Program-made: the position numbers and the translations under genes | Notes under the pieces: generated by a model | The model's input: only the letters and a program-made list of their open reading frames with translations | Databases searched by the model: none | Told to the model about the DNA's origin: nothing | Assembly (NCBI GenBank): GCA_963422645.2 | Contig: CAXXVO010000013.1 | Coordinates: forward strand, 64,001-128,000 | Reading direction: 5' to 3' | Source of the DNA: Alphaproteobacteria bacterium | Lineage (GTDB): Bacteria > Pseudomonadota > Alphaproteobacteria > UBA828 | DNA length: 64,000 nt | Part shown: one piece after another, positions 1 through 64,000 of the stretch | How the letters are laid out: every line of letters starts with the position of its first letter | Numbering within the stretch: the first letter of the stretch is position 1

Positions 1-1416
<1,416 letters not shown>

Positions 1417-2197
1417 TCAGAGAGGCGGAAGGCTCGCGATGAGGCCTTCGTCCGCGACCAGAACGGCGCCGTAGAACGCAGCCGAATCGGCGGTGCAGAG
1501 GAAGAGCGCGGTGTTGGCGATGTCCTCGGGCTCGGCGAAGGCGCGGCCGCTCGGGTTGAGCGTCTCGAAGAGCCGGACCACCTCCTCGTTCTCCGGCTCG
1601 CGCATCCAGGCATTCATCGGCGTGCGCACGTTGCCCGGCGCGATCGCGTTGACGTGGATTCCCTGGCCGGCGAGCTCGGTGCCGAGCGAGCGGGTGAGCA
1701 GGATCACGCCCCCCCTTGCTCGCGGCGTAGGCCGAAGACTGCGCGAGTCCGATGACTCCCGCCACCGAGGCGATGTTGACGATGTGGCCGCCGCCGGCAT
1801 CGACCATGCCGGGCACCACGGCCTGGCAAACGTAGTAGGTGCCCTTCAGGTTGGTGTCGATGATGCGGTCGAAGACGGCGGGATCGCTCTCCGTCACCGG
1901 GTTCGCGTGCCAGATGCCGGCGGCGTTGACCGCGATGTCGACCGGACCGATCTCCTGCGCCGCACGGGCGGCGGCAGCATCCACTGCCGCCGCATCGCTC
2001 ACGTCGGTGACGAGGCTGAGGGCGCGGCCCCCCGCATCGCCAACCTCCTCGACGACCGCTTCCAGCACCGACGCGTCCGCCTTGTCGAGCAGCGCGACCC
2101 CCGCGCCCTCCTTGGCAAAGCGAAGCGCAACGGCACGGCCGATGCCTGAGCCCGCGCCCGTCACCAGAGCCGCACGTCCCTCGAGCCTCACCGCCAA
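1417..2197 (-). pseudogene. SDR-family oxidoreductase with a frameshift in a G7 run (possibly a sequencing error)
   Basis: TGAGSGIG, NAAG and YAASKGG lie in ORF 983..2197; the C-terminus (GVILLTRSLGTELAGQGIHVNAIAPG) lies in ORF 1417..1800. The frames join at the homopolymer 1709-1715 (one extra base). Confidence 0.85.
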
Positions 2198-2362
2198 CTC
2201 CCGCGTTCTATTCGGTATCGAAGCCTAGTCGTGCGGCAGTCCGGCGCACAACCGGGCGCGTGGACGGTCATTGGTAGGGCGCCTATAGTGAGATCCTCGG
2301 CGCTCGGCAAACAACAAGCGAAGGCCCGATTGCGTCCGGTTCAGAATGGGAGGAAATGAACG

Positions 2363-3592
2363 ATGCTAGGGAGATTCTTTGCTCTTCTGGCGCTTGGCGC
2401 ATTGGTGGCTGCGCCCTTGGCCCATCAACAGCAGGCCAAAGCGGACGACCACGAGGTGGTGATCGGCTTCGCGATTGCGCTCAGCGGCTGGATGAACCAG
2501 TACGACGGCCCGCCCTATCAGGGCTCGCTGATGGCGATCGAGGAGATCAACGCCGAGGGCGGCATCCTCGGCAAGCAGATCCGCGCCGTGGTCGCCGACA
2601 CCAAGACCGACACGGTGCAGGGTGCCAAGGCCGGCGCCGACGTGGTCGCGCAAGGGGCGCAGTTCATGGTCGTCTCCTGCGACTACGACATGGGGGCGCC
2701 TGCCGCCACGGTCGCCAACAGCAACAACATGATCTCGATCTCGTCGTGTGCCTCGGACGCCAAGATGGGCGTGCAGGGCATCGGGCCCTACGCCTTCACG
2801 CTTAACACCTACGGTCAGGGCGAAGGCGCGGGCATGGCCAAGTACGCCTTCCACGACAGGGGCTGGCGCAATGCCTATCTGCTCCTCGATGCTTCGATCG
2901 AGTACGACAAGAGCATCTGCCACGGCTTCATGGAGCAGTGGAAGGACTACGGCGGCACGGTGATCGGCGTCGACAGTTACATGCAGGAGGACGCCTCCAT
3001 CGCCTCGCAGATCACCCGCTACAAGGAGCTGGCGGCGGACCGCGGCGAGCCTGAATTCCTCTATCTCTGCTCCTACGGCGGCGGCGCGGTGAGCGCCATC
3101 CGTCAGATCCGCGCGGCAGGCATCGACGTGCCCATCGGCGGCGGCGATTCGATGGACGGCGACTACTGGTCCGAGGCGGTCCCCGGCTTGAGCGATCACT
3201 ACGCGTCGTCCTTCGGCTCGATCTGGGGCGACGATCCCCGGCCGGAGGTCAACGAGTTCTTCGACCGCTATCGGGAAAACTACGGTGAGCCCGAGACCTC
3301 GTTCCCGCTCAACGGCTACAGCGTGATCCAGGCGATCAAGGTCGCGGCCGAGCGGGCTGGCTCTCTCGATTCGGATGCCGTGCTGGCGGAGATGAACAAG
3401 TTCGACAAGGAGCCGTTGCTCTGGGGTCCGACCACCTATACGGCCGACACCCACATCGACCTGACCCACGTGCTCACCGTCATCCAGATCCAGGACGGCA
3501 AGGGCAGCTACGCTGGCCAGGGCGGAGCCGAGAACCCACCGGCGCTGCAGCTCATCTTCCCGGACTTCACCGAAGACCTTTACGAGAACTAG
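2363..3592 (+). CDS. ABC transporter substrate-binding protein (LivJ/HAAT family)
   Basis: Signal peptide, IGFAIALSG, AIEEINAEGGILGKQI motif; precedes LIV-type permeases. Confidence 0.92.
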   Translation: MLGRFFALLALGALVAAPLAHQQQAKADDHEVVIGFAIALSGWMNQYDGPPYQGSLMAIEEINAEGGILGKQIRAVVADTKTDTVQGAKAGADVVAQGAQFMVVSCDYDMGAPAATVANSNNMISISSCASDAKMGVQGIGPYAFTLNTYGQGEGAGMAKYAFHDRGWRNAYLLLDASIEYDKSICHGFMEQWKDYGGTVIGVDSYMQEDASIASQITRYKELAADRGEPEFLYLCSYGGGAVSAIRQIRAAGIDVPIGGGDSMDGDYWSEAVPGLSDHYASSFGSIWGDDPRPEVNEFFDRYRENYGEPETSFPLNGYSVIQAIKVAAERAGSLDSDAVLAEMNKFDKEPLLWGPTTYTADTHIDLTHVLTVIQIQDGKGSYAGQGGAENPPALQLIFPDFTEDLYEN

Positions 3593-3600
3593 TCATCATC

Positions 3601-3643
3601 GTGCCAGGGCCGGTCCGCCGCGAGGCGGGCCGGCCCTTGGCAC
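3601..3643 (+). terminator. Stem-loop after the substrate-binding protein gene (mRNA-stabilising or attenuating hairpin)
   Basis: GTGCCAGGGCCGGTCCGCC-gcga-GGCGGGCCGGCCCTTGGCAC inverted repeat; no strong U-tract. Confidence 0.6.
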
Positions 3644-3670
3644 GGTCGTTGTTCTCTTCCAGGGGCGGTC

Positions 3671-4585
3671 GTGACCGGACTGGTCCAGAACGCCATCGAC
3701 GCGCTCGCGCTGGGCAGCCTCTACGCGCTGACGGCGCTGGGTATCGGGCTGATCTTCGGCGTCATGCGGCTGATCAACTTCGCCCATGGCGACCTCATCA
3801 TGATCGGCGGCTACGCCCTGATCGTGCCCTCGAGCGCCGCCGCCGCCGTCGCCTTCATCGGCGCGTGGCCCGCCCCGCTCCTTGTCGGCGCCATCGTCCT
3901 GATCGTCATGCTCTTTGCACTCGCTTGCGAACGGCTGGCCTTCCGGCCCCTTCGCCGCGCCAACCCCTCTGTGTTGCTGATTACCTCGTTTGCGCTCAGC
4001 TTCTTCCTCGAGCATCTGGTGGTGATGATCTACGGCGGGCGGGTGAAGGCGGTGAGCATCTGGCCCGAGTTGCTCGAAGCGCTGCCCATCAGCGGCGTGC
4101 GCATCCCCTACCTGCAGATTATCACCATCGGGGTGACGATCGGGCTGCTGGTGCTTCTGGTGGTCTTTCTCAAGCGGACCCCCATGGGCATCCAGATGCG
4201 GGCGGCGTCCGAGGATTTTTCCACGGCGCGGCTGCTCGGCGTCCGCGCCAACCGGGTGATCGCCGTCGCCTTCGCCATCAGCGGGATGCTCGCCGCGGTG
4301 GTCTCGCTGCTCTACGTCTCGCAGGTGGGCGCGCTCACCTACAGCATGGGGATCCCGCTGGTGCTCTTCGCCTTCGTCGCCACCGTGGTGGGTGGCATGG
4401 GGAGCCTCACCGGCGCGGTGCTCGGAGGCTTCGTGGTCGGCATCGCGAGCGTGGTCCTGCAGGTGGCACTCCCGGTGGCGATGCGACCCGACCGCGACGT
4501 CTTCGTCTATGGGCTGATCCTGCTGATCCTGCTTCTGAGACCCTCCGGCCTGGTCAAGGTGAAGTCGATCGAGGAGAAGGTCTGA
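3671..4585 (+). CDS. Branched-chain amino acid ABC permease (LivH-like)
   Basis: ALGIGLIFGVMRLINFAHG, GIQMRAASED, VVGGMGSLTGA. Confidence 0.93.
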   Translation: MTGLVQNAIDALALGSLYALTALGIGLIFGVMRLINFAHGDLIMIGGYALIVPSSAAAAVAFIGAWPAPLLVGAIVLIVMLFALACERLAFRPLRRANPSVLLITSFALSFFLEHLVVMIYGGRVKAVSIWPELLEALPISGVRIPYLQIITIGVTIGLLVLLVVFLKRTPMGIQMRAASEDFSTARLLGVRANRVIAVAFAISGMLAAVVSLLYVSQVGALTYSMGIPLVLFAFVATVVGGMGSLTGAVLGGFVVGIASVVLQVALPVAMRPDRDVFVYGLILLILLLRPSGLVKVKSIEEKV

Positions 4586-4586
4586 G

Positions 4587-5720
4587 ATGGCCGGGCCGGG
4601 CCAAGGCGATTTGATTCGGCGACTGCCCATCGTGGGCCTGCGCGTCTTCTGGACGCCGATCGTGCTCTCCCTCGGCATGCTCGTCATCGCGCTCGCGGTG
4701 TGGGCGACCGGCGACGCGGTGCTGGCGCTCGCGGTGACCGCCGCGCTGATCCGCGCGGTCATGGTGATCGGGCTCTACATCTTCATCGGCAACTCGGGCG
4801 TGCTGGCCTTCGGCCACGCCACCTTCATGATGGTGGGCGCCTACGGGGTGGCGTGGCTCACGCTTCGCCCCTTCAACAAGAGTTTTGCGCTGCAGCTGCC
4901 GGAGTTCCTGGCGGCGCACCAGTATCCAATGCTGCCGTCGGCGATTGCGGCGGCGTTGCTCGCCGCCATTGTCGCCTTCGTCGTCGGCATCCCGATCATG
5001 CGGCTCTCGGGCATCGCTGCGGCCATCGCGACGCTCGCCGTGCTCGGCATGTTCAAGACCTTCTATTCCAACTGGAGCGAATGGACGCTGGGTGCGGCGA
5101 CCATGCCGGGCATCCCGATCTACGTCGACATGTGGATCGCGCTCGCCTGGGTCGTGGTGGCGCTCTTCGCCGCCTACATCTACCAGCGCTCGCGTTACGG
5201 GCTCGCGCTCCGGGCCTCGCGGGAGGACGAGTTCGCAGCCCGTGCAGCCGGCATCAACATCCCGCGCCAGCGCCTCGTCGCCTTCGTGTTGAGCGCCTTC
5301 TTCATGGGCATCGGGGGCGTGCTGGAGGCGCACTATCTCGGCACCATCGCGGTCAAGAATTTTTGGCTCACCATCACCTTCATTCTGCTCGCCATGCTGA
5401 TTGTGGGCGGCCAGCGCAGCCTGACCGGCGCATTGGTGGGCGTGGTGGTGATCTCGACCCTGATCGAGATTCTGAACTCCCTCGAAGCCGGCATGAACGT
5501 GGGCGTCACCGTGCTCTCGGTGCCGATCGGAGCCCAAGAACTCACCATCTCTGGCCTCATGATCATCATCCTGGTGTTCCGCCCCGACGGGATCATGGCC
5601 GGGCGCGAGGTGCCGTGGCCCTTCGGCAAGGCCGGTCGCGTCGTGCGGGATCCGGGCGCGGCCGAGAGCGAGCACGACCCCCTGCGCCGGGGCCTCGCGC
5701 AGCGGGACGGCGCACCATGA
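4587..5720 (+). CDS. Branched-chain amino acid ABC permease (LivM-like)
   Basis: GVLAFGHATF, GLALRASREDE, RPDGIM; hydrophobic. Confidence 0.92.
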   Translation: MAGPGQGDLIRRLPIVGLRVFWTPIVLSLGMLVIALAVWATGDAVLALAVTAALIRAVMVIGLYIFIGNSGVLAFGHATFMMVGAYGVAWLTLRPFNKSFALQLPEFLAAHQYPMLPSAIAAALLAAIVAFVVGIPIMRLSGIAAAIATLAVLGMFKTFYSNWSEWTLGAATMPGIPIYVDMWIALAWVVVALFAAYIYQRSRYGLALRASREDEFAARAAGINIPRQRLVAFVLSAFFMGIGGVLEAHYLGTIAVKNFWLTITFILLAMLIVGGQRSLTGALVGVVVISTLIEILNSLEAGMNVGVTVLSVPIGAQELTISGLMIIILVFRPDGIMAGREVPWPFGKAGRVVRDPGAAESEHDPLRRGLAQRDGAP

Positions 5721-6526
5721 TGGATCGGCTCGCCCGCAGGCTGCTGCCCGCGCGGCCCGACGCGACGGCTCTCGCCATCGCCGGCACGCCTGAGGACACG
5801 CTGGAGGCCTTCGACGTGACCGTCCACTTAGAGGGGCTCGCGGCTGTCGACGGGGTCTCGATCTCGATGAGGCACGGCGAGGTCTTTGGCCTGATCGGCC
5901 CGAACGGCGCCGGCAAGACCACGCTGGTCAACGTGCTCACCGGCTTCCAGCGCCCGACCCGCGGGCGGGTCGTCCTGGGCGGCGAGGACGTGACCGGGCT
6001 TTCCGCGCACGAGCTGGGCCGCCGTGGCCTCGCCCGCACCTTCCAGGCGGTGCGGCTCTTCCGCGACATGCCGGTGATCGAGAACCTGGAGGTCGCGGCG
6101 GTGGGTACCGGGCTCGGCCGCCGCGAGGCCGCGCGCCGTGCCTCCCGCATTCTCGCCTGGATGAAGTTCGCGCACAGGGCGGACGACTGGGCGGACACGC
6201 TGCCCTACGGCGACGAGCGCCGGGTCGGCATCGGCCGCGCGCTCGCCATGGCGCCCCGCTTCGTGCTGCTGGACGAGCCGGCGGCGGGCCTGAGCGACGC
6301 CGAGTGCGACGAGCTCATGGGGCTGATCGCAGAGATCCCGGAGGTCTTCGGCTGCGGGGTGCTGCTGATCGAGCACAACATGCGCGTAATCATGGGGGCC
6401 TGCGATCGCATCCACGTGATCGAGAGCGGGCGCACGGTCGCCGAAGGGCCGCCGGAGGAGATCCAAGCGAACCCCGACGTGCTCCGCGCCTATCTGGGGA
6501 CCAAGTCGGTCGATGCTGGAAGTTGA
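5717..6526 (+). CDS. ABC ATP-binding protein (LivG-like)
   Basis: GPNGAGKTT Walker A, LPYGD, LLDEPAAG, IEH; ATG at 5717 overlaps the upstream stop. Confidence 0.92.
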   Translation: MMDRLARRLLPARPDATALAIAGTPEDTLEAFDVTVHLEGLAAVDGVSISMRHGEVFGLIGPNGAGKTTLVNVLTGFQRPTRGRVVLGGEDVTGLSAHELGRRGLARTFQAVRLFRDMPVIENLEVAAVGTGLGRREAARRASRILAWMKFAHRADDWADTLPYGDERRVGIGRALAMAPRFVLLDEPAAGLSDAECDELMGLIAEIPEVFGCGVLLIEHNMRVIMGACDRIHVIESGRTVAEGPPEEIQANPDVLRAYLGTKSVDAGS

Positions 6527-7254
6527 GGACCTGCACGTCCGCTACCGGCGGCTCCGCGCGGTGCGCGGCGTCTCGCTCACGGTCGGCGAAGGCGAAATGG
6601 TGTGTCTGGTGGGCCCCAACGGCGCCGGCAAGTCGAGCACGCTGCGCAGCATCGCGGGCCTGCACCCGCCGGCCGAGGGCGACATCAGGCTGGCCGGCCG
6701 CTCGGTCACGGGTCTTGCGCCGGAGACCATCGCGCGCCTGGGGCTTTCCATGGTGCCGGAGGGACGCCACGTCTTCACCCAGCTCACGGTGGAGGAGAAC
6801 ATCCTGCTGGGCAGCCAGATGCGGCGCGACCGCAAGCAGGTGCGGGCCGACTTCGAGCGCATGCTGGAAAGCTTCCCCTTCCTGCGCGGGCGCCTTGCCA
6901 CCCCCCGGCGGCAAGCTCTCCGGCGGCGAGCAGCAGCAGCTGGTCATCGCCCGCGCGCTGATGACGCGGCCCCGGCTGATCCTGCTCGATGAGCCCTCCC
7001 TCGGCCTCGCGCCCATGGTGGTGGACACCGTCTACGAGATCCTCAAGGGGCTGCGGGACGAGGGCATCACGCTGCTGGTGGTCGAACAGAGCACCCACCG
7101 GGCGCTGGAGAACGGCGATCGCATCTACATCATCCGCTCGGGCCAGATCGAGCTCGAAGGCGAGTGCAGCGCGCTCACCGACGAGCGCGTCGAGCAGGCC
7201 TACTTCGGCTTCGACCAGACGGAAGCCGAAGCCGACCACCGAACCCGATTCTGA
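6513..7254 (+). pseudogene. ABC ATP-binding protein (LivF-like) with a frameshift in a C6 run (possibly a sequencing error)
   Basis: GPNGAGKSS lies in ORF 6513..6992; LSGGEQQQL and LLDEPSLGL lie in the 6304..7254 frame. The switch is at CCCCCC 6901-6906. Confidence 0.88.
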
Positions 7255-7274
7255 GCGGCGTCGTGGCGTTACCG

Positions 7275-8507
7275 ATGGATCGCGCGGCGTGCGAGCGCTT
7301 GGATCGGGAGTGCCCACTGGCCAGCTGCCGGGAGCGCTTCTCACTGCCCGAGGGCGTGCTCTACTTCGACGGCAACTCCCTCGGCGCCCTGCCCAGGACA
7401 ACCGCCGCCGACATCGACCGCGTCGTTCGGGAGGAATGGGGCCAGGGGCTTATCGAGAGCTGGCTCGATGCGGATTGGTTCTATCTCGCGCGTGAGGCGG
7501 GCGATGCGATCGCGCCGCTGATCGGCGCCTCGGCAGGAGAGGTCATCGTCGCGGATTCCACCTCCGTCAACCTGTTCAAGCTGGCGTCCTCCCTGCTGCG
7601 CCAGAGCGAGGGCCGGCGCACGGTCGTCACCGAGCAAGGCAACTTCCCGACGAACATCTACATTCTGGAAGGGCTCGTCGATTTGTTCGAGACGAGGTTC
7701 GACCTGGTCCTGGCGGAGCCCGGAGACATCGCCGGATCAGTCGACAATGACTCGGCGCTGGTCGTGCTCACCCACGTGAACTTCAGGACAGGTGCCATGC
7801 ACGACATGGCGGCGATTACCGCGCACTGCAGAGAGCGCGGCGTACCGGTGATCTGGGACCTCAGTCACTCCGCCGGCACCGTACCGCTCGCGCTCAACCA
7901 GTGGGATGTCGAGTACGCGATCGGCTGCACTTACAAGTTCCTGAACGGCGGCCCCGGCGCGCCCGCTTACATCTACATGGCGGAGAGCGCCATCGCGGCG
8001 TATGAGCCAGCGATGACCGGCTGGTTCAGCCACGCCAACCAGTTCGGCTTCGAGGACAGTTATCGCTCTGCGGAGGGTATCGAGAAGTGCCTTGTCGGCA
8101 CCCCGCCGATCCTCTCGCTCCGCGCCGTCATGCACGGCGTGCGCTGCTACGACGGCCTGGCGATGGACGATGTCGTCGGGAAGTCGCGAAGGCTGTCCGA
8201 ACTGCTGATCCGCCTCGTGGACGAAGGGCTCCCCGGCAAGAGCCTTGCGCTCGCGAGCCCGCGGGAGCCGGCGAAGCGCGGCAGCCAGGTGTCGTTCAGG
8301 CACGAACACGCCTATCCGGTCTCCAAGGCGCTGCGCGCCGCAAACGTTGTCGTTGATTTCCGCGACCCCGATATTCTCCGCTTCGGCATCGCGCCGCTTT
8401 ACATGCGCTACGTGGATGTGTGGGATGCGGCCGATGCGCTCGCCCGAGTCATGACCACCGAGAGCTGGAGGGCGCACATGAGCGATACGCTGGACCCGGT
8501 GACATAG
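7275..8507 (+). CDS. kynU: Kynureninase
   Basis: YFDGNSLG, DSTSVNLFK, WDLSHSAG, GCTYKFLNGGPG (PLP lysine), RGSQVS, DFRDPDILRFG. Confidence 0.95.
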   Translation: MDRAACERLDRECPLASCRERFSLPEGVLYFDGNSLGALPRTTAADIDRVVREEWGQGLIESWLDADWFYLAREAGDAIAPLIGASAGEVIVADSTSVNLFKLASSLLRQSEGRRTVVTEQGNFPTNIYILEGLVDLFETRFDLVLAEPGDIAGSVDNDSALVVLTHVNFRTGAMHDMAAITAHCRERGVPVIWDLSHSAGTVPLALNQWDVEYAIGCTYKFLNGGPGAPAYIYMAESAIAAYEPAMTGWFSHANQFGFEDSYRSAEGIEKCLVGTPPILSLRAVMHGVRCYDGLAMDDVVGKSRRLSELLIRLVDEGLPGKSLALASPREPAKRGSQVSFRHEHAYPVSKALRAANVVVDFRDPDILRFGIAPLYMRYVDVWDAADALARVMTTESWRAHMSDTLDPVT

Positions 8508-8519
8508 CAGGAGACCTCC

Positions 8520-9305
8520 GTGGGCTATCACGAGCGCTATATCGAGAAGGGAGCGGGCCCAACAATACTCTTCAGCCACGGCACGCTGATGGATGCGGCC
8601 ATGTTCGACCCCCAGCTCGACCATCTGGCCGAGCGCGACTACCGGGCCATCGCCTGCAACAGCCGCGTGCTCACCGGGGCGCCGGCCGCACATACGCTGG
8701 GCGATCTCGTGGAGGACTGCCGGGCCCTCCTGGACGATCTCGGCATCGAGAAGTGCGTTCTCGCGGGCATGTCGGTCGGCGGCTTCATGGCACTGGAATT
8801 CGCCCTCGCATATCCCGAGCGTTTGAGCGGGCTGATCCTCATCGCCGCCACCTCGAAGGGCTATTCGGCGGAGGAGCGCGAGGCATACCACCGCCAGTTC
8901 GACAAGCTGGACGTAGACGGCATGGTGCCGCGCGAATTCGCCGAGTGGGTCGCGCCCTTCTGCTTCGGCGAGACCACGCTTGCGGACAACAAGGCGCTCA
9001 TGGACCACTGGGTCGAGCGCTGGGCCACGACGGTGCCTGCGCGTGCGGTGCTCTACCAGGGCCGCTCCTGGCTCGACAAAGACGACATCACCGCCCGCCT
9101 CGCCGCCATCGAGCTGCCGGCACTGGTGGTTCACGGCGAAGAGGACGTGCCGCTCCCCATCGTCCGCGCGGCGGCGATGGCGGGCGCGCTGCCCGACGCG
9201 ACCTTCGCCCGCGTGGCGCACGCGGGCCATTCGGTCAACCTGGAGCAGCCCGCGGCCGTCAATGCGGCAATCGCCCGCTTTCTCGGGCGCCTCGATCTGT
9301 CCTGA
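8520..9305 (+). CDS. Alpha/beta-fold hydrolase
   Basis: HG oxyanion motif, GMSVGG nucleophile elbow, GEED, AGH. Confidence 0.9.
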   Translation: MGYHERYIEKGAGPTILFSHGTLMDAAMFDPQLDHLAERDYRAIACNSRVLTGAPAAHTLGDLVEDCRALLDDLGIEKCVLAGMSVGGFMALEFALAYPERLSGLILIAATSKGYSAEEREAYHRQFDKLDVDGMVPREFAEWVAPFCFGETTLADNKALMDHWVERWATTVPARAVLYQGRSWLDKDDITARLAAIELPALVVHGEEDVPLPIVRAAAMAGALPDATFARVAHAGHSVNLEQPAAVNAAIARFLGRLDLS

Positions 9306-9356
9306 ACCAAGCAATTCGAACGCGACTACCGAACCACGACGAAAGGAAGACCGGCC

Positions 9357-9941
9357 ATGTCAGACTCCGCACTCCTCGTGTTGCATTTCCAGAACGGCGT
9401 CGCCCATCCCGATGGCGTGTGGGGGAAGTACCTCTTCCCCCAGGTCGAGAAGAACGGATCGGTGGGCAATGCCAAGCGGGCGCTCGATGCCGCCCGGCAG
9501 CGCGGCATGCCGATCATCTACGTGAACATCGCCTGGCGGCCGGGCTTTCCCGAGCTGCCGGATAACACCTGCGGCCTCCTCAAGGAGGCCAAGGACAACA
9601 ACGAGTGCCTGGTCGGCTCGTGGGGTGCCGACGTAATCGACGAGCTCAAGCCGGAAGGCAATGAGATCATCGTCATCAACTTCGGCTCGGACAGCTTCGA
9701 GGGAACCGACCTCGACCTGATCCTCAGGAACCGGGGGGTCAAGAACCTCTACGTCGTCGGCCAGTGCATCGAGCACGTGGTGGCGACCACGGTGAAGCGC
9801 GCCGTCAACATGGGCTACAGCGCCGCGATCCTGAAGGACTGCACGAGCGGCTTCACCGACCAGAACTACGACGCCATGGTGGAGATCATGCCGCTCTACG
9901 CCGACCTGATCACGGCAAGCGACTTCGTCGGCATGAACTGA
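9357..9941 (+). CDS. Isochorismatase-like cysteine hydrolase family protein
   Basis: ALLVLHFQN, FEGTDLDLILR, VKRAVNMGY; the canonical Asp/Lys/Cys triad looks altered. Confidence 0.8.
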   Translation: MSDSALLVLHFQNGVAHPDGVWGKYLFPQVEKNGSVGNAKRALDAARQRGMPIIYVNIAWRPGFPELPDNTCGLLKEAKDNNECLVGSWGADVIDELKPEGNEIIVINFGSDSFEGTDLDLILRNRGVKNLYVVGQCIEHVVATTVKRAVNMGYSAAILKDCTSGFTDQNYDAMVEIMPLYADLITASDFVGMN

Positions 9942-10056
9942 CCCGGCGCCCGGGCGGCTCCGCGCCGGGCCTCCCCAACTTGACTGTGGCGCCGGAGGCG
10001 CCGCGGCACCATATGCGTGTGCAGCAGGCAACTCTCGCGCTGGGGAGCCGAGACGC

Positions 10057-11373
10057 ATGAGGCGGTCGCGCCTGAACCAGGTGCTCAACTCCGTGGCGGA
10101 CGCTGGCCGCGAGCTGCTGCGGCGCGGTCCGCCTGCGGGCAGGCTGCGCGAGCGATCGCCGGGCGGGCTCTGCGAGGCGCTCTTGTCGACGCGGGGCGAG
10201 GCGTCAGGCACGGCGCTCGCGCGCGACGTGGCCGACGCCTATCGCGCGATGAACGCAGGGGAGAAGCACGCCTTTTTCGCGACGCTCGCGGCGGATTACG
10301 GGCCGGACCCGGCGGCGATCCATGCGGCGAGCGACCGCTACAAGGTGTCGCCCGGCTGCGACACGTTCATGGCCCTCACGGCAGCAATCGAGCCGCCCCG
10401 GCAGGAGCTCTTCCGCCGCATCAACATGGCGCCGAACGGCACCGCCACCATCGTCGCGATTCGCGAGGACCTGCTGACCCTGCTGCCCGATGACCCCTCC
10501 CTCAAGGCGGTGGATGTCGATCTCGTTCACCTGCTCACGTCCTGGTTCAATCGGGGCTTCCTCCACCTGGAGCAGATCGACTGGGAGAGCCCGGCGGCGC
10601 TCCTGCAAAAGATCATGGCCTACGAGGCCGTGCATCCCATGGCCGGGTGGGCCGACCTGAGGCGCCGCCTCGCCGACGACAGGCGCTGTTTCGCCTTCTT
10701 CCACCCCGCGCTGCCCGACGAGCCGCTGATCTTCGTGGAAGTAGCGCTGGTGCGGGGCATGGCGAGCGCCGTTCGGCCGCTGATCTCCGACCCCGGCGAA
10801 ATGCTCGATCCAGCGAAAGCCGACACGGCGATCTTTTACGCGATCAACAACTGCCGGGTCGGCCTGGTCGGCATTTCCTTCGGCAACTTTCTCATCAAGC
10901 AGGTCGTGGTCGAACTGGCCCAGGAGCTGCCGGGGCTGAAGACCTTCGCGACTCTCTCGCCCCTTCCGGGATTCCGCGCCTGGCTCGCTTCCCTTGTGGA
11001 GGAGTCGGAGGGCGCGCTCTCGGACCAGGAGGAGACCGCGATCGATCGCCTCTCGGAGTCGGACTGGCACACGAGCGAGGACGCCGAGGCAGACTTGCGG
11101 GAGCCGTTGACCCGGCTCTGCGCACGCTACCTGCTGGACGCCAAGTCGCGCGGCCGCCCGCTCGACCCCGTGGCGCGCTTCCACCTGCGGAACGGCGCCC
11201 GGCTCGAGCGGCTCAACTGGCTTGGCGATGTCTCGGAGAAAGGGCTGTCGGACTCAGCGGGGCTGCTGGTCAACTACGTCTACGATCCGAAGACGATCGA
11301 GCGCAATCACGAGAGCTACGTGAGGGAAGGCAAGATCGCCGCCTCTCCCGAGATCAAGCGCCTCGCCCAGTAG
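10057..11373 (+). CDS. matA: Malonyl-CoA decarboxylase
   Basis: WFNRGFL, YEAVH, RRCFAFFHP, GISFGNFLIKQVV, FATLSP, DPVARFHLRNGA. Confidence 0.93.
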   Translation: MRRSRLNQVLNSVADAGRELLRRGPPAGRLRERSPGGLCEALLSTRGEASGTALARDVADAYRAMNAGEKHAFFATLAADYGPDPAAIHAASDRYKVSPGCDTFMALTAAIEPPRQELFRRINMAPNGTATIVAIREDLLTLLPDDPSLKAVDVDLVHLLTSWFNRGFLHLEQIDWESPAALLQKIMAYEAVHPMAGWADLRRRLADDRRCFAFFHPALPDEPLIFVEVALVRGMASAVRPLISDPGEMLDPAKADTAIFYAINNCRVGLVGISFGNFLIKQVVVELAQELPGLKTFATLSPLPGFRAWLASLVEESEGALSDQEETAIDRLSESDWHTSEDAEADLREPLTRLCARYLLDAKSRGRPLDPVARFHLRNGARLERLNWLGDVSEKGLSDSAGLLVNYVYDPKTIERNHESYVREGKIAASPEIKRLAQ

Positions 11374-11390
11374 CCGCCCGCGCGCCGGGC

Positions 11391-12371
11391 TCACACCGCC
11401 TCGATGCTCGCCTCCGCGATGAGGCGGTTGATCGCGCGGCGCTCGTCCTGCGCCTCCTCCACGGAGACGGCGCGGAAGCGGTAGACGTCCCCCGGCTTCG
11501 ATTGCGCGAGCTTCCAGAACGCCGCAGACGGCACGGTGTAGGGGTTGATGAAGCCGCCGGTGCTCGGCCCGTCGTTGACCAGAATTATGGGCGTCTGGCC
11601 GCAGAGATTGACCGCGCCCACGGGATAGCCGTGGTCGAGGATGTTGGAGGGGTCCTCGCCGTGCTCGGGGCGCTTGTCGGTCGCCCTCGCCGTGAAGCTC
11701 CAAGCCGGCCCGTCGAGCCGAAAGCCCGTGCGGTTGCTCCGCGTCTGCACGGTCCAGTCGCTTTCCAGGAACCTGCGGTGGCCAGCCTCGTCGATCCAGT
11801 CGTCGTTGGGTCCGGGCACAGCCTCCATCTGCCACACCCGCTCGCTGCCGAGCGGCGGACGGCACTCGGGGCGCACGCGCCGGCCGGGCGTGCCCCCACC
11901 CGCGTCGCCGCCGAGCGGCAGGCTCTGTTCCGCCTTGAGCGCGTAGCCGTCGAGCCCGCCGATCCCGGCCTGGTGGAAGGTCGCGCGCGAGCCCAGCACC
12001 GGCGGCGTGTCGATGCCGCCCGCGACGGCGAGATAGGCGCGGGCGCCGAGGCGCGCGAAAGCCAGTGTCAGCACCTGGCCGGCGCGGACGGCAAAACTCT
12101 CCCACATGGGCGCCGGGGCGTTGTCCAGGGTGGACTGCATGTCGGCGCCGGTGACGGCGACCACGGCATCCCGGCCGAAGCGAAGTTTCGGGCCGGTGAA
12201 CTGGCATTCGAGGCCGGCGGCGTCCGGCGGGTTGCCCACCAGCAGGTTGGCGAGGCGGAAGGACCAGTCGTCCATCGGCCCTGAGAAGGGGAATCCCTGC
12301 TCCCAGTAGCCGATCCGCCCCGGCCAGTCCTGCACCGTGGTCTCGAGACCGGGCTTGATCACCTCCAGCAT
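11391..12371 (-). CDS. Biotin-dependent carboxyltransferase / allophanate hydrolase subunit 2 family (PxpC-like)
   Basis: MLEVIKPGLETTVQD, GPMD, ANLLVGN, VLGSRAT, SNRTGFRL, DGPSTGG. Confidence 0.88.
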   Translation of the reverse strand: MLEVIKPGLETTVQDWPGRIGYWEQGFPFSGPMDDWSFRLANLLVGNPPDAAGLECQFTGPKLRFGRDAVVAVTGADMQSTLDNAPAPMWESFAVRAGQVLTLAFARLGARAYLAVAGGIDTPPVLGSRATFHQAGIGGLDGYALKAEQSLPLGGDAGGGTPGRRVRPECRPPLGSERVWQMEAVPGPNDDWIDEAGHRRFLESDWTVQTRSNRTGFRLDGPAWSFTARATDKRPEHGEDPSNILDHGYPVGAVNLCGQTPIILVNDGPSTGGFINPYTVPSAAFWKLAQSKPGDVYRFRAVSVEEAQDERRAINRLIAEASIEAV

Positions 12372-12373
12372 GG

Positions 12374-13243
12374 CTAGAACCTGACCGTCTCGTCGATGGT
12401 GGCGAGCCACGTGTGGTAGTTGCTGATCGAGAAGCGCTGATACTCGGCCACGTTGTGGAGGTAGGTGCCGTCCTCGACCTGGGCGGCGACGTGGTCGTAC
12501 TCCTCGGCGCTGGCCGGGATGAAGCGCACGCGATCGCCGGGCCGGAAAAGCGCGAGGCTCTCCGCAAAGGCCGCGAGCCCTTGCGCGGGGTCCCAGATCG
12601 GCACTGGGGTCCGCGCGATCATTTGGTAGCCGCCCGGCGTCCGGTCCGGATAGATCGAGCAAAGCGCACCGCCGATGCCGATGGTGCCCTTGTAGGTCCA
12701 GGTGCGCGGCGGGTCGTACTTGGGCGCGGTCAGCCGGCAGCGTGGGTCGAGCGGCATCAGCGAGACCAGGCCGGGATAGAAACCCAGTGCCGCCATCCAG
12801 TAGTCGGTGCCGGAATGGACGCGGGCGAGCTGAGCCAGGTCAGCGAGGCCGTTGAGACGCGCCACCAGCTCCGGGTCGCGCTCCTTCGGCGCGATCTTCG
12901 CGCAATAGTCGTCGTAGCACGCGCGCGTCCACGGATCGAAGTAGCGGATCGGCAGGTAGAAGATCCGGCTGTCGAGCTCCAGCCCGTCGAGTGGCCCCAC
13001 AGCATGAAACAGCGCGCTCACCTCGGCCACGACATCGGCGTAGGAGATACGCTCGAAGTCGTAGCTGATCATGATCGACGTGAGTTCGGGCACGATCTCG
13101 ATGATCCCGGCGGGGCCGCTCTCGCGGATCAGCCTGGCGACGCTGTGCACGCGGAAGTTGAGATCGAAGCTCATCTCGTCGCCGAGCTCCATCTCGATGA
13201 AGCGGTCGCCGCCGGGCCTGAAGACCGGCTCCGCGAAGATCAT
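12374..13243 (-). CDS. Carboxyltransferase domain / allophanate hydrolase subunit 1 family (PxpB-like)
   Basis: RPGGDR, LGFYPG, PKYDPPRTWT, TPGGYQMIARTP, RPGDRVRF. Confidence 0.85.
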   Translation of the reverse strand: MIFAEPVFRPGGDRFIEMELGDEMSFDLNFRVHSVARLIRESGPAGIIEIVPELTSIMISYDFERISYADVVAEVSALFHAVGPLDGLELDSRIFYLPIRYFDPWTRACYDDYCAKIAPKERDPELVARLNGLADLAQLARVHSGTDYWMAALGFYPGLVSLMPLDPRCRLTAPKYDPPRTWTYKGTIGIGGALCSIYPDRTPGGYQMIARTPVPIWDPAQGLAAFAESLALFRPGDRVRFIPASAEEYDHVAAQVEDGTYLHNVAEYQRFSISNYHTWLATIDETVRF

Positions 13244-13330
13244 GAATACGCCTCCCCGCCTAGCCGCACCGGCGGGCCTTGGCGCGGTTTAAACGGTCGC
13301 CGCGCGCTCCGCGATCCGGCGGAGGGCGCA

Positions 13331-14056
13331 TCACCCGGTGCGCTCTCGCCCACCATGGGTGAAGCGCCAAGCGTAGGCACCGAGCGCCATGCCGATCAAG
13401 GGGCCGACGATGTAGATCCAGTAGTGGGTGAAGTCGCCCATCGCGACATAGGGGCCGAAAGCCCGCGCGGGATTCATCGCGGCGCCTGCGACCGGGCCCA
13501 TCAGCATCACCTCGATGCCGACCACCGCGCCCACCGCGACGCCCGCAAAGGGGCCGTGCGCCCGCTTGTCGAGGCCAACGCCGGCAACCACCCACATCAG
13601 CAGGAACGAGAGGAAGAGCTCGATCAGGAACGCCGTCAGCGGCGTGATGCCGATGGCGGCATTGGGCAGGTTCGCGCCCATCGCGCCGTGATCGCCGAGT
13701 GCCCACAGCAGGCACAGTGCCGCCAGCACCGAGCCCGCGAGTTGCGCCAGCGCGTAGCCTGGGACGAGGCGCCAGTCGAGATGGCCAATCAGCGCCGCCG
13801 CAATCGAGAGCGCCGGATTGACGTGGGCGCCGGAGACGTGGCCGAAGGCATAGATGACGACCGTGATGATCAGGCCCGAGATCAGACCGGGGCCGATGAC
13901 GCCGAGCGTGCCGCCCATCTTGGCGTCCACGACCACGGCACCGGCGGCGAAGAAGACCAGCGAGAACGTGCCGATGAACTCGCAGCAGTAGCGCCGCAGG
14001 TCGCTTGGTCGCGCACCCGCTGGCAGCCGCGAGCGTGGCGTGGCTTGATCACTCAT
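13331..14056 (-). CDS. MIP family channel (aquaporin, NIP-like)
   Basis: EFIGTF, SGAHVNPA and AMNPARAFGP; six hydrophobic segments. Confidence 0.93.
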   Translation of the reverse strand: MSDQATPRSRLPAGARPSDLRRYCCEFIGTFSLVFFAAGAVVVDAKMGGTLGVIGPGLISGLIITVVIYAFGHVSGAHVNPALSIAAALIGHLDWRLVPGYALAQLAGSVLAALCLLWALGDHGAMGANLPNAAIGITPLTAFLIELFLSFLLMWVVAGVGLDKRAHGPFAGVAVGAVVGIEVMLMGPVAGAAMNPARAFGPYVAMGDFTHYWIYIVGPLIGMALGAYAWRFTHGGRERTG

Positions 14057-14113
14057 GGGACCGGAGAATAGCCGGCATTGCCGCCCCGCCAATCCGTCGC
14101 GGGCGGCGTGTGC

Positions 14114-16768
14114 TCAGGCGGCGTCCGCGAGCGCCTTTTCGATGGCCTTGAGGGCGTCGTCCAGACGCTCGCCCTCCGGCCCGCCGGCTTGCGCCATGTC
14201 GGCCCGGCCGCCGCCGCCCTTGCCCCCGACCGCCGCAGCGCCCGCACGTGCGAGATCGACCGCGCTCACGCGGGCGGTGAGATCGTCGGTGACGCCGACC
14301 GTGAGTGCGGCCTTGCCATCGGTCCGGCTCACCACGGCGTAGACGCCTGAGCCCATGCGCTGCTTCAGGTCGTCCACCATGGCGCGCAACTCCTTCGGCC
14401 GGGCGCCATCGAGCGAGCGGCCGACGAAGGAGACCCCGGCAATCTCCCGGGCATCTTCCGTGGCGCCGCCGCCACCGGTGTCGAGCGCGTGGCGAGTCTC
14501 CTCGAGCGTGCGTTCGAGCTTCTTGTGCTCACCCATCAGCGTGCCGATGCGCCCGGCAAGCTCGGCCGGCGGCACCTTGAGCGCCGCCGCGGCCTCCCTG
14601 AGGGCGGATTCGAGCTCGACACCGTGGCGGCGTGCCGCCTCGCCGGTAAGCGCCTCGATCCGTCTGACGCCGGCGGCGCTCGCCGATTCGCTTACGATGC
14701 GGAAGAGCCCGATATCGCCGGTGCGCTCCACGTGGGTGCCGCCGCAGAGCTCGACCGAGTAGGGTGCGTCCGAGCCATTCTCGCCATAGCCCATGGAGAC
14801 GACGCGCACCTCCTCGCCGTATTTCTCGCCGAAGAGCGCGAGCGCGCCGGCCTCGGTCGCCTCGTCCGGGCTCATCAGGCGGGTGACGAGGGGAGTGTTC
14901 CGTCGGACCAGCCGGTTGACCTCCGCCTCGATGTCTTCGAGCGCGTTGGCCGAGACCGCACCGGGGTGGCTGATGTCGAAACGCAGGCGGTCGGGCGCAA
15001 CCAGCGAACCCTTCTGCGTGACGTGATCGCCGAGGGCGCGGCGGAGCGCCGCGTGCAGCAAGTGGGTGGCCGAGTGGTTGGCGCGGAGCGCGGTGCGCCG
15101 TGCCCCGTCCACGGCGAGCACCACCGCGTCTTCCACGGCAAGCGTGCCTTCCTCGACGGTGCCGTGGTGGACATGGAGGCCGTCGGCCTCGCGGCGCGTA
15201 TCGCTCACGCGGACCCGGGCGCCATCCGCTGAGACGATCGTGCCGGTGTCGCCGACCTGCCCACCGGCCTCGGCGTAGAAGGGTGTCTGGTTGACGACCA
15301 GCGCCACCGTGTCGCCGGCCCCCGCGCGCACGGTCTCGGCCCCGTCTGCCACCAGCGCCTGGACCACGCCTTCCGCGCACTCCGTGCCGTAGCCCAGGAA
15401 CTCGGTTGCGCCGACCCGCTCGCGAATGCCGAACCAGACCGCATCGCTCGCCGAATCGCCCGAGCCCGCCCAGGCGCGGCGCGCCGCCTCGCGCTGCCGC
15501 TCCATGCAGACCTCGAAGCCCTCGCGCTCGACCGCACGCCCCTCGGCGCGGAGCGCATCCTCGGTGAGATCGAGGGGGAAGCCGTAGGTATCGTAGAGCT
15601 TGAACGCGGTCTCGCCCGGCAGCGGTGCGCCGGCGGCGAGGCCGGCGGTCGCGTCGTCCAGCAGGCGGAGGCCCCTGGCGAGGGTTTCCTTGAAGCGGGT
15701 CTCCTCCAGTTTGAGAGTCTCGGTGATGAGCGGCTCGGCAGGCGCGAGCTCGCTGAAGGCCAGGCCCATCTCGCGCACGAGCGTCGGCACCAGGCGCCAC
15801 ATCAACGGCTCGGTGCAGCCCATCAGCTGGGCGTGGCGCATGGCGCGCCGCATGATCCGCCGGAGCACGTAGCCCCGCCCCTCGTTCGACGGCATCACGC
15901 CGTCGGCAATCAGGAAGGCGCTTGCCCGCAGATGATCGGCCACCACCCGGTGGGAGGCCCGGTGCGCGCCTTCCTCCGGCGCGCCGCTCAACTCCACGCT
16001 CGCGGCAATCAGGTTCCTGAACAGGTCGGTCTCGTAGTTGTCGTGCGTGCCCTGCATGATCGCGGCGATCCGCTCGAGCCCCATGCCGGTGTCGATCGAT
16101 GGTCTGGGCAGATCGATCCGCTCGTCAGGCGTGACCTGCTCGAACTGCATGAACACCAGGTTCCAGATCTCGACGAAGCGGTCGCCATCCTGATCGGCGC
16201 TGCCGGGCGGGCCGCCCGCCACGTGCGGCCCGTGATCGTAGAAGATCTCGGAGCAGGGGCCGCAGGGGCCGGTCTCGCCCATGGCCCAGAAATTGTCCGA
16301 GGTCGGGATGCGTATGACTCGTTCTTCGGGCAGCCCTGCGATCTTGCGCCAGAGCCTGTGGGCCTCGTCATCCTCGGCGAAGACCGTGACCACGAGGCGC
16401 TCTTCCGGCAGGCCGTAGTCCTTCGTGACCAGCCGCCAGGCGAGCTCGATGGCGCGCTCCTTGAAGTAGTCGCCGAACGAGAAGTTGCCCAGCATCTCAA
16501 AGAAGGTGTGGTGGCGCGCGGTGTAGCCGACGTTGTCCAGGTCGTTGTGCTTGCCGCCCGCGCGTACGCACTTCTGGGAGGTGGCGGCGCGCCGGTAAGA
16601 TCGAGTTTCGTTGCCGGTGAAGACGTTCTTGAACTGCACCATGCCGGCGTTGGTGAACATCAAGGTCGGGTCGTTGCGCGGCACGAGCGGGCTCGAGTCG
16701 ACGACCTCGTGCTCGTTGTCGGCGAAATAGTCGAGAAACTGCGCGCGAATATCGTTGACGCTCGGCAT
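14114..16768 (-). CDS. alaS: Alanine--tRNA ligase
   Basis: [49 protein letters not shown]. Confidence 0.98.
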
Positions 16769-16905
16769 GGGGCGGCCCTGCACCTTTCCCGGGCAGCGGT
16801 CGGCCCGGCGCTTGGATGCCCGCTACTTAGTGCGGCTTTGGCGGCCTGTCCAGATTGGCGCGGGTCATCGCGCGTCAGCGTTCGCCCACTCCGCTCCCGA
16901 GCTCG

Positions 16906-17988
16906 CTATACGCCCTGGGCGCCGTGCTCGGGTTGAACCTCGGCAATGGGCGGCGCCTCGCCTGCGCCATCGAGACCGGCGTGCCGGCGGATAGCGCGGT
17001 TGATCGCATCCGCCGCCTCGGCATTCTCGGCGAGAAAGCGCTTGGCGTTCTCGCGGCCCTGGCCGATGCGCGTGCTGTCGTGGGAATACCAGGAGCCCGA
17101 TTTTTCGACGACGCCGGCCTTGAGCCCGTGGTCGATGAGCTCGCCGGTGCGCGAGATGCCCTCGCCGTACATGATGTCAAACTCGACCAGGCGGAAAGGC
17201 GGCGCGAGCTTGTTCTTGACCACCTTCACCCGTGTCTGGTTGCCGACGACCTCGTCCCGGTCCTTGACGGCGCCGATGCGGCGGATGTCGAGCCGCACCG
17301 ATGCATAGAACTTCAGTGCGTTGCCGCCGGTTGTGGTCTCGGGGCTGCCGTACATCACGCCGATCTTCATGCGGATCTGGTTGATGAAGACGACGCAACA
17401 GTGCGAGCGCGCGATCGAGGCGGTGAGCTTGCGCAGCGCCTGGCTCATCAGACGCGCCTGCAGCCCGACGTGGGAATCGCCCATCTCACCCTCGAGCTCG
17501 GCGCGGGGCACGAGTGCGGCGACACTGTCGATCACCACCAGGTCGATGGCGCCGGAACGGACCAGCGTATCCGTGATCTCGAGCGCCTGCTCGCCGGCAT
17601 CCGGCTGCGCAATCAAAAGCTCTTCCACATTGACGTCGAGCTTGCCGGCATAAATTGGATCGAGCGCGTGCTCGGCGTCGATGAAGGCGCAGGTGCCGCC
17701 AAGCTTCTGGGCTTCGGCGACGCAGGAGAGCGCCAGCGTCGTCTTGCCCGAGCTCTCGGGCCCGTAGATTTCGACGACCCTGCCGCGCGGCAAGCCACCG
17801 ATGCCGAGCGCCACGTCGAGCCCGATGGAGCCGGTCGGGATCGCCTCGATCTCGACCGCGGCGCCATCGCCGAGCTTCATGATCGAGCCCTTGCCGAACG
17901 CCCGCTCGATCTGGCCGAGCGCCGCGTCTAATGCCTTCTGCTTGTCCATTGAACCCTCTGACACCACGCGAAGCGCCGTATTGGCCAT
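16906..17988 (-). CDS. recA: Recombinase RecA
   Basis: [33 protein letters not shown]; AAGGAGG RBS. Confidence 0.99.
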
Positions 17989-18047
17989 CACCGCCTCCTT
18001 ATTTCACACAGGCAAAACCGATGCAATGCGACTGCGATATTACTTAT

Positions 18048-18062
18048 GTACCCTATTTGTTC
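18048..18062 (-). promoter_or_regulatory. Alphaproteobacterial LexA (SOS) box upstream of recA
   Basis: The minus strand reads GAAC-AAATAGG-GTAC, i.e. GAAC-N7-GTAC, a known variant of the alpha GAAC-N7-GAAC box, about 60 bp upstream of recA. Confidence 0.8.
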
Positions 18063-18135
18063 TCTACTCGCAACCCCTCATTTCATCGCCGCCCGCGCGT
18101 GGCCGCGCTATGATAGGCGCGACTTCCCGCCGAAC

Positions 18136-18212
18136 GGGCCCGTAGTTCAATTGGTTAGAACCCGCCGCTCATAACGGCGTTGTTGCAGGTTCGAGTCCTG
18201 CCGGGCCCACCA
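18136..18212 (+). tRNA. tRNA with CAT anticodon, most likely tRNA-Ile2 (lysidine-modified)
   Basis: GGGCCCG/CGGGCCC acceptor stem, CTCATAA anticodon loop, GTTCGAGTC T-loop, encoded CCA. It has a paired G1-C72 and no three consecutive G-C pairs at the base of the anticodon stem, so it is not fMet. Confidence 0.93.
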
Positions 18213-18317
18213 GCTCCCGTCCTGCCGGTGCAATCCGCCGGGAAACCGTATATGCACCGGCCCTGACGCGCGCGGAGTGAGCGCCGGCCGACTGAGGGAT
18301 TTGAACGAGAGGCAACG

Positions 18318-19703
18318 ATGGCGGAATTCGACCTTCTGGTGATCGGCGGCGGCTCGGGCGGCGTGGCCTGCGCCAGGCGCGCGGCTGGCTACGGCGCGCG
18401 GGCGGCAGTGATCGAGAACGACCGGCTCGGCGGCACCTGCGTCCACCGGGGCTGCATCCCCAAGAAGCTCCTGGTCTACGCCTCGCACTTCAGCCACGAC
18501 TTCGAGGACGCCGCGGGCTACGGCTGGACCGTGGGCGAGCGCGCCTTCGACTGGCCGGCGATGGTAGAGGCCAAGTCGGCCGAGCTCGACCGGTTGGAAG
18601 GCATCTACGAGCGCTTGCTACGCAACGCCAGCGCCACGTACATCCCCGGCACCGGCCGCCTGCTCGACGCCCACACGGTTGCCGTGGGGGACGAGACGCA
18701 CCGCGCCGAGACCATCGTGATCGCCACCGGCGGCCGGCCGACCATGCCCGCTATCCCCGGCATCGAGCACGCCATCAGCTCGGACGAGATGTTCGATCTG
18801 CCGGCGCTGCCCGAGCGTATGGTGATCGTGGGCGGCGGCTACATCGCCTGCGAGTTTGCCTGCATCATGCAGGGCCTCGGCTCTTCTGTGACCCAGCTCT
18901 ACCGGCGCGACCTGCCCTTGCGCGGTTTCGACCTCGACCTGCGCGAAGTGCTCTGCGAGGAGATGCGCAAGGGCGGGGTCGACCTCAGGCTCAACACCAA
19001 CGCGGTTTCGCTCAGCCGCAAGGGGTCGGCGATCGCGGTCGCGACGACGACCGGCGAGACCATCGAGGCGGACCAGGTGCTGTTCGCCACCGGGCGGAAG
19101 CCCAATGTCGCCGGCCTTGGGCTCGAGACAGCAGGCATCGAGCCCACCGAAGGAGGTGCCATCCCGGTCGACGGGTCGTCGCACACGGGCGTCGCCAACA
19201 TTTATGCCATCGGCGACGTCACCGACCGCATCAACCTGACGCCAGTGGCGATCCACGAGGGCCGCTGCATTGCCGAGACCCTCTACAACGACAACCCGCA
19301 GCAGCCGGATCACCGCGACGTCGCAACGGCGGTCTTCACCACGCCCGAGCTCGGCTCGGTGGGGCTCGCCGAGGAGGAAGCCCGGCAGGCCTTCCCCGCC
19401 GTGGACATCTACAAGACCCGGTTCCGCCCGCTCAAGCACACCCTGACTTCGCGGCAAGAGACCATCTTCATGAAGCTCGTCGTCGACCGCGCCTCGGGCC
19501 GAGTGGTAGGCTGCCACATGGTGGGCAACGGCGCAGGCGAAGCCGTGCAGCTACTCGGCATCGCCGTCAAGGCTGGCGCGACCAAGGCCCAGTTCGACGC
19601 AACCATGGCGGTGCACCCGACTGCGGCGGAGGAGTTCGTCACCATGTACGAGCCGGTGCCGGAGCCCGCAGACCCGGCTGCCGCCGAGGCCGCTCAAGCG
19701 TGA
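18318..19703 (+). CDS. gor: Glutathione-disulfide reductase
   Basis: GGGSGG, GGTCVHRGCIPKK, GGGYIA, HPTAAEE. Confidence 0.95.
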   Translation: MAEFDLLVIGGGSGGVACARRAAGYGARAAVIENDRLGGTCVHRGCIPKKLLVYASHFSHDFEDAAGYGWTVGERAFDWPAMVEAKSAELDRLEGIYERLLRNASATYIPGTGRLLDAHTVAVGDETHRAETIVIATGGRPTMPAIPGIEHAISSDEMFDLPALPERMVIVGGGYIACEFACIMQGLGSSVTQLYRRDLPLRGFDLDLREVLCEEMRKGGVDLRLNTNAVSLSRKGSAIAVATTTGETIEADQVLFATGRKPNVAGLGLETAGIEPTEGGAIPVDGSSHTGVANIYAIGDVTDRINLTPVAIHEGRCIAETLYNDNPQQPDHRDVATAVFTTPELGSVGLAEEEARQAFPAVDIYKTRFRPLKHTLTSRQETIFMKLVVDRASGRVVGCHMVGNGAGEAVQLLGIAVKAGATKAQFDATMAVHPTAAEEFVTMYEPVPEPADPAAAEAAQA

Positions 19704-19808
19704 CGCAGGCATAGGCCGGCCCGGATGAAGCAGAGGAAAATGCTGGCACGACGGGCGGTTCGGGCGTATAGCACCGCAACAACGCGATAATTTCCGCGGG
19801 AGAAGGAT

Positions 19809-21191
19809 ATGCCCGGCACGTGGAATCCCGGCCGCTGGCGCGGACTGCCGGTCAAGCAGCAGCCGCAATGGCCCGATTTGGCCGCACTCGCCTCGGCCGA
19901 GGAACGCCTTCAGACGTCACCCCCGTTGGTCTTCGCCGGCGAGGCGCGCAGGCTGCGCGAGCGCCTGGCACGGGTCTGTGAAGGCCAGGCCTTCCTTCTG
20001 CAGGGTGGCGATTGCGCCGAGAGCTTCGCCGAGTTCCACCCCGACACCGTGCGCGACACCTTCCGGGTGCTGCTGCAAATGGCGGTGGTGCTGACCTATG
20101 GCGCCAAGGTGCCCGTGATCAAGGTGGGCAGGCTGGCGGGCCAGTTCGCCAAGCCACGCTCGTCGGACACTGAGACCGTGGATGGCACGACGCTCCCCGC
20201 CTATCGCGGCGACATGGTCAATGGCATGGCCTTCGACGAGGAAGAGCGGACGCCCGTGCCGCAACGCCTAGTCCGGGCCTACGGCCAGTCCGCGTCGACC
20301 CTAAACCTGCTGCGCGCGCTCGCCCAGGGCGGCTATGCCAACCTCCACGCCGTGCACCGCTGGAACCTGGGCTTCGTCGCCGAGAGCACGCAAGGCACGC
20401 GCTACGAGGCTCTAGCCACTCAGATCGGCGAGACGCTCGACTTCATGGAGGCTTGCGGGCTCACCGAGGAAACCTCGCCCCAGATTCGGGAGACCGAGTT
20501 CTACACCTCTCACGAGGCCCTGATCCTCGCGTACGAGCAGGCGCTGACCAGAATCGATTCCACCACCGGCGAGTGGTACGACTGCTCGGCGCACATGCTC
20601 TGGATCGGTGACCGCACGCGCCAGCCGGACGGCGCCCACGTGGACTTCCTGAGCGGCGTCGGCAACCCCATCGGGCTCAAGGCAGGCCCGAGCCTGGAGC
20701 CGGATGGCCTGCTCGCCCTCATCGACCGACTCAACCCGCACAACCAGCCCGGCAAGCTCACCGTCATCGCGCGCATGGGGCACGAGGCCGTCGAAGGCAA
20801 GCTGCCGCCCCTGGTGCGGGCGGTGCGGCGGGAAGGCCGGCACGTGCTCTGGGCCTGCGATCCGATGCACGGCAATACGATCAAGTCGTCCAACGGCTAC
20901 AAGACCCGCGTCTTCGACCAGGTCCTGTCGGAGGTGCGCGGCTTCTTCGCGGTGCACCGGGCCGAGGGCACGCACCCCGGCGGAGTCCACTTCGAGATGA
21001 CCGGACAGGACGTGACCGAGTGCCTGGGCGGTGCCCAGGCGATCACGGAGGAAGATCTCTCCAGCCGATACCACACCCACTGCGACCCACGGCTCAACGC
21101 CTCGCAGGCGCTGGAGCTCGCCTTCCTTATCGCTGAACATCTGAGGGAGGAGCGAGCGGCCATCGTCCAGCCAAGGGCGCTGCACGGCTAG
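19809..21191 (+). CDS. Class II 3-deoxy-7-phosphoheptulonate (DAHP) synthase
   Basis: [44 protein letters not shown]. Confidence 0.96.
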
Positions 21192-21211
21192 AGGTGCCGG
21201 GGCCCACGACG

Positions 21212-22366
21212 ATGCCCCACAACGGCCCCCCCGACCGCGAGGTCGCTCGCTACACCGACCGCTACTTCACGCGCACGCGCGAAGCGGTCGGCCGCTTCGG
21301 CGACGCCCGGGTCACCTATGCGCTCTTCATGCGGCGGCCGGTCTGTTTCGCGCCCCGCCTGATGATTGAGTGGCTGGAAGCGGTTGCTGCCGAGCGTGAC
21401 ACCGAGTTCACCGTCGAATGCCAATTCGAGGAGGGCGAGTGGGTCGGCGCGGGCGAGCCGCTCATCTATCTCTCGGGCTCCTTCCGTCACCTGGTCGATC
21501 TGGAGACGCTCTACCTGCAGCGGCTGGGCGCCACCTGCGTCGCCGCCTACAACGCCTACGCCATGTCGCGGAGCCTGCCCACGGTTGCGTTCCTGGCGAT
21601 GGACGCACGCCATTGCGCGGGCCTGGAGATGGCCGAGATGATGGCCTACGCCGCAAGCGTCGGCTCGAATACGGCGAAGCAGGAGTGCGGCGCGGTCGGC
21701 TTCATCGGCAACGCCACCGACGCGACCGCCCACTACTTCGGCAATCAGCGGGGCTACGGCACCATGCCCCACGCCTTCATCGGCTACGCGGGCTCGACCC
21801 TCCGCGCCGCCGAGATGTATCACGAGATCTTCGCGGGCGAGCCGATGACCGTGCTCGTCGACTATTACGGGCAGGAGATCACCGACACGCTCGCCGTGTG
21901 CCGGCGCTTCCCCGACCTCGTCGCGCGCGGCGAGCTGAGCATCCGCCTCGATACCCACGGCAGCCGCTATGTCGAGGGCCTGGACATGGCGAAGTCCTAC
22001 GCCGTGCTGGAGCGCTATAGCCCCAACGCGGTGCGCGAATACCGCACCGAGGCGGAGCTGCGCTGGTTGCACGGCACCGGCGTCAGCGCCGCGGCGCTCT
22101 TCCACCTGCGCATGGCAATCGACGAGGCCGGCTTCGAGCAGGTGAAGATCGTCGCGAGCTCCGGCTTCGGCCCGGCCAAGTGCAGGGTCATGGCCAGCGT
22201 GAGTGCGCCCATCGACGTGATCGGCACGGGCTCGTTCCTGCCCGAGAATTGGTCCGAGACCTTCGCGACAGCAGACGTGGTGGACTACAACGGCACCGCG
22301 CGGGTCAAGCTCGGCCGCGAGTTCCTGCTGCGCAATGGCGCAGACGGATCGCCCCGCTCACGCTAG
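21212..22366 (+). CDS. pncB: Nicotinate phosphoribosyltransferase
   Basis: TDRYF, MDARH, GTMPHA, VLVDY, IRLDT, IVASSGF; directly upstream of nadE. Confidence 0.8.
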   Translation: MPHNGPPDREVARYTDRYFTRTREAVGRFGDARVTYALFMRRPVCFAPRLMIEWLEAVAAERDTEFTVECQFEEGEWVGAGEPLIYLSGSFRHLVDLETLYLQRLGATCVAAYNAYAMSRSLPTVAFLAMDARHCAGLEMAEMMAYAASVGSNTAKQECGAVGFIGNATDATAHYFGNQRGYGTMPHAFIGYAGSTLRAAEMYHEIFAGEPMTVLVDYYGQEITDTLAVCRRFPDLVARGELSIRLDTHGSRYVEGLDMAKSYAVLERYSPNAVREYRTEAELRWLHGTGVSAAALFHLRMAIDEAGFEQVKIVASSGFGPAKCRVMASVSAPIDVIGTGSFLPENWSETFATADVVDYNGTARVKLGREFLLRNGADGSPRSR

Positions 22367-22600
22367 AGCGCGTCCGTCTCTGGTGGACGCGCGACAGGCC
22401 GCGACCGCGGCCCGCCGCTCCTGCGGCGCCCGCGCGGAGGCGCCGGCCGCAGGCCGGCTGCCGTGAGCGATAAAGTGCGAGAGCGTTTCCGTGCGAAAGG
22501 GAAAAGCTCGAGCAAGCGACCGCCGGGACCACGCGAGCCGGGCGAACATTGACAATCGGGGCCGGCAGCCGCCGGCTCCTTTGTGTATAACCGGCCGACC

Positions 22601-24262
22601 ATGACCGACACGCTCGCCATCGCACTCGCCCAGCTCAACCCCACCGTGGGGGACCTGGAGGGCAACAAGGCGCTGATCCTGCGCGCCCGCGCCGAGGCCG
22701 CGGCCCAGGGCGCCGACCTCGTGGTCTGCACCGAGCTCGTGGTGACCGGCTACCCGCCCGAGGACCTCGTGCTCAAGCCGATGTTCCAGGAGCAGTCGCG
22801 GGCTGTCGTGGAGACACTCGCGGCGGTGACCGCGGACGGCGGGCCCGCGCTTCTCATCGGCGCGCCCTGGGTCGACGACGGCAAGCTTTACAACGCCGTG
22901 CTCCTGCTCGACGGCGGCGAGGTCGCTGCGCGACGATACAAGTACGAGCTGCCCAACTACGGTGTCTTCGACGAGGTGCGGGTGTTCGCGCGCGCCGGGC
23001 TGCCGGGACCGATCCCGTTCCGCGGCGTCCGCCTCGGCGCCATGGTGTGCGAGGACATGTGGTTCCCGGAGGTCGCCGAGTGCCTGGTCGAATCGGGCGC
23101 CGAGATCACGATCGTCATCAACGGCTCGCCCTTCGAGAGCGACAAGGAGGACGTCCGCCTCAACTGTGCCGTTGCCCGCATCGGCGAGACCGAGCTGCCG
23201 CTGATCTACGTGAACCAGGTGGGCGGCCAGGACGAACTCGTGTTCGACGGTGCCTCCTTCGTCCTCAACGCCGATCACAGCCTCGCCGCCCAGGCGCCGG
23301 CCTTCGACGAGGCTCTCGTGCTCACCCGCTGGAGTCGCGAGAGCGACGGCTGGCATTGCGCGCCGGGTCCGCGCGCCGCTCTTCCCGACGGCCACGCGGC
23401 GACGTACCGCGCCATGACGTTGGGGCTGGCCGATTACGTCGGGAAGAACGGCTTCCCCGGCGTGCTGATCGGGCTTTCCGGCGGCATCGATTCGGCGCTG
23501 ACGGCCGCCGTCGCCGTCGACGCGCTGGGCGCTGACCGGGTCTTCTGCGTCGTCATGCCGTCGCGCTACACGGCGCAGTCCTCCCTCGACGACGCGGCGG
23601 AATGCGCGCGCCTGCTGGGGATCCGCCACGAGGTGGTGGGGATCGAGCCGGCGGTGGACGCGCTCGGCGGAATGCTGGCGCCGATTTTCGCCGGCCGCGA
23701 CGCGGACGAGACCGAGGAGAACATTCAGGCGCGGGTGCGCGGCGTCATCCTGATGGCGATCAGCAACAAGCTCGGCCACATGGTGCTCACCACCGGCAAC
23801 AAGTCCGAGATGTCGGTGGGCTACGCCACGCTCTACGGCGACATGTGCGGCGGCTATTCGGTGCTGAAGGACGTCTACAAGACCGACGTGTTCGAGATGT
23901 CCCGCTGGCGCAACCGGAACTGGATGGAGGGGCTGAAGGGGCCACAGGGACCGGTGATTCCCGAGGCGATCATCGACAAGCCGCCGAGCGCGGAGCTTCG
24001 CCCCGATCAGACGGATCAGGACACGCTGCCTCCCTACGAGGTGCTGGACGACGTGCTGCGCGGCCTGGTGGAGGAAGAGTGCTCGACCGAGGAGATCGTG
24101 GCCCGCGGCCATGCGGCGGAGACTGCGGCGCGCATCTGGCGAATGCTCGACATCGCGGAATATAAGCGGCGCCAGGCGCCGCCCGGCATCAAGCTCACGC
24201 TGCGCTCCTTCGGCAAGGACCGCCGCTATCCCATCACCAACCGCTACCGCGGGACCGACTGA
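22601..24262 (+). CDS. nadE: Glutamine-dependent NAD+ synthase
   Basis: Nitrilase domain (EL..GYPPEDL, LPNYGVFDE, CEDMW) plus GLSGGIDS, NKSE, PPSAELRPDQ, EYKRRQ. Confidence 0.96.
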   Translation: MTDTLAIALAQLNPTVGDLEGNKALILRARAEAAAQGADLVVCTELVVTGYPPEDLVLKPMFQEQSRAVVETLAAVTADGGPALLIGAPWVDDGKLYNAVLLLDGGEVAARRYKYELPNYGVFDEVRVFARAGLPGPIPFRGVRLGAMVCEDMWFPEVAECLVESGAEITIVINGSPFESDKEDVRLNCAVARIGETELPLIYVNQVGGQDELVFDGASFVLNADHSLAAQAPAFDEALVLTRWSRESDGWHCAPGPRAALPDGHAATYRAMTLGLADYVGKNGFPGVLIGLSGGIDSALTAAVAVDALGADRVFCVVMPSRYTAQSSLDDAAECARLLGIRHEVVGIEPAVDALGGMLAPIFAGRDADETEENIQARVRGVILMAISNKLGHMVLTTGNKSEMSVGYATLYGDMCGGYSVLKDVYKTDVFEMSRWRNRNWMEGLKGPQGPVIPEAIIDKPPSAELRPDQTDQDTLPPYEVLDDVLRGLVEEECSTEEIVARGHAAETAARIWRMLDIAEYKRRQAPPGIKLTLRSFGKDRRYPITNRYRGTD

Positions 24263-24265
24263 GCC

Positions 24266-25645
24266 ATGACGCTCACGCTGCACAACACGCTGACCCGCAA
24301 GCGCGAGCCGCTGGAGCCCGTGCGCCCGGGCCACGTCGGCATGTACGTCTGCGGGCCGACGGTCTACGACCTCGCTCACATCGGCAACGCCCGGCCCATC
24401 GTGGTGTTCGACGTGCTCTTCCGGGTGCTGAAGCGGCTCTATCCGTCCGTCACATACGTCCGGAACATCACGGACGTCGACGACAAGATCAACGCAGCCT
24501 CGCGCCGGACCGGCGAGCCCATCGAATCGATCACCGCGCGCACCACCAAGGCCTTTCACGAGGACATCGCAGCGCTCGGCGCCCTGCCGCCCGACGTGGA
24601 GCCGCGGGCGACAGCGCACGTGCCCCAGATGATCGCGCTCATCGAGGCGCTGATCGCGGCCGGCAACGCCTACGAGGCGGAGGGTCACGTGCTCTTCCAC
24701 GTGCCTTCGGCACCCCGCTACGGCGCCTTATCCCGCCGCAACCGCGACGAGATGATCGCGGGCTCGCGGGTCGAGACCGCGCCCTACAAGCGCGACCCGG
24801 CCGACTTCGTGCTGTGGAAGCCGAGCGACGAGACCCTGCCGGGCTGGGACAGCCCCTGGGGCCGCGGGCGGCCCGGCTGGCACATAGAGTGCTCGGCCAT
24901 GAGCCGCGCCTATCTCGGCGAAACCCTCGATATCCACGGCGGCGGGCTCGACCTGGTCTTCCCCCATCACGAGAACGAAATCGCGCAGAGCGAATGCGCC
25001 TGCCCCGGCCCCCCCTTCGCCCGACACTGGGTGCACAACGGCTGGCTCACCGTGGAGGGCGAGAAGATGTCGAAGTCCCTCGGCAACTTCATCACCATCC
25101 GCAACGCGCTCGCCGAGGCGCCGGGGGAGGTAATTCGTCTGGCCCTCCTGAGCACGCACTATCGGCATCCGATGGACTGGTCCGCCGAGGGGCTTGAGAA
25201 GGCGCGCCTCAACGTGGACAAGCTGTATAACGCGCTGCGCAACGCTGGCGTGGAGAACGGGGCGGCGGGCGACACGGTCGATCCCGAAGTCGAGGCCGCG
25301 CTCTGCGACGACCTGAACACGCCGAAGGCGCTCGCAGCGCTACACCGGCTCGCCGGCGACCTCAACCGGGCCGGCGACGAGGCGGCGCGCGCGCGAGCCT
25401 GTGCCGCATTGCGCGGCTCCGGCGCTCTGCTCGGGCTGCTGCAGGCCGACCCCGAGGCGTGGTTCCGCGGCGCGGAGCAGGAAGGCGGCATGAGCGACGC
25501 TGAAATCGAGGCGCTGATCGCCGCCCGAGCCGCCGCGCGGGGCCAGCGAGACTTCGCCGAGGCCGACCGCATCCGCGATGCGATGGCCGCAGAGGGCATC
25601 ACCCTCGAAGACAAGCCGGAGGGCACGCTGTGGCGCCGCGCGTGA
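24266..25645 (+). CDS. cysS: Cysteine--tRNA ligase
   Basis: [27 protein letters not shown]. Confidence 0.98.
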
Positions 25646-25686
25646 GAGGTGGCGCACGCGCGACCTGCGCCCTGGCAGGCTGAGCC

Positions 25687-26502
25687 GTGGCGGGGAGCGA
25701 CCGGCGCAAGGCCTGCGCCGCGGCCCACGTCGATGCCGGAGCGCCAGCGGTGATCCTCGTGCGCACCCAGCTCGGCGAGAATGTCGGCGCTGCCGCCCGC
25801 GCCATGCTGAACTGCGGCCTCTCCGACCTGCGTCTCGTCCAGCCCCGCGACGGCTGGCCCAACGTGAAGGCGCTGGGCGCGGCCTCGGGTGCGGATACGG
25901 TGCTGAACGGCGTGCGGCTCTGCGCGACCGTGGAGGAGGCCGTGGCCGATCTCAATCTGGTCCACGCCACCACGGCCAGGCCGCGCGAGCTGCTGAAGCC
26001 GGAGCTCGCGCCGCGCGCGGCGGTCACGGCGTTGCGCGATGCGGGCCGGCAGGGTGCCCGCCTCGGCCTCCTCTTCGGGCCGGAGAAGGCCGGCCTCAAG
26101 AACGAGGAGCTGGTGCTGGCCGACGCCATCGTCCGGATTCCGCTCAACCCCGCCTTCGCCTCGCTCAACCTGGCTCAGGCGGTCCTGATCATGGCCTACG
26201 AATGGCGCCTCGTGAGCAGCCTGCCGGAGGAAGAGGAGGAGCCGGCGGCGCCGCCGACGGGAAGCGCCCGGCCCGCCACCAAGGACGAGATCCTGCACTT
26301 CTTCCGACACCTGGAAGGCGCGCTCGACGACCGCGACTTCTTCCCAACGCCAGAGATGCGGCCCAAGATGGTCCAGAACATGCGCACCATGTTCGAGCGC
26401 ATCTCGCTCACCCGCCAGGACGTGCAGACCCTGCGCGGTGTCGTGCGCTCGCTCACCGGTGAGCCGTCCCGGCGGCGCGAACCGCCGGGCTCGGCCGATT
26501 GA
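25687..26502 (+). CDS. SPOUT RNA methyltransferase (TrmJ/LasT family)
   Basis: ENVGAAARAMLNCG, FGPEKAGL, SLNLAQAV. Confidence 0.9.
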   Translation: MAGSDRRKACAAAHVDAGAPAVILVRTQLGENVGAAARAMLNCGLSDLRLVQPRDGWPNVKALGAASGADTVLNGVRLCATVEEAVADLNLVHATTARPRELLKPELAPRAAVTALRDAGRQGARLGLLFGPEKAGLKNEELVLADAIVRIPLNPAFASLNLAQAVLIMAYEWRLVSSLPEEEEEPAAPPTGSARPATKDEILHFFRHLEGALDDRDFFPTPEMRPKMVQNMRTMFERISLTRQDVQTLRGVVRSLTGEPSRRREPPGSAD

Positions 26503-26526
26503 CACCGCACCGGCGCGGGCTATAGT
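26499..26526 (+). promoter_or_regulatory. Sigma70-type promoter of rpsD
   Basis: TTGACA-N16-TATAGT, 60 bp upstream of the rpsD ATG. Confidence 0.7.
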
Positions 26527-26586
26527 GCGCCCGGCTCGCCGCCGGAGGCCGCGGGCGCACGCGATTCTCCCACCGGCACGGGCACA

Positions 26587-27201
26587 ATGAGCAAGCGACA
26601 GCAGTCGAAGTACAAGATTTGCCGGCGCCTCGGCGTCAACCTCTGGGGCCGCCCCAAGAGCCCCACAAACAGGCGCGACTACGGGCCAGGGCAGCACGGC
26701 CAACGGCGGCGCAAGCCGTCCGATTTCGGCGTGCAGCTCTCTGCCAAGCAGCGCCTGCGCGGCTACTACGGCAACATCACCGAGAAGCAGTTCCGCCGCT
26801 ACTACCACATCGCCGGCGACCGCAAGGGCGACACCGGCGAGAACCTGGTCGGACTGCTGGAGCGGCGCCTCGATGCCGTCGTCTACCGCATGAAGTTCGT
26901 GCCGACCGTGTTCGCGGCGCGCCAGTTCGTCAACCACGGCCACATCCTGGTCAATGGCCGCCGGGTTACGATCCCGAGCTACCTGGTGAAGGACGAGGAC
27001 CGCATCACGGTGCGCGAGCGCTCGAAGCAACTGCCGCTGGTGCTGGAGGCGATCGATTCGCCCGAGCGCGAGGTGCCGGACTACCTGGAGGTGGACCACG
27101 ACCGGATGGAGGGGCGCTTCATCCGAGCGCCCAAGTTCGTCGATGTGCCCTATCCGGTGCAGATGGAGCCCAATCTCGTCATCGAGTACTACTCGCGCTA
27201 G
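26587..27201 (+). CDS. rpsD: 30S ribosomal protein S4
   Basis: [32 protein letters not shown]. Confidence 0.98.
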
Positions 27202-27295
27202 GCCTCGCGCGTTTACGCCCCCCTGCGCTCTCGATTGACAGGGCGCTCTATCCCGGCTTTTGTCTGCCCTAGGAATCCGAGGGTAAGGGAGGAGA

Positions 27296-27883
27296 GTGAT
27301 GGGCGCGTTGGCATTCGAGCATCATCTGCTGAAGGAAGCCGGTACCAGTCCCAATAACGGGGCGCTGCCGCTCATCGTCTATCGGGGCGCCATCGGTGTC
27401 GGCGGCGACGAGCCGGAGGCGGCGGTCGAGCGGCATTTCGACTCCAATGGCTGGGGCGACGGCTTTCGCGGCGATACCTTTCCCTTTCACCACTACCATT
27501 CGATCGCCCACGAGGTTGTGGGCTGCGCGCGCGGCGCGGCGCGACTCCAGTTCGGCGGGCCGGATGGGCCGGTGGTCGACGTGCAGGCCGGAGACGCCGT
27601 GCTGATCCCGGCGGGTGTGGTCCACTGCCGGCTCGACGACAAGCCGGGCTACGTCAGCATCGGCGCCTACCCGCCGGGCCAGCAGCCGGACCTCTGCGTG
27701 CTCTCGAATCAGGACGCCGAGGTCTCCGACGCCAGGGACGATACCGAGGGGCTTGAGCTCAAGGTTGTGGGCGAAGCGGAGATGCCCGCGATCAGGGCCT
27801 CCATCGCCGCGGTCCCGCTGCCGAAGACCGACCCGCTGGCGGGCGGCAGCGGCCCGGTGGCCGATCTCTGGCTGGAGGGCTGA
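27296..27883 (+). CDS. Cupin domain protein (YjlB-like)
   Basis: PNN..LP, FHHYHSIAHEV, PAGVVHC, GAYPPG, P.TDP. Confidence 0.8.
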   Translation: MMGALAFEHHLLKEAGTSPNNGALPLIVYRGAIGVGGDEPEAAVERHFDSNGWGDGFRGDTFPFHHYHSIAHEVVGCARGAARLQFGGPDGPVVDVQAGDAVLIPAGVVHCRLDDKPGYVSIGAYPPGQQPDLCVLSNQDAEVSDARDDTEGLELKVVGEAEMPAIRASIAAVPLPKTDPLAGGSGPVADLWLEG

Positions 27884-27892
27884 ACGCCCTCC

Positions 27893-28237
27893 TCAGTCAA
27901 ACACGCTGCAGTCCAGCGAGAGCTTCTCCCCGAGCCAGAGCGGGTAGTCGCGGTGGTCGGCGAGATCGTCGCCGGTGTTCGGGTGCACCAGCACCGAGTG
28001 GCCCCGGCGGTTGAGCATCAGCCAGGGCACGAACTCGGCGAAAAGGGCCGGCTCGAAGGCTACCTGGAACATGTGCATGGGATGGGGCCCCACGAGCTTA
28101 TCGCGCCAGCGCCCGAGCCGCACGGGGAAGCGTGCGATCAGACCGGTCCTGACCTCCGCAGCGGTCTGCCGCGTGGCCGGCTCGTAATAGACGTGGGCGT
28201 GGTAGCTGGCGATTGTCGCCAGCGGCAGTGGGATCAA
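27893..28237 (-). CDS. DOPA 4,5-dioxygenase family protein
   Basis: YHAHVYY, VGPHP, WLMLNR..SVLVHP, DH...WLG. Confidence 0.85.
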
Positions 28238-28587
28238 GCGCGCGGCTCGACGCTGACGCCCTTTGTGCTCAGGAGCTCCGAAAGCTCGCCGGTCTCGTAC
28301 ATCTCGCGGACGATGTCGCAGCCGCCCACGAACTCGCCCTTGACGTAGAGCTGCGGGATCGTCGGCCAGTCGCTCAAGCTCTTGATGCCCTGCCGGACCT
28401 CAGGGTCCTCGAGCACGTCGAATCCCTTGAAGCGCACGCCGAGCAGCGAGAGCATCTGCACCACCGTGGCGGAGAACCCGCACTGCGGGAACACGGGCGT
28501 CCCCTTCATGAACAGAACGACATCGTGCTCGTCGATGAAGCCCCGGATGCGATTCTCGACCGGTGCGCTGGTCGTGGCCTCGATCAT
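28234..28587 (-). CDS. grxD: Monothiol glutaredoxin Grx4
   Basis: [23 protein letters not shown]. Confidence 0.96.
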
Positions 28588-28614
28588 GCGAATTCCCCTT
28601 TCACTTTCAGTCAG

Positions 28615-28854
28615 TTATGCGTCCGCGGGGACGCTGGTTTGGAGCGCGAGCGCGTGCAGCTGATCGCCCATCCGCCCGCGCAGCGCGCGGTAGACCATCT
28701 GATGCTGCTCCACCCGCGACTTGCCGGCGAATGCGGCCGAAACCACGCGCGCCGCGTAGTGATCGCCGTCGCCGCGCAGGTCGTCGATATGGATCTGGGC
28801 GTCAGGGAGCGCCTCTAGAATGAGCTGCTCGATCTCCTGAACGTCCATGGGCAT
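28615..28854 (-). CDS. bolA: BolA family protein
   Basis: GDGDHY, FAGKSRVEQHQMVY, LHALAL. Confidence 0.92.
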   Translation of the reverse strand: MPMDVQEIEQLILEALPDAQIHIDDLRGDGDHYAARVVSAAFAGKSRVEQHQMVYRALRGRMGDQLHALALQTSVPADA

Positions 28855-28891
28855 CGGCGGTGCTTTCAGGCGTTGCGTTCTGCGGGTGCAC

Positions 28892-31132
<2,241 letters not shown>

Positions 31133-31149
31133 CGCGCGCACCGCGCCGC

Positions 31150-31839
31150 TCACGAGAGCGCCCCCACCAGGTGATCGAACATGGGGCGTCCGTCGGCGCC
31201 GCCCAGCGCAGGCTCCGCGGCGCGCTCGGGATGCGGCATCAGGCCGAGCACCGTGCGTGCCGGATTGAGGATGCCCGCGATATCGGCGGCGGAGCCGTTG
31301 GGGTTGGCCTCGCCATCGGCCGCGCCGTCGCCCCCCACGTAGCGGAAGGCGACCAGCCCCTCGCCTTCGAGCCGGGCCAGCGTCTCCTCATCGGCGCAGT
31401 AGTTGCCCTCGTGATGGGCGACCGGCATCCGCACCACCTGGCCGGCCTGGTAGCCGGCGGTGAACGGGCTCGCGGCCTCCTCGACGCGCAGGCTCACCCA
31501 GCGGCAGACGAAGCGGAGCCCCGCGTTGCGCATCAGCGCGCCGGGCAGCAGCCCCGCCTCGGTCGCCACCTGGAAGCCGTTGCAAATGGCCAGGACATGC
31601 ACGCCCTCCTTCGCCCGCTTCACCACGTCCACCATCACCGGCGAGCGCGCCGCCATGGCGCCCGCGCGCAGGTAGTCGCCGTGGGCGAAGCCGCCGGGCA
31701 GCACGATCAGGTCGCAGGCGGGCAGCACGCTCTCGTCGTGCCAGACCAACGCCGGCGCCCGGCCCGTGCTGGCCTCCAGCGCCACCTCGACATCCCGGTC
31801 GCAGTTGGAGCCGGGAAAGACGATGACGGCGGCCTTCAT
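31150..31839 (-). CDS. purQ: Phosphoribosylformylglycinamidine synthase subunit PurQ
   Basis: FPGSNCD, PGGF, ICNGFQ, MPHPER. Confidence 0.97.
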
Positions 31840-31873
31840 CGCACCCTCCCGGCCGGAAGAGCGTGAGCAAGCG

Positions 31874-32047
31874 CCCCCTCCTCACCCCGGCCCTCTCCTC
31901 CCCCGAGGAGAGGAGAGGGAGAAATGGCCCGCGCCGCCTGCGTTCCCCCTCCGCCCTCTCCTCCCCGGGGAGATGACAGGAAGAAGGGGCGGCGCCTTCT
32001 ACGTTCCCTCTCCGCCCTTCGGGGGGAGAGGGACAGGGAGAGGTGGG
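31874..32047. repeat. REP-like palindromic element (CCCTCTCC...GGAGAGGG type) in the purS-purQ spacer
   Basis: Three CCCTCTCC-based hairpins: CCCTCTCCTC..GAGGAGAGGG (31891-31919), a degenerate middle copy and TCCCTCTCC..GGAGAGGGA (about 32005-32033). Outer arms are CCTCACCCC and GGGAGAGG. Confidence 0.7.
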
Positions 32048-32194
32048 TGAGATGACAATCTAATTTAATCCGGGATTCGCCGGGATTAAGCGGGACAAGT
32101 GGGATTCCGGAGGCGATGCGTCGGCTATCCCCGACCACGATCCGGGGGGGCGGCAGGGAAGCTGGGTTGGCGGTAGGGGTTGCGGTGCGCCGGC

Positions 32195-32437
32195 TCATTC
32201 GGCGAGGTCGATGGTGTAGTCCTCGATCACGGTGTTCGCGAGCAGCTGTGCGCACATGGCGTCCAGTTGCTCCCTGGCGACCGCCGGGTCGGTCTCGGCC
32301 AGATCGAGCTCCAGGTACTTGCCCTGGCGCACGCCTTCGACGCCCGCGAATCCCATGCGCGCGAGCGTGCTCGCGATCGCCTTGCCTTGGGGGTCGAGAA
32401 CGCCGGGCTTGAGGGTGATGTGGACTCGGGCTCGCAC
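32195..32437 (-). CDS. purS: Phosphoribosylformylglycinamidine synthase subunit PurS
   Basis: LKPGVLDPQG, VRQGK, LLANTVIEDY. Confidence 0.96.
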   Translation of the reverse strand: MRARVHITLKPGVLDPQGKAIASTLARMGFAGVEGVRQGKYLELDLAETDPAVAREQLDAMCAQLLANTVIEDYTIDLAE

Positions 32438-32443
32438 GTGGTC

Positions 32444-33217
32444 TCACGCGCTCTCGTCGTCGTCGCGGCCGTTCACCTCCCGCACCACCGGCGTCTGGGG
32501 CATCAAGCCGAGGCGCCGGGCGACCTCCTGATAGGCCTCGGAGACCCGGCCGAGGTCGCGGCGGAAGCGGTCCTTGTCCAGCTTCTCGTTGGTCTCGATA
32601 TCCCAGAGCCGGCAGCTGTCGGGCGTGATCTCGTCGGCGAGCACGATGCGCATGTCCTCGCCGTGCCAGAGCCGGCCGAACTCCAGCTTGAAGTCCACCA
32701 GCCTGATACCGATGCCGTAAAACAGCCCGCTGAGGAAGTCGTTGATGCGGAGCGACATGGAGAGGATGTCGTCGAGCTCCTGCGGCGTCGCCCAGCCGAA
32801 GGCGGTGATGTGCTCCTCCGACACCAGCGGGTCGTCGAGCTCGTCGTTCTTGTAGCAGTACTCGACGATGGAGCGCGGCAGCTGGACGCCCTCCTTGAGG
32901 CCGAGCCGCTTGACCAGAGTGCCGGCGGCGTAGTTGCGGATGATCACCTCGACCGGGATGATCTCCACCTCGCGAATCAGCTGCTCGCGCATGTTGAGCC
33001 GGCGCATGAAATGGGTCGGCACGCCGATCTCGTTGAGGCGCGCCATCAAGTGCTCGGAGATGCGGTTGTTAAGCACGCCCTTGCCGGTTATCACCCCCTG
33101 CTTCTTGTTGTTGAAGGCCGTGGCGTCGTCCTTGAAATACTGCACCAGGGTGCCGGGCTCGGGCCCTTCGTAAAGGACTTTCGCCTTGCCTTCGTAGATC
33201 CGCCTGCGACGGGACAT
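32444..33217 (-). CDS. purC: Phosphoribosylaminoimidazolesuccinocarboxamide synthase
   Basis: [41 protein letters not shown]. Confidence 0.97.
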
Positions 33218-33370
33218 AGTGGGGATCCTCAATGTGGGGGGGGGCGTTGCGCCGGGTCGGCGCTCTGCGCGCCCGTTACCTTGACAACATAGACACCACA
33301 AGGGGTCAGTACAATCGCCCGTCGTCGGTCGTTCGGGCAGGCCGGGCGCGGTGGCCGCCGACATCGCTCA

Positions 33371-34120
33371 CTAAAGCAGAATATTTTCAAATAGATGACG
33401 ATTTGGTGGCCCTGGCGCGAAACGCCACAGAGGGGTGATGCCGGGCCGTCCCGGCCGCGGCAGGGCGATCAGCGACGCGTTGACCGTGCCGAATCCGCCG
33501 ATCGCCTCGATGCACATGGCGGCCTCCGCATCGCCGCCCGAGTCGCGCACTCCACGCGCAAGCAGCGCGGCCCATTCTTCCCAGGCGCCGCGCTCCGGAT
33601 CGGGCGGCACCGCGGCCTCGAAGTCTGCGAGATGCGTGCGAATTCGCGCCGATTCAAGGTCGTTACGCTCGCGCGCGGTGAACATGGAAAGTCCCTCGGG
33701 CAGCGGATGAAAGACCGGCGCCTTGCCGCCGTCATGGCGCAGCCAAAACGCCTCCTCGGAATCCGCGACCACGAGGTTGAAGGGGCGATAGGCCGTGCCG
33801 TCGATATCGGCGAGCGCCATGGCCGCATCCGCAGCGTCGGCATGATCCAGCGCATCCAGCACCAGCTCGCCCCGCGAGCGCTTGCTCGCTGCGGGCCCGA
33901 GCGCGCCGGTGCGGTTCAGGATGCCGGCACAGACACCCTCGTCGTTGACGCCTAACCAGCTTCCGCCCGCGAGCTCGTCCTGGCCGGCGGTCACATCCGG
34001 GCGCCCAGCCCAGTGGCGGCCCGGCCCAAGCCAGGGGCGGCCGATCATCTCGTCGCGGTTGGCGGCGATCACGACCGGCCAGTCGTGGCCGGGGCGCCGC
34101 AGGATCACGAGTGTGCACAT
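33371..34120 (-). CDS. NRDE/TANGO2 family protein
   Basis: N-terminal MC, AANRDE, GGSWLGVN, SRGELV, FNL, FGT. Confidence 0.9.
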   Translation of the reverse strand: MCTLVILRRPGHDWPVVIAANRDEMIGRPWLGPGRHWAGRPDVTAGQDELAGGSWLGVNDEGVCAGILNRTGALGPAASKRSRGELVLDALDHADAADAAMALADIDGTAYRPFNLVVADSEEAFWLRHDGGKAPVFHPLPEGLSMFTARERNDLESARIRTHLADFEAAVPPDPERGAWEEWAALLARGVRDSGGDAEAAMCIEAIGGFGTVNASLIALPRPGRPGITPLWRFAPGPPNRHLFENILL

Positions 34121-34219
34121 GCTGCCTTACCCGCCAAAGGGGCCGCGCACGCCGTGGACCGGCGCGGGCCGCTCTGGCACAATGCGCGCGCGTCCAATCA
34201 TCGGCTGGGAGCCTGGGGT

Positions 34220-34540
34220 ATGAACACCTTCGATGACCGCAAGAATGCCGCCGAGGCGAAGTTCAAGCACGATCAGGAGTTTCAGTTCAAGGTCGTCGCC
34301 CGGCGCAACAAGCTTCTCGGCCTGTGGGCGGCGGAGAAAATGGGCATCGCAGGCGACGATGCCCAGGCCTATGCCAAGCAGGTGGTCATGGCCGATTTCG
34401 AGGAGCCGGGCGACAACGACGTGGTGCGCAAGGTGGTCGGCGATCTGACCCAGAAGGGTATCGAGGCCGACGATCATCTGATCCGCACGCAGATGGAGCG
34501 CCTGCTGGACGAGGCAAAGGGCCAGGTCAGCACCGAATAG
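34220..34540 (+). CDS. DUF1476 protein (F1Fo-ATPase inhibitor zeta subunit family)
   Basis: MNTFDDR..A.E.KF.HDQE..FK..ARRNKLLGLWAA, DFEEPGD. Confidence 0.9.
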   Translation: MNTFDDRKNAAEAKFKHDQEFQFKVVARRNKLLGLWAAEKMGIAGDDAQAYAKQVVMADFEEPGDNDVVRKVVGDLTQKGIEADDHLIRTQMERLLDEAKGQVSTE

Positions 34541-34584
34541 CCCGCGCGCGCCTTCCTCCCCATTCTCGACCTTCGGGACCGCCG

Positions 34585-35133
34585 GTGAGCGTCGCCCCCG
34601 GCAGGGGCGCGGACAATCAACGCGCCGGCTGGGGCGGCCACGCCCACCGGGCGCTGCGCGCGGCCGACGTGCGCCAGATCGCCTATGTGCCGGATGCGGG
34701 CCTCTCAGCGCTGCTCGACCTGTGCGAGGCCGACGAGACCATGCGCACGGTGCTGCTGGCCCATGAGCAGGAAGGCCCGGCGCTCGCCGCCGGCGCCTGG
34801 CTCGGCGGCGAGCGCGCGGCGCTGCTGATGCAATCTAGCGGGGCCGGCAACTGCGTCGCCGCGCTCTCGCTGATCCGCACCTGCCGCTTCCCCTTTCTCG
34901 GCATCGTCACCATGCGGGGCGAATGGGGCGAGACCAATCCGTGGCAGCTCCCCATGGGCCAGAGCACGGCGGCCCATCTCGAAGAGTGCGGCGTGATCGT
35001 CTCCCGCGTGGACGACGAGGCGCGTACCTTCGAGATCGTCGAGGCCGCCGCCGCCATCGCCTTCGAGAGCCAGGCGGCGGCCGCGGTCCTCATCGGCCAG
35101 CGCGTGATCGGCGCCAAGAGCTTCGACGGATGA
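34585..35133 (+). CDS. Sulfopyruvate/phosphonopyruvate decarboxylase-like alpha subunit (ThDP PYR domain)
   Basis: YVPD, EQEG..LAAGAWLGG, LMQSSGAGN, MRGEWGE.NPWQ.PMG; the GTG start is inferred. Confidence 0.8.
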   Translation: MSVAPGRGADNQRAGWGGHAHRALRAADVRQIAYVPDAGLSALLDLCEADETMRTVLLAHEQEGPALAAGAWLGGERAALLMQSSGAGNCVAALSLIRTCRFPFLGIVTMRGEWGETNPWQLPMGQSTAAHLEECGVIVSRVDDEARTFEIVEAAAAIAFESQAAAAVLIGQRVIGAKSFDG

Positions 35134-35735
35134 CGCGCCGTCAGCAGCCTGAGACGACCCTGGACCGGCGCACAGCCGTGGCGCTTCTGCTCGAAGGCCG
35201 CGACGACGTGCTGGTGGTCCCGGGCCTCGGGTCTGCGACCTGGGACTGCGCCGCCCTCGGCGACAACCCGCTCCACTTCTCGCTCTGGGGCGCGATGGGC
35301 AACGCGTCGATGATCGGGCTCGGGCTCGCGCTGGCGCAGCCCGCGCGGCGCGTGCTGGTGCTGACTGGCGACGGCGACATGTTGATGGGGCTCGCGAGCC
35401 TCGCCACCATCGCGACTCAGGCGCCGCCCAATCTCGCCCTCGTCGTGCTCGACAACGAGCGTCACGGCGAGACCGGGATGCAGCCCACGCATACCGCGCA
35501 CCAGACCGACCTCGCCGCCGCCGCCGCTGCCTGCGGCTTCGCGGAGGCGCGGCAGGTCGCGGACGAAGCCGGCCTCCGCGCTGCGCTGCCGCTGGTGCAT
35601 GAGACCCCGGGCCCTACCTTCCTCACGGTGAAGGTGCACGCCAAGCCGCTGGCCCGCGTCCTCCCGCCCCGCGACGGCGCTTACCTGAAAGACCGCTTTC
35701 GGGCGGCGCTGCTGGGGCCCGACGCCGTCCTCTAG
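35130..35735 (+). CDS. ThDP-binding decarboxylase beta subunit (ComE-like)
   Basis: GAMG, GDGDMLM...VLDN ThDP motif, ETGMQPT; ATGA overlap with the alpha subunit. Confidence 0.82.
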   Translation: MTRRQQPETTLDRRTAVALLLEGRDDVLVVPGLGSATWDCAALGDNPLHFSLWGAMGNASMIGLGLALAQPARRVLVLTGDGDMLMGLASLATIATQAPPNLALVVLDNERHGETGMQPTHTAHQTDLAAAAAACGFAEARQVADEAGLRAALPLVHETPGPTFLTVKVHAKPLARVLPPRDGAYLKDRFRAALLGPDAVL

Positions 35736-36038
35736 TTTCGGCACCGCATCGTCCGTCTCGACGGAAAGCCGGCGGCTGGAACTTCCCTCCCCTCCCTGCA
35801 CCGTGTTGACTTGCTTGGCCGAGCGTCCCGCCGTTTCCGTCAGGATTTTCTCGAGTCGCAACGCTGATGGGATGCTTCGAGAGGCCGCTCCCTGAACGGC
35901 TAACGCGGGCAGGGCTTGCTCGCAATGCCACCCAGCGCCGACCGACTCTCTCTGTAACTACCCAGGTACCCCAATCCTGAGTTGAGGACGGTGATTATGG
36001 CGGCGGCCGCGGCCTGGTTCTGCCACCGCGATTGGTTC

Positions 36039-36099
36039 TTGACCTCATAGAGTTGCGGGACTATGGACCGCTCTCTCGCGTGACGGGAGCGGTCCATGG
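36039..36099 (+). promoter_or_regulatory. Putative IS promoter overlapping a hairpin that sequesters the RBS and ATG
   Basis: TTGACC-N17-TATGGA (36039-36067). Stem ATGGACCGCTC (36063-36073) / GAGCGGTCCAT (36087-36097) covers the GGGAG SD and the ATG at 36096. Confidence 0.65.
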
Positions 36100-36761
36100 G
36101 GTATTTCGGCTCGAAGGCGACAGCAGGTCTGTGCCAAGCGCTGATTGCGCTGATGCCGCCGCACTCCGTCTACATCGAAAGCCACCTTGGGGGCGGGGCG
36201 CTGATGAAGCGCAAGCCGCCGGCCGTGCGTTCGATCGGCATCGACCGCGATGCGCAGGCGCTCGAGGCCTTCGTCTGCGACTACCCGGTCGATCTGGTTC
36301 ACGGCTGTGCCCATGACTTCCTGGCCTCGTTCCCGTTCCTGGGCCCGGAGCTGGTTTACAGCGATCCGCCCTATCTGCACGCGACCCGCCGCTCGGCGCA
36401 GCGCTACCGCTTCGAGTACGAGGAGGCCGGCCACGTCGCGCTTCTCGCGCTGCTCAAGGCTCTGCCCTGCCAGGTCATGATCTCGGGCCATCCGTCGGCG
36501 CTCTATGACGAGGTGCTGGCGGGATGGCGCCGGCTGGCGCTGCAGGTCACGACCCAGGGTCTGGTGCGAACCGAGGTCGTCTGGTTCAACTACGCCCCCG
36601 ACCGGATGCATTGGGCCAGCCACGCAGGCCGGAACTTCACCGACCGCCAGCGCATCAAGCGCAAGGCAGCCAACTGGGGCCGGCGCTACCAGGCCTTGCC
36701 GCCGGGCGAACGCCTCGCCGTGCTCGCCGCCATGATGGCCGTCGAGGCCGAAGACACGTGA
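36096..36761 (+). CDS. Compact D12/Dam-like N6-adenine DNA methyltransferase
   Basis: Motif X YFGSK, motif I YIESHLGGGA, IGID, motif IV YSDPPY, VMISG, RTEVVWFNY; 221 aa. Confidence 0.85.
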   Translation: MGYFGSKATAGLCQALIALMPPHSVYIESHLGGGALMKRKPPAVRSIGIDRDAQALEAFVCDYPVDLVHGCAHDFLASFPFLGPELVYSDPPYLHATRRSAQRYRFEYEEAGHVALLALLKALPCQVMISGHPSALYDEVLAGWRRLALQVTTQGLVRTEVVWFNYAPDRMHWASHAGRNFTDRQRIKRKAANWGRRYQALPPGERLAVLAAMMAVEAEDT

Positions 36762-38296
36762 CGGTGTCGCACTGGCACGAAGACCTCGCCGCCCGTAACG
36801 AGGCCTTCTGCTGCCTGAAGGAGCTTCTCGAGCCATCATCCCTCGCAACCACTGTCGTCGTTGCCGTCCGGGAATGGGGGCAGGGGCTGCTGCGATCAGC
36901 CACCGCGCTCGCCCGGGAAAATGCCGCACTCGAGCAGGAGAACGCGGCCCTGCGCGAGCGCATCGCCGAACTCGAGCGCAGCGCGGCCCTCAACAGCACC
37001 ACAAGCAGCAAGCCCCCCGCCAGCGACGGGCTCAAGAAGAAAAGCGGAGCCCAGAGGCGCACCCAAAGCCAGCGCGGAAAGTCCGGCGGGCCCAGTGGCG
37101 GCCAGCCCGGCCACAAGGGAACCACCCTCGCGCGGAGCGACAGCCCGGACCGTGTCGTCGATCACCACCCCTCCACCTGTTCCGGCTGTGGCGTCGAGCT
37201 CTCGGACGCCGACCGGCAAGGCGCGCCCGCCTGTCGGCAGGTCTTCGACGTACCCGAGCCGCAGCCTCTCGAGGTCACCGAACACCGCGCCCATCGCTGC
37301 CTCTGCGGCGCATGCGGCACGCTGACACGAGCCGCCTTCCCGCCGGGCGTCACCGCCCCGGTCCAGTACGGCCCTCGCATCACCGCTTGGGTGAGTTACC
37401 TGCTGTACGCCCAGTTCGTGCCCGAGAAGCGTCTGGCCGAACTCATGAGCGACATCTTCGCGGTGTCCATCTCCACTGCCACGATCGCCGCCATGGGCCG
37501 GCGCACAGCGCAGCGCTTCGAGGGCTTCCTCGACCATGTCGCCGATCTGATCCGCACGCAGGCGCCGGTCAAGCACCTCGACGAGACCGGCCTGCGTATC
37601 GCCGCCCGTACCCGCTGGCTCCATGTGCTGTGCACCCCGTTGCTCACCGTCCTGCGCATCGGCGAGGGACGCGGCGATGTCGAAAAGAACCTGAAAGGCA
37701 TCCTCGTCCACGACGACTTCGCCCCCTACTTCACCATCAAGGGCGTCCGCCACGGCGCCTGCAACGCACATCACCTGCGCGAACTCCAGGCCCTGATCGA
37801 CATCGAGAAGGAGGAATGGGCGGCGAGCATGCACCGCCTGCTTCAGCGCGCGCGCAGGGCCGCCCGCTTCGCCCGTGAGAAAGACCGTCAAGTCCCCGCC
37901 TCCCTGGTGGCCCGCATCTCAAGGGCATGGGACCGTATCCTCGAAGAAGCCATCGCCTTCCATGAGGCCCAACCGCCGCTCCAGATCGCAAAGCGAGGGC
38001 GAAAGAAACGCCGCATCGGCCACAACCTCGCGCGCCGCCTTCAAAAGCATAAGGAGGGCTGCCTGCGCTTCCTCACCGACATGCGCACGCCGTTCACGAA
38101 TAACGAGGCGGAGCGTGACATCCGTATGAACAAAGTGCATGAGAAGATCTCAGGCGGCTTCCGCTCCCTGCAAGGCGCCTGCAACTTCGCCGGAATGCGC
38201 AGCGTCATCGTCACCGCTCGAAAGCAAGGCTGGAACATCCTGCAAATCCTGGCGCACCCGGAACCGATGCAGCTGATCCCTATACTGCGCTCCTGA
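36758..38296 (+). CDS. tnpC: IS66-family DDE transposase (TnpC)
   Basis: Coiled coil, NSTTSSKPPASD, GGQPGHKG, CSGC/CGAC zinc finger, HLDETG, LVHDD, CNAHHLREL, FTNNEAERDIR. The GTG start overlaps the MTase TGA. Confidence 0.93.
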   Translation: MTVSHWHEDLAARNEAFCCLKELLEPSSLATTVVVAVREWGQGLLRSATALARENAALEQENAALRERIAELERSAALNSTTSSKPPASDGLKKKSGAQRRTQSQRGKSGGPSGGQPGHKGTTLARSDSPDRVVDHHPSTCSGCGVELSDADRQGAPACRQVFDVPEPQPLEVTEHRAHRCLCGACGTLTRAAFPPGVTAPVQYGPRITAWVSYLLYAQFVPEKRLAELMSDIFAVSISTATIAAMGRRTAQRFEGFLDHVADLIRTQAPVKHLDETGLRIAARTRWLHVLCTPLLTVLRIGEGRGDVEKNLKGILVHDDFAPYFTIKGVRHGACNAHHLRELQALIDIEKEEWAASMHRLLQRARRAARFAREKDRQVPASLVARISRAWDRILEEAIAFHEAQPPLQIAKRGRKKRRIGHNLARRLQKHKEGCLRFLTDMRTPFTNNEAERDIRMNKVHEKISGGFRSLQGACNFAGMRSVIVTARKQGWNILQILAHPEPMQLIPILRS

Positions 38297-38591
38297 ACTT
38301 CTCCGGCTCATCCTGAGTATCGCTGTCCTCTCATCTTGTTCGCGACGCGGCGTTCATCATCCTCTCGCGCTCAAGAGAGTAGGCACCCCCGCGGCGTGGG
38401 GGCGTTGACGCAAAAGGAACTGGCTTGTTCCATAAGAGAGAGGGGGTACCTGGGCAGTTACCTCTCTCTGCTTGTTGTTAAGCGTGGAAAAGTGACCCCC
38501 TATTGGGGGTGATCGGCGTCCAAAATTGACCCCCTTGGATTTGTGTCCATGAACACACCTCGTCGTTTGGACGGACGGGGTGGTGGGGGAG

Positions 38592-40106
38592 ATGCTGGTT
38601 GTGGAAACGATCGCGAAGATCCGTCGGGATCATCTGGTGAAGGGCGTTCCGATCAAGAAGCTCGCCCGGGATTTGAGGGTTTCCAAGAACACGATACGCA
38701 AGGTGGTGCGGGGCGATGCGACCTCGCACAGCTACGAGCGCAAGATCCAGCCGATGCCGAAGCTTGGGCTGTGGGTGGAGGAGCTTGAGCGCCAGCTGAA
38801 GGCCAACGAGAAGAAGGCACGCAAGGATCGGCTGTCTCTTCTGCGGATTCATGAAGACCTTGTGTCGCTGGGCTACAAGGGCGGCTATGACGCGGTTCGC
38901 CGCTATGCCAGGGCCTGGCGGCGCCGGTGGCGGCTGTTGTCGCCGGCGCAGGCCTATGTGCCGCTGATCTTCGATCCCGGCGAGGCCTACCAGTTCGACT
39001 GGAGCCACGAGTACGCGCGTCTGTCGGGCGCGACGACCAGGGTGAAGGCGGCGCACATGCGGCTGTGCCACAGCCGGATGTATCTGGTCCAGATCTTTCC
39101 CCGCGAGAGCCAGGAGATGGTCTTCGAGGCGCACGAGCGTGCCTTCCGCTTCTTCGGCGGGGTCTGCCGGCGGGGCATCTACGACAACATGAAGACGGCG
39201 GTGAGCACGATCTTCGTGGGCAAGAAGCGGGACTACAACCGCCGCTTCCAGGAGCTGTGCTCGCACCATCTGGTGGAGCCTGTGGCGTGCACGCCAGGGG
39301 CTGGCTGGGAGAAGGGGCAGGTCGAGAAGCAGGTGGGTGACCTTCGCGGCCGCCTGTTCGTGCCCATCCCGCGGGGCCGCTCCTACGCCGAGATCAACGA
39401 GTGGCTGATGGATCGGTGCATCGAGGACGCCAAGAAGCATCCGCATCCGACAATCCCGGGCAAGACGGTGTGGCAGGTGTTCGAGGAGGAGCAGCCCTTC
39501 CTGATGGCGTATCGCGGCCCCTTCGACGGCTTCCATGCCAGCGAGGTGTCGGTCTCGAAGACCTGTCTGGTGCGCTTCGACAACAACCAGTACAGCGTCG
39601 CGGCCCGCGCCGTCGGCCGGCCGGTGGACGTGCGGGCCTATGCCGATCGGATCGTCATCCGCCAGGACGGCGAGACCGTTGCCGAGCACCCCCGCAGCTT
39701 CGGGCGCGGCCGGTTCGTCTACGATCCGTGGCATTACGTGCCGATCCTGACGCGGAAGCCCGGCGCGCTACGCAATGGCGCGCCCTTCAAGGACTGGCAG
39801 TTGCCCAACGCGCTCGGCCGCCTGCGAACCCGGCTCGCGGGCCACGACGACGGCGACCGGCAGTTCGTCAAGGTGCTCGCGGCGGTGCTGGAGGACGGAC
39901 TGGAGGCGGTTGAGGCGGCCTGTGCCGAGACGCTCGACTGCGGTGCCTGCAGCGCCGACGTGGTGCTCAACATCCTCGCCCGGCAGCGCCAGCCGGCACC
40001 GCCGGCAATCATCCCGACGCCCGAGGGCCTGCAGCTTCGCCACAAGCCGGTAGCCGACTGTCAGCGCTACGACAGCCTGAGGGAGGCCGGTCATGGAGCG
40101 TCATGA
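38592..40106 (+). CDS. istA: IS21 transposase IstA
   Basis: N-terminal HTH ([17 protein letters not shown]), [32 protein letters not shown]. Confidence 0.95.
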
Positions 40107-40821
40107 TGTGCTGGAGATGATGACCCAGCTGAAGCTCGCAGGTATGCGCGCCGCTTACGACGACATCCTTGCCGACGGGCTCAAGCGCCGCCATCCGGTG
40201 CAACAGATCATCGGTACGCTGCTGCAGGTCGAGATCGCCGACAAGAGGGCCCGCTCGATCAAGTACCAGATGGCCTCCGCCAAGCTGCCGACGGTCAAGG
40301 AGCTGGCCGACTTCGACTTCGCCGCCTCGCCGGTCAACGAGCCCCTGATCCAGGAGCTCGCCGGCGGCGGCTTCCTCGAGGGCAAACGCAACATCGTGCT
40401 GGTCGGCGGCACCGGTACCGGCAAGACCCATCTCGCCGTCGCCATCGCGCGGTCCTGCATCCGCAAGGGCGCGCGCGGCCGGTGCTACAACGTCGTCGAC
40501 CTGGTCAACCTCCTCGAGGCCGAGCTTCGCGCCGGACGCCAGGGCCGCACTGCAGACCAGCTCGTCCGCCGCGACTTCGTCATCCTCGACGAGCTCGGCT
40601 ACCTGCCCTTCGCCCAGGCCGGTGGGCAGCTGCTCTTCCATCTGATGAGCCGGCTCTACGAGCGCACCTCGATCGTCATCACCACAAACCTCGCCTTCGG
40701 CGAATGGCCATCCGTCTTCGGCGACCCCAAGATGACCACAGCGCTGCTCGATCGCCTCACCCATCATTGCGAGATCATCGAGACCGGCAACGAGAGCTGG
40801 CGCTTCAAGAACCGCTCCTGA
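40093..40821 (+). CDS. istB: IS21 helper ATPase IstB
   Basis: [37 protein letters not shown]. Confidence 0.96.
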
Positions 40822-41175
40822 CCCGCCGCCGGCCTCCCTTGCGGCCCGGTTGCCCCGGTGGGCCAACAGGGACCCCCCACGCGGCTTCGCTCCGCGTAGC
40901 GCAGGGCGCCACACGAAGCCGCGCGGGTCCCCCCTATTGGCTACCGGGACAACCTCCGCCGTGCCACTCAGGGGGGTCAATTTTGCACGCCGATCGGGGG
41001 TCAGTATTGAAAGCCGATTGACACTCTGCACGGCCCGATTCGCAAAGACTTCCGTCCGCACGCCAGCCGCCGCACCGCCACCGTGCCGCCGCGCATCCCC
41101 TTGAGATTCCGCCACCTTCCGCCCGATTCCGCCTGATTCCACCCCTTGACCCGATTCACAACGACTTTCGTCCGT

Positions 41176-41520
41176 CTACACGCTCATCGCCGCGTTCTTG
41201 CCCGCCGCATTTCCCTCGGGCACCACCAGCGTCGCGGCGAGGCCGAGGCGGGTCGCGGCGTAGGCGATGCTCTGGCCGTGGTTGCCCCTGGTGGCGGCGA
41301 TCACGCCGGCGGCCTGGCCGTGCCGGCGCAGATCGTCCATGTAGACGAGGCCGCCCCGCACCTTGAAGGCGCAGATCGGGGTGTGGTTCTCGTGCTTGAC
41401 CCAAACCTTGGCCCCGGTGCGTTGCGCCAGCAGCGGCCAGGGGATTTGCGGCGTGGGGTCGAGGGTCTCGTGAACGAATGCAGCGGCCTCCTGGAATTCG
41501 GCCAACGTGGGCAGGCGCAT
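41176..41520 (-). pseudogene. Truncated PLP-dependent threonine dehydratase-like gene (N-terminal 114 aa only)
   Basis: KHENHTPICAFKVRGG (PLP lysine) and ATRGNHGQS are present, then a stop right after KNAAMSV; the rest of the fold is missing. Confidence 0.85.
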
Positions 41521-41709
41521 GGCGATGCTCCCCTGGGTCGGTGGCGGCGCACTATAGCAGGCGCGGACAATCCGCCGGCGAATCCCGCTCTTGGCGAATT
41601 GTTTTCGTGCGCGCGCGGTTGAATGGAGCGCGCGCAAGGGCACGACGCAGGCCGTGGCCCCGGTGAGAATTGCGAGCTGGAGCGGGAGCGGACCGTCGCG
41701 GATCGAGGT

Positions 41710-42156
41710 CTACGACGCGGCGCCCCCGTCGCGGCCCTCGAAGGCCTGCAGCTTCTCCACCAGCTCGGCGGGCAGCGGCGCCGGGCGGTGCGTGGTCTGA
41801 TTGGTGTTGACCCACACCACCTCGCCCGAGGCGAGCCCTTCGTCCCGCCCCTTCGAGTAGATCTCCAGGCCGAAGGTGAGGCTGGTGCGGCCGATCCGCG
41901 CCGAACGCACGCCGACCTCAATCTCGTCGTCGAAGCGGATCGGAGCGTAGTACTCCACCAGGGTCTTGACCGTGTGGTAGTCCTCGCCCCTGCGTTCCAC
42001 CTGCCCTTGGTAGTCGTAGGGGAGCGCGCGGAAAAACTCGGTGATCGCGGTATCGAAATAGGTCAGGTAGTGGGCGTTGAAGACGAGCATCTGCCCATCG
42101 ACCTCCGCATACCTCACCCGAAACGGGAAGAAGTACGAAAACTCCGATCGTGCCAT
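41710..42156 (-). CDS. Acyl-CoA thioesterase (4HBT/YbgC hotdog family)
   Basis: RVRYAEVDGQMLVFNAHYLTYFD. Confidence 0.88.
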   Translation of the reverse strand: MARSEFSYFFPFRVRYAEVDGQMLVFNAHYLTYFDTAITEFFRALPYDYQGQVERRGEDYHTVKTLVEYYAPIRFDDEIEVGVRSARIGRTSLTFGLEIYSKGRDEGLASGEVVWVNTNQTTHRPAPLPAELVEKLQAFEGRDGGAAS

Positions 42157-42366
42157 TCGGGTACCCTTTTCGATCGCCGCGGCCTCACGCCATCGGCAGG
42201 CAGACCGTGCCGCCGGCCCCTGATCCGCGCCGAGGGTTGAGGCCAGTCTGGACTGCCTCGTGCGGAGCAGTCATCCTCGCGGCCCCACAGGGCCCGAGGA
42301 CGCCGGGCCCGCGAGACTATGCCATGACTGCCCCATTCAGATAGACCCAAAACCCGGTAGACCGCG

Positions 42367-43134
42367 ATGTCCTCCCTCTTCGATCTCACTGGCAAGACCG
42401 CCGTCGTCACCGGCTCCACCAAGGGGATCGGCAAGGCCATCGCGCGGGCGCTGGCCCAGCACGGCGCGCGGGTGGTCGTTTCCAGCCGGGACGCGGGCCG
42501 GGTCGAGGCGACCGCGCGGGAGCTGAGCGATGAGGGGTTCTCGGTCCTGGGCCTCGCCTGCAACGTCGGGCGCAAGGCCGAGCTGGAGCGCCTGATCGAG
42601 GAGAGCCGCAAGGCGCTCGGACAGATCGACATCATCGTCGGCAACGCCGCCATCAACCCGCACTACGGCTCGTTCGCGGACATCTCGGACGATGCCTTCG
42701 CCAAGATCATGGCGACCAACGTCCAGTCCAACCTCTGGCTCGCGCAGCTGGTGGCGGGCGAGATGCGCGAGCGGAAGGACGGCGCGATCATCTACGTCTC
42801 CTCGATCGGGGGCACCATCGGCTCCGACGTGATCGGCGCCTACTGCATCTCTAAGGCGGCCGACCTTCAGCTCGTGCGCAACCTCGCGGTCGAGCTGGGG
42901 CCGCACAACATCCGGGTCAACGCCATCACCCCCGGTCTCGTACGCACGGATATGGCGCGCGCGCTCTGGGAGGACGAGGTGCGCGCGGCGGACCGGATCG
43001 CGCACACGCCGCTGCGACGGCTCGGCGAGCCCGAGGACATCGCGGGCATCGCGGTCTATCTGGCCTCGGACGCCGGCCGCTGGACCACCGGCCAGAGCTT
43101 CGTCGTGGACGGCGGCACGTCGATCGCGGGTTAG
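42367..43134 (+). CDS. SDR-family oxidoreductase
   Basis: TGSTKGIG, NAA, YCISK, VNAITPG, DGG. Confidence 0.93.
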   Translation: MSSLFDLTGKTAVVTGSTKGIGKAIARALAQHGARVVVSSRDAGRVEATARELSDEGFSVLGLACNVGRKAELERLIEESRKALGQIDIIVGNAAINPHYGSFADISDDAFAKIMATNVQSNLWLAQLVAGEMRERKDGAIIYVSSIGGTIGSDVIGAYCISKAADLQLVRNLAVELGPHNIRVNAITPGLVRTDMARALWEDEVRAADRIAHTPLRRLGEPEDIAGIAVYLASDAGRWTTGQSFVVDGGTSIAG

Positions 43135-43140
43135 TTCTCG

Positions 43141-44067
43141 TTAGGGAGCGGCCACGACCTCGTGGCCTTCTGCCGCGAGCCGCTGGCCGAGCGCGGCGAT
43201 GTGGCCGGGCCCGATCTCGCAGCAGCCGCCGACGATCGCAGCGCCCGCGGCGACCCAGCCCATCGCGTGGCCCGCATAGGCTGCCGGGCCCAGGTCGTCG
43301 CGCGCCTCCAGCACCTCGACGGTGCCGCCCGGCTGCAGGGCGCCGATGGAGACGAAGCCGTTGGCGTAGCCGCCGAAGGGGACACCGATGCCGGCCAGCA
43401 GCGGCATGGCGGCGGCAACCGCCTCGGGGCTGGAGCAGTTGATCAGCACCGCGTCCGCGCCCGCGTCCACGGCGGCCTGCGCGCCTTCGGCAACCCCCTC
43501 GCCCGAGCGTAGCAGGGTGCCGTCGGCATCGTTGACCGAGAGCGCCGTCCAGACTGGCTTGCCGCTCTCGCGCGCCGCCACGGTCGCCGCGCGGGCCTCC
43601 GCCGCCGACAACATGGTCTCGCACAGGAAGAGATCGACCCGGTCCGCCTGCACGGCGACGATTCTGCGGTAGTGCGCGAGGCATTCGTCTTCGGGCGGGG
43701 TCAGGTCCGGCCTGTAGCTGCCGACCAGCGGCGGCAGGCAGCCGGCGATCCTGACCGCCTGCCCGCTCCTGTCGCGTGCGGCCTCTGCGGCGCTGAGCGC
43801 CGCATCGTGCAAGGCCTCGAACATGTCGGCCTTGCCCGCGCGGTCGAGCCTGGGCGGCGTCGCCGTGTAGGTGTTCACCGTGACGATCCGCGCGCCGGCC
43901 TCGATGAAGTCGAGATGCACGGCCGCGACCAGCTCCGGCTCGTCCATCATCACCTGGACGGACCAGAGCGGCGCCGCCGGCCGCGTGCTCCGGCGATAGA
44001 GCTCCTGCCCGACACCGCCATCGAGGAGGACGATCGTCTTGCGCCGCGCCGCCGAGCTTTCCGTCAT
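43141..44067 (-). CDS. Homocysteine S-methyltransferase family protein
   Basis: LLDGGVG, NTY, INCS and GGCC zinc ligands, YANG. Confidence 0.9.
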   Translation of the reverse strand: MTESSAARRKTIVLLDGGVGQELYRRSTRPAAPLWSVQVMMDEPELVAAVHLDFIEAGARIVTVNTYTATPPRLDRAGKADMFEALHDAALSAAEAARDRSGQAVRIAGCLPPLVGSYRPDLTPPEDECLAHYRRIVAVQADRVDLFLCETMLSAAEARAATVAARESGKPVWTALSVNDADGTLLRSGEGVAEGAQAAVDAGADAVLINCSSPEAVAAAMPLLAGIGVPFGGYANGFVSIGALQPGGTVEVLEARDDLGPAAYAGHAMGWVAAGAAIVGGCCEIGPGHIAALGQRLAAEGHEVVAAP

Positions 44068-44251
44068 GACTCCGCTCCCGCCAGGGCCCTGCACGCGCCC
44101 TCGCGGCGCTCCAGGCCCACTCTTCAAGCCGCACGATGATAACCACGCGGAAAGCGACCCGCACGGCCGGCCGACCGCTGGCCGCGGCCCCCACCGCATG
44201 CAAGACTCCGCGCCTCGCCATCAGACCCCTGCACATCACCGAGTGAGAATC

Positions 44252-45226
44252 ATGGACTCGCTGAACAGCCGCTTCACCGTGCGCAAAGAGGATTTCGACC
44301 GGCCGGTGCTGGTGACCGGCTCCAGCGGATGTATCGGGAGCTGGGCGCTCGCGATTCTCGTGCGCGCCGGCGTGCCTGCCGTCTCCTTCGACCTCGACTC
44401 GAGCCGCCGCCGGCCGGGCCTCCTGATGTCGGAGGAAGAGCTCGCGGAAGTGACCTGGGTGGAGGGGGACATTGCCGATGCCGAGGCCGTCGACCGGGTG
44501 GTGGGCGAGAAGGGGATTGGGGCGATCCTGCACCTCGCGGCCCTGCAGGTGCCCTTCTGCAGGGCGGACCCCGTCGCGGGCGCCCGAGTCAATGTGGTCG
44601 GCACGGTCGCCGTGTTCGAGGCAGCCCGCCGCCATGGCCTGCGCCGCCTCGCCTACGCGAGCTCCATCGCCGCCCACGGCGCACCGGCGGGAAGCCCCTA
44701 TGCCTCCACCCTCTACGGTGCCTACAAGGCCTGCGACGAAGCGATCGCCCGGACCTATTGGCTGGACTGGGAGGTGCCGAGCATCGCGCTGCGCCCGGGC
44801 ATCGTCTACGGCGTCGGCCGTGACCAGGGCATGACGTCGAAGACCACGGTCGCGATCCTGGCGGCGGCGGCCGGGCGCGACTACGAGGTGCCCTTCACCG
44901 GCGCTGTGTCATATCTCTACGCGGGCGAAGTCGCGGCGGCGTTCCTCCAGGCCATCGCGCGGGACGGCGATGGCGCGCCTGCCTTCGACTGCAACGGGAC
45001 CGTCACCCCGATCGAGGAGGGGCTAGAGGCGCTCCGGCGCCTCGCACCCGGCGCGCGGGTGCGGGCGAGCGGCGACCCGCTACCCTTTCCCATGGTGGAC
45101 CAGGATGCGCTGCTGCGCGCGCACATCGGCGACTACGGCGCAATCTCCATTGAGGAGGGCACAGCCGAGACCTTCCGCGCGTTCCAGATCCTGCTGCAGG
45201 ACGGGCGGGTGTCGGCCGACGTCTGA
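44252..45226 (+). CDS. NAD-dependent epimerase/dehydratase
   Basis: TGSSGCIG, HLAA, YASS, YGAYK, VYG.GR. Confidence 0.88.
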   Translation: MDSLNSRFTVRKEDFDRPVLVTGSSGCIGSWALAILVRAGVPAVSFDLDSSRRRPGLLMSEEELAEVTWVEGDIADAEAVDRVVGEKGIGAILHLAALQVPFCRADPVAGARVNVVGTVAVFEAARRHGLRRLAYASSIAAHGAPAGSPYASTLYGAYKACDEAIARTYWLDWEVPSIALRPGIVYGVGRDQGMTSKTTVAILAAAAGRDYEVPFTGAVSYLYAGEVAAAFLQAIARDGDGAPAFDCNGTVTPIEEGLEALRRLAPGARVRASGDPLPFPMVDQDALLRAHIGDYGAISIEEGTAETFRAFQILLQDGRVSADV

Positions 45227-45249
45227 TCGTGCTGCCCGCCCAGCCTCGA

Positions 45250-47337
45250 TCACAGGTCGAGCGCGGTCACCCTGTCGGCGTGAGTCTGGATGAAGGCGAG
45301 GCGGGATTCGGGGCGGCGGCCCATCAGCTCCTCGACCCGGCGTGCGGTGGCCGTGCCGGCGTCCTCGGCGACCTCGACACGCAGCAGCGTGCGCCGCGCG
45401 GGGTCCATGGTGGTCTCCTTGAGCTGCGCCGGCGGCATTTCGCCGAGCCCCTTGAAGCGGCTGATCTCGACCTTGCCGGCGCCGGAAAGGTCGCTGGCGA
45501 GCAGCCGGTCGCGGTCGGCATCGTCGCGCGCATAGCGGGTGGTGCCGCCCCGGGCGAGCCGATAGAGCGGCGGCTGCGCCAGAAAGAGATGCCCGGAGTC
45601 GATGAGCCCCGGCATCTGGCGGTAGAAGAACGTCATCAGGAGTGCGGCGATGTGGGCGCCGTCCACGTCCGCATCGGTCATGATGACGACGCGCTCGTAG
45701 CGCAGCGCGCCCGCGTCGAAGCGCGCGCCGGTGCCGCAGCCCAAGGCCTGGACCAGATCGTCGAGCTCCTTGTTGCCGCGCAGCTTGTCGGCGCTGGCGC
45801 TCGCGACATTGAGGATCTTGCCGCGCAGCGGCAGCACCGCCTGGGTTTCGCGGTTGCGCGCCTGCTTGGCGGAACCGCCCGCCGAATCGCCCTCGACCAG
45901 GAAGACCTCGGTGCCGGCCGCCGCCTCGCGCGCGCAATCGGCGAGCTTGCCGGGCAGCCGGGTCTTGCGGGCCGCACGCTTGCGCGCAACTTCGCGGTCC
46001 TTCCTGCGTCGGAGCCGCTCTTCGGCCCGTTCGACGACACGGTCGAGCAGCAGATTGGCGGCGGTGGGATCGGCCGAGAGCCAGTGGTCGAAGTGATCGC
46101 CGAGGGCGTTCTCCACCAGGCGGCCGGCCTCGGGCGAGGAGAGCCGCTCCTTGGTCTGCCCCTGGAACTGCGGGTCGCGCAGGAATACCGAGAGCAGCGC
46201 GCAGGCGCCGCCGGTCACGTCGTCGGCGGTGAGCTGGGCTGCGCGCTTGTTGCCCACGAGTGCGCCGTAGCCCTTCAGCCCGCGCACGAGGGCGGCACGC
46301 ATCCCCGACTCGTGGCTGCCGCCCTGGCTGGTGGGCACCGTGTTGCAGTGGGAGGCGACGAAGCCGTCCTCGTCCTCCGGCCAGGCCAGCGCCCACTCGA
46401 TGCGCCCGGAATCGCCGTTGAGCGCGCCCTGGCCCGCGAAGGGCGCGGGCGTCAGGGTGTGGCGCTTGCCGAGTGTGGCGTTCAGATAGTCGACCAGACC
46501 GCCCGGATAGTGCAGGACCGCCGTCTCCGGGACCGCGCCGGCATCTACGAGCAGCGCCGCATCGCACGACCAGCGAATCTCGACGCCGCGGTATAGATAG
46601 GCGCGCGTCCGCGCCATTTCGTAAAGCGCACGCGGCTCGAAGCGGACGCCGTCGCCGAAGATCTCGGGGTCGGGGTGGAAGCGCACGAGCGTGCCACGCC
46701 GGTTGGTGACGGGGCCCGCGTCCTCCAGCGGGCCGGCCGGCAGGCCCCGCGCGTAAAACTGCCGCCACAGCCGCTTGTCGCGCACCACCTCGACCGTGAG
46801 CGATTCGGAGAGCGCGTTGACCACCGAGAGGCCGACCCCGTGCAGGCCGCCCGAGGTCGCGTACACCTTGCCGCCGAACTTGCCGCCGGAGTGCAGCGTG
46901 GTGAGGATTACCTCCAGCGCCGAGACGTTCTTGTACTTGGGGTGCGGGTCGACGGGGATTCCCCGGCCGTTGTCCTTGACCGAGGCTGATCCGTCGCCGT
47001 GGAGCGCGATCTCGATCCGGCTCGCATGGCCGGCGATCGCCTCGTCCATCGCGTTGTCGATGAGCTCGGCGAGCAGATGGTGCAGCGCCCGCTGATCGGT
47101 GCCGCCGACGTACATGCCGGGCCGGCGGCGCACCGGCTCCAGCCCCTCCAGAATCTCGATATCGTGCGCGGTGTAGTCGCCGTTGGCGGGCGGCGCGGGC
47201 TGGGGCGCGGGCGCGCTTGCCTTGGGCTGCCGGCCGGTCGCACGCGGCGCCTTCGGCGCGGCCTTGCGCGGAGGCTTGCGCTTCTTGGCGGGGGCACTCT
47301 TGTCGAGCCCTGCGAAGAGATCGAGGTTATCGGCCAT
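45250..47337 (-). CDS. parE: DNA topoisomerase IV subunit B
   Basis: EGLEPVRRRPGMY, DNGRGIP, GGLHGVG, VEGDSAGGSAKQAR, TDADVDGAHI, RFKGLGEM; short, lacks the GyrB insert. Confidence 0.93.
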   Translation of the reverse strand: MADNLDLFAGLDKSAPAKKRKPPRKAAPKAPRATGRQPKASAPAPQPAPPANGDYTAHDIEILEGLEPVRRRPGMYVGGTDQRALHHLLAELIDNAMDEAIAGHASRIEIALHGDGSASVKDNGRGIPVDPHPKYKNVSALEVILTTLHSGGKFGGKVYATSGGLHGVGLSVVNALSESLTVEVVRDKRLWRQFYARGLPAGPLEDAGPVTNRRGTLVRFHPDPEIFGDGVRFEPRALYEMARTRAYLYRGVEIRWSCDAALLVDAGAVPETAVLHYPGGLVDYLNATLGKRHTLTPAPFAGQGALNGDSGRIEWALAWPEDEDGFVASHCNTVPTSQGGSHESGMRAALVRGLKGYGALVGNKRAAQLTADDVTGGACALLSVFLRDPQFQGQTKERLSSPEAGRLVENALGDHFDHWLSADPTAANLLLDRVVERAEERLRRRKDREVARKRAARKTRLPGKLADCAREAAAGTEVFLVEGDSAGGSAKQARNRETQAVLPLRGKILNVASASADKLRGNKELDDLVQALGCGTGARFDAGALRYERVVIMTDADVDGAHIAALLMTFFYRQMPGLIDSGHLFLAQPPLYRLARGGTTRYARDDADRDRLLASDLSGAGKVEISRFKGLGEMPPAQLKETTMDPARRTLLRVEVAEDAGTATARRVEELMGRRPESRLAFIQTHADRVTALDL

Positions 47338-47491
47338 GGAATGGTGCAGCGATCGGATGGTGGCGCCGGCACATACTATAGAGAGCGGCGGAGCGCCTGC
47401 CAACGATCGCACGACATGTTGTGGGCAATCGGCGCCATTCTACCACAAATGGTTGCTTGCGGGGCCGGCGACCGGGCCCAATTGTCAAGGG

Positions 47492-47921
47492 ATGCGTCTC
47501 TGGAGCCTCCATCCCAAGTATCTCGATCAGAAGGGACTGGTTGCGCTCTGGCGGGAGGGGCTGCTCGCCTAGGCTGTGCTCAAGGGCAAGACGGCGGGAT
47601 ACCGGAACCATCCCCAGCTGCAGCGCTTCAGCGCGCAGCCATCGCCGGTTTGCGCCATCGCCGCCTACCTGCGGTGCCGTGCACGAGGAGGCGGCGCACC
47701 GGGGCTATCGCTTCGACGCCGACAAAATAGCGAGTGGCGGGACGGCGCCCCTGATCGACGTGCCGCAAGGTCAGATCGATTTCGAGTGGCGCCACCTGAT
47801 CGTGAAGCTGGAGGCACGCGCGCCCGCGTAGCGCAAGGCGCTGGGCACACCCCACCCGCCGGCGCCGCATTCGCTGTTTCGGACGATCCCCGGCGGCATC
47901 GCGGAGTGGGAAGGGCCGTAG
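47492..47921 (+). pseudogene. Pyrimidine-dimer DNA glycosylase / endonuclease V family pseudogene
   Basis: MRLWSLHPKYLD.KGLVALWREGLLA*AVLKGKT.GYRNHPQL.RF, then a frameshift near 47670-47680, EA..RGYRFD, GQ..FEW.HL..KL, a second TAG at 47829-47831, and a HSLF...GGIAEWE tail. Confidence 0.85.
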
Positions 47922-48848
47922 TTATTGCCGCCAGCGGTCGATCCAGGGGCCTTCGATGCTGATGTCGAAGGAGCTCTCGTCGAGGTTGCGGAAGCCCTCG
48001 AAGGCCTTGGCGCGCCGGGCGAAGAAGTCGTCCCAGTCCGGCCGAAACGCCGGATCGTCCCCGCGGCGCATCACGAATGGGTCGAGAAAGCCATCCCAGC
48101 CCGAGGGCTGGTCGGGGCGCTGCCAGCGCAGATCGACGCTCCAACGCACCTTGTCCGAGAAGTTCTCAAGCGAGCGGTGCGGAACCATCTGGTTGATGAA
48201 GAGCACGCTGCCCAGAGCCATCTCGCAGGTCACGGTCTCGTAGTCGGCAAGGCCCGGCTCGGGGATGTAGAGGTACCAGGACTTCGGGTTGGCGACGTCG
48301 CGCTCGATCTTGTGGTCGTACACGCCCGCCTTGTGGGCGCCTCGCTTCACCTGCATGCAGCCCGTCTCCGCCGTCACGTCGAGGAAGGGGATCCAGGCGG
48401 CAGGCTGGTGCGTCCCCTCCGCTCCGGCCAGCAGGTAGGCGGTATCTTGATGCCAGGGCACGGTCATCAGCTCCGTCTGCGGCGTCTTCGAGCGCACGTT
48501 GCAGACCGGATGGCCGGCGATGTCCGGGCCGATCAGCTGCTCGACGATGGCGAGCAGCTTGGGCGAGCCCCAGAGCGAGGCGATCCCGCGCCCCAGGAGA
48601 CCGCTCATGTGGAACATCACCGCGGCCGTGCTGTAGGCGCGTTCGATGGCGGCGAGCCGCTCGAAGAAGCCCAGTTCGGCGTAGGTCTCGGGGATGCGGT
48701 CCGCGTCGTGGAGCGCATCCGCCAGCACGCCGACGTGCGCCCCAATATCCTCGATCGCCGGCCGCAAATCGTCCGGCGTCAGCAGTCCCTCCGCGATGAC
48801 GAACCCGTGGTCCTCGTAGTGGCGAAGCTGGTCGTCTGTCAGTGCCAT
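47922..48848 (-). CDS. Phytanoyl-CoA dioxygenase (PhyH) family Fe(II)/2OG enzyme
   Basis: Y.D.GF, PWHQD (HxD), WIPF.D...ETGC, HRS, RWS.DLR. Confidence 0.88.
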   Translation of the reverse strand: MALTDDQLRHYEDHGFVIAEGLLTPDDLRPAIEDIGAHVGVLADALHDADRIPETYAELGFFERLAAIERAYSTAAVMFHMSGLLGRGIASLWGSPKLLAIVEQLIGPDIAGHPVCNVRSKTPQTELMTVPWHQDTAYLLAGAEGTHQPAAWIPFLDVTAETGCMQVKRGAHKAGVYDHKIERDVANPKSWYLYIPEPGLADYETVTCEMALGSVLFINQMVPHRSLENFSDKVRWSVDLRWQRPDQPSGWDGFLDPFVMRRGDDPAFRPDWDDFFARRAKAFEGFRNLDESSFDISIEGPWIDRWRQ

Positions 48849-49031
48849 GGCGGCTCCCCGCGTATCCCTCGTACCCCTTGCATACTCCCGCGCGCCGCAC
48901 GGGTCGAGCACGTCCTGAGCCTGCCTCGCTTAGAGGCCGATGACGGGCCGATCGTCGCGGGCGCTTGCGCGACAGCGGATGGCGAACCACGATGCGGCCA
49001 TGTCCGCCCACCCCCCTTTCCGGCGCTGATC

Positions 49032-50147
<1,116 letters not shown>

Positions 50148-50165
50148 AGACAAGGAGGGAGATTC

Positions 50166-51407
50166 ATGAGCCTGAGGTCGAAAATTTTGGGGGTGGCGGC
50201 TGCCCTGTCGCTCACCGTGGGCGGTGCCACCGGCGCGCTCGCCGCCGACGTGCAGCTCTTCCACGACAAGGGCTTCTGGTCGGAGGCGTTCCAGAAGATG
50301 GGCGATGCGTCCGAGCGAGACACGGGGAACCGGATCGTCGAGGTCGCCTATGCCAACCCCGAGCAGTACAAGGCATTCATCCAGTCGGCGATTGCCAGCG
50401 GCGAGACGCCGGACATGTTCACCTGGTGGACGGGCGGCGTTTACAAGGACCTGGTGGCATCGGGTGCGATCGCCGAGCTCGACGGCATCTGGGAAGAGAT
50501 TCTCGCGACCGGCGATTTCGTCGAGAGCACGCGCGACTTCTACAAGGTCGGCGACCACATCTACGGCGTGCCCCTGCATCTCTCCCGCTGGGTCGCGTTC
50601 TACAACAAGGCCCAGTTTGCCGAGGTCGGGATCGAAGTGCCCAAGACCTGGGACGAGCTGATGGCGGCGGCGGACGCGCTGCTGGCGGCGGGCCACGCGC
50701 CCTTCCATGCGACCGTGCAGGACGGCTGGCGCGGCTTCATCTGGTTCCAGGAGATCATGATCCGCACCGACCCCGCCGCGTACAACGGCCTGCACGACGG
50801 CTCGGTGCCCTATGACAGCGACGCCGTGCGCAACGCATTCCAGATCTGGGCGGACTGGTATGCGAAGGGATACTTCTCCGATCCGCGCTCGACCGAGGAG
50901 GCCGCCGACTTCGCCCGCGGCAAGGGCTCCATCTACCTGATCGGCGACTGGGCCGTCGGGCTGATCGAGGCGGCGGGCATTATGGCCGGCGACGACTTCG
51001 GCGTCTTCATCATGCCCAACATGGACGGGGCGCTGCCGCCTTCCGTCATCGTCGAAGGCGGCCCGATCATGATGTCCAAGGAGGCCCTGGAGAAGCCCGA
51101 CGTGGTCGGGGCGCTCAAGTACTTCGTGTCGGTCGCAGGCGCCAATGCCTGGGCCGGGGCTTCGGGCAACTACATGGGCAACAACAACGCCGAGCCCCCC
51201 AACGTTCTGGTCGCGAACATCAACGACACCGTGGCGGCAGAAGGCACGCTCGCCCTCGAGCGCTGGTGGGAGGCCGTGCCGGCGGACGTCCAGGGCGAAG
51301 CGGTCGCCGAGTTCAACCGCTTCATGCTCAACCCCACCATGGAGACGGCCGAAGAGGTGATGGCCAACATCCAGGAGGTTAACGCGGAGTACTGGGACAG
51401 CCAGTAA
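50166..51407 (+). CDS. Carbohydrate-type ABC substrate-binding protein
   Basis: Signal peptide, PDMFTWW, YGVP, FYNK, PKTWDEL; GGAGG RBS. Confidence 0.9.
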   Translation: MSLRSKILGVAAALSLTVGGATGALAADVQLFHDKGFWSEAFQKMGDASERDTGNRIVEVAYANPEQYKAFIQSAIASGETPDMFTWWTGGVYKDLVASGAIAELDGIWEEILATGDFVESTRDFYKVGDHIYGVPLHLSRWVAFYNKAQFAEVGIEVPKTWDELMAAADALLAAGHAPFHATVQDGWRGFIWFQEIMIRTDPAAYNGLHDGSVPYDSDAVRNAFQIWADWYAKGYFSDPRSTEEAADFARGKGSIYLIGDWAVGLIEAAGIMAGDDFGVFIMPNMDGALPPSVIVEGGPIMMSKEALEKPDVVGALKYFVSVAGANAWAGASGNYMGNNNAEPPNVLVANINDTVAAEGTLALERWWEAVPADVQGEAVAEFNRFMLNPTMETAEEVMANIQEVNAEYWDSQ

Positions 51408-51428
51408 TCCGACGACACGCAAGCCAGG

Positions 51429-51459
51429 GACGGGCGGCCGGTCTCGTTGGTCGCCCGTC
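51429..51459 (+). terminator. Stem-loop after the substrate-binding protein gene
   Basis: GACGGGCGGCCG...TGGTCGCCCGTC inverted repeat. Confidence 0.55.
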
Positions 51460-51478
51460 GGCTCTCTAGGGCACCCAT

Positions 51479-52465
51479 ATGCCGGCCGGTCGCGCGTTGA
51501 GGCGCGCGGGCACGCAGAGCCAGTTCGAGCGCGATCAGGCGTTGCTTGAGCGCATCGGCTGGTCGCGTATCGAGGCGAACGAGAAGCGGCGACTGCGGCG
51601 CAACTTCTGGGTCGCCTTCGGCTTCATGGCGCCGGCAGTCGCGCTGGTGTCAGGCCTGCTGCTCGCGCCGGTCGTCTACAACATCTACCTGAGCTTCACG
51701 AAGTGGAAGAGGTTCAAGGGGCTGGATCAGTTCGCCGGCGCCGCCAACTACGAGAGGCTCTCGACTCATCGGCTCTTCGGCGACGCCCTCTACAACACCT
51801 CGCTCTGGGTCGTCGCGTCGATCATCTTCCCGCTCGCGATCGGCTTCGGGCTTGCCATCTTCCTGCGCGGTGTGGTGCTGGAGAACACCTTCAAGAGCGT
51901 CATCTTCCTGCCCCGCATCCTGGCGCCCACTGCGGTCGGGGTGATCTGGTTCTACGTCTACGCGCCTGACGGCGTCATCAACCGCCTGCTCTCTCTCGTC
52001 GCCGGCGACAAGGTGGACATCGGCTTCCTTTACGAGGAGAACACGGTGACGCCCGCCATCATCGCCACCTTCGTGTGGCAGACGGTGGGGCTCGTCATGG
52101 TGCTGATCCTGCTCGGCCTCGCCGCCATTCCGAAGGAGCCGCTGGAGGCCGCCCGCATCGACGGCGCCACGCGCTGGCAGGTCTTCCGCAGCATCGTCAT
52201 GCCGCTGCTTCTGCCGACCATCCTGGTGGTCACCATCCTCAGCGTGCTGTCGGGCTTCACCGTGTTCGACCTGCTCTGGATCATGGGTGCGGCCAACCCC
52301 GAGCTCAGGACCCTCTCGCTCGCCGTCTTCATGTATTTCGAGGCCTTCCAGAAGGGGTCCTGGGCCTATGGCTCAGCCATCGCCGTGATCATCGGCGTGG
52401 TCGTGCTCAGCGTCACCTGGATTCAGGCGCTGCTGCAGCATCGCGTCGAGAAGATGACGAAGTAG
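51479..52465 (+). CDS. Carbohydrate ABC permease
   Basis: EAARIDGA EAA loop; hydrophobic. Confidence 0.92.
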   Translation: MPAGRALRRAGTQSQFERDQALLERIGWSRIEANEKRRLRRNFWVAFGFMAPAVALVSGLLLAPVVYNIYLSFTKWKRFKGLDQFAGAANYERLSTHRLFGDALYNTSLWVVASIIFPLAIGFGLAIFLRGVVLENTFKSVIFLPRILAPTAVGVIWFYVYAPDGVINRLLSLVAGDKVDIGFLYEENTVTPAIIATFVWQTVGLVMVLILLGLAAIPKEPLEAARIDGATRWQVFRSIVMPLLLPTILVVTILSVLSGFTVFDLLWIMGAANPELRTLSLAVFMYFEAFQKGSWAYGSAIAVIIGVVVLSVTWIQALLQHRVEKMTK

Positions 52466-52476
52466 GACCGGGAGCG

Positions 52477-53358
52477 ATGGCAGTCTCGATCGACGACCTC
52501 GACCTCGACCAGCTCGCGGCGAAGGAGCGAAAGCTCGGCGCGGGCTCGTCGCTGAAGTTCGTCTTCGCGGTCTTCATCGGCGCCATCTGGATCGTGCCCT
52601 TCTATTACCTCATCGTCTCGATCTTCAAGACGACCGAGCAGTACTCCCTCAATCACCCGCTCTCGCTGCCGACCGGCGTCGCGCCCTTCCTCACCAACGC
52701 CATCGACGCGTGGGTGACGGCGAAGATGGGCGCCGGCCTGCTGAACTCGACGCTCTACGGCCTCGTGGGCGCGGGGCTTGCCGTCTTCTTCGCGGCGATG
52801 GCGTCCTACGGCCTCTCGCGCATCGATTTCAAGCGCAAGAATTTCTGGTTTATGCTGATCTTCGCGGGCACGGTGTTCCCCTTCCAGATGTACCTGATCC
52901 CGCTCTTCTTCGGCTATCAGAAGGCCGGCATCATCAACACCCAGTTCGGGATGTTGCTGGTCTACACGGCGATCTGCATTCCCTTCCCGACCCTCGTGCT
53001 GAAGAACTACATGAACGGCCTGTCGCGCGAGATGGACGAGGCCGCGCGCATGGACGGCGCCAGGGAGTTCACCGTCTTCTGGCGCATCGTGCTGCCGAAC
53101 TGCAAGGGGCCGATCACCGCGACCTTCCTCCTGCAGTTCACGTGGATCTGGAACGATCTCCTATTCTCGACCGTGCTTGCGAACCGGACCGAGACCCGCT
53201 CGATCATGAACGCGCTCCAGGTCTTTCAGGGCAGCTATTCGTCGACCGGGCCGAACGTGGTGCTAACGGCCACGATCATCGCGAGCGTTCCTTCGGTCCT
53301 GCTCTTCTTCCTGCTGCGACGGCACTTCATGGAGGGCATGCGAATCTCCTCGCTCTGA
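52477..53358 (+). CDS. Carbohydrate ABC permease
   Basis: EAARMDGA, WNDLL; GGAG RBS before ATG 52477. Confidence 0.92.
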   Translation: MAVSIDDLDLDQLAAKERKLGAGSSLKFVFAVFIGAIWIVPFYYLIVSIFKTTEQYSLNHPLSLPTGVAPFLTNAIDAWVTAKMGAGLLNSTLYGLVGAGLAVFFAAMASYGLSRIDFKRKNFWFMLIFAGTVFPFQMYLIPLFFGYQKAGIINTQFGMLLVYTAICIPFPTLVLKNYMNGLSREMDEAARMDGAREFTVFWRIVLPNCKGPITATFLLQFTWIWNDLLFSTVLANRTETRSIMNALQVFQGSYSSTGPNVVLTATIIASVPSVLLFFLLRRHFMEGMRISSL

Positions 53359-54708
53359 GCCGTCCGCAGGCTGGTGTCCTGCGGGGCGCGCAGGATCTGC
53401 GGCGAAGCCCGCGCTCGGCTTCGCGTCCGGCAGCCGCAGATAGGCGAGGCACGCCACGGCCACCAGGGCAGCGAGGAAGGCAAAGAACGCCTGGTAGGCG
53501 ATGGCCGGTGCCGCGCCCTTCGTCGCGGGAAAAGCGCCGACGATGACCCCGCCTACGACCTGCAGCACCGCCGGCCCGCCCATGAAGGCGATTGCCATCA
53601 ACGCCATGCCGCGCCCGGCGAGGCGGTTCGGCAGCAGCGAGCGTGCATGGCCCGCGAGGATGATGTTGTACGACCCGCAGGCGCCAACGAGGGCGAGGAG
53701 GAGGATCGCCGCCCAGGTGGGCAGGGCCGGCAGCGCGGCGAGCGTGCCTAAGGCCGCGACGACGACGGCGGCAAGGACAAGGATGAGCCACTTGCGCATG
53801 TCCAGCCGGCGCTCCAGGGGGCCGAGCACAAGGTTCGCCACGATCAGCGCGGCCGCCATCACGAGGAGCGCGTTGCCGGCCTCTACCGGCTCGAGCCCGT
53901 GCCGGTCCGCGAGAAAGGGCCCGCCCCAGAGGCCGAGGACGGTGATGACCACCGGATAGGACGCAAACCCCATCAGGGTGAGGGTCGGGAAGCCAGGCGT
54001 GGCGAGCGCCGCGCGGACACCGCGCAGGCTGTCGCGAATCCCCTCCGTCGGCGCCGCGCCGCCCGCATCGGCCGAAGGGCGGTCGCGGGCCAGCGCATAG
54101 ATGGCGATGGCGCCTGCCGCGGTCAGCGCCGCCGCGCCCCAGAAGGCCGTACGCCAGCCGAGGGTTTCCGCAATGGAGGCGAGCGGCGTGGTTGAGAGCA
54201 GCCCGCCGACGCCGCCGATGGCGATCATCCGCCCCATCCACGTGCTGAAGGAGGCGGCGGGCGCCCATTGGCCGAAGAGGAAGAGCGAGCCCATCAGGAC
54301 CACCGAGCAGCCGATGCCGAGCAGCAGGCGGCCCGCGATCAGCATCGCCTCGCCGTCGGCGAGCCCGTAGAGGATCGAGCCCGCGATCGCGGCGGTGAGC
54401 ACCACGGGCGCCGTGCGTCTCGCGCCGAAGCGGTCGAAGAGCATGCCCACCGGGATCTGCGCCACGCCGAAGGAGAGGAAGAACATGCCGGTGAGCAGCC
54501 CGAGCGCCTCGGGCGAAAGGCCGAACTCGGCGCTCAGCGTCTTGGCGATCACGGCGTTGGAGGCGCGGAAGAACTGGCTCAGCACGAACACCGCGCCGAA
54601 GCAGACGACGACCGCGACGAGCGGATGCAGCAGGCTGGGGCGTGCTACGTCGCCTCCCTGCGGGGTATCAGCCGGTGAGCGCACCGATCCCCCAGCCGGC
54701 CAGCGCAC
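53263..54708 (-). CDS. MFS transporter (start uncertain)
   Basis: GMLFDRFGAR motif A, GRLLLGIG, GWR; about 12 TM segments. Confidence 0.85.
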   Translation of the reverse strand: MRWPAGGSVRSPADTPQGGDVARPSLLHPLVAVVVCFGAVFVLSQFFRASNAVIAKTLSAEFGLSPEALGLLTGMFFLSFGVAQIPVGMLFDRFGARRTAPVVLTAAIAGSILYGLADGEAMLIAGRLLLGIGCSVVLMGSLFLFGQWAPAASFSTWMGRMIAIGGVGGLLSTTPLASIAETLGWRTAFWGAAALTAAGAIAIYALARDRPSADAGGAAPTEGIRDSLRGVRAALATPGFPTLTLMGFASYPVVITVLGLWGGPFLADRHGLEPVEAGNALLVMAAALIVANLVLGPLERRLDMRKWLILVLAAVVVAALGTLAALPALPTWAAILLLALVGACGSYNIILAGHARSLLPNRLAGRGMALMAIAFMGGPAVLQVVGGVIVGAFPATKGAAPAIAYQAFFAFLAALVAVACLAYLRLPDAKPSAGFAADPARPAGHQPADGSERGDSHALHEVPSQQEEEQDRRNARDDRGR

Positions 54709-55887
54709 CCAGGATCACCACGGCCCAGGGCGGCACCTTCCAAAATGCGAGCAGCACGAAGGCCCCGAGCCCGAGAGCGAGGTCGGCCGGCGTGCGCACG
54801 CCGCCGGTCCAGATCGGGTCGTAGAATGCCGCGCCGAGCAGGCCCACCACCGCCGCGTTGACGCCGAGCATGGCGCGCTCCGCCAGCGCGATGCGCCGCA
54901 GCCGCTCCCAGAAGGGGAGGGCGCCCACCACCAGGAGGAACGAGGGCAGGAAGACCGCGGCAAGGCAGAGCAGCCCGCCCAGCGCGCCGCCCGGCCCGAT
55001 GCCCGCGACGGCGCCGAGATAGGCGGCGAAGGTGAAGAGCGGCCCCGGCACCGCCTGGGCTGCGCCGTAGCCAGCGATAAAGGTCTCGTTCGCGACCCAG
55101 CCGGGCGGCACCACCTCCGCCTGCAGCAGCGGCAGCAGCACATGGCCGCCGCCGAAGACCAGCGAGGCGGAGCGGTAGAAGCCGTCCACCAATTGCAGGG
55201 TCTCCGCCGGCCAGGCGGCGGCAAGAATCGGGAGCCCGACGAGAAGCGCGAGGAAGAGGGTGAGCAGGAGGACGGCAAGTCGCCGATCCACGGCGATGCC
55301 GAGCGAGGCGCCGTGGTCGCCTTTGGCCGGGCGCAGGATCAGCAGACCGGCGAGCGCACCTGCGGCGATGATCGCGACATGCGTGACGACCGAGGGCGCC
55401 AGCACCGCCGCGATGGCGGCGAGCACCGCCACCGTGGCGCGCGGCGCGTCGGGGCAGAGGCTGCGCGCCATGCCCCAGACGGCCTGCGCCACTACCGCGG
55501 CGGCGACCACCTTCAGCCCTTGCAGGGCACCGGCGGGGATCACGTCCTCGTAGGCCGCGACGCCGTAGCCGAAGGCCACCATGAGGACCGCCGAGGGCAG
55601 CGTGAAGCCGACCCACGCCGCCGCAGCGCCGGGCAGGCCTGCCTTCGCGAGTCCGATGCCGATCCCGACCTGGCTCGAGGTCGGCCCCGGCAGCATCTGG
55701 CAGAGCGCGACGAGGTCCGCATAGGCGCGGTCTTCGATCCAGCGGCGCCGCGTGACGAAGGCCTCGCGAAAGTAGCCGATATGGGCCACCGGCCCGCCGA
55801 ACGAGGTCAGCCCCAACATGAGGAAGGCCGCGAAGACGCGCGCCCCGCGCCGCTTCCGCCGCCTGCGTCGCTCCTGCCCTCGCTCAT
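54668..55887 (-). CDS. chrA: Chromate efflux transporter (ChrA family), probable frameshift near the 5' end
   Basis: SFGGPVAH, QMLPGP, VFGGGHV, AVPGPLF. The ATG at 55887 (MSEGRSDAGGGSGAG) is out of frame with the body at the run 55843-55846; the first in-frame ATG is 55819. Confidence 0.85.
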
Positions 55888-56023
55888 GGGGACCGGGAAT
55901 ACGCCATTTCGCTGGCACTGACACGTGAAGCCGCCCTCGCGAACCGGGAGCGCCCTCAAACTTTGCCGGGCCGGGTGATACGCTCCGCGCACGGACGGCA
56001 CCGAGGCGGCGCAAGGGCAGACC

Positions 56024-56695
56024 ATGACGGACGAAGAGACTCACGCATCGCCCTTCGAAGCGGCGCACTGGGACCTCGTGCCGGGGCGGACGACGCTCGT
56101 CGTGATCGACGCGCAGAACGATTTTCTTCACGCGGACGGCTGGTACGCGGCGCAGGGCATCGACATCGGCCACATGCAACGCTGCATCGAGCCGCTGAAG
56201 GCGCTGCTCGCCGCCGCGCGCACGAAGGGCATCCCCGTCGTCTGGACCCGCCACGGCATCAGGGGCGCCGAAGACGGCGGGCCCTTCATACAGCTCCGCC
56301 CCTTCCTCAAGGACGGCGGCCTCAGACGCGAGACCTGGGGCTGGGAGATCCTGGCCGATCTGGAGCCGCAGCCGGAGGACTGGTACGTCGCCAAGACGCG
56401 GCTCAGCGCCTTCTACGGCACCGACCTGGAGGTGGTGCTGCGGGGCCTGCGCGCGGAGACGGTGCTGATGACGGGCGTGCTCACCAATCAATGCGTTGCG
56501 GCGACATCCAAGGACGCGATGTTCCGCGACTTCAAGCCCATCGTGATCGAGGAGTGCACGGGGACCACCATGCCGCACCTGCATGAGCCCGCAATCGAGA
56601 TGATGCGGGTCGGCTGGGCCGAAGTGCGCGACCTGGAGTCGGCATTGAGCGAGATCAGGCAGCTCGCGCCGGTGCACGGGGCGGGGCGCTCGTGA
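56024..56695 (+). CDS. Isochorismatase-like cysteine hydrolase
   Basis: VIDAQNDF, K.RLSAF, GVLTNQCV; Asp-Lys-Cys triad intact. Confidence 0.9.
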   Translation: MTDEETHASPFEAAHWDLVPGRTTLVVIDAQNDFLHADGWYAAQGIDIGHMQRCIEPLKALLAAARTKGIPVVWTRHGIRGAEDGGPFIQLRPFLKDGGLRRETWGWEILADLEPQPEDWYVAKTRLSAFYGTDLEVVLRGLRAETVLMTGVLTNQCVAATSKDAMFRDFKPIVIEECTGTTMPHLHEPAIEMMRVGWAEVRDLESALSEIRQLAPVHGAGRS

Positions 56696-56818
56696 TGGCT
56701 GCCGGCCTGCTGCGCCCGGACTCCGTAGTCGCGCGCCAGGCCCGGCTACTTTGTCCGCGCGTCACTGACAGGCGACACTGAGCGCGATCGAGTTTCGCAA
56801 GGCGAGGGGGAGAGAAGG

Positions 56819-58414
56819 ATGGCGTGGGATTACATCATCGTCGGCGCGGGCTCGGCCGGGTGCGTGCTGGCGCATCGGCTCTCGGCCAAGCCGGGGAACA
56901 AGGTCCTCGTGCTGGAGGGCGGCGGGCCCGACAACTCACCGATCGTCCGGATCCCTGCCGGCGAGATCAAGGCCATCCTCAATCTCCGCTTCAACTGGAT
57001 GTACATGAGCGAGCCCGACCCCTCGCTCAACGGGCGCGACGCCATGTGGCCGGGCGGCAAGGTGCTCGGCGGGTCGAGCTCGATCAACGGCATGATCTAC
57101 CTGCGCGGCCAGCACGAGGACTACGACGACTGGGCCCGCCTCGTCGGCAATACCGGCGCGTGGGGCTACCGCGACGTGCTGCCCTACTTCAAGCGCATGG
57201 AAACCAACCCGCTCGGCCCGAGCGAGTATCACGGCGACAGCGGCCCGCTCGTCGTCTCCGACGTGCCGACGCCCCATCCGCTGGTCCAGACCTTCATCGA
57301 GGGCGCGAAGGAGCTCGGCATCCCCTTCAATCCGGACGTGAACGGCGAGCGTCAGGAAGGCGCCGGCCCCAATCAGGGCTCGATTCGCTTCGGCCGCCGC
57401 AACAGCTCGGCCCGCGCCTTTCTCCGGCCGGTGATGGGCCGGCCCAATCTCAGCGTCGAGACCGAGGCGCGGGTGGACAAGGTGCTCTTCGAAGACGGCC
57501 GCGCGCGCACCGTGGTCTACAGCCGGGGCGGCGAGACGCGCGAGGCCAAGGCGGACGGCGAGATCATCCTCTCCGCCGGCGCCATCGCCTCGCCCACGAT
57601 CCTGCTGCGCTCAGGCATCGGGCCGGGGGCCGATCTATCCGCGCTCGGCATCCCCGTGGTCGCGGATTCACCGGGGGTGGGCCACAACCTGCAGGAGCAT
57701 CCGGCCGCCTGGGTCGCCGGCTACGTCGATCTCAGCACCTACAACACCGAGGTCACGCCCTCGGGCTGGGTGCGGCACGGGCTCAACTGGCTGCTGCGCG
57801 GCAAAGGGCCGGCAGCAAGCCCGATCGCCCAGGCGGTGGCCTTCGTTCGCACCCGGCCGGAGGAGGAGCAGCGGCCCGACATCCAGATCCATTTCGTGCC
57901 GACCGGCTACGACTTCGGGCCGAACGGGATCAAGCTCCTGGACCGCCCGGCCATCACCCTGCCGGTCAACGTGTGCCGGCCGAAGAGCCGCAGCAGGCTG
58001 ACGCTGCGCTCGTCCGACCCCAACGAGCCGCCGCGCATCTTCTCGAACCTCCTGGGCGACGAGGACGACGTGAGGCGCATGGTCGACGGCTGCAAGATTT
58101 CGCGCGGCATTTTCGAGAGCGCGGCCTTCAAGCCGCACTTCCAGGGTCTCTTCCTGCCCGCGCCCGAGGACCGGAGCGACGAGGCGCTGGAGGCCTACGT
58201 CAGGCAGAACACGCTGCCGGCCTACCATCCCGTCGGCACCTGCACCATGGGCATCGACAACAGGGCGGTGGTCGACCCGGAGCTCCGGGTGCGCGGCGTG
58301 CAGGGGCTCCGCGTGATCGACGCCTCGATCATGCCGATCGTGCCGAGCTCCAACACCAACGCGCCTTCCATCATGGTCGGCGAGAAGGGCTCGGACCTGG
58401 TGCTGGGGGGTTAG
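56819..58414 (+). CDS. GMC oxidoreductase (choline dehydrogenase-like)
   Basis: [40 protein letters not shown]. Confidence 0.93.
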
Positions 58415-58461
58415 TGCCCCCTTCGAGAAGTTTCCAACCAAATATGCAGCGCTCCCAACTC

Positions 58462-58554
58462 GTCATGGCCGGACTGGTTCCGGCCATCCACGTGTTGGCC
58501 CGGGACTCAACGGATCCGGCTGAGCGAGATGCCCGGAACGAGTCCGGGCATGAC
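58462..58554. repeat. REP-like doublet (GTCATGGCCGG...CCGGGCATGAC type)
   Basis: GTCATGGCCGGACTGGTTCCGGCCATCCAC and the inverted partner GATGCCCGGAACGAGTCCGGGCATGAC, between convergent genes. Confidence 0.8.
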
Positions 58555-58634
58555 AAGAAGATTTGCAGGGTCGGGGAGACTGCATAGCCAACCCGAAATC
58601 ATGCGAACTTCAGGAACAGGACATCAGGCCGCCA

Positions 58635-59435
58635 CTAGGCGGTCAGGTAGCCGTCGTCGCACATGATGGTGTGGCCGGTCACCAGCTCCGACGCATCGCT
58701 CGCGAGGAAGATCGCGGCCCCGATCAGCTCGCGCGGTAGGCCGAGCCGAGGCCGGATCATGCGCGCCTTGATGAAATCGGCGGTGTGCGCGGTCGTCTGG
58801 GCGACCTTGCGGGTCATCGGGGATTCCATCAGCGTCGGGCCGATCCCGTTGACGCGGACGCCCCGCTCGCGCCACTCCAGCGCCAGGACCTTGGTCACCT
58901 GGGCGACCCCGCCCTTGGACGCGATGTAGGCGCTGGACAGCGGATAGGCGATGAACGAGCCGATCGACGCCATGTTGATGATGCTGCCCTTCCCCTGCTC
59001 GAGCATGACGGTGCCGAACGCCTGACAGCAGAGATAGGTGCCCTTCAGGTTCAGCTCGATGATGTGGTCGAAGCGCTCCTCGGGGAAGGTCTCGGCCGGG
59101 CTGCGATGGGCGGCGCCTGCGCTGTTGACGAGGATGTCGATGTGCCCGTGCTCGCGCCGCACCGCGTCCGCGACCTCGACGCATTGGCTGCGCTTGGTGA
59201 CATCGAGGGGCACGGCGACGGCAGCCCCGCCCTGCGCGTCGATGGCCTCCCTGGTCTCGGCCGCGCCCTCTTCGTTGATGTCGGCGACGACGACCGTGAC
59301 ACCGCACTGCGCATAGCCGATGGCGATGGCGCGGCCGAGCCCGCTGCCGCCGCCCGTGATCACGGCCACCCGGCCGGACAGGTCGAAGATATCGCGCGCG
59401 AAGCCGAGCGGGACGCTGTCGCTATCCGAGGACAT
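58635..59435 (-). CDS. SDR-family oxidoreductase
   Basis: TGGGSGLG, NSAG, YIASK, VNGIGP; GGAGG RBS. Confidence 0.92.
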   Translation of the reverse strand: MSSDSDSVPLGFARDIFDLSGRVAVITGGGSGLGRAIAIGYAQCGVTVVVADINEEGAAETREAIDAQGGAAVAVPLDVTKRSQCVEVADAVRREHGHIDILVNSAGAAHRSPAETFPEERFDHIIELNLKGTYLCCQAFGTVMLEQGKGSIINMASIGSFIAYPLSSAYIASKGGVAQVTKVLALEWRERGVRVNGIGPTLMESPMTRKVAQTTAHTADFIKARMIRPRLGLPRELIGAAIFLASDASELVTGHTIMCDDGYLTA

Positions 59436-59479
59436 CGGCACCTCCGGACTGCGTGAAGAGCGGGGCGCTCGGACCGCGC

Positions 59480-60667
59480 CTACCCCCAGAGCCGCTCGGT
59501 GGCGAGGGCGGCGCCCTCGGCGAGCATTTGAAGCTTCGCCCAGGCCACGTCGTCGGCGACGAACTGGTAGCTCGCGAAGGTGCTGAAGCCGCAGTCGGTG
59601 CCGGCGATCACGCGGCGCGGATCGCCCATCACCTCGGCGTAGAGGCAGATGCGGTCGGCCACCACCTCGGGGTGTTCCAGATAGTTGGTGGTCACGTCGA
59701 TCACGCCCGGGATCAGGATCATGGGCGCGGGCGGCGGGTTCGCCTTGATCGCCTTCCACTCGTGCTGATGGCGCGGGTTGGAGCAGGCGATGCTGAGCGC
59801 GCCGACCCTGGCCTCGTAGAGCAGCGGCAGCAGCGGCGCGAGGTCGCAGTCGTCGATGTGGGGGCCGTCCCAGTTGCCGAAGCAGACGTGGAGCCGGACC
59901 TTCTCCGCCGGGATGTCGGCGACGGCCACGTTGAGCGCCCTGATGTGCAGCGCGACGCGCTCCAGGAACTCGTCGAGCGGGCGGTCCTGGAACATGAACT
60001 GGCGTTCCATGGCGAGATCGGGCGCGTCGATCTGCAAGAGGTGGCCCGAGCCCACGATCGCGTCGTACTCCTTCTTGAGCTCGTGGCCCAGCGCCATGAC
60101 GTAGTCCTCGTCGCGCGGATAGTCGGGATTGTCCTCCGCCCGCAGCATGGTGGTCGAGACGATGCCGGGCGAGGCGGCGGTCACGAAGGTCTCGGCGAAG
60201 CCGCCGGCCGCGCGCCCGAGCGACGCCGCGAATTGATCGAGCTCGAAGCTCACGTCGGCGAGGTCGGGCTCGTACTCCACGGCGGTCTGTGCCTGCGGCG
60301 CGTTCCAGACCTTCGGCCGCTCCTTGTCCCGGCTCCAGGTTCGCTCGGTGAACATCTGCGCGTAGCCCGGGAACTTGACCATGTCGGTGAGCATGTTGCG
60401 CTGCGATTCGCCGCCGAAGCCGGACATGCGCTGGGGCACGTAGGTCTGGAAGCCCACGCGGGATTCCTCGCCGTCGTTGCCGATATCGACGCCGCTCTCG
60501 AGCTGCTTGGCGACGACCCAGTCGATGCCCTCGGCCACCGCCTGGGCAAAGGCCGCCTGGTCGATGGCCTCCCCCCGCTCGCGCCTGATGAGCAGCGTCT
60601 CCAGGCCCGGCGGGCGGGGCAGGCTGCCTGCGTGGGTGGTGAGCATGCGGTCTTTGCTGGTCAACAT
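59480..60667 (-). CDS. Cobalamin-independent methionine synthase II-like (MetE C-terminal domain only) protein
   Basis: TTHAGSLPRP, DGE, LQIDAPD, HVCFGN, PGVID, EHPE, TDCGF. Confidence 0.88.
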   Translation of the reverse strand: MLTSKDRMLTTHAGSLPRPPGLETLLIRRERGEAIDQAAFAQAVAEGIDWVVAKQLESGVDIGNDGEESRVGFQTYVPQRMSGFGGESQRNMLTDMVKFPGYAQMFTERTWSRDKERPKVWNAPQAQTAVEYEPDLADVSFELDQFAASLGRAAGGFAETFVTAASPGIVSTTMLRAEDNPDYPRDEDYVMALGHELKKEYDAIVGSGHLLQIDAPDLAMERQFMFQDRPLDEFLERVALHIRALNVAVADIPAEKVRLHVCFGNWDGPHIDDCDLAPLLPLLYEARVGALSIACSNPRHQHEWKAIKANPPPAPMILIPGVIDVTTNYLEHPEVVADRICLYAEVMGDPRRVIAGTDCGFSTFASYQFVADDVAWAKLQMLAEGAALATERLWG

Positions 60668-60811
60668 TGGGGGCCTCTCCCCTTCGGTCGGTCAACTCGG
60701 TCGAGTGTCGCGCGGTGGCCCACGGGAGCGCAACCGGCGCACGCCGCCCTTGCGGCTACGCGCGATTTCTTTCTAATGGACCCTTCTCCGGGAGCGCGAA
60801 GGGGGACGACC

Positions 60812-62533
60812 GTGAGCAGTCCATACACGTTGGTGATCCGCGGCGGCACCGTCGTGGACGGCTCGGGCGGCGAGCCCCGGGATGCGGATGTCGGGATCGC
60901 CGACGGCCAGGTTAGGGCGGTCGGGCCCAATCTCGCCGCCGGCGACGAGGAGATCGATGCGCGCGGCATGATCGTCACGCCGGGCTTCATCGACCCCCAC
61001 ACCCACTACGACGCGCAGGCCACCTGGAGCAGCCGGATCACGCCATCCTCCTGGAACGGCGTCACCACCGCGATGATCGGCAACTGCGGTGTCGGCTTCG
61101 CACCCTGCCGGCCCGACCAGCGGGGCACGCTGGTGGAGTTCATGGAAGGCGTCGAGGACATTCCCGGCGCGGTGCTGGACGAGGGGCTGCCCTGGACCTG
61201 GCAGAGCTTCGAGCAGTTCATGGATGCGCTCGACGCGCGGCCTTACGACCTCGACATCGCGGCGCAGGTGCCGCATTCGCCGGTGCGGGTCTTCGTCATG
61301 GGCCAGCGGGGGGTCGAGCGCGAGCCCGCGACGCCCGAGGACAACGCAGCCATGGCCGCGCTCGCGGCGGCAGGCATCCGCGCCGGCGCATTGGGTTTCT
61401 CGACCTCGCGCACTCTCAATCACAAGACGCTGGACGGCCGGCCGATTCCCACGCTGACCGCAGCCGAGGACGAGCTTGCGGCCATCGCTGCCGCCATGGG
61501 GCGCGTCGGCGCCGGCTGGCTGCAGGTCATCTCCGACTTCAAGGATCTCGACGCGGAGTTCGCCATGCTGCGGCGCGTGGTCGAGCGCAGCCGGCGGCCG
61601 ATGGCGATCACCATCCTGCAGAACGACCGCGCGCCGGAGGGCTGGCGCCGCCTCCTTGCCCACATCGCCGCGGCGAACCGCGACGGTCTGCCGATGATCG
61701 GCCAGACGCTGACGCGCGCCACCGGCGTGCTGCTCGGCTTCGAGATCTCGATGAATCCCTTCTGCGGCCGGCCGAGCTGGGATGCCATCGCCCATCTGCC
61801 GCTCGCGCAGAAGCTGGAGATCCTGCGGCAGCCGGATTTTCGCGCCCGCCTCTTCACCGAGGAATGCGCGGATGCCTTCGTCGCCAAGCGGGTCTGCCGT
61901 TGGGACCGGCTCTACCCGCTCGGCACGCCGCCGAACTACGAGCCGACGGCCGAGCAGAGCGTCGCCGCCATCGCCGCCCGCCAGGGGAAGACGCCCGAGG
62001 ACGTCGCCTACGATTACCTGCTGGAGCGCGACGGCAAGGCGCTGCTCTATCGCCCGGTCAGCAACTACACCGAAGGCTCGCTCGACGCGGTGGGTGAGAT
62101 GCTGCGCCATCCCAACACGCTGGTGAGCCTCGGCGACGGCGGCGCCCACGTGGGCATGCTCTGCGATGCGAGCGCGTTCACCTACATGCTGAGCCACTGG
62201 GTCCGCGACCGGGCCAAGGGCGAGCGGATGTCGTTGCCATGGGCGGTCAAGCGCATGACCCGCGACAACGCGCTGGCCTTGGGTCTCGAAGACCGTGGGC
62301 TGCTCCAGGCCGGCTACAAGGCCGATCTCAATGTGATCGACTACGACGGGCTCACGCTGCACTGCCCGGAGCCGGTCTACGACCTGCCGGGCGGCGGGCG
62401 GCGCCTGATCCAGCGGGCCGAAGGCTACGTGGCGACCGTGCTCTCCGGCACCCCGGTCTATCGCGACGGCGAGGCGACCGGCGCGCTCACCGGCCGGCTG
62501 CTGCGGGGCCCGCAGGCCGGCCCTGCGGGCTAA
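60812..62533 (+). CDS. N-acyl-D-amino-acid deacylase family amidohydrolase
   Basis: GGTVVDGSG, PGFIDPHTHYD, GNCG, DGGAH, RGLL..G.KAD; GTG start inferred. Confidence 0.9.
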   Translation: MSSPYTLVIRGGTVVDGSGGEPRDADVGIADGQVRAVGPNLAAGDEEIDARGMIVTPGFIDPHTHYDAQATWSSRITPSSWNGVTTAMIGNCGVGFAPCRPDQRGTLVEFMEGVEDIPGAVLDEGLPWTWQSFEQFMDALDARPYDLDIAAQVPHSPVRVFVMGQRGVEREPATPEDNAAMAALAAAGIRAGALGFSTSRTLNHKTLDGRPIPTLTAAEDELAAIAAAMGRVGAGWLQVISDFKDLDAEFAMLRRVVERSRRPMAITILQNDRAPEGWRRLLAHIAAANRDGLPMIGQTLTRATGVLLGFEISMNPFCGRPSWDAIAHLPLAQKLEILRQPDFRARLFTEECADAFVAKRVCRWDRLYPLGTPPNYEPTAEQSVAAIAARQGKTPEDVAYDYLLERDGKALLYRPVSNYTEGSLDAVGEMLRHPNTLVSLGDGGAHVGMLCDASAFTYMLSHWVRDRAKGERMSLPWAVKRMTRDNALALGLEDRGLLQAGYKADLNVIDYDGLTLHCPEPVYDLPGGGRRLIQRAEGYVATVLSGTPVYRDGEATGALTGRLLRGPQAGPAG

Positions 62534-62542
62534 CCCGAAACG

Positions 62543-63844
<1,302 letters not shown>

Positions 63845-63855
63845 CTCATCCTCCT

Positions 63856-64000
63856 TCAATCGGCGTTGTTGCCGTCATGGATGGTGTTAAGAACTGCGTA
63901 AGCCGGAAGCGTCAGGAAGTCGGGGAAGCCATTGCCGGTCCCGACCTGGGTGAAGAGGGCAACGGCATCGTCGAAGTGCCCCGCCTCGTAGCGGTCCTCG
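63856..64000 (-). CDS. aceB: Malate synthase A, C-terminal end (gene runs off the window)
   Basis: Manual translation [38 protein letters not shown]...*; FLTLPAY is the typical malate synthase A C-terminus; directly upstream of aceA. Confidence 0.8.

Follow-up and report, generated by a model that had tools for sequence, protein, structure and literature searches.

Within the 64,000-nucleotide stretch of the alphaproteobacterial contig CAXXVO010000013.1 that was analysed (the window), a complete IS66-family insertion sequence (IS) was located, and its features are collected in Table 1. A preliminary description of this DNA had reported a complete 2508-bp element with inverted repeats identical at 18/19 positions, beginning GTAA, and a perfect 8-bp CTCTCTCT duplication, and these letters were checked directly and agree. 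The two open reading frames reported there, a 221-aa DPPY frame and TnpC, were found as described, co-oriented and joined by a GTGA junction in which the TGA of the first gene (36759–36761) overlaps the GTG of tnpC (36758–36760). Many further open reading frames are listed in this GC-rich stretch, none with a family match.

Table 1. Features of the element and its flanks, in positions of the window
Feature	Position	Strand	Description
Target-site duplication, left copy	35946–35953	.	8 bp, CTCTCTCT
Complete IS66-family element	35954–38461		2508 bp; two genes within inverted repeats
Left inverted repeat	35954–35972	+	GTAACTACCCAGGTACCCC; same left end in sister element A2 and related MAG elements
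Cassette promoter	36039–36067	+	−35-like TTGACC (36039–36044), 17-nt spacer, −10-like TATGGA (36062–36067)
Dyad, putative operator	36046–36065	.	CATAG-N10-CTATG, between −35 and −10
Inverted repeat/hairpin	36068–36092	+	Directly after the −10; covers GGGAG upstream of ATG
First gene, Upf31-family protein	36096–36761	+	221 aa; Dam-like (D12-class) fold, DPPY, two-helix C-terminal domain
tnpC, IS66-family transposase	36758–38296	+	512 aa, GTG start
Right inverted repeat	38443–38461	−	Reverse complement GTAACTGCCCAGGTACCCC
Target-site duplication, right copy	38462–38469	.	CTCTCTCT

TnpC matched PF03050 at E 5e-41 (141 bits, cutoff 23.1) and the IS66 transposase profile NF033517 at E 3.7e-86 (289.6 bits, cutoff 180), with additional matches to DUF6444 and zf-IS66. 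The first gene had no match to the IS66 accessory families tnpA and tnpB in profile searches, and because the element contains only these two genes, it was assigned by its own gene content to the TnpC-only branch of the IS66 family. The ISBst12 group likewise lacks tnpA and tnpB, and the element shares with this group and other TnpC-only IS66 elements a DDE_Tnp_IS66 transposase with zf-IS66 and an N-terminal coiled-coil region, GTAA-initiated repeats, and an 8-bp duplication, but differs from them in an extra 0.74-kb cassette between the left repeat and tnpC. The preliminary proposal that the first gene takes the place of tnpA/tnpB in a classic IS66 element did not hold, the nearest annotated plasmid relatives of TnpC being less than 50% identical. 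No close named relative of the element was found; ISGst1 and ISGka4, which we take to be TnpC-only and ISBst12-like, were met only among relatives of the distant TnpC of a second IS66 clade (IS66-B, below).

Genomic copies and spread of the cassette among IS families

The element is very active, with dozens of intact copies in the genome. Its own genome contains 36 full-length copies, each at least 99.6% identical, with the first gene intact in 36/36 and TnpC (512 or 513 aa) in 34/36. Perfect 8-bp duplications flank 22/36 of these copies and all 22 differ, and the moving unit therefore includes the first gene, as had been proposed from the position of the methyltransferase-like gene inside the repeats. 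The sister element A2, at 82% identity, is present in 14 full copies, 11 of them with duplications. Genomic matches to the first-gene protein number 72, two of which have an internal stop; since the copies are very recent, intact first genes in this genome alone say little.

The genome also contains about 70 copies of a cassette-free sibling IS, whose 14-bp repeat tips are the same as here and whose TnpC is 59% identical; this sibling is mobile as well. Because this sibling is the more abundant of the two, the cassette is dispensable for proliferation, and the first gene is an accessory gene within the element. The larger copy number of the sibling is also an observation against reading the first-gene protein as a self-repressor.

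The cassette, consisting of a conserved promoter, a dyad and the gene, is modular and is common to two distant IS66 clades (IS66-A and IS66-B), IS701-type elements and ISAs1-like elements, in all of which its gene comes first; protein identity across carriers is at least 66%. The loci sampled were the best 80 of 354 related loci, from 39 MAG records, and in these 80 the cassette was followed by a close TnpC (27 loci), a TnpC about 30% identical (40 loci), an IS701 transposase (7 loci; NF049999, E ~1e-92 for two), or an ISAs1-like DDE transposase (3 loci). Across carriers, the transposase gene begins −12 to +70 nt after the first gene on the same strand, and in each IS type the gene is enclosed by that type's own repeats and own duplications. 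Homology between IS66-A and IS701 elements is limited to a segment that begins about 73 nt upstream of the start codon and ends with the stop codon (83–85%), and the TnpC proteins of the present element and of IS66-B are 30% identical, versus 71% for their first-gene proteins. A single clade (SH-aLRT 99) unites the IS-borne proteins; it includes at least five changes of transposase type and is found in 39 MAG records from six phyla as given in the record titles. No site is common to the terminal repeats found in the four types of IS (GTAACTACCCAGG, GTAACTACTCACC, CTCGACTTTGT and CCAGCAGTTCTC); GGTACC or GTAC was considered as a shared methylation site in these repeats and was rejected, being absent from IS66-B and some IS701 repeats.

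Two further IS associations were discarded as cassette partners. ISSp1 (IS1380 family), which lies beside a homologue on a Sphingobium plasmid, was rejected as a fifth IS family and taken as a chance neighbour, since the same gene is present on two other plasmids with no adjoining ISSp1. An IS1634 element 290 bp downstream of the gene in one MAG locus (L071) is probably a secondary insertion, because another locus of the same MAG (L057) diverges there. No paper describing this architecture was found in a search of the literature, ISfinder lying outside its coverage.

The first-gene protein and its plasmid homologue Upf31

In the first-gene protein, motif I (hLGGGA, residues 30–35) and DPPY (residues 90–93) align to DpnM and Dam, and neither varies in sets of 21 and 36 family members; across the family, variation at DPPY, the motif-I glycines and E28 is nil or nearly so, and the set of 21 sequences has 68 invariant residues, distributed along the full length of the protein. 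Profile scores for the protein itself were below cutoff (PF02086, 12.1 bits, cutoff 22; TIGR00571, 22.1 bits, cutoff 114.85), and PF02086 matched 20/21 relatives at E<=1 (best 1.3e-6). An AF2 model (pLDDT 91.5) has a Rossmann-type core followed by helices 181–199 and 203–220, and its best Foldseek matches were E. coli Dam (E 2.2e-7, TM 0.56) and DpnM. Using hmmsearch, a wider family alignment matched DpnM at 2.4e-8, and a narrow alignment gave only a weak DpnM match in PDB sequences; a PHROG DNA methyltransferase family was matched at 2e-17, and the corresponding Atlas clusters carry PF02086. The segment from motif I to DPPY is about 55 residues long, versus about 130 in Dam and DpnM, and the Dam-type target-recognition domain is therefore missing. 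A pure repressor would leave the invariant DPPY, motif-I glycines and E28 unexplained, an observation that counts against the self-repressor reading.

The first gene is a selected part of the element and not inert cargo. Among lineages diverged to dS 0.3–0.8, its dN/dS is 0.12–0.34, indicating purifying selection, and lies at or below that of the transposase in 14/15 pairs. The earlier suggestion that the gene belongs to the element as more than inert cargo is supported by these values and by the 70/72 genomic matches with no internal stop; the gene also keeps its position and orientation in four IS lineages.

The only tested homologue is Upf31 of the IncP-1beta plasmid pBP136, which is 46–47% identical over residues 1–206 (tblastn 46.7%, E 1e-52), an alignment that takes in all motifs and the C-terminal domain. 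In the passages on Upf31 by Elg et al. (Mol Biol Evol 2025, PMC11997246; preprint bioRxiv 10.1101/2024.02.05.579024), the protein acted as a repressor of its own promoter (68 bp), whose activity fell from 4.76 to 0.09 XylE units, inverted repeats in this promoter were named as the likely operator, and an AF2 model placed a dimerisation domain at the C-terminus. The same passages report for Upf31, by restriction digest and SMRT sequencing in a methylase-free strain, no GATC methylation and no SMRT signal, and describe a single-copy plasmid backbone gene whose product is predicted to work with KorB. Homologues of Upf31 were sought in that study by BLASTN in PLSDB, and transposases and insertion sequences are not mentioned in it. 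The label 'DNA adenine methyltransferase' in the preliminary description thus stands for the Dam-like fold and motifs, but not for a demonstrated activity, the tested homologue having given no such methylation.

The first-gene protein and Upf31 share motif I, DPPY and a basic two-helix C-terminal domain, and in both promoters a TTGAC −35 abuts a half-site of an inverted repeat, the half-site being CATAG here and CAGCATCG in upf31. Unlike upf31, the gene here lies within ISs, ahead of a transposase gene, and belongs to a separate clade; the host plasmid of Upf31 encodes KorB, whereas the IS, with only two proteins, has none. The identity of only 46–47% and the supply of KorB by the Upf31 plasmid are points against a self-repressor. 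The Upf31 family gains in the IS a second natural setting, free of KorB, for asking whether the conserved methyltransferase site still works. The wider family is found on conjugative plasmids in 134/196 records, near ArdC-like, SprT-like and RadC genes, and is also present in phage contigs.

Promoter, dyad and leader

The promoter layout, dyad included, is kept in 79/79 loci having at least 90 nt of upstream sequence. A consensus sigma-70 scan called no promoter in this copy, because its −10 ends in A and not T. An element scan found neither a second promoter-like site nor a terminator-like site between the two genes.

In its fuller form the dyad reads A-n-CATAG-N10-CTATG-n-T; it is perfect in 22/42 distinct sequences, and matches at four or more of 5 positions in 34/42. 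Perfect dyads occur 59 times genome-wide, all of them in promoters of this element, with 1.5 expected from base composition, and the dyad occupies the position of the inverted CAGCATCG repeats in the autorepressed upf31 promoter. Covariation between half-sites was not significant (191/2000 shuffles reached the observed value), the symmetry of the dyad coming mostly from invariant bases, and only the position pair 6 and 29 was above expectation (32/42 vs 23.2). Among plasmid homologues the dyad was seen in only 3/6. Upstream of phage homologues, perfect 5-N10-5 dyads were present in 11/70 distinct regions versus 121/1580 control windows in a post hoc test, and perfect inverted repeats of at least 6 nt were not enriched (16/70 vs 265/1580). 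The non-significant shuffle test, the uncalled −10 TATGGA, the presence of the dyad in only half of these plasmid homologues and the post hoc phage dyad count are observations against self-repression.

The hairpin that follows the −10 has a folding energy of −14.4 kcal/mol in this copy (z −1.84), and a median z of −1.59 across 46 distinct upstream regions, in which the sequences of the arms differ. This signal is gone after trimming the first 6 nt (median z +0.45), on the assumption that transcription starts about 7 nt after the −10.

Proposed transposase control and alternative readings

We lean towards reading the locus as an active IS66 element of the TnpC-only branch that has acquired a portable, self-repressing cassette, by which transposase expression would be both driven and limited; the cassette is probably a built-in brake on the activity of several unrelated kinds of IS. 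Its parts are the sigma-70-like promoter, the dyad between −35 and −10, and the Upf31-family gene, and from the behaviour of the plasmid homologue Upf31 we infer that the first-gene protein may bind the dyad as a dimer and repress its own promoter. Since tnpC is on the same strand at −12 to +70 nt (GTGA here), and a promoter of its own was not found, it would be read from the cassette transcript, under the same negative feedback. A single copy entering a repressor-free cell would then produce a burst of transposase, and repression in trans would grow with copy number.

In a broader and distinctly more speculative proposal, an Upf31-like family from plasmids and phages would have been made into a plug-in IS controller, a 0.74-kb promoter–operator–repressor unit captured independently by unrelated families (IS66 twice, IS701 twice, ISAs1-like), always before the transposase, and giving a burst on arrival followed by self-limitation; the protein might also write m6A at its own operator, and if so the switch would be epigenetic and heritable. 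The usual view is that each IS family regulates itself by native means. In the present case a single foreign module, equipped with a promoter and operator, has been acquired several times by unrelated IS families and maintained under purifying selection, which would make transposase control a tradable part. These elements, of which dozens of copies have accumulated in uncultured and apparently host-associated bacteria, provide a concrete case in which copy-number sensing, and induction upon entry into a new host, can be tested.

The self-repressing cassette was weighed against three other readings. In the first of these, which is unlikely, an active orphan N6-adenine DNA methyltransferase rides on the element as useful cargo and methylates host, plasmid and phage DNA, so shielding DNA from restriction after transfer or the host from invading restriction-modification systems, with its position before the transposase incidental. 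The invariant catalytic DPPY and SAM-binding motifs, the resemblance to E. coli Dam and DpnM in fold and profile searches, the PHROG and Atlas assignments, and the plasmid and phage settings of the wider family would fit such an enzyme, and a methyltransferase passenger is on record for IS220 (IS1380 family) in a statement of PMC11891212 quoting Siguier et al.; for Upf31, however, the sole homologue tested, digest and SMRT detected no methylation, with the reservation that very rare sites could escape, and the Dam-type target-recognition domain is missing. The five or more independent associations, all upstream, co-oriented and joined to a transposase, and each with the same operator-like promoter, are also unexpected for cargo.

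Still less probable is control of transposition by methylation of the element's own promoter dyad or ends, comparable to the Dam control of IS10 and IS50, such that activity would rise only on unmethylated or hemimethylated DNA, after replication or entry into a new host. Regulation by methylated ends, as raised in the preliminary description, finds no support, since no site is common to the repeats of all four types of IS, and in the Upf31 passages of PMC11997246 methylation was undetected, whereas direct repression was shown. In favour of this reading, both strands of the dyad contain adenines, methylation in its overlap with the −10 could alter promoter strength, the catalytic motifs are conserved, and the account given in PMC9296519 describes such regulation as established for IS10, IS50 and IS903, with adenine methylation tied conceptually to transposase promoters; those elements use host Dam and GATC sites, whereas the present element brings its own Dam-like protein, with no evident GATC logic. 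A cassette that donates only a promoter and translational coupling, with the protein a functionless hitch-hiker whose decay is still pending, is very improbable. It would be compatible with the recent origin of all genome copies and with the transposase having no promoter-like site of its own, but is opposed by the dN/dS values, by the invariant residues over the whole protein, and by the keeping of the IS-borne clade across six recorded phyla.

Among known regulators, InsA of IS1 and OrfA of IS3-family elements are small DNA-binding products of the first frame that limit transposase expression; they are helix-turn-helix proteins, native to their own IS family, and bind the terminal repeats. 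The candidate repressor here differs from them in having a methyltransferase fold, in belonging to a plasmid and phage gene family, and in a candidate site that lies in its own promoter. The element resembles transporter ISs (tIS, e.g. IS220, compared by its description in PMC11891212 only) in that a non-transposase gene within the inverted repeats moves with the element; this gene, which is dispensable for transposition, is inside the duplicated unit, and the sibling that lacks it is mobile. Unlike in IS220 as described there, one gene together with its promoter and operator turns up in several kinds of IS, each time on the 5′ side of a transposase gene to which it is joined. Thousands of proteins annotated as 'DNA adenine methylase' (8226 representatives at E<=0.001) may be regulators, which calls for caution from annotators.

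Anatomy and copies of the insertion sequence

On re-inspection of the sequence, the preliminary description of the element (repeats, target duplication, two reading frames and their GTGA overlap) proved exact. The left and right repeats are identical at 18 of 19 positions, both ends are bordered by CTCTCTCT, and family support was obtained for two reading frames, the first gene and TnpC, the latter being a clear IS66-family transposase by profile matches. The terminal words of the neighbouring IS21-family element listed below (TGTTGTTAAGCG) recur elsewhere in the genome, bordering several more copies of the insertion sequence, whole or fragmentary.

Features of the window element and its right-hand neighbour
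Feature	Window position	Sequence or description
Left inverted repeat	35954-35972	GTAACTACCCAGGTACCCC
Inverted repeat directly past the -10	36068-36092	
First gene	36096-36761	221-aa protein with DPPY
TnpC	36758-38296	GTG start; 512 aa; overlaps the stop of the first gene as GTGA
Right inverted repeat	38443-38461	reverse complement GTAACTGCCCAGGTACCCC
IS21-family element	38470 to 40106 and beyond	starts one base past the right target duplication
istA-like ORF of the IS21-family element	38580-40106	

The element was compared by megablast with the assembly that holds the window (5.9 Mb, 23 contigs), giving 140 pieces: 36 full-length copies at ≥99.6% identity, 68 fragments at >98% identity, many of them interrupted by other insertion sequences, and 36 pieces of a diverged relative. 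The 221-aa frame is intact in all 36 full-length copies, with only two distinct protein sequences, and a TnpC of 512 or 513 aa is kept in 34 of them. Copies with other target duplications, envisaged in the preliminary description, were found, as 22 of the 36 have perfect 8-bp duplications, all different and mostly AT-rich. Several duplication-less copies have reciprocally swapped flanks, as in the pair C9:531722-534228 (GAATACAT/GGAGAGTC) and C6:391794-394300 (GGAGAGTC/GAATACAT), which points to recombination between copies that inverted or translocated the DNA. Further copies with exchanged duplication halves lie at C16:2108, C9:348571 and C3:226134.

A sister element, A2 (2461 bp, 82% identical), occurs at C8:39646-42106 and 13 other places, with distinct 8-bp duplications at 11 of its 14 full copies; it has the same two genes and left repeat, and a right repeat of its own. 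Directly right of C8:42106 lies another high-copy element, a ~500-bp repeat with 97 matches at ≥95% identity. When the whole genome was searched at the protein level, the first protein had 72 matches, of which only 2 contain an internal stop. Matches were present in 3 of 20 genomes of the same genus (1, 16 and 2 matches), so the gene is patchily distributed and its expansion is lineage-specific.

The methyltransferase gene had been proposed to occupy the tnpA/tnpB position, which was not upheld: this is not a classic IS66 element with tnpA/tnpB replaced, and a sibling, element C (~1.9 kb, e.g. C15:154235-156028, outside the window), has TnpC alone and lacks the first gene. Element C shares its 14-bp tip, GTAACTGCCCAGGT, with the window element, and its TnpC is ~59% identical to that of the window element (55-60% identity bin, 71 matches ≥300 aa long). 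Among annotated plasmid proteins, the closest to the window-type (A-type) TnpC are unnamed and all <50% identical; those closest to a distant B-type TnpC include Geobacillus ISGst1 and ISGka4 family transposases. The sibling and these relatives mark the window element as a TnpC-only IS66 element with one gene gained. This lineage can proliferate in the absence of that gene, as shown by element C with its 68 full-length matches in the genome. At ≥8 places, e.g. site GAAATGAC, copies of the window element lie inside or directly beside element C, suggesting either nested insertions or target preference.

The first-gene protein and its plasmid homologue Upf31

With default settings Pfam gave no match to the first protein, and the Dam family model TIGR00571 matched it only weakly (E 1e-4, far under cutoff). 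PF02086 was touched by 20 of 21 close relatives, the first protein itself falling under threshold, and is carried by its nearest Atlas clusters; PHROGs assigned the protein as a DNA methyltransferase (2e-17). A profile built from 36 diverse members of the family matched DpnM (E 2.4e-8), E. coli Dam (~2e-5) and T4 Dam (0.01), the DpnM/Dam matches falling at motif I and DPPY. In the AlphaFold model, which is confident (pLDDT 91.5), a Rossmann-type core extends to about residue 165, and two long helices follow at 181-199 and 203-220. E. coli Dam and DpnM are its best structural matches (E 2e-7, TM 0.5-0.57), and the stretch from motif I to DPPY is too short for a Dam target-recognition domain.

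At 50% clustering the family comprises 8226 representatives (E ≤0.001), of which essentially a single one accounts for the whole IS-borne clade. Non-IS members are 36-59% identical to the first protein. Conjugative plasmids make up 134 of the 196 plasmid records with family members, plasmid homologues adjoin ArdC-like, SprT-like, RadC and partition genes, and further members occur in phage contigs; none of these plasmid and phage members falls inside the IS clade.

One plasmid match, upf31 of the IncP-1beta plasmid pBP136, is 46.7% identical over residues 1-206, and in full alignment motif I, DPPY and the C-terminal domain are conserved. In the study by Elg et al. (bioRxiv 10.1101/2024.02.05.579024; Mol Biol Evol 2025, PMC11997246), Upf31 represses the 68-bp promoter of its own gene, with XylE units falling from 4.76 to 0.09; the likely operator is given as inverted CAGCATCG repeats, and the AlphaFold model comprises a globular domain (1-174) and a C-terminal dimerisation domain. 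The study also reports no Dam-type GATC methylation and, for upf31 expressed in methylase-free E. coli ER2796, no SMRT modification signal. In its published version homologues were sought by BLASTN on plasmids, and 'transposase' and 'insertion sequence' occur 0 times (PMC11997246). In the pBP136 sequence the 8-mer CAGCATCG abuts a TTGAC hexamer, occupying the place of the CATAG half-site in the IS promoters.

Association with several insertion sequence families

A word-indexed search gave 3706 relatives of the first protein, the best 120 all ≥70% identical; many of these 120 stand for clusters whose 100-385 members lie on short contigs, as is typical of a repeat. A scan of 185,579 species genomes yielded 354 confirmed loci, the best 80 of which were kept (39 MAG records, 6 phyla by record title); non-proteobacterial records among them may be wrongly binned, because they are short contigs. 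The ends of each IS type were set by comparing copies within genomes.

Same-strand downstream genes at the best 80 of 354 loci, with element ends
Downstream gene	Loci	Terminal repeat	Target duplication	Length
Close TnpC, 68-91% identical	27			
IS66-B TnpC, ~30% identical, 483-aa type, some truncated	40	GTAACTACTCACCCC	8 bp, e.g. TAAATTTG	2.24-2.29 kb
IS701-family transposase	7	CTCGACTTTGT(A/T)CA	5 bp: CTGAG, TTCAG, CTTAG	2.5-2.8 kb
DDE_Tnp_1 + DDE_Tnp_1_assoc, ISAs1-like on weak scores	3	CCAGCAGTTCTCATTTTG, perfect 18 bp	AACGTAA (locus L078), CATTCGATC (locus L066)	2.1-2.25 kb
IS1634 transposase, 290 bp off	1			
Nothing	2, one at contig end			

The IS701 assignment rests on NF049999 (E 3e-93 and 4.5e-92; weaker and under cutoff at locus L102). 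In every IS type the first gene lies inside the terminal repeats and upstream of the transposase, with -12 to +70 nt between its stop and the transposase start. When one IS66-A element was compared with one IS701-type element, nucleotide homology (83-85%) was confined to the gene from start to stop codon, ~73 nt ahead of it and at most 18 nt beyond. IS701-type elements also have a conserved ~95-aa ORF between left repeat and cassette promoter (L051:3472-3760, minus strand; likewise L063).

In a protein tree built by a quick method, which placed one long outgroup row within the IS-borne clade, the IS-borne sequences form one clade (SH-aLRT 99), separate from the representatives of plasmids and of the rest of the family. 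IS66-B is paraphyletic and lies at the base, IS66-A is a single group (support 87), IS701 appears at two places and the ISAs1-like sequences fall inside a B subclade, requiring at least five partner changes. The dN/dS ratio, a check also named in the preliminary description, was 0.12-0.34 for the first gene between lineages with dS of 0.26-0.82, and did not exceed that of the transposase in 14 of 15 pairs; first-gene dS was often below transposase dS.

The promoter and its candidate operator

TTGAC followed by two bases and (C/T)(A/G)TAG was present at 79/79 loci with ≥90 nt of upstream sequence, and the 42 distinct sequences give the layout TTGACA-n-CATAG-N10-CTATG(G/C)T, a promoter with a -35 hexamer, 17-nt spacer and -10 hexamer TATGGT or TATGCT (TATGGA in the window copy). 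The dyad is perfect in 22/42 and matched at ≥4 of 5 positions in 34/42, reads TATAG-N10-CTATG in A2, and is strongly conserved outside the search anchor (C 38/42, T 40/42, A 42/42, T 34/42, G 36/42). Evidence for its putative symmetry is mixed: a shuffle test for covariation across the 42 sequences was not significant (191/2000 shuffles), and positions 6 and 29 are the only pair above expectation (32/42 versus 23.2). Perfect CATAG-N10-CTATG occurs 59 times in the genome (1.5 expected by base composition), always in promoters of the window element's copies. Across the whole window element a consensus promoter scan called no promoter, and no terminator-like site was found between first gene and TnpC.

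A portable expression cassette that represses itself accounts for these facts better than cargo does. In at least five independent associations the gene's position and orientation are unchanged; it brings a promoter of its own, whose operator-like dyad is absent from the rest of the genome; it is followed by a transposase for which a separate promoter was not found; and a homologue, Upf31, has been shown to repress such a promoter. We consider the self-repressing cassette slightly more likely than not. A lone copy entering a cell without the protein would then give high transposase output, which would drop as copies and repressor accumulate. The strict conservation of catalytic and SAM-binding residues is unexplained by the repressor cassette; the protein may still add methyl groups at some rare site that genome-wide motif discovery could miss, perhaps at the operator of its own gene. 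An active methylase carried as cargo is unlikely, and control through methylation is more doubtful still. That the cassette is a mere promoter donor is highly improbable.

Regulators encoded ahead of transposases are already known, as are passenger insertion sequences and Upf31 itself. One passenger-carrying insertion sequence with a methyltransferase is mentioned in PMC11891212. Our search of the literature found no published description of an IS-borne Upf31-family clade or of a promoter-operator-gene module common to IS66, IS701 and ISAs1-like elements.

The inverted repeat directly past the -10 recurs at that position in related loci (46 distinct; median z -1.59, 24 below -1.5), its signal is gone when the first six bases are omitted, and its arms vary by lineage (GCGCTCTC/GGGAGCGC, GATCCAA/TTGGATC, GGCTCCCAT/ATGGGAGC). 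In read-through transcripts it may cover the ribosome-binding site; alternatively, it may serve as a second site in the DNA. Upstream of phage homologues, a perfect 5-N10-5 dyad was present in 11/70 distinct regions versus 7.7% of control windows, and many of these homologues (L110-L189) have imperfect dyads CANNG-N10-CNNTG and a recurring GCTGCAG word just upstream of the gene.
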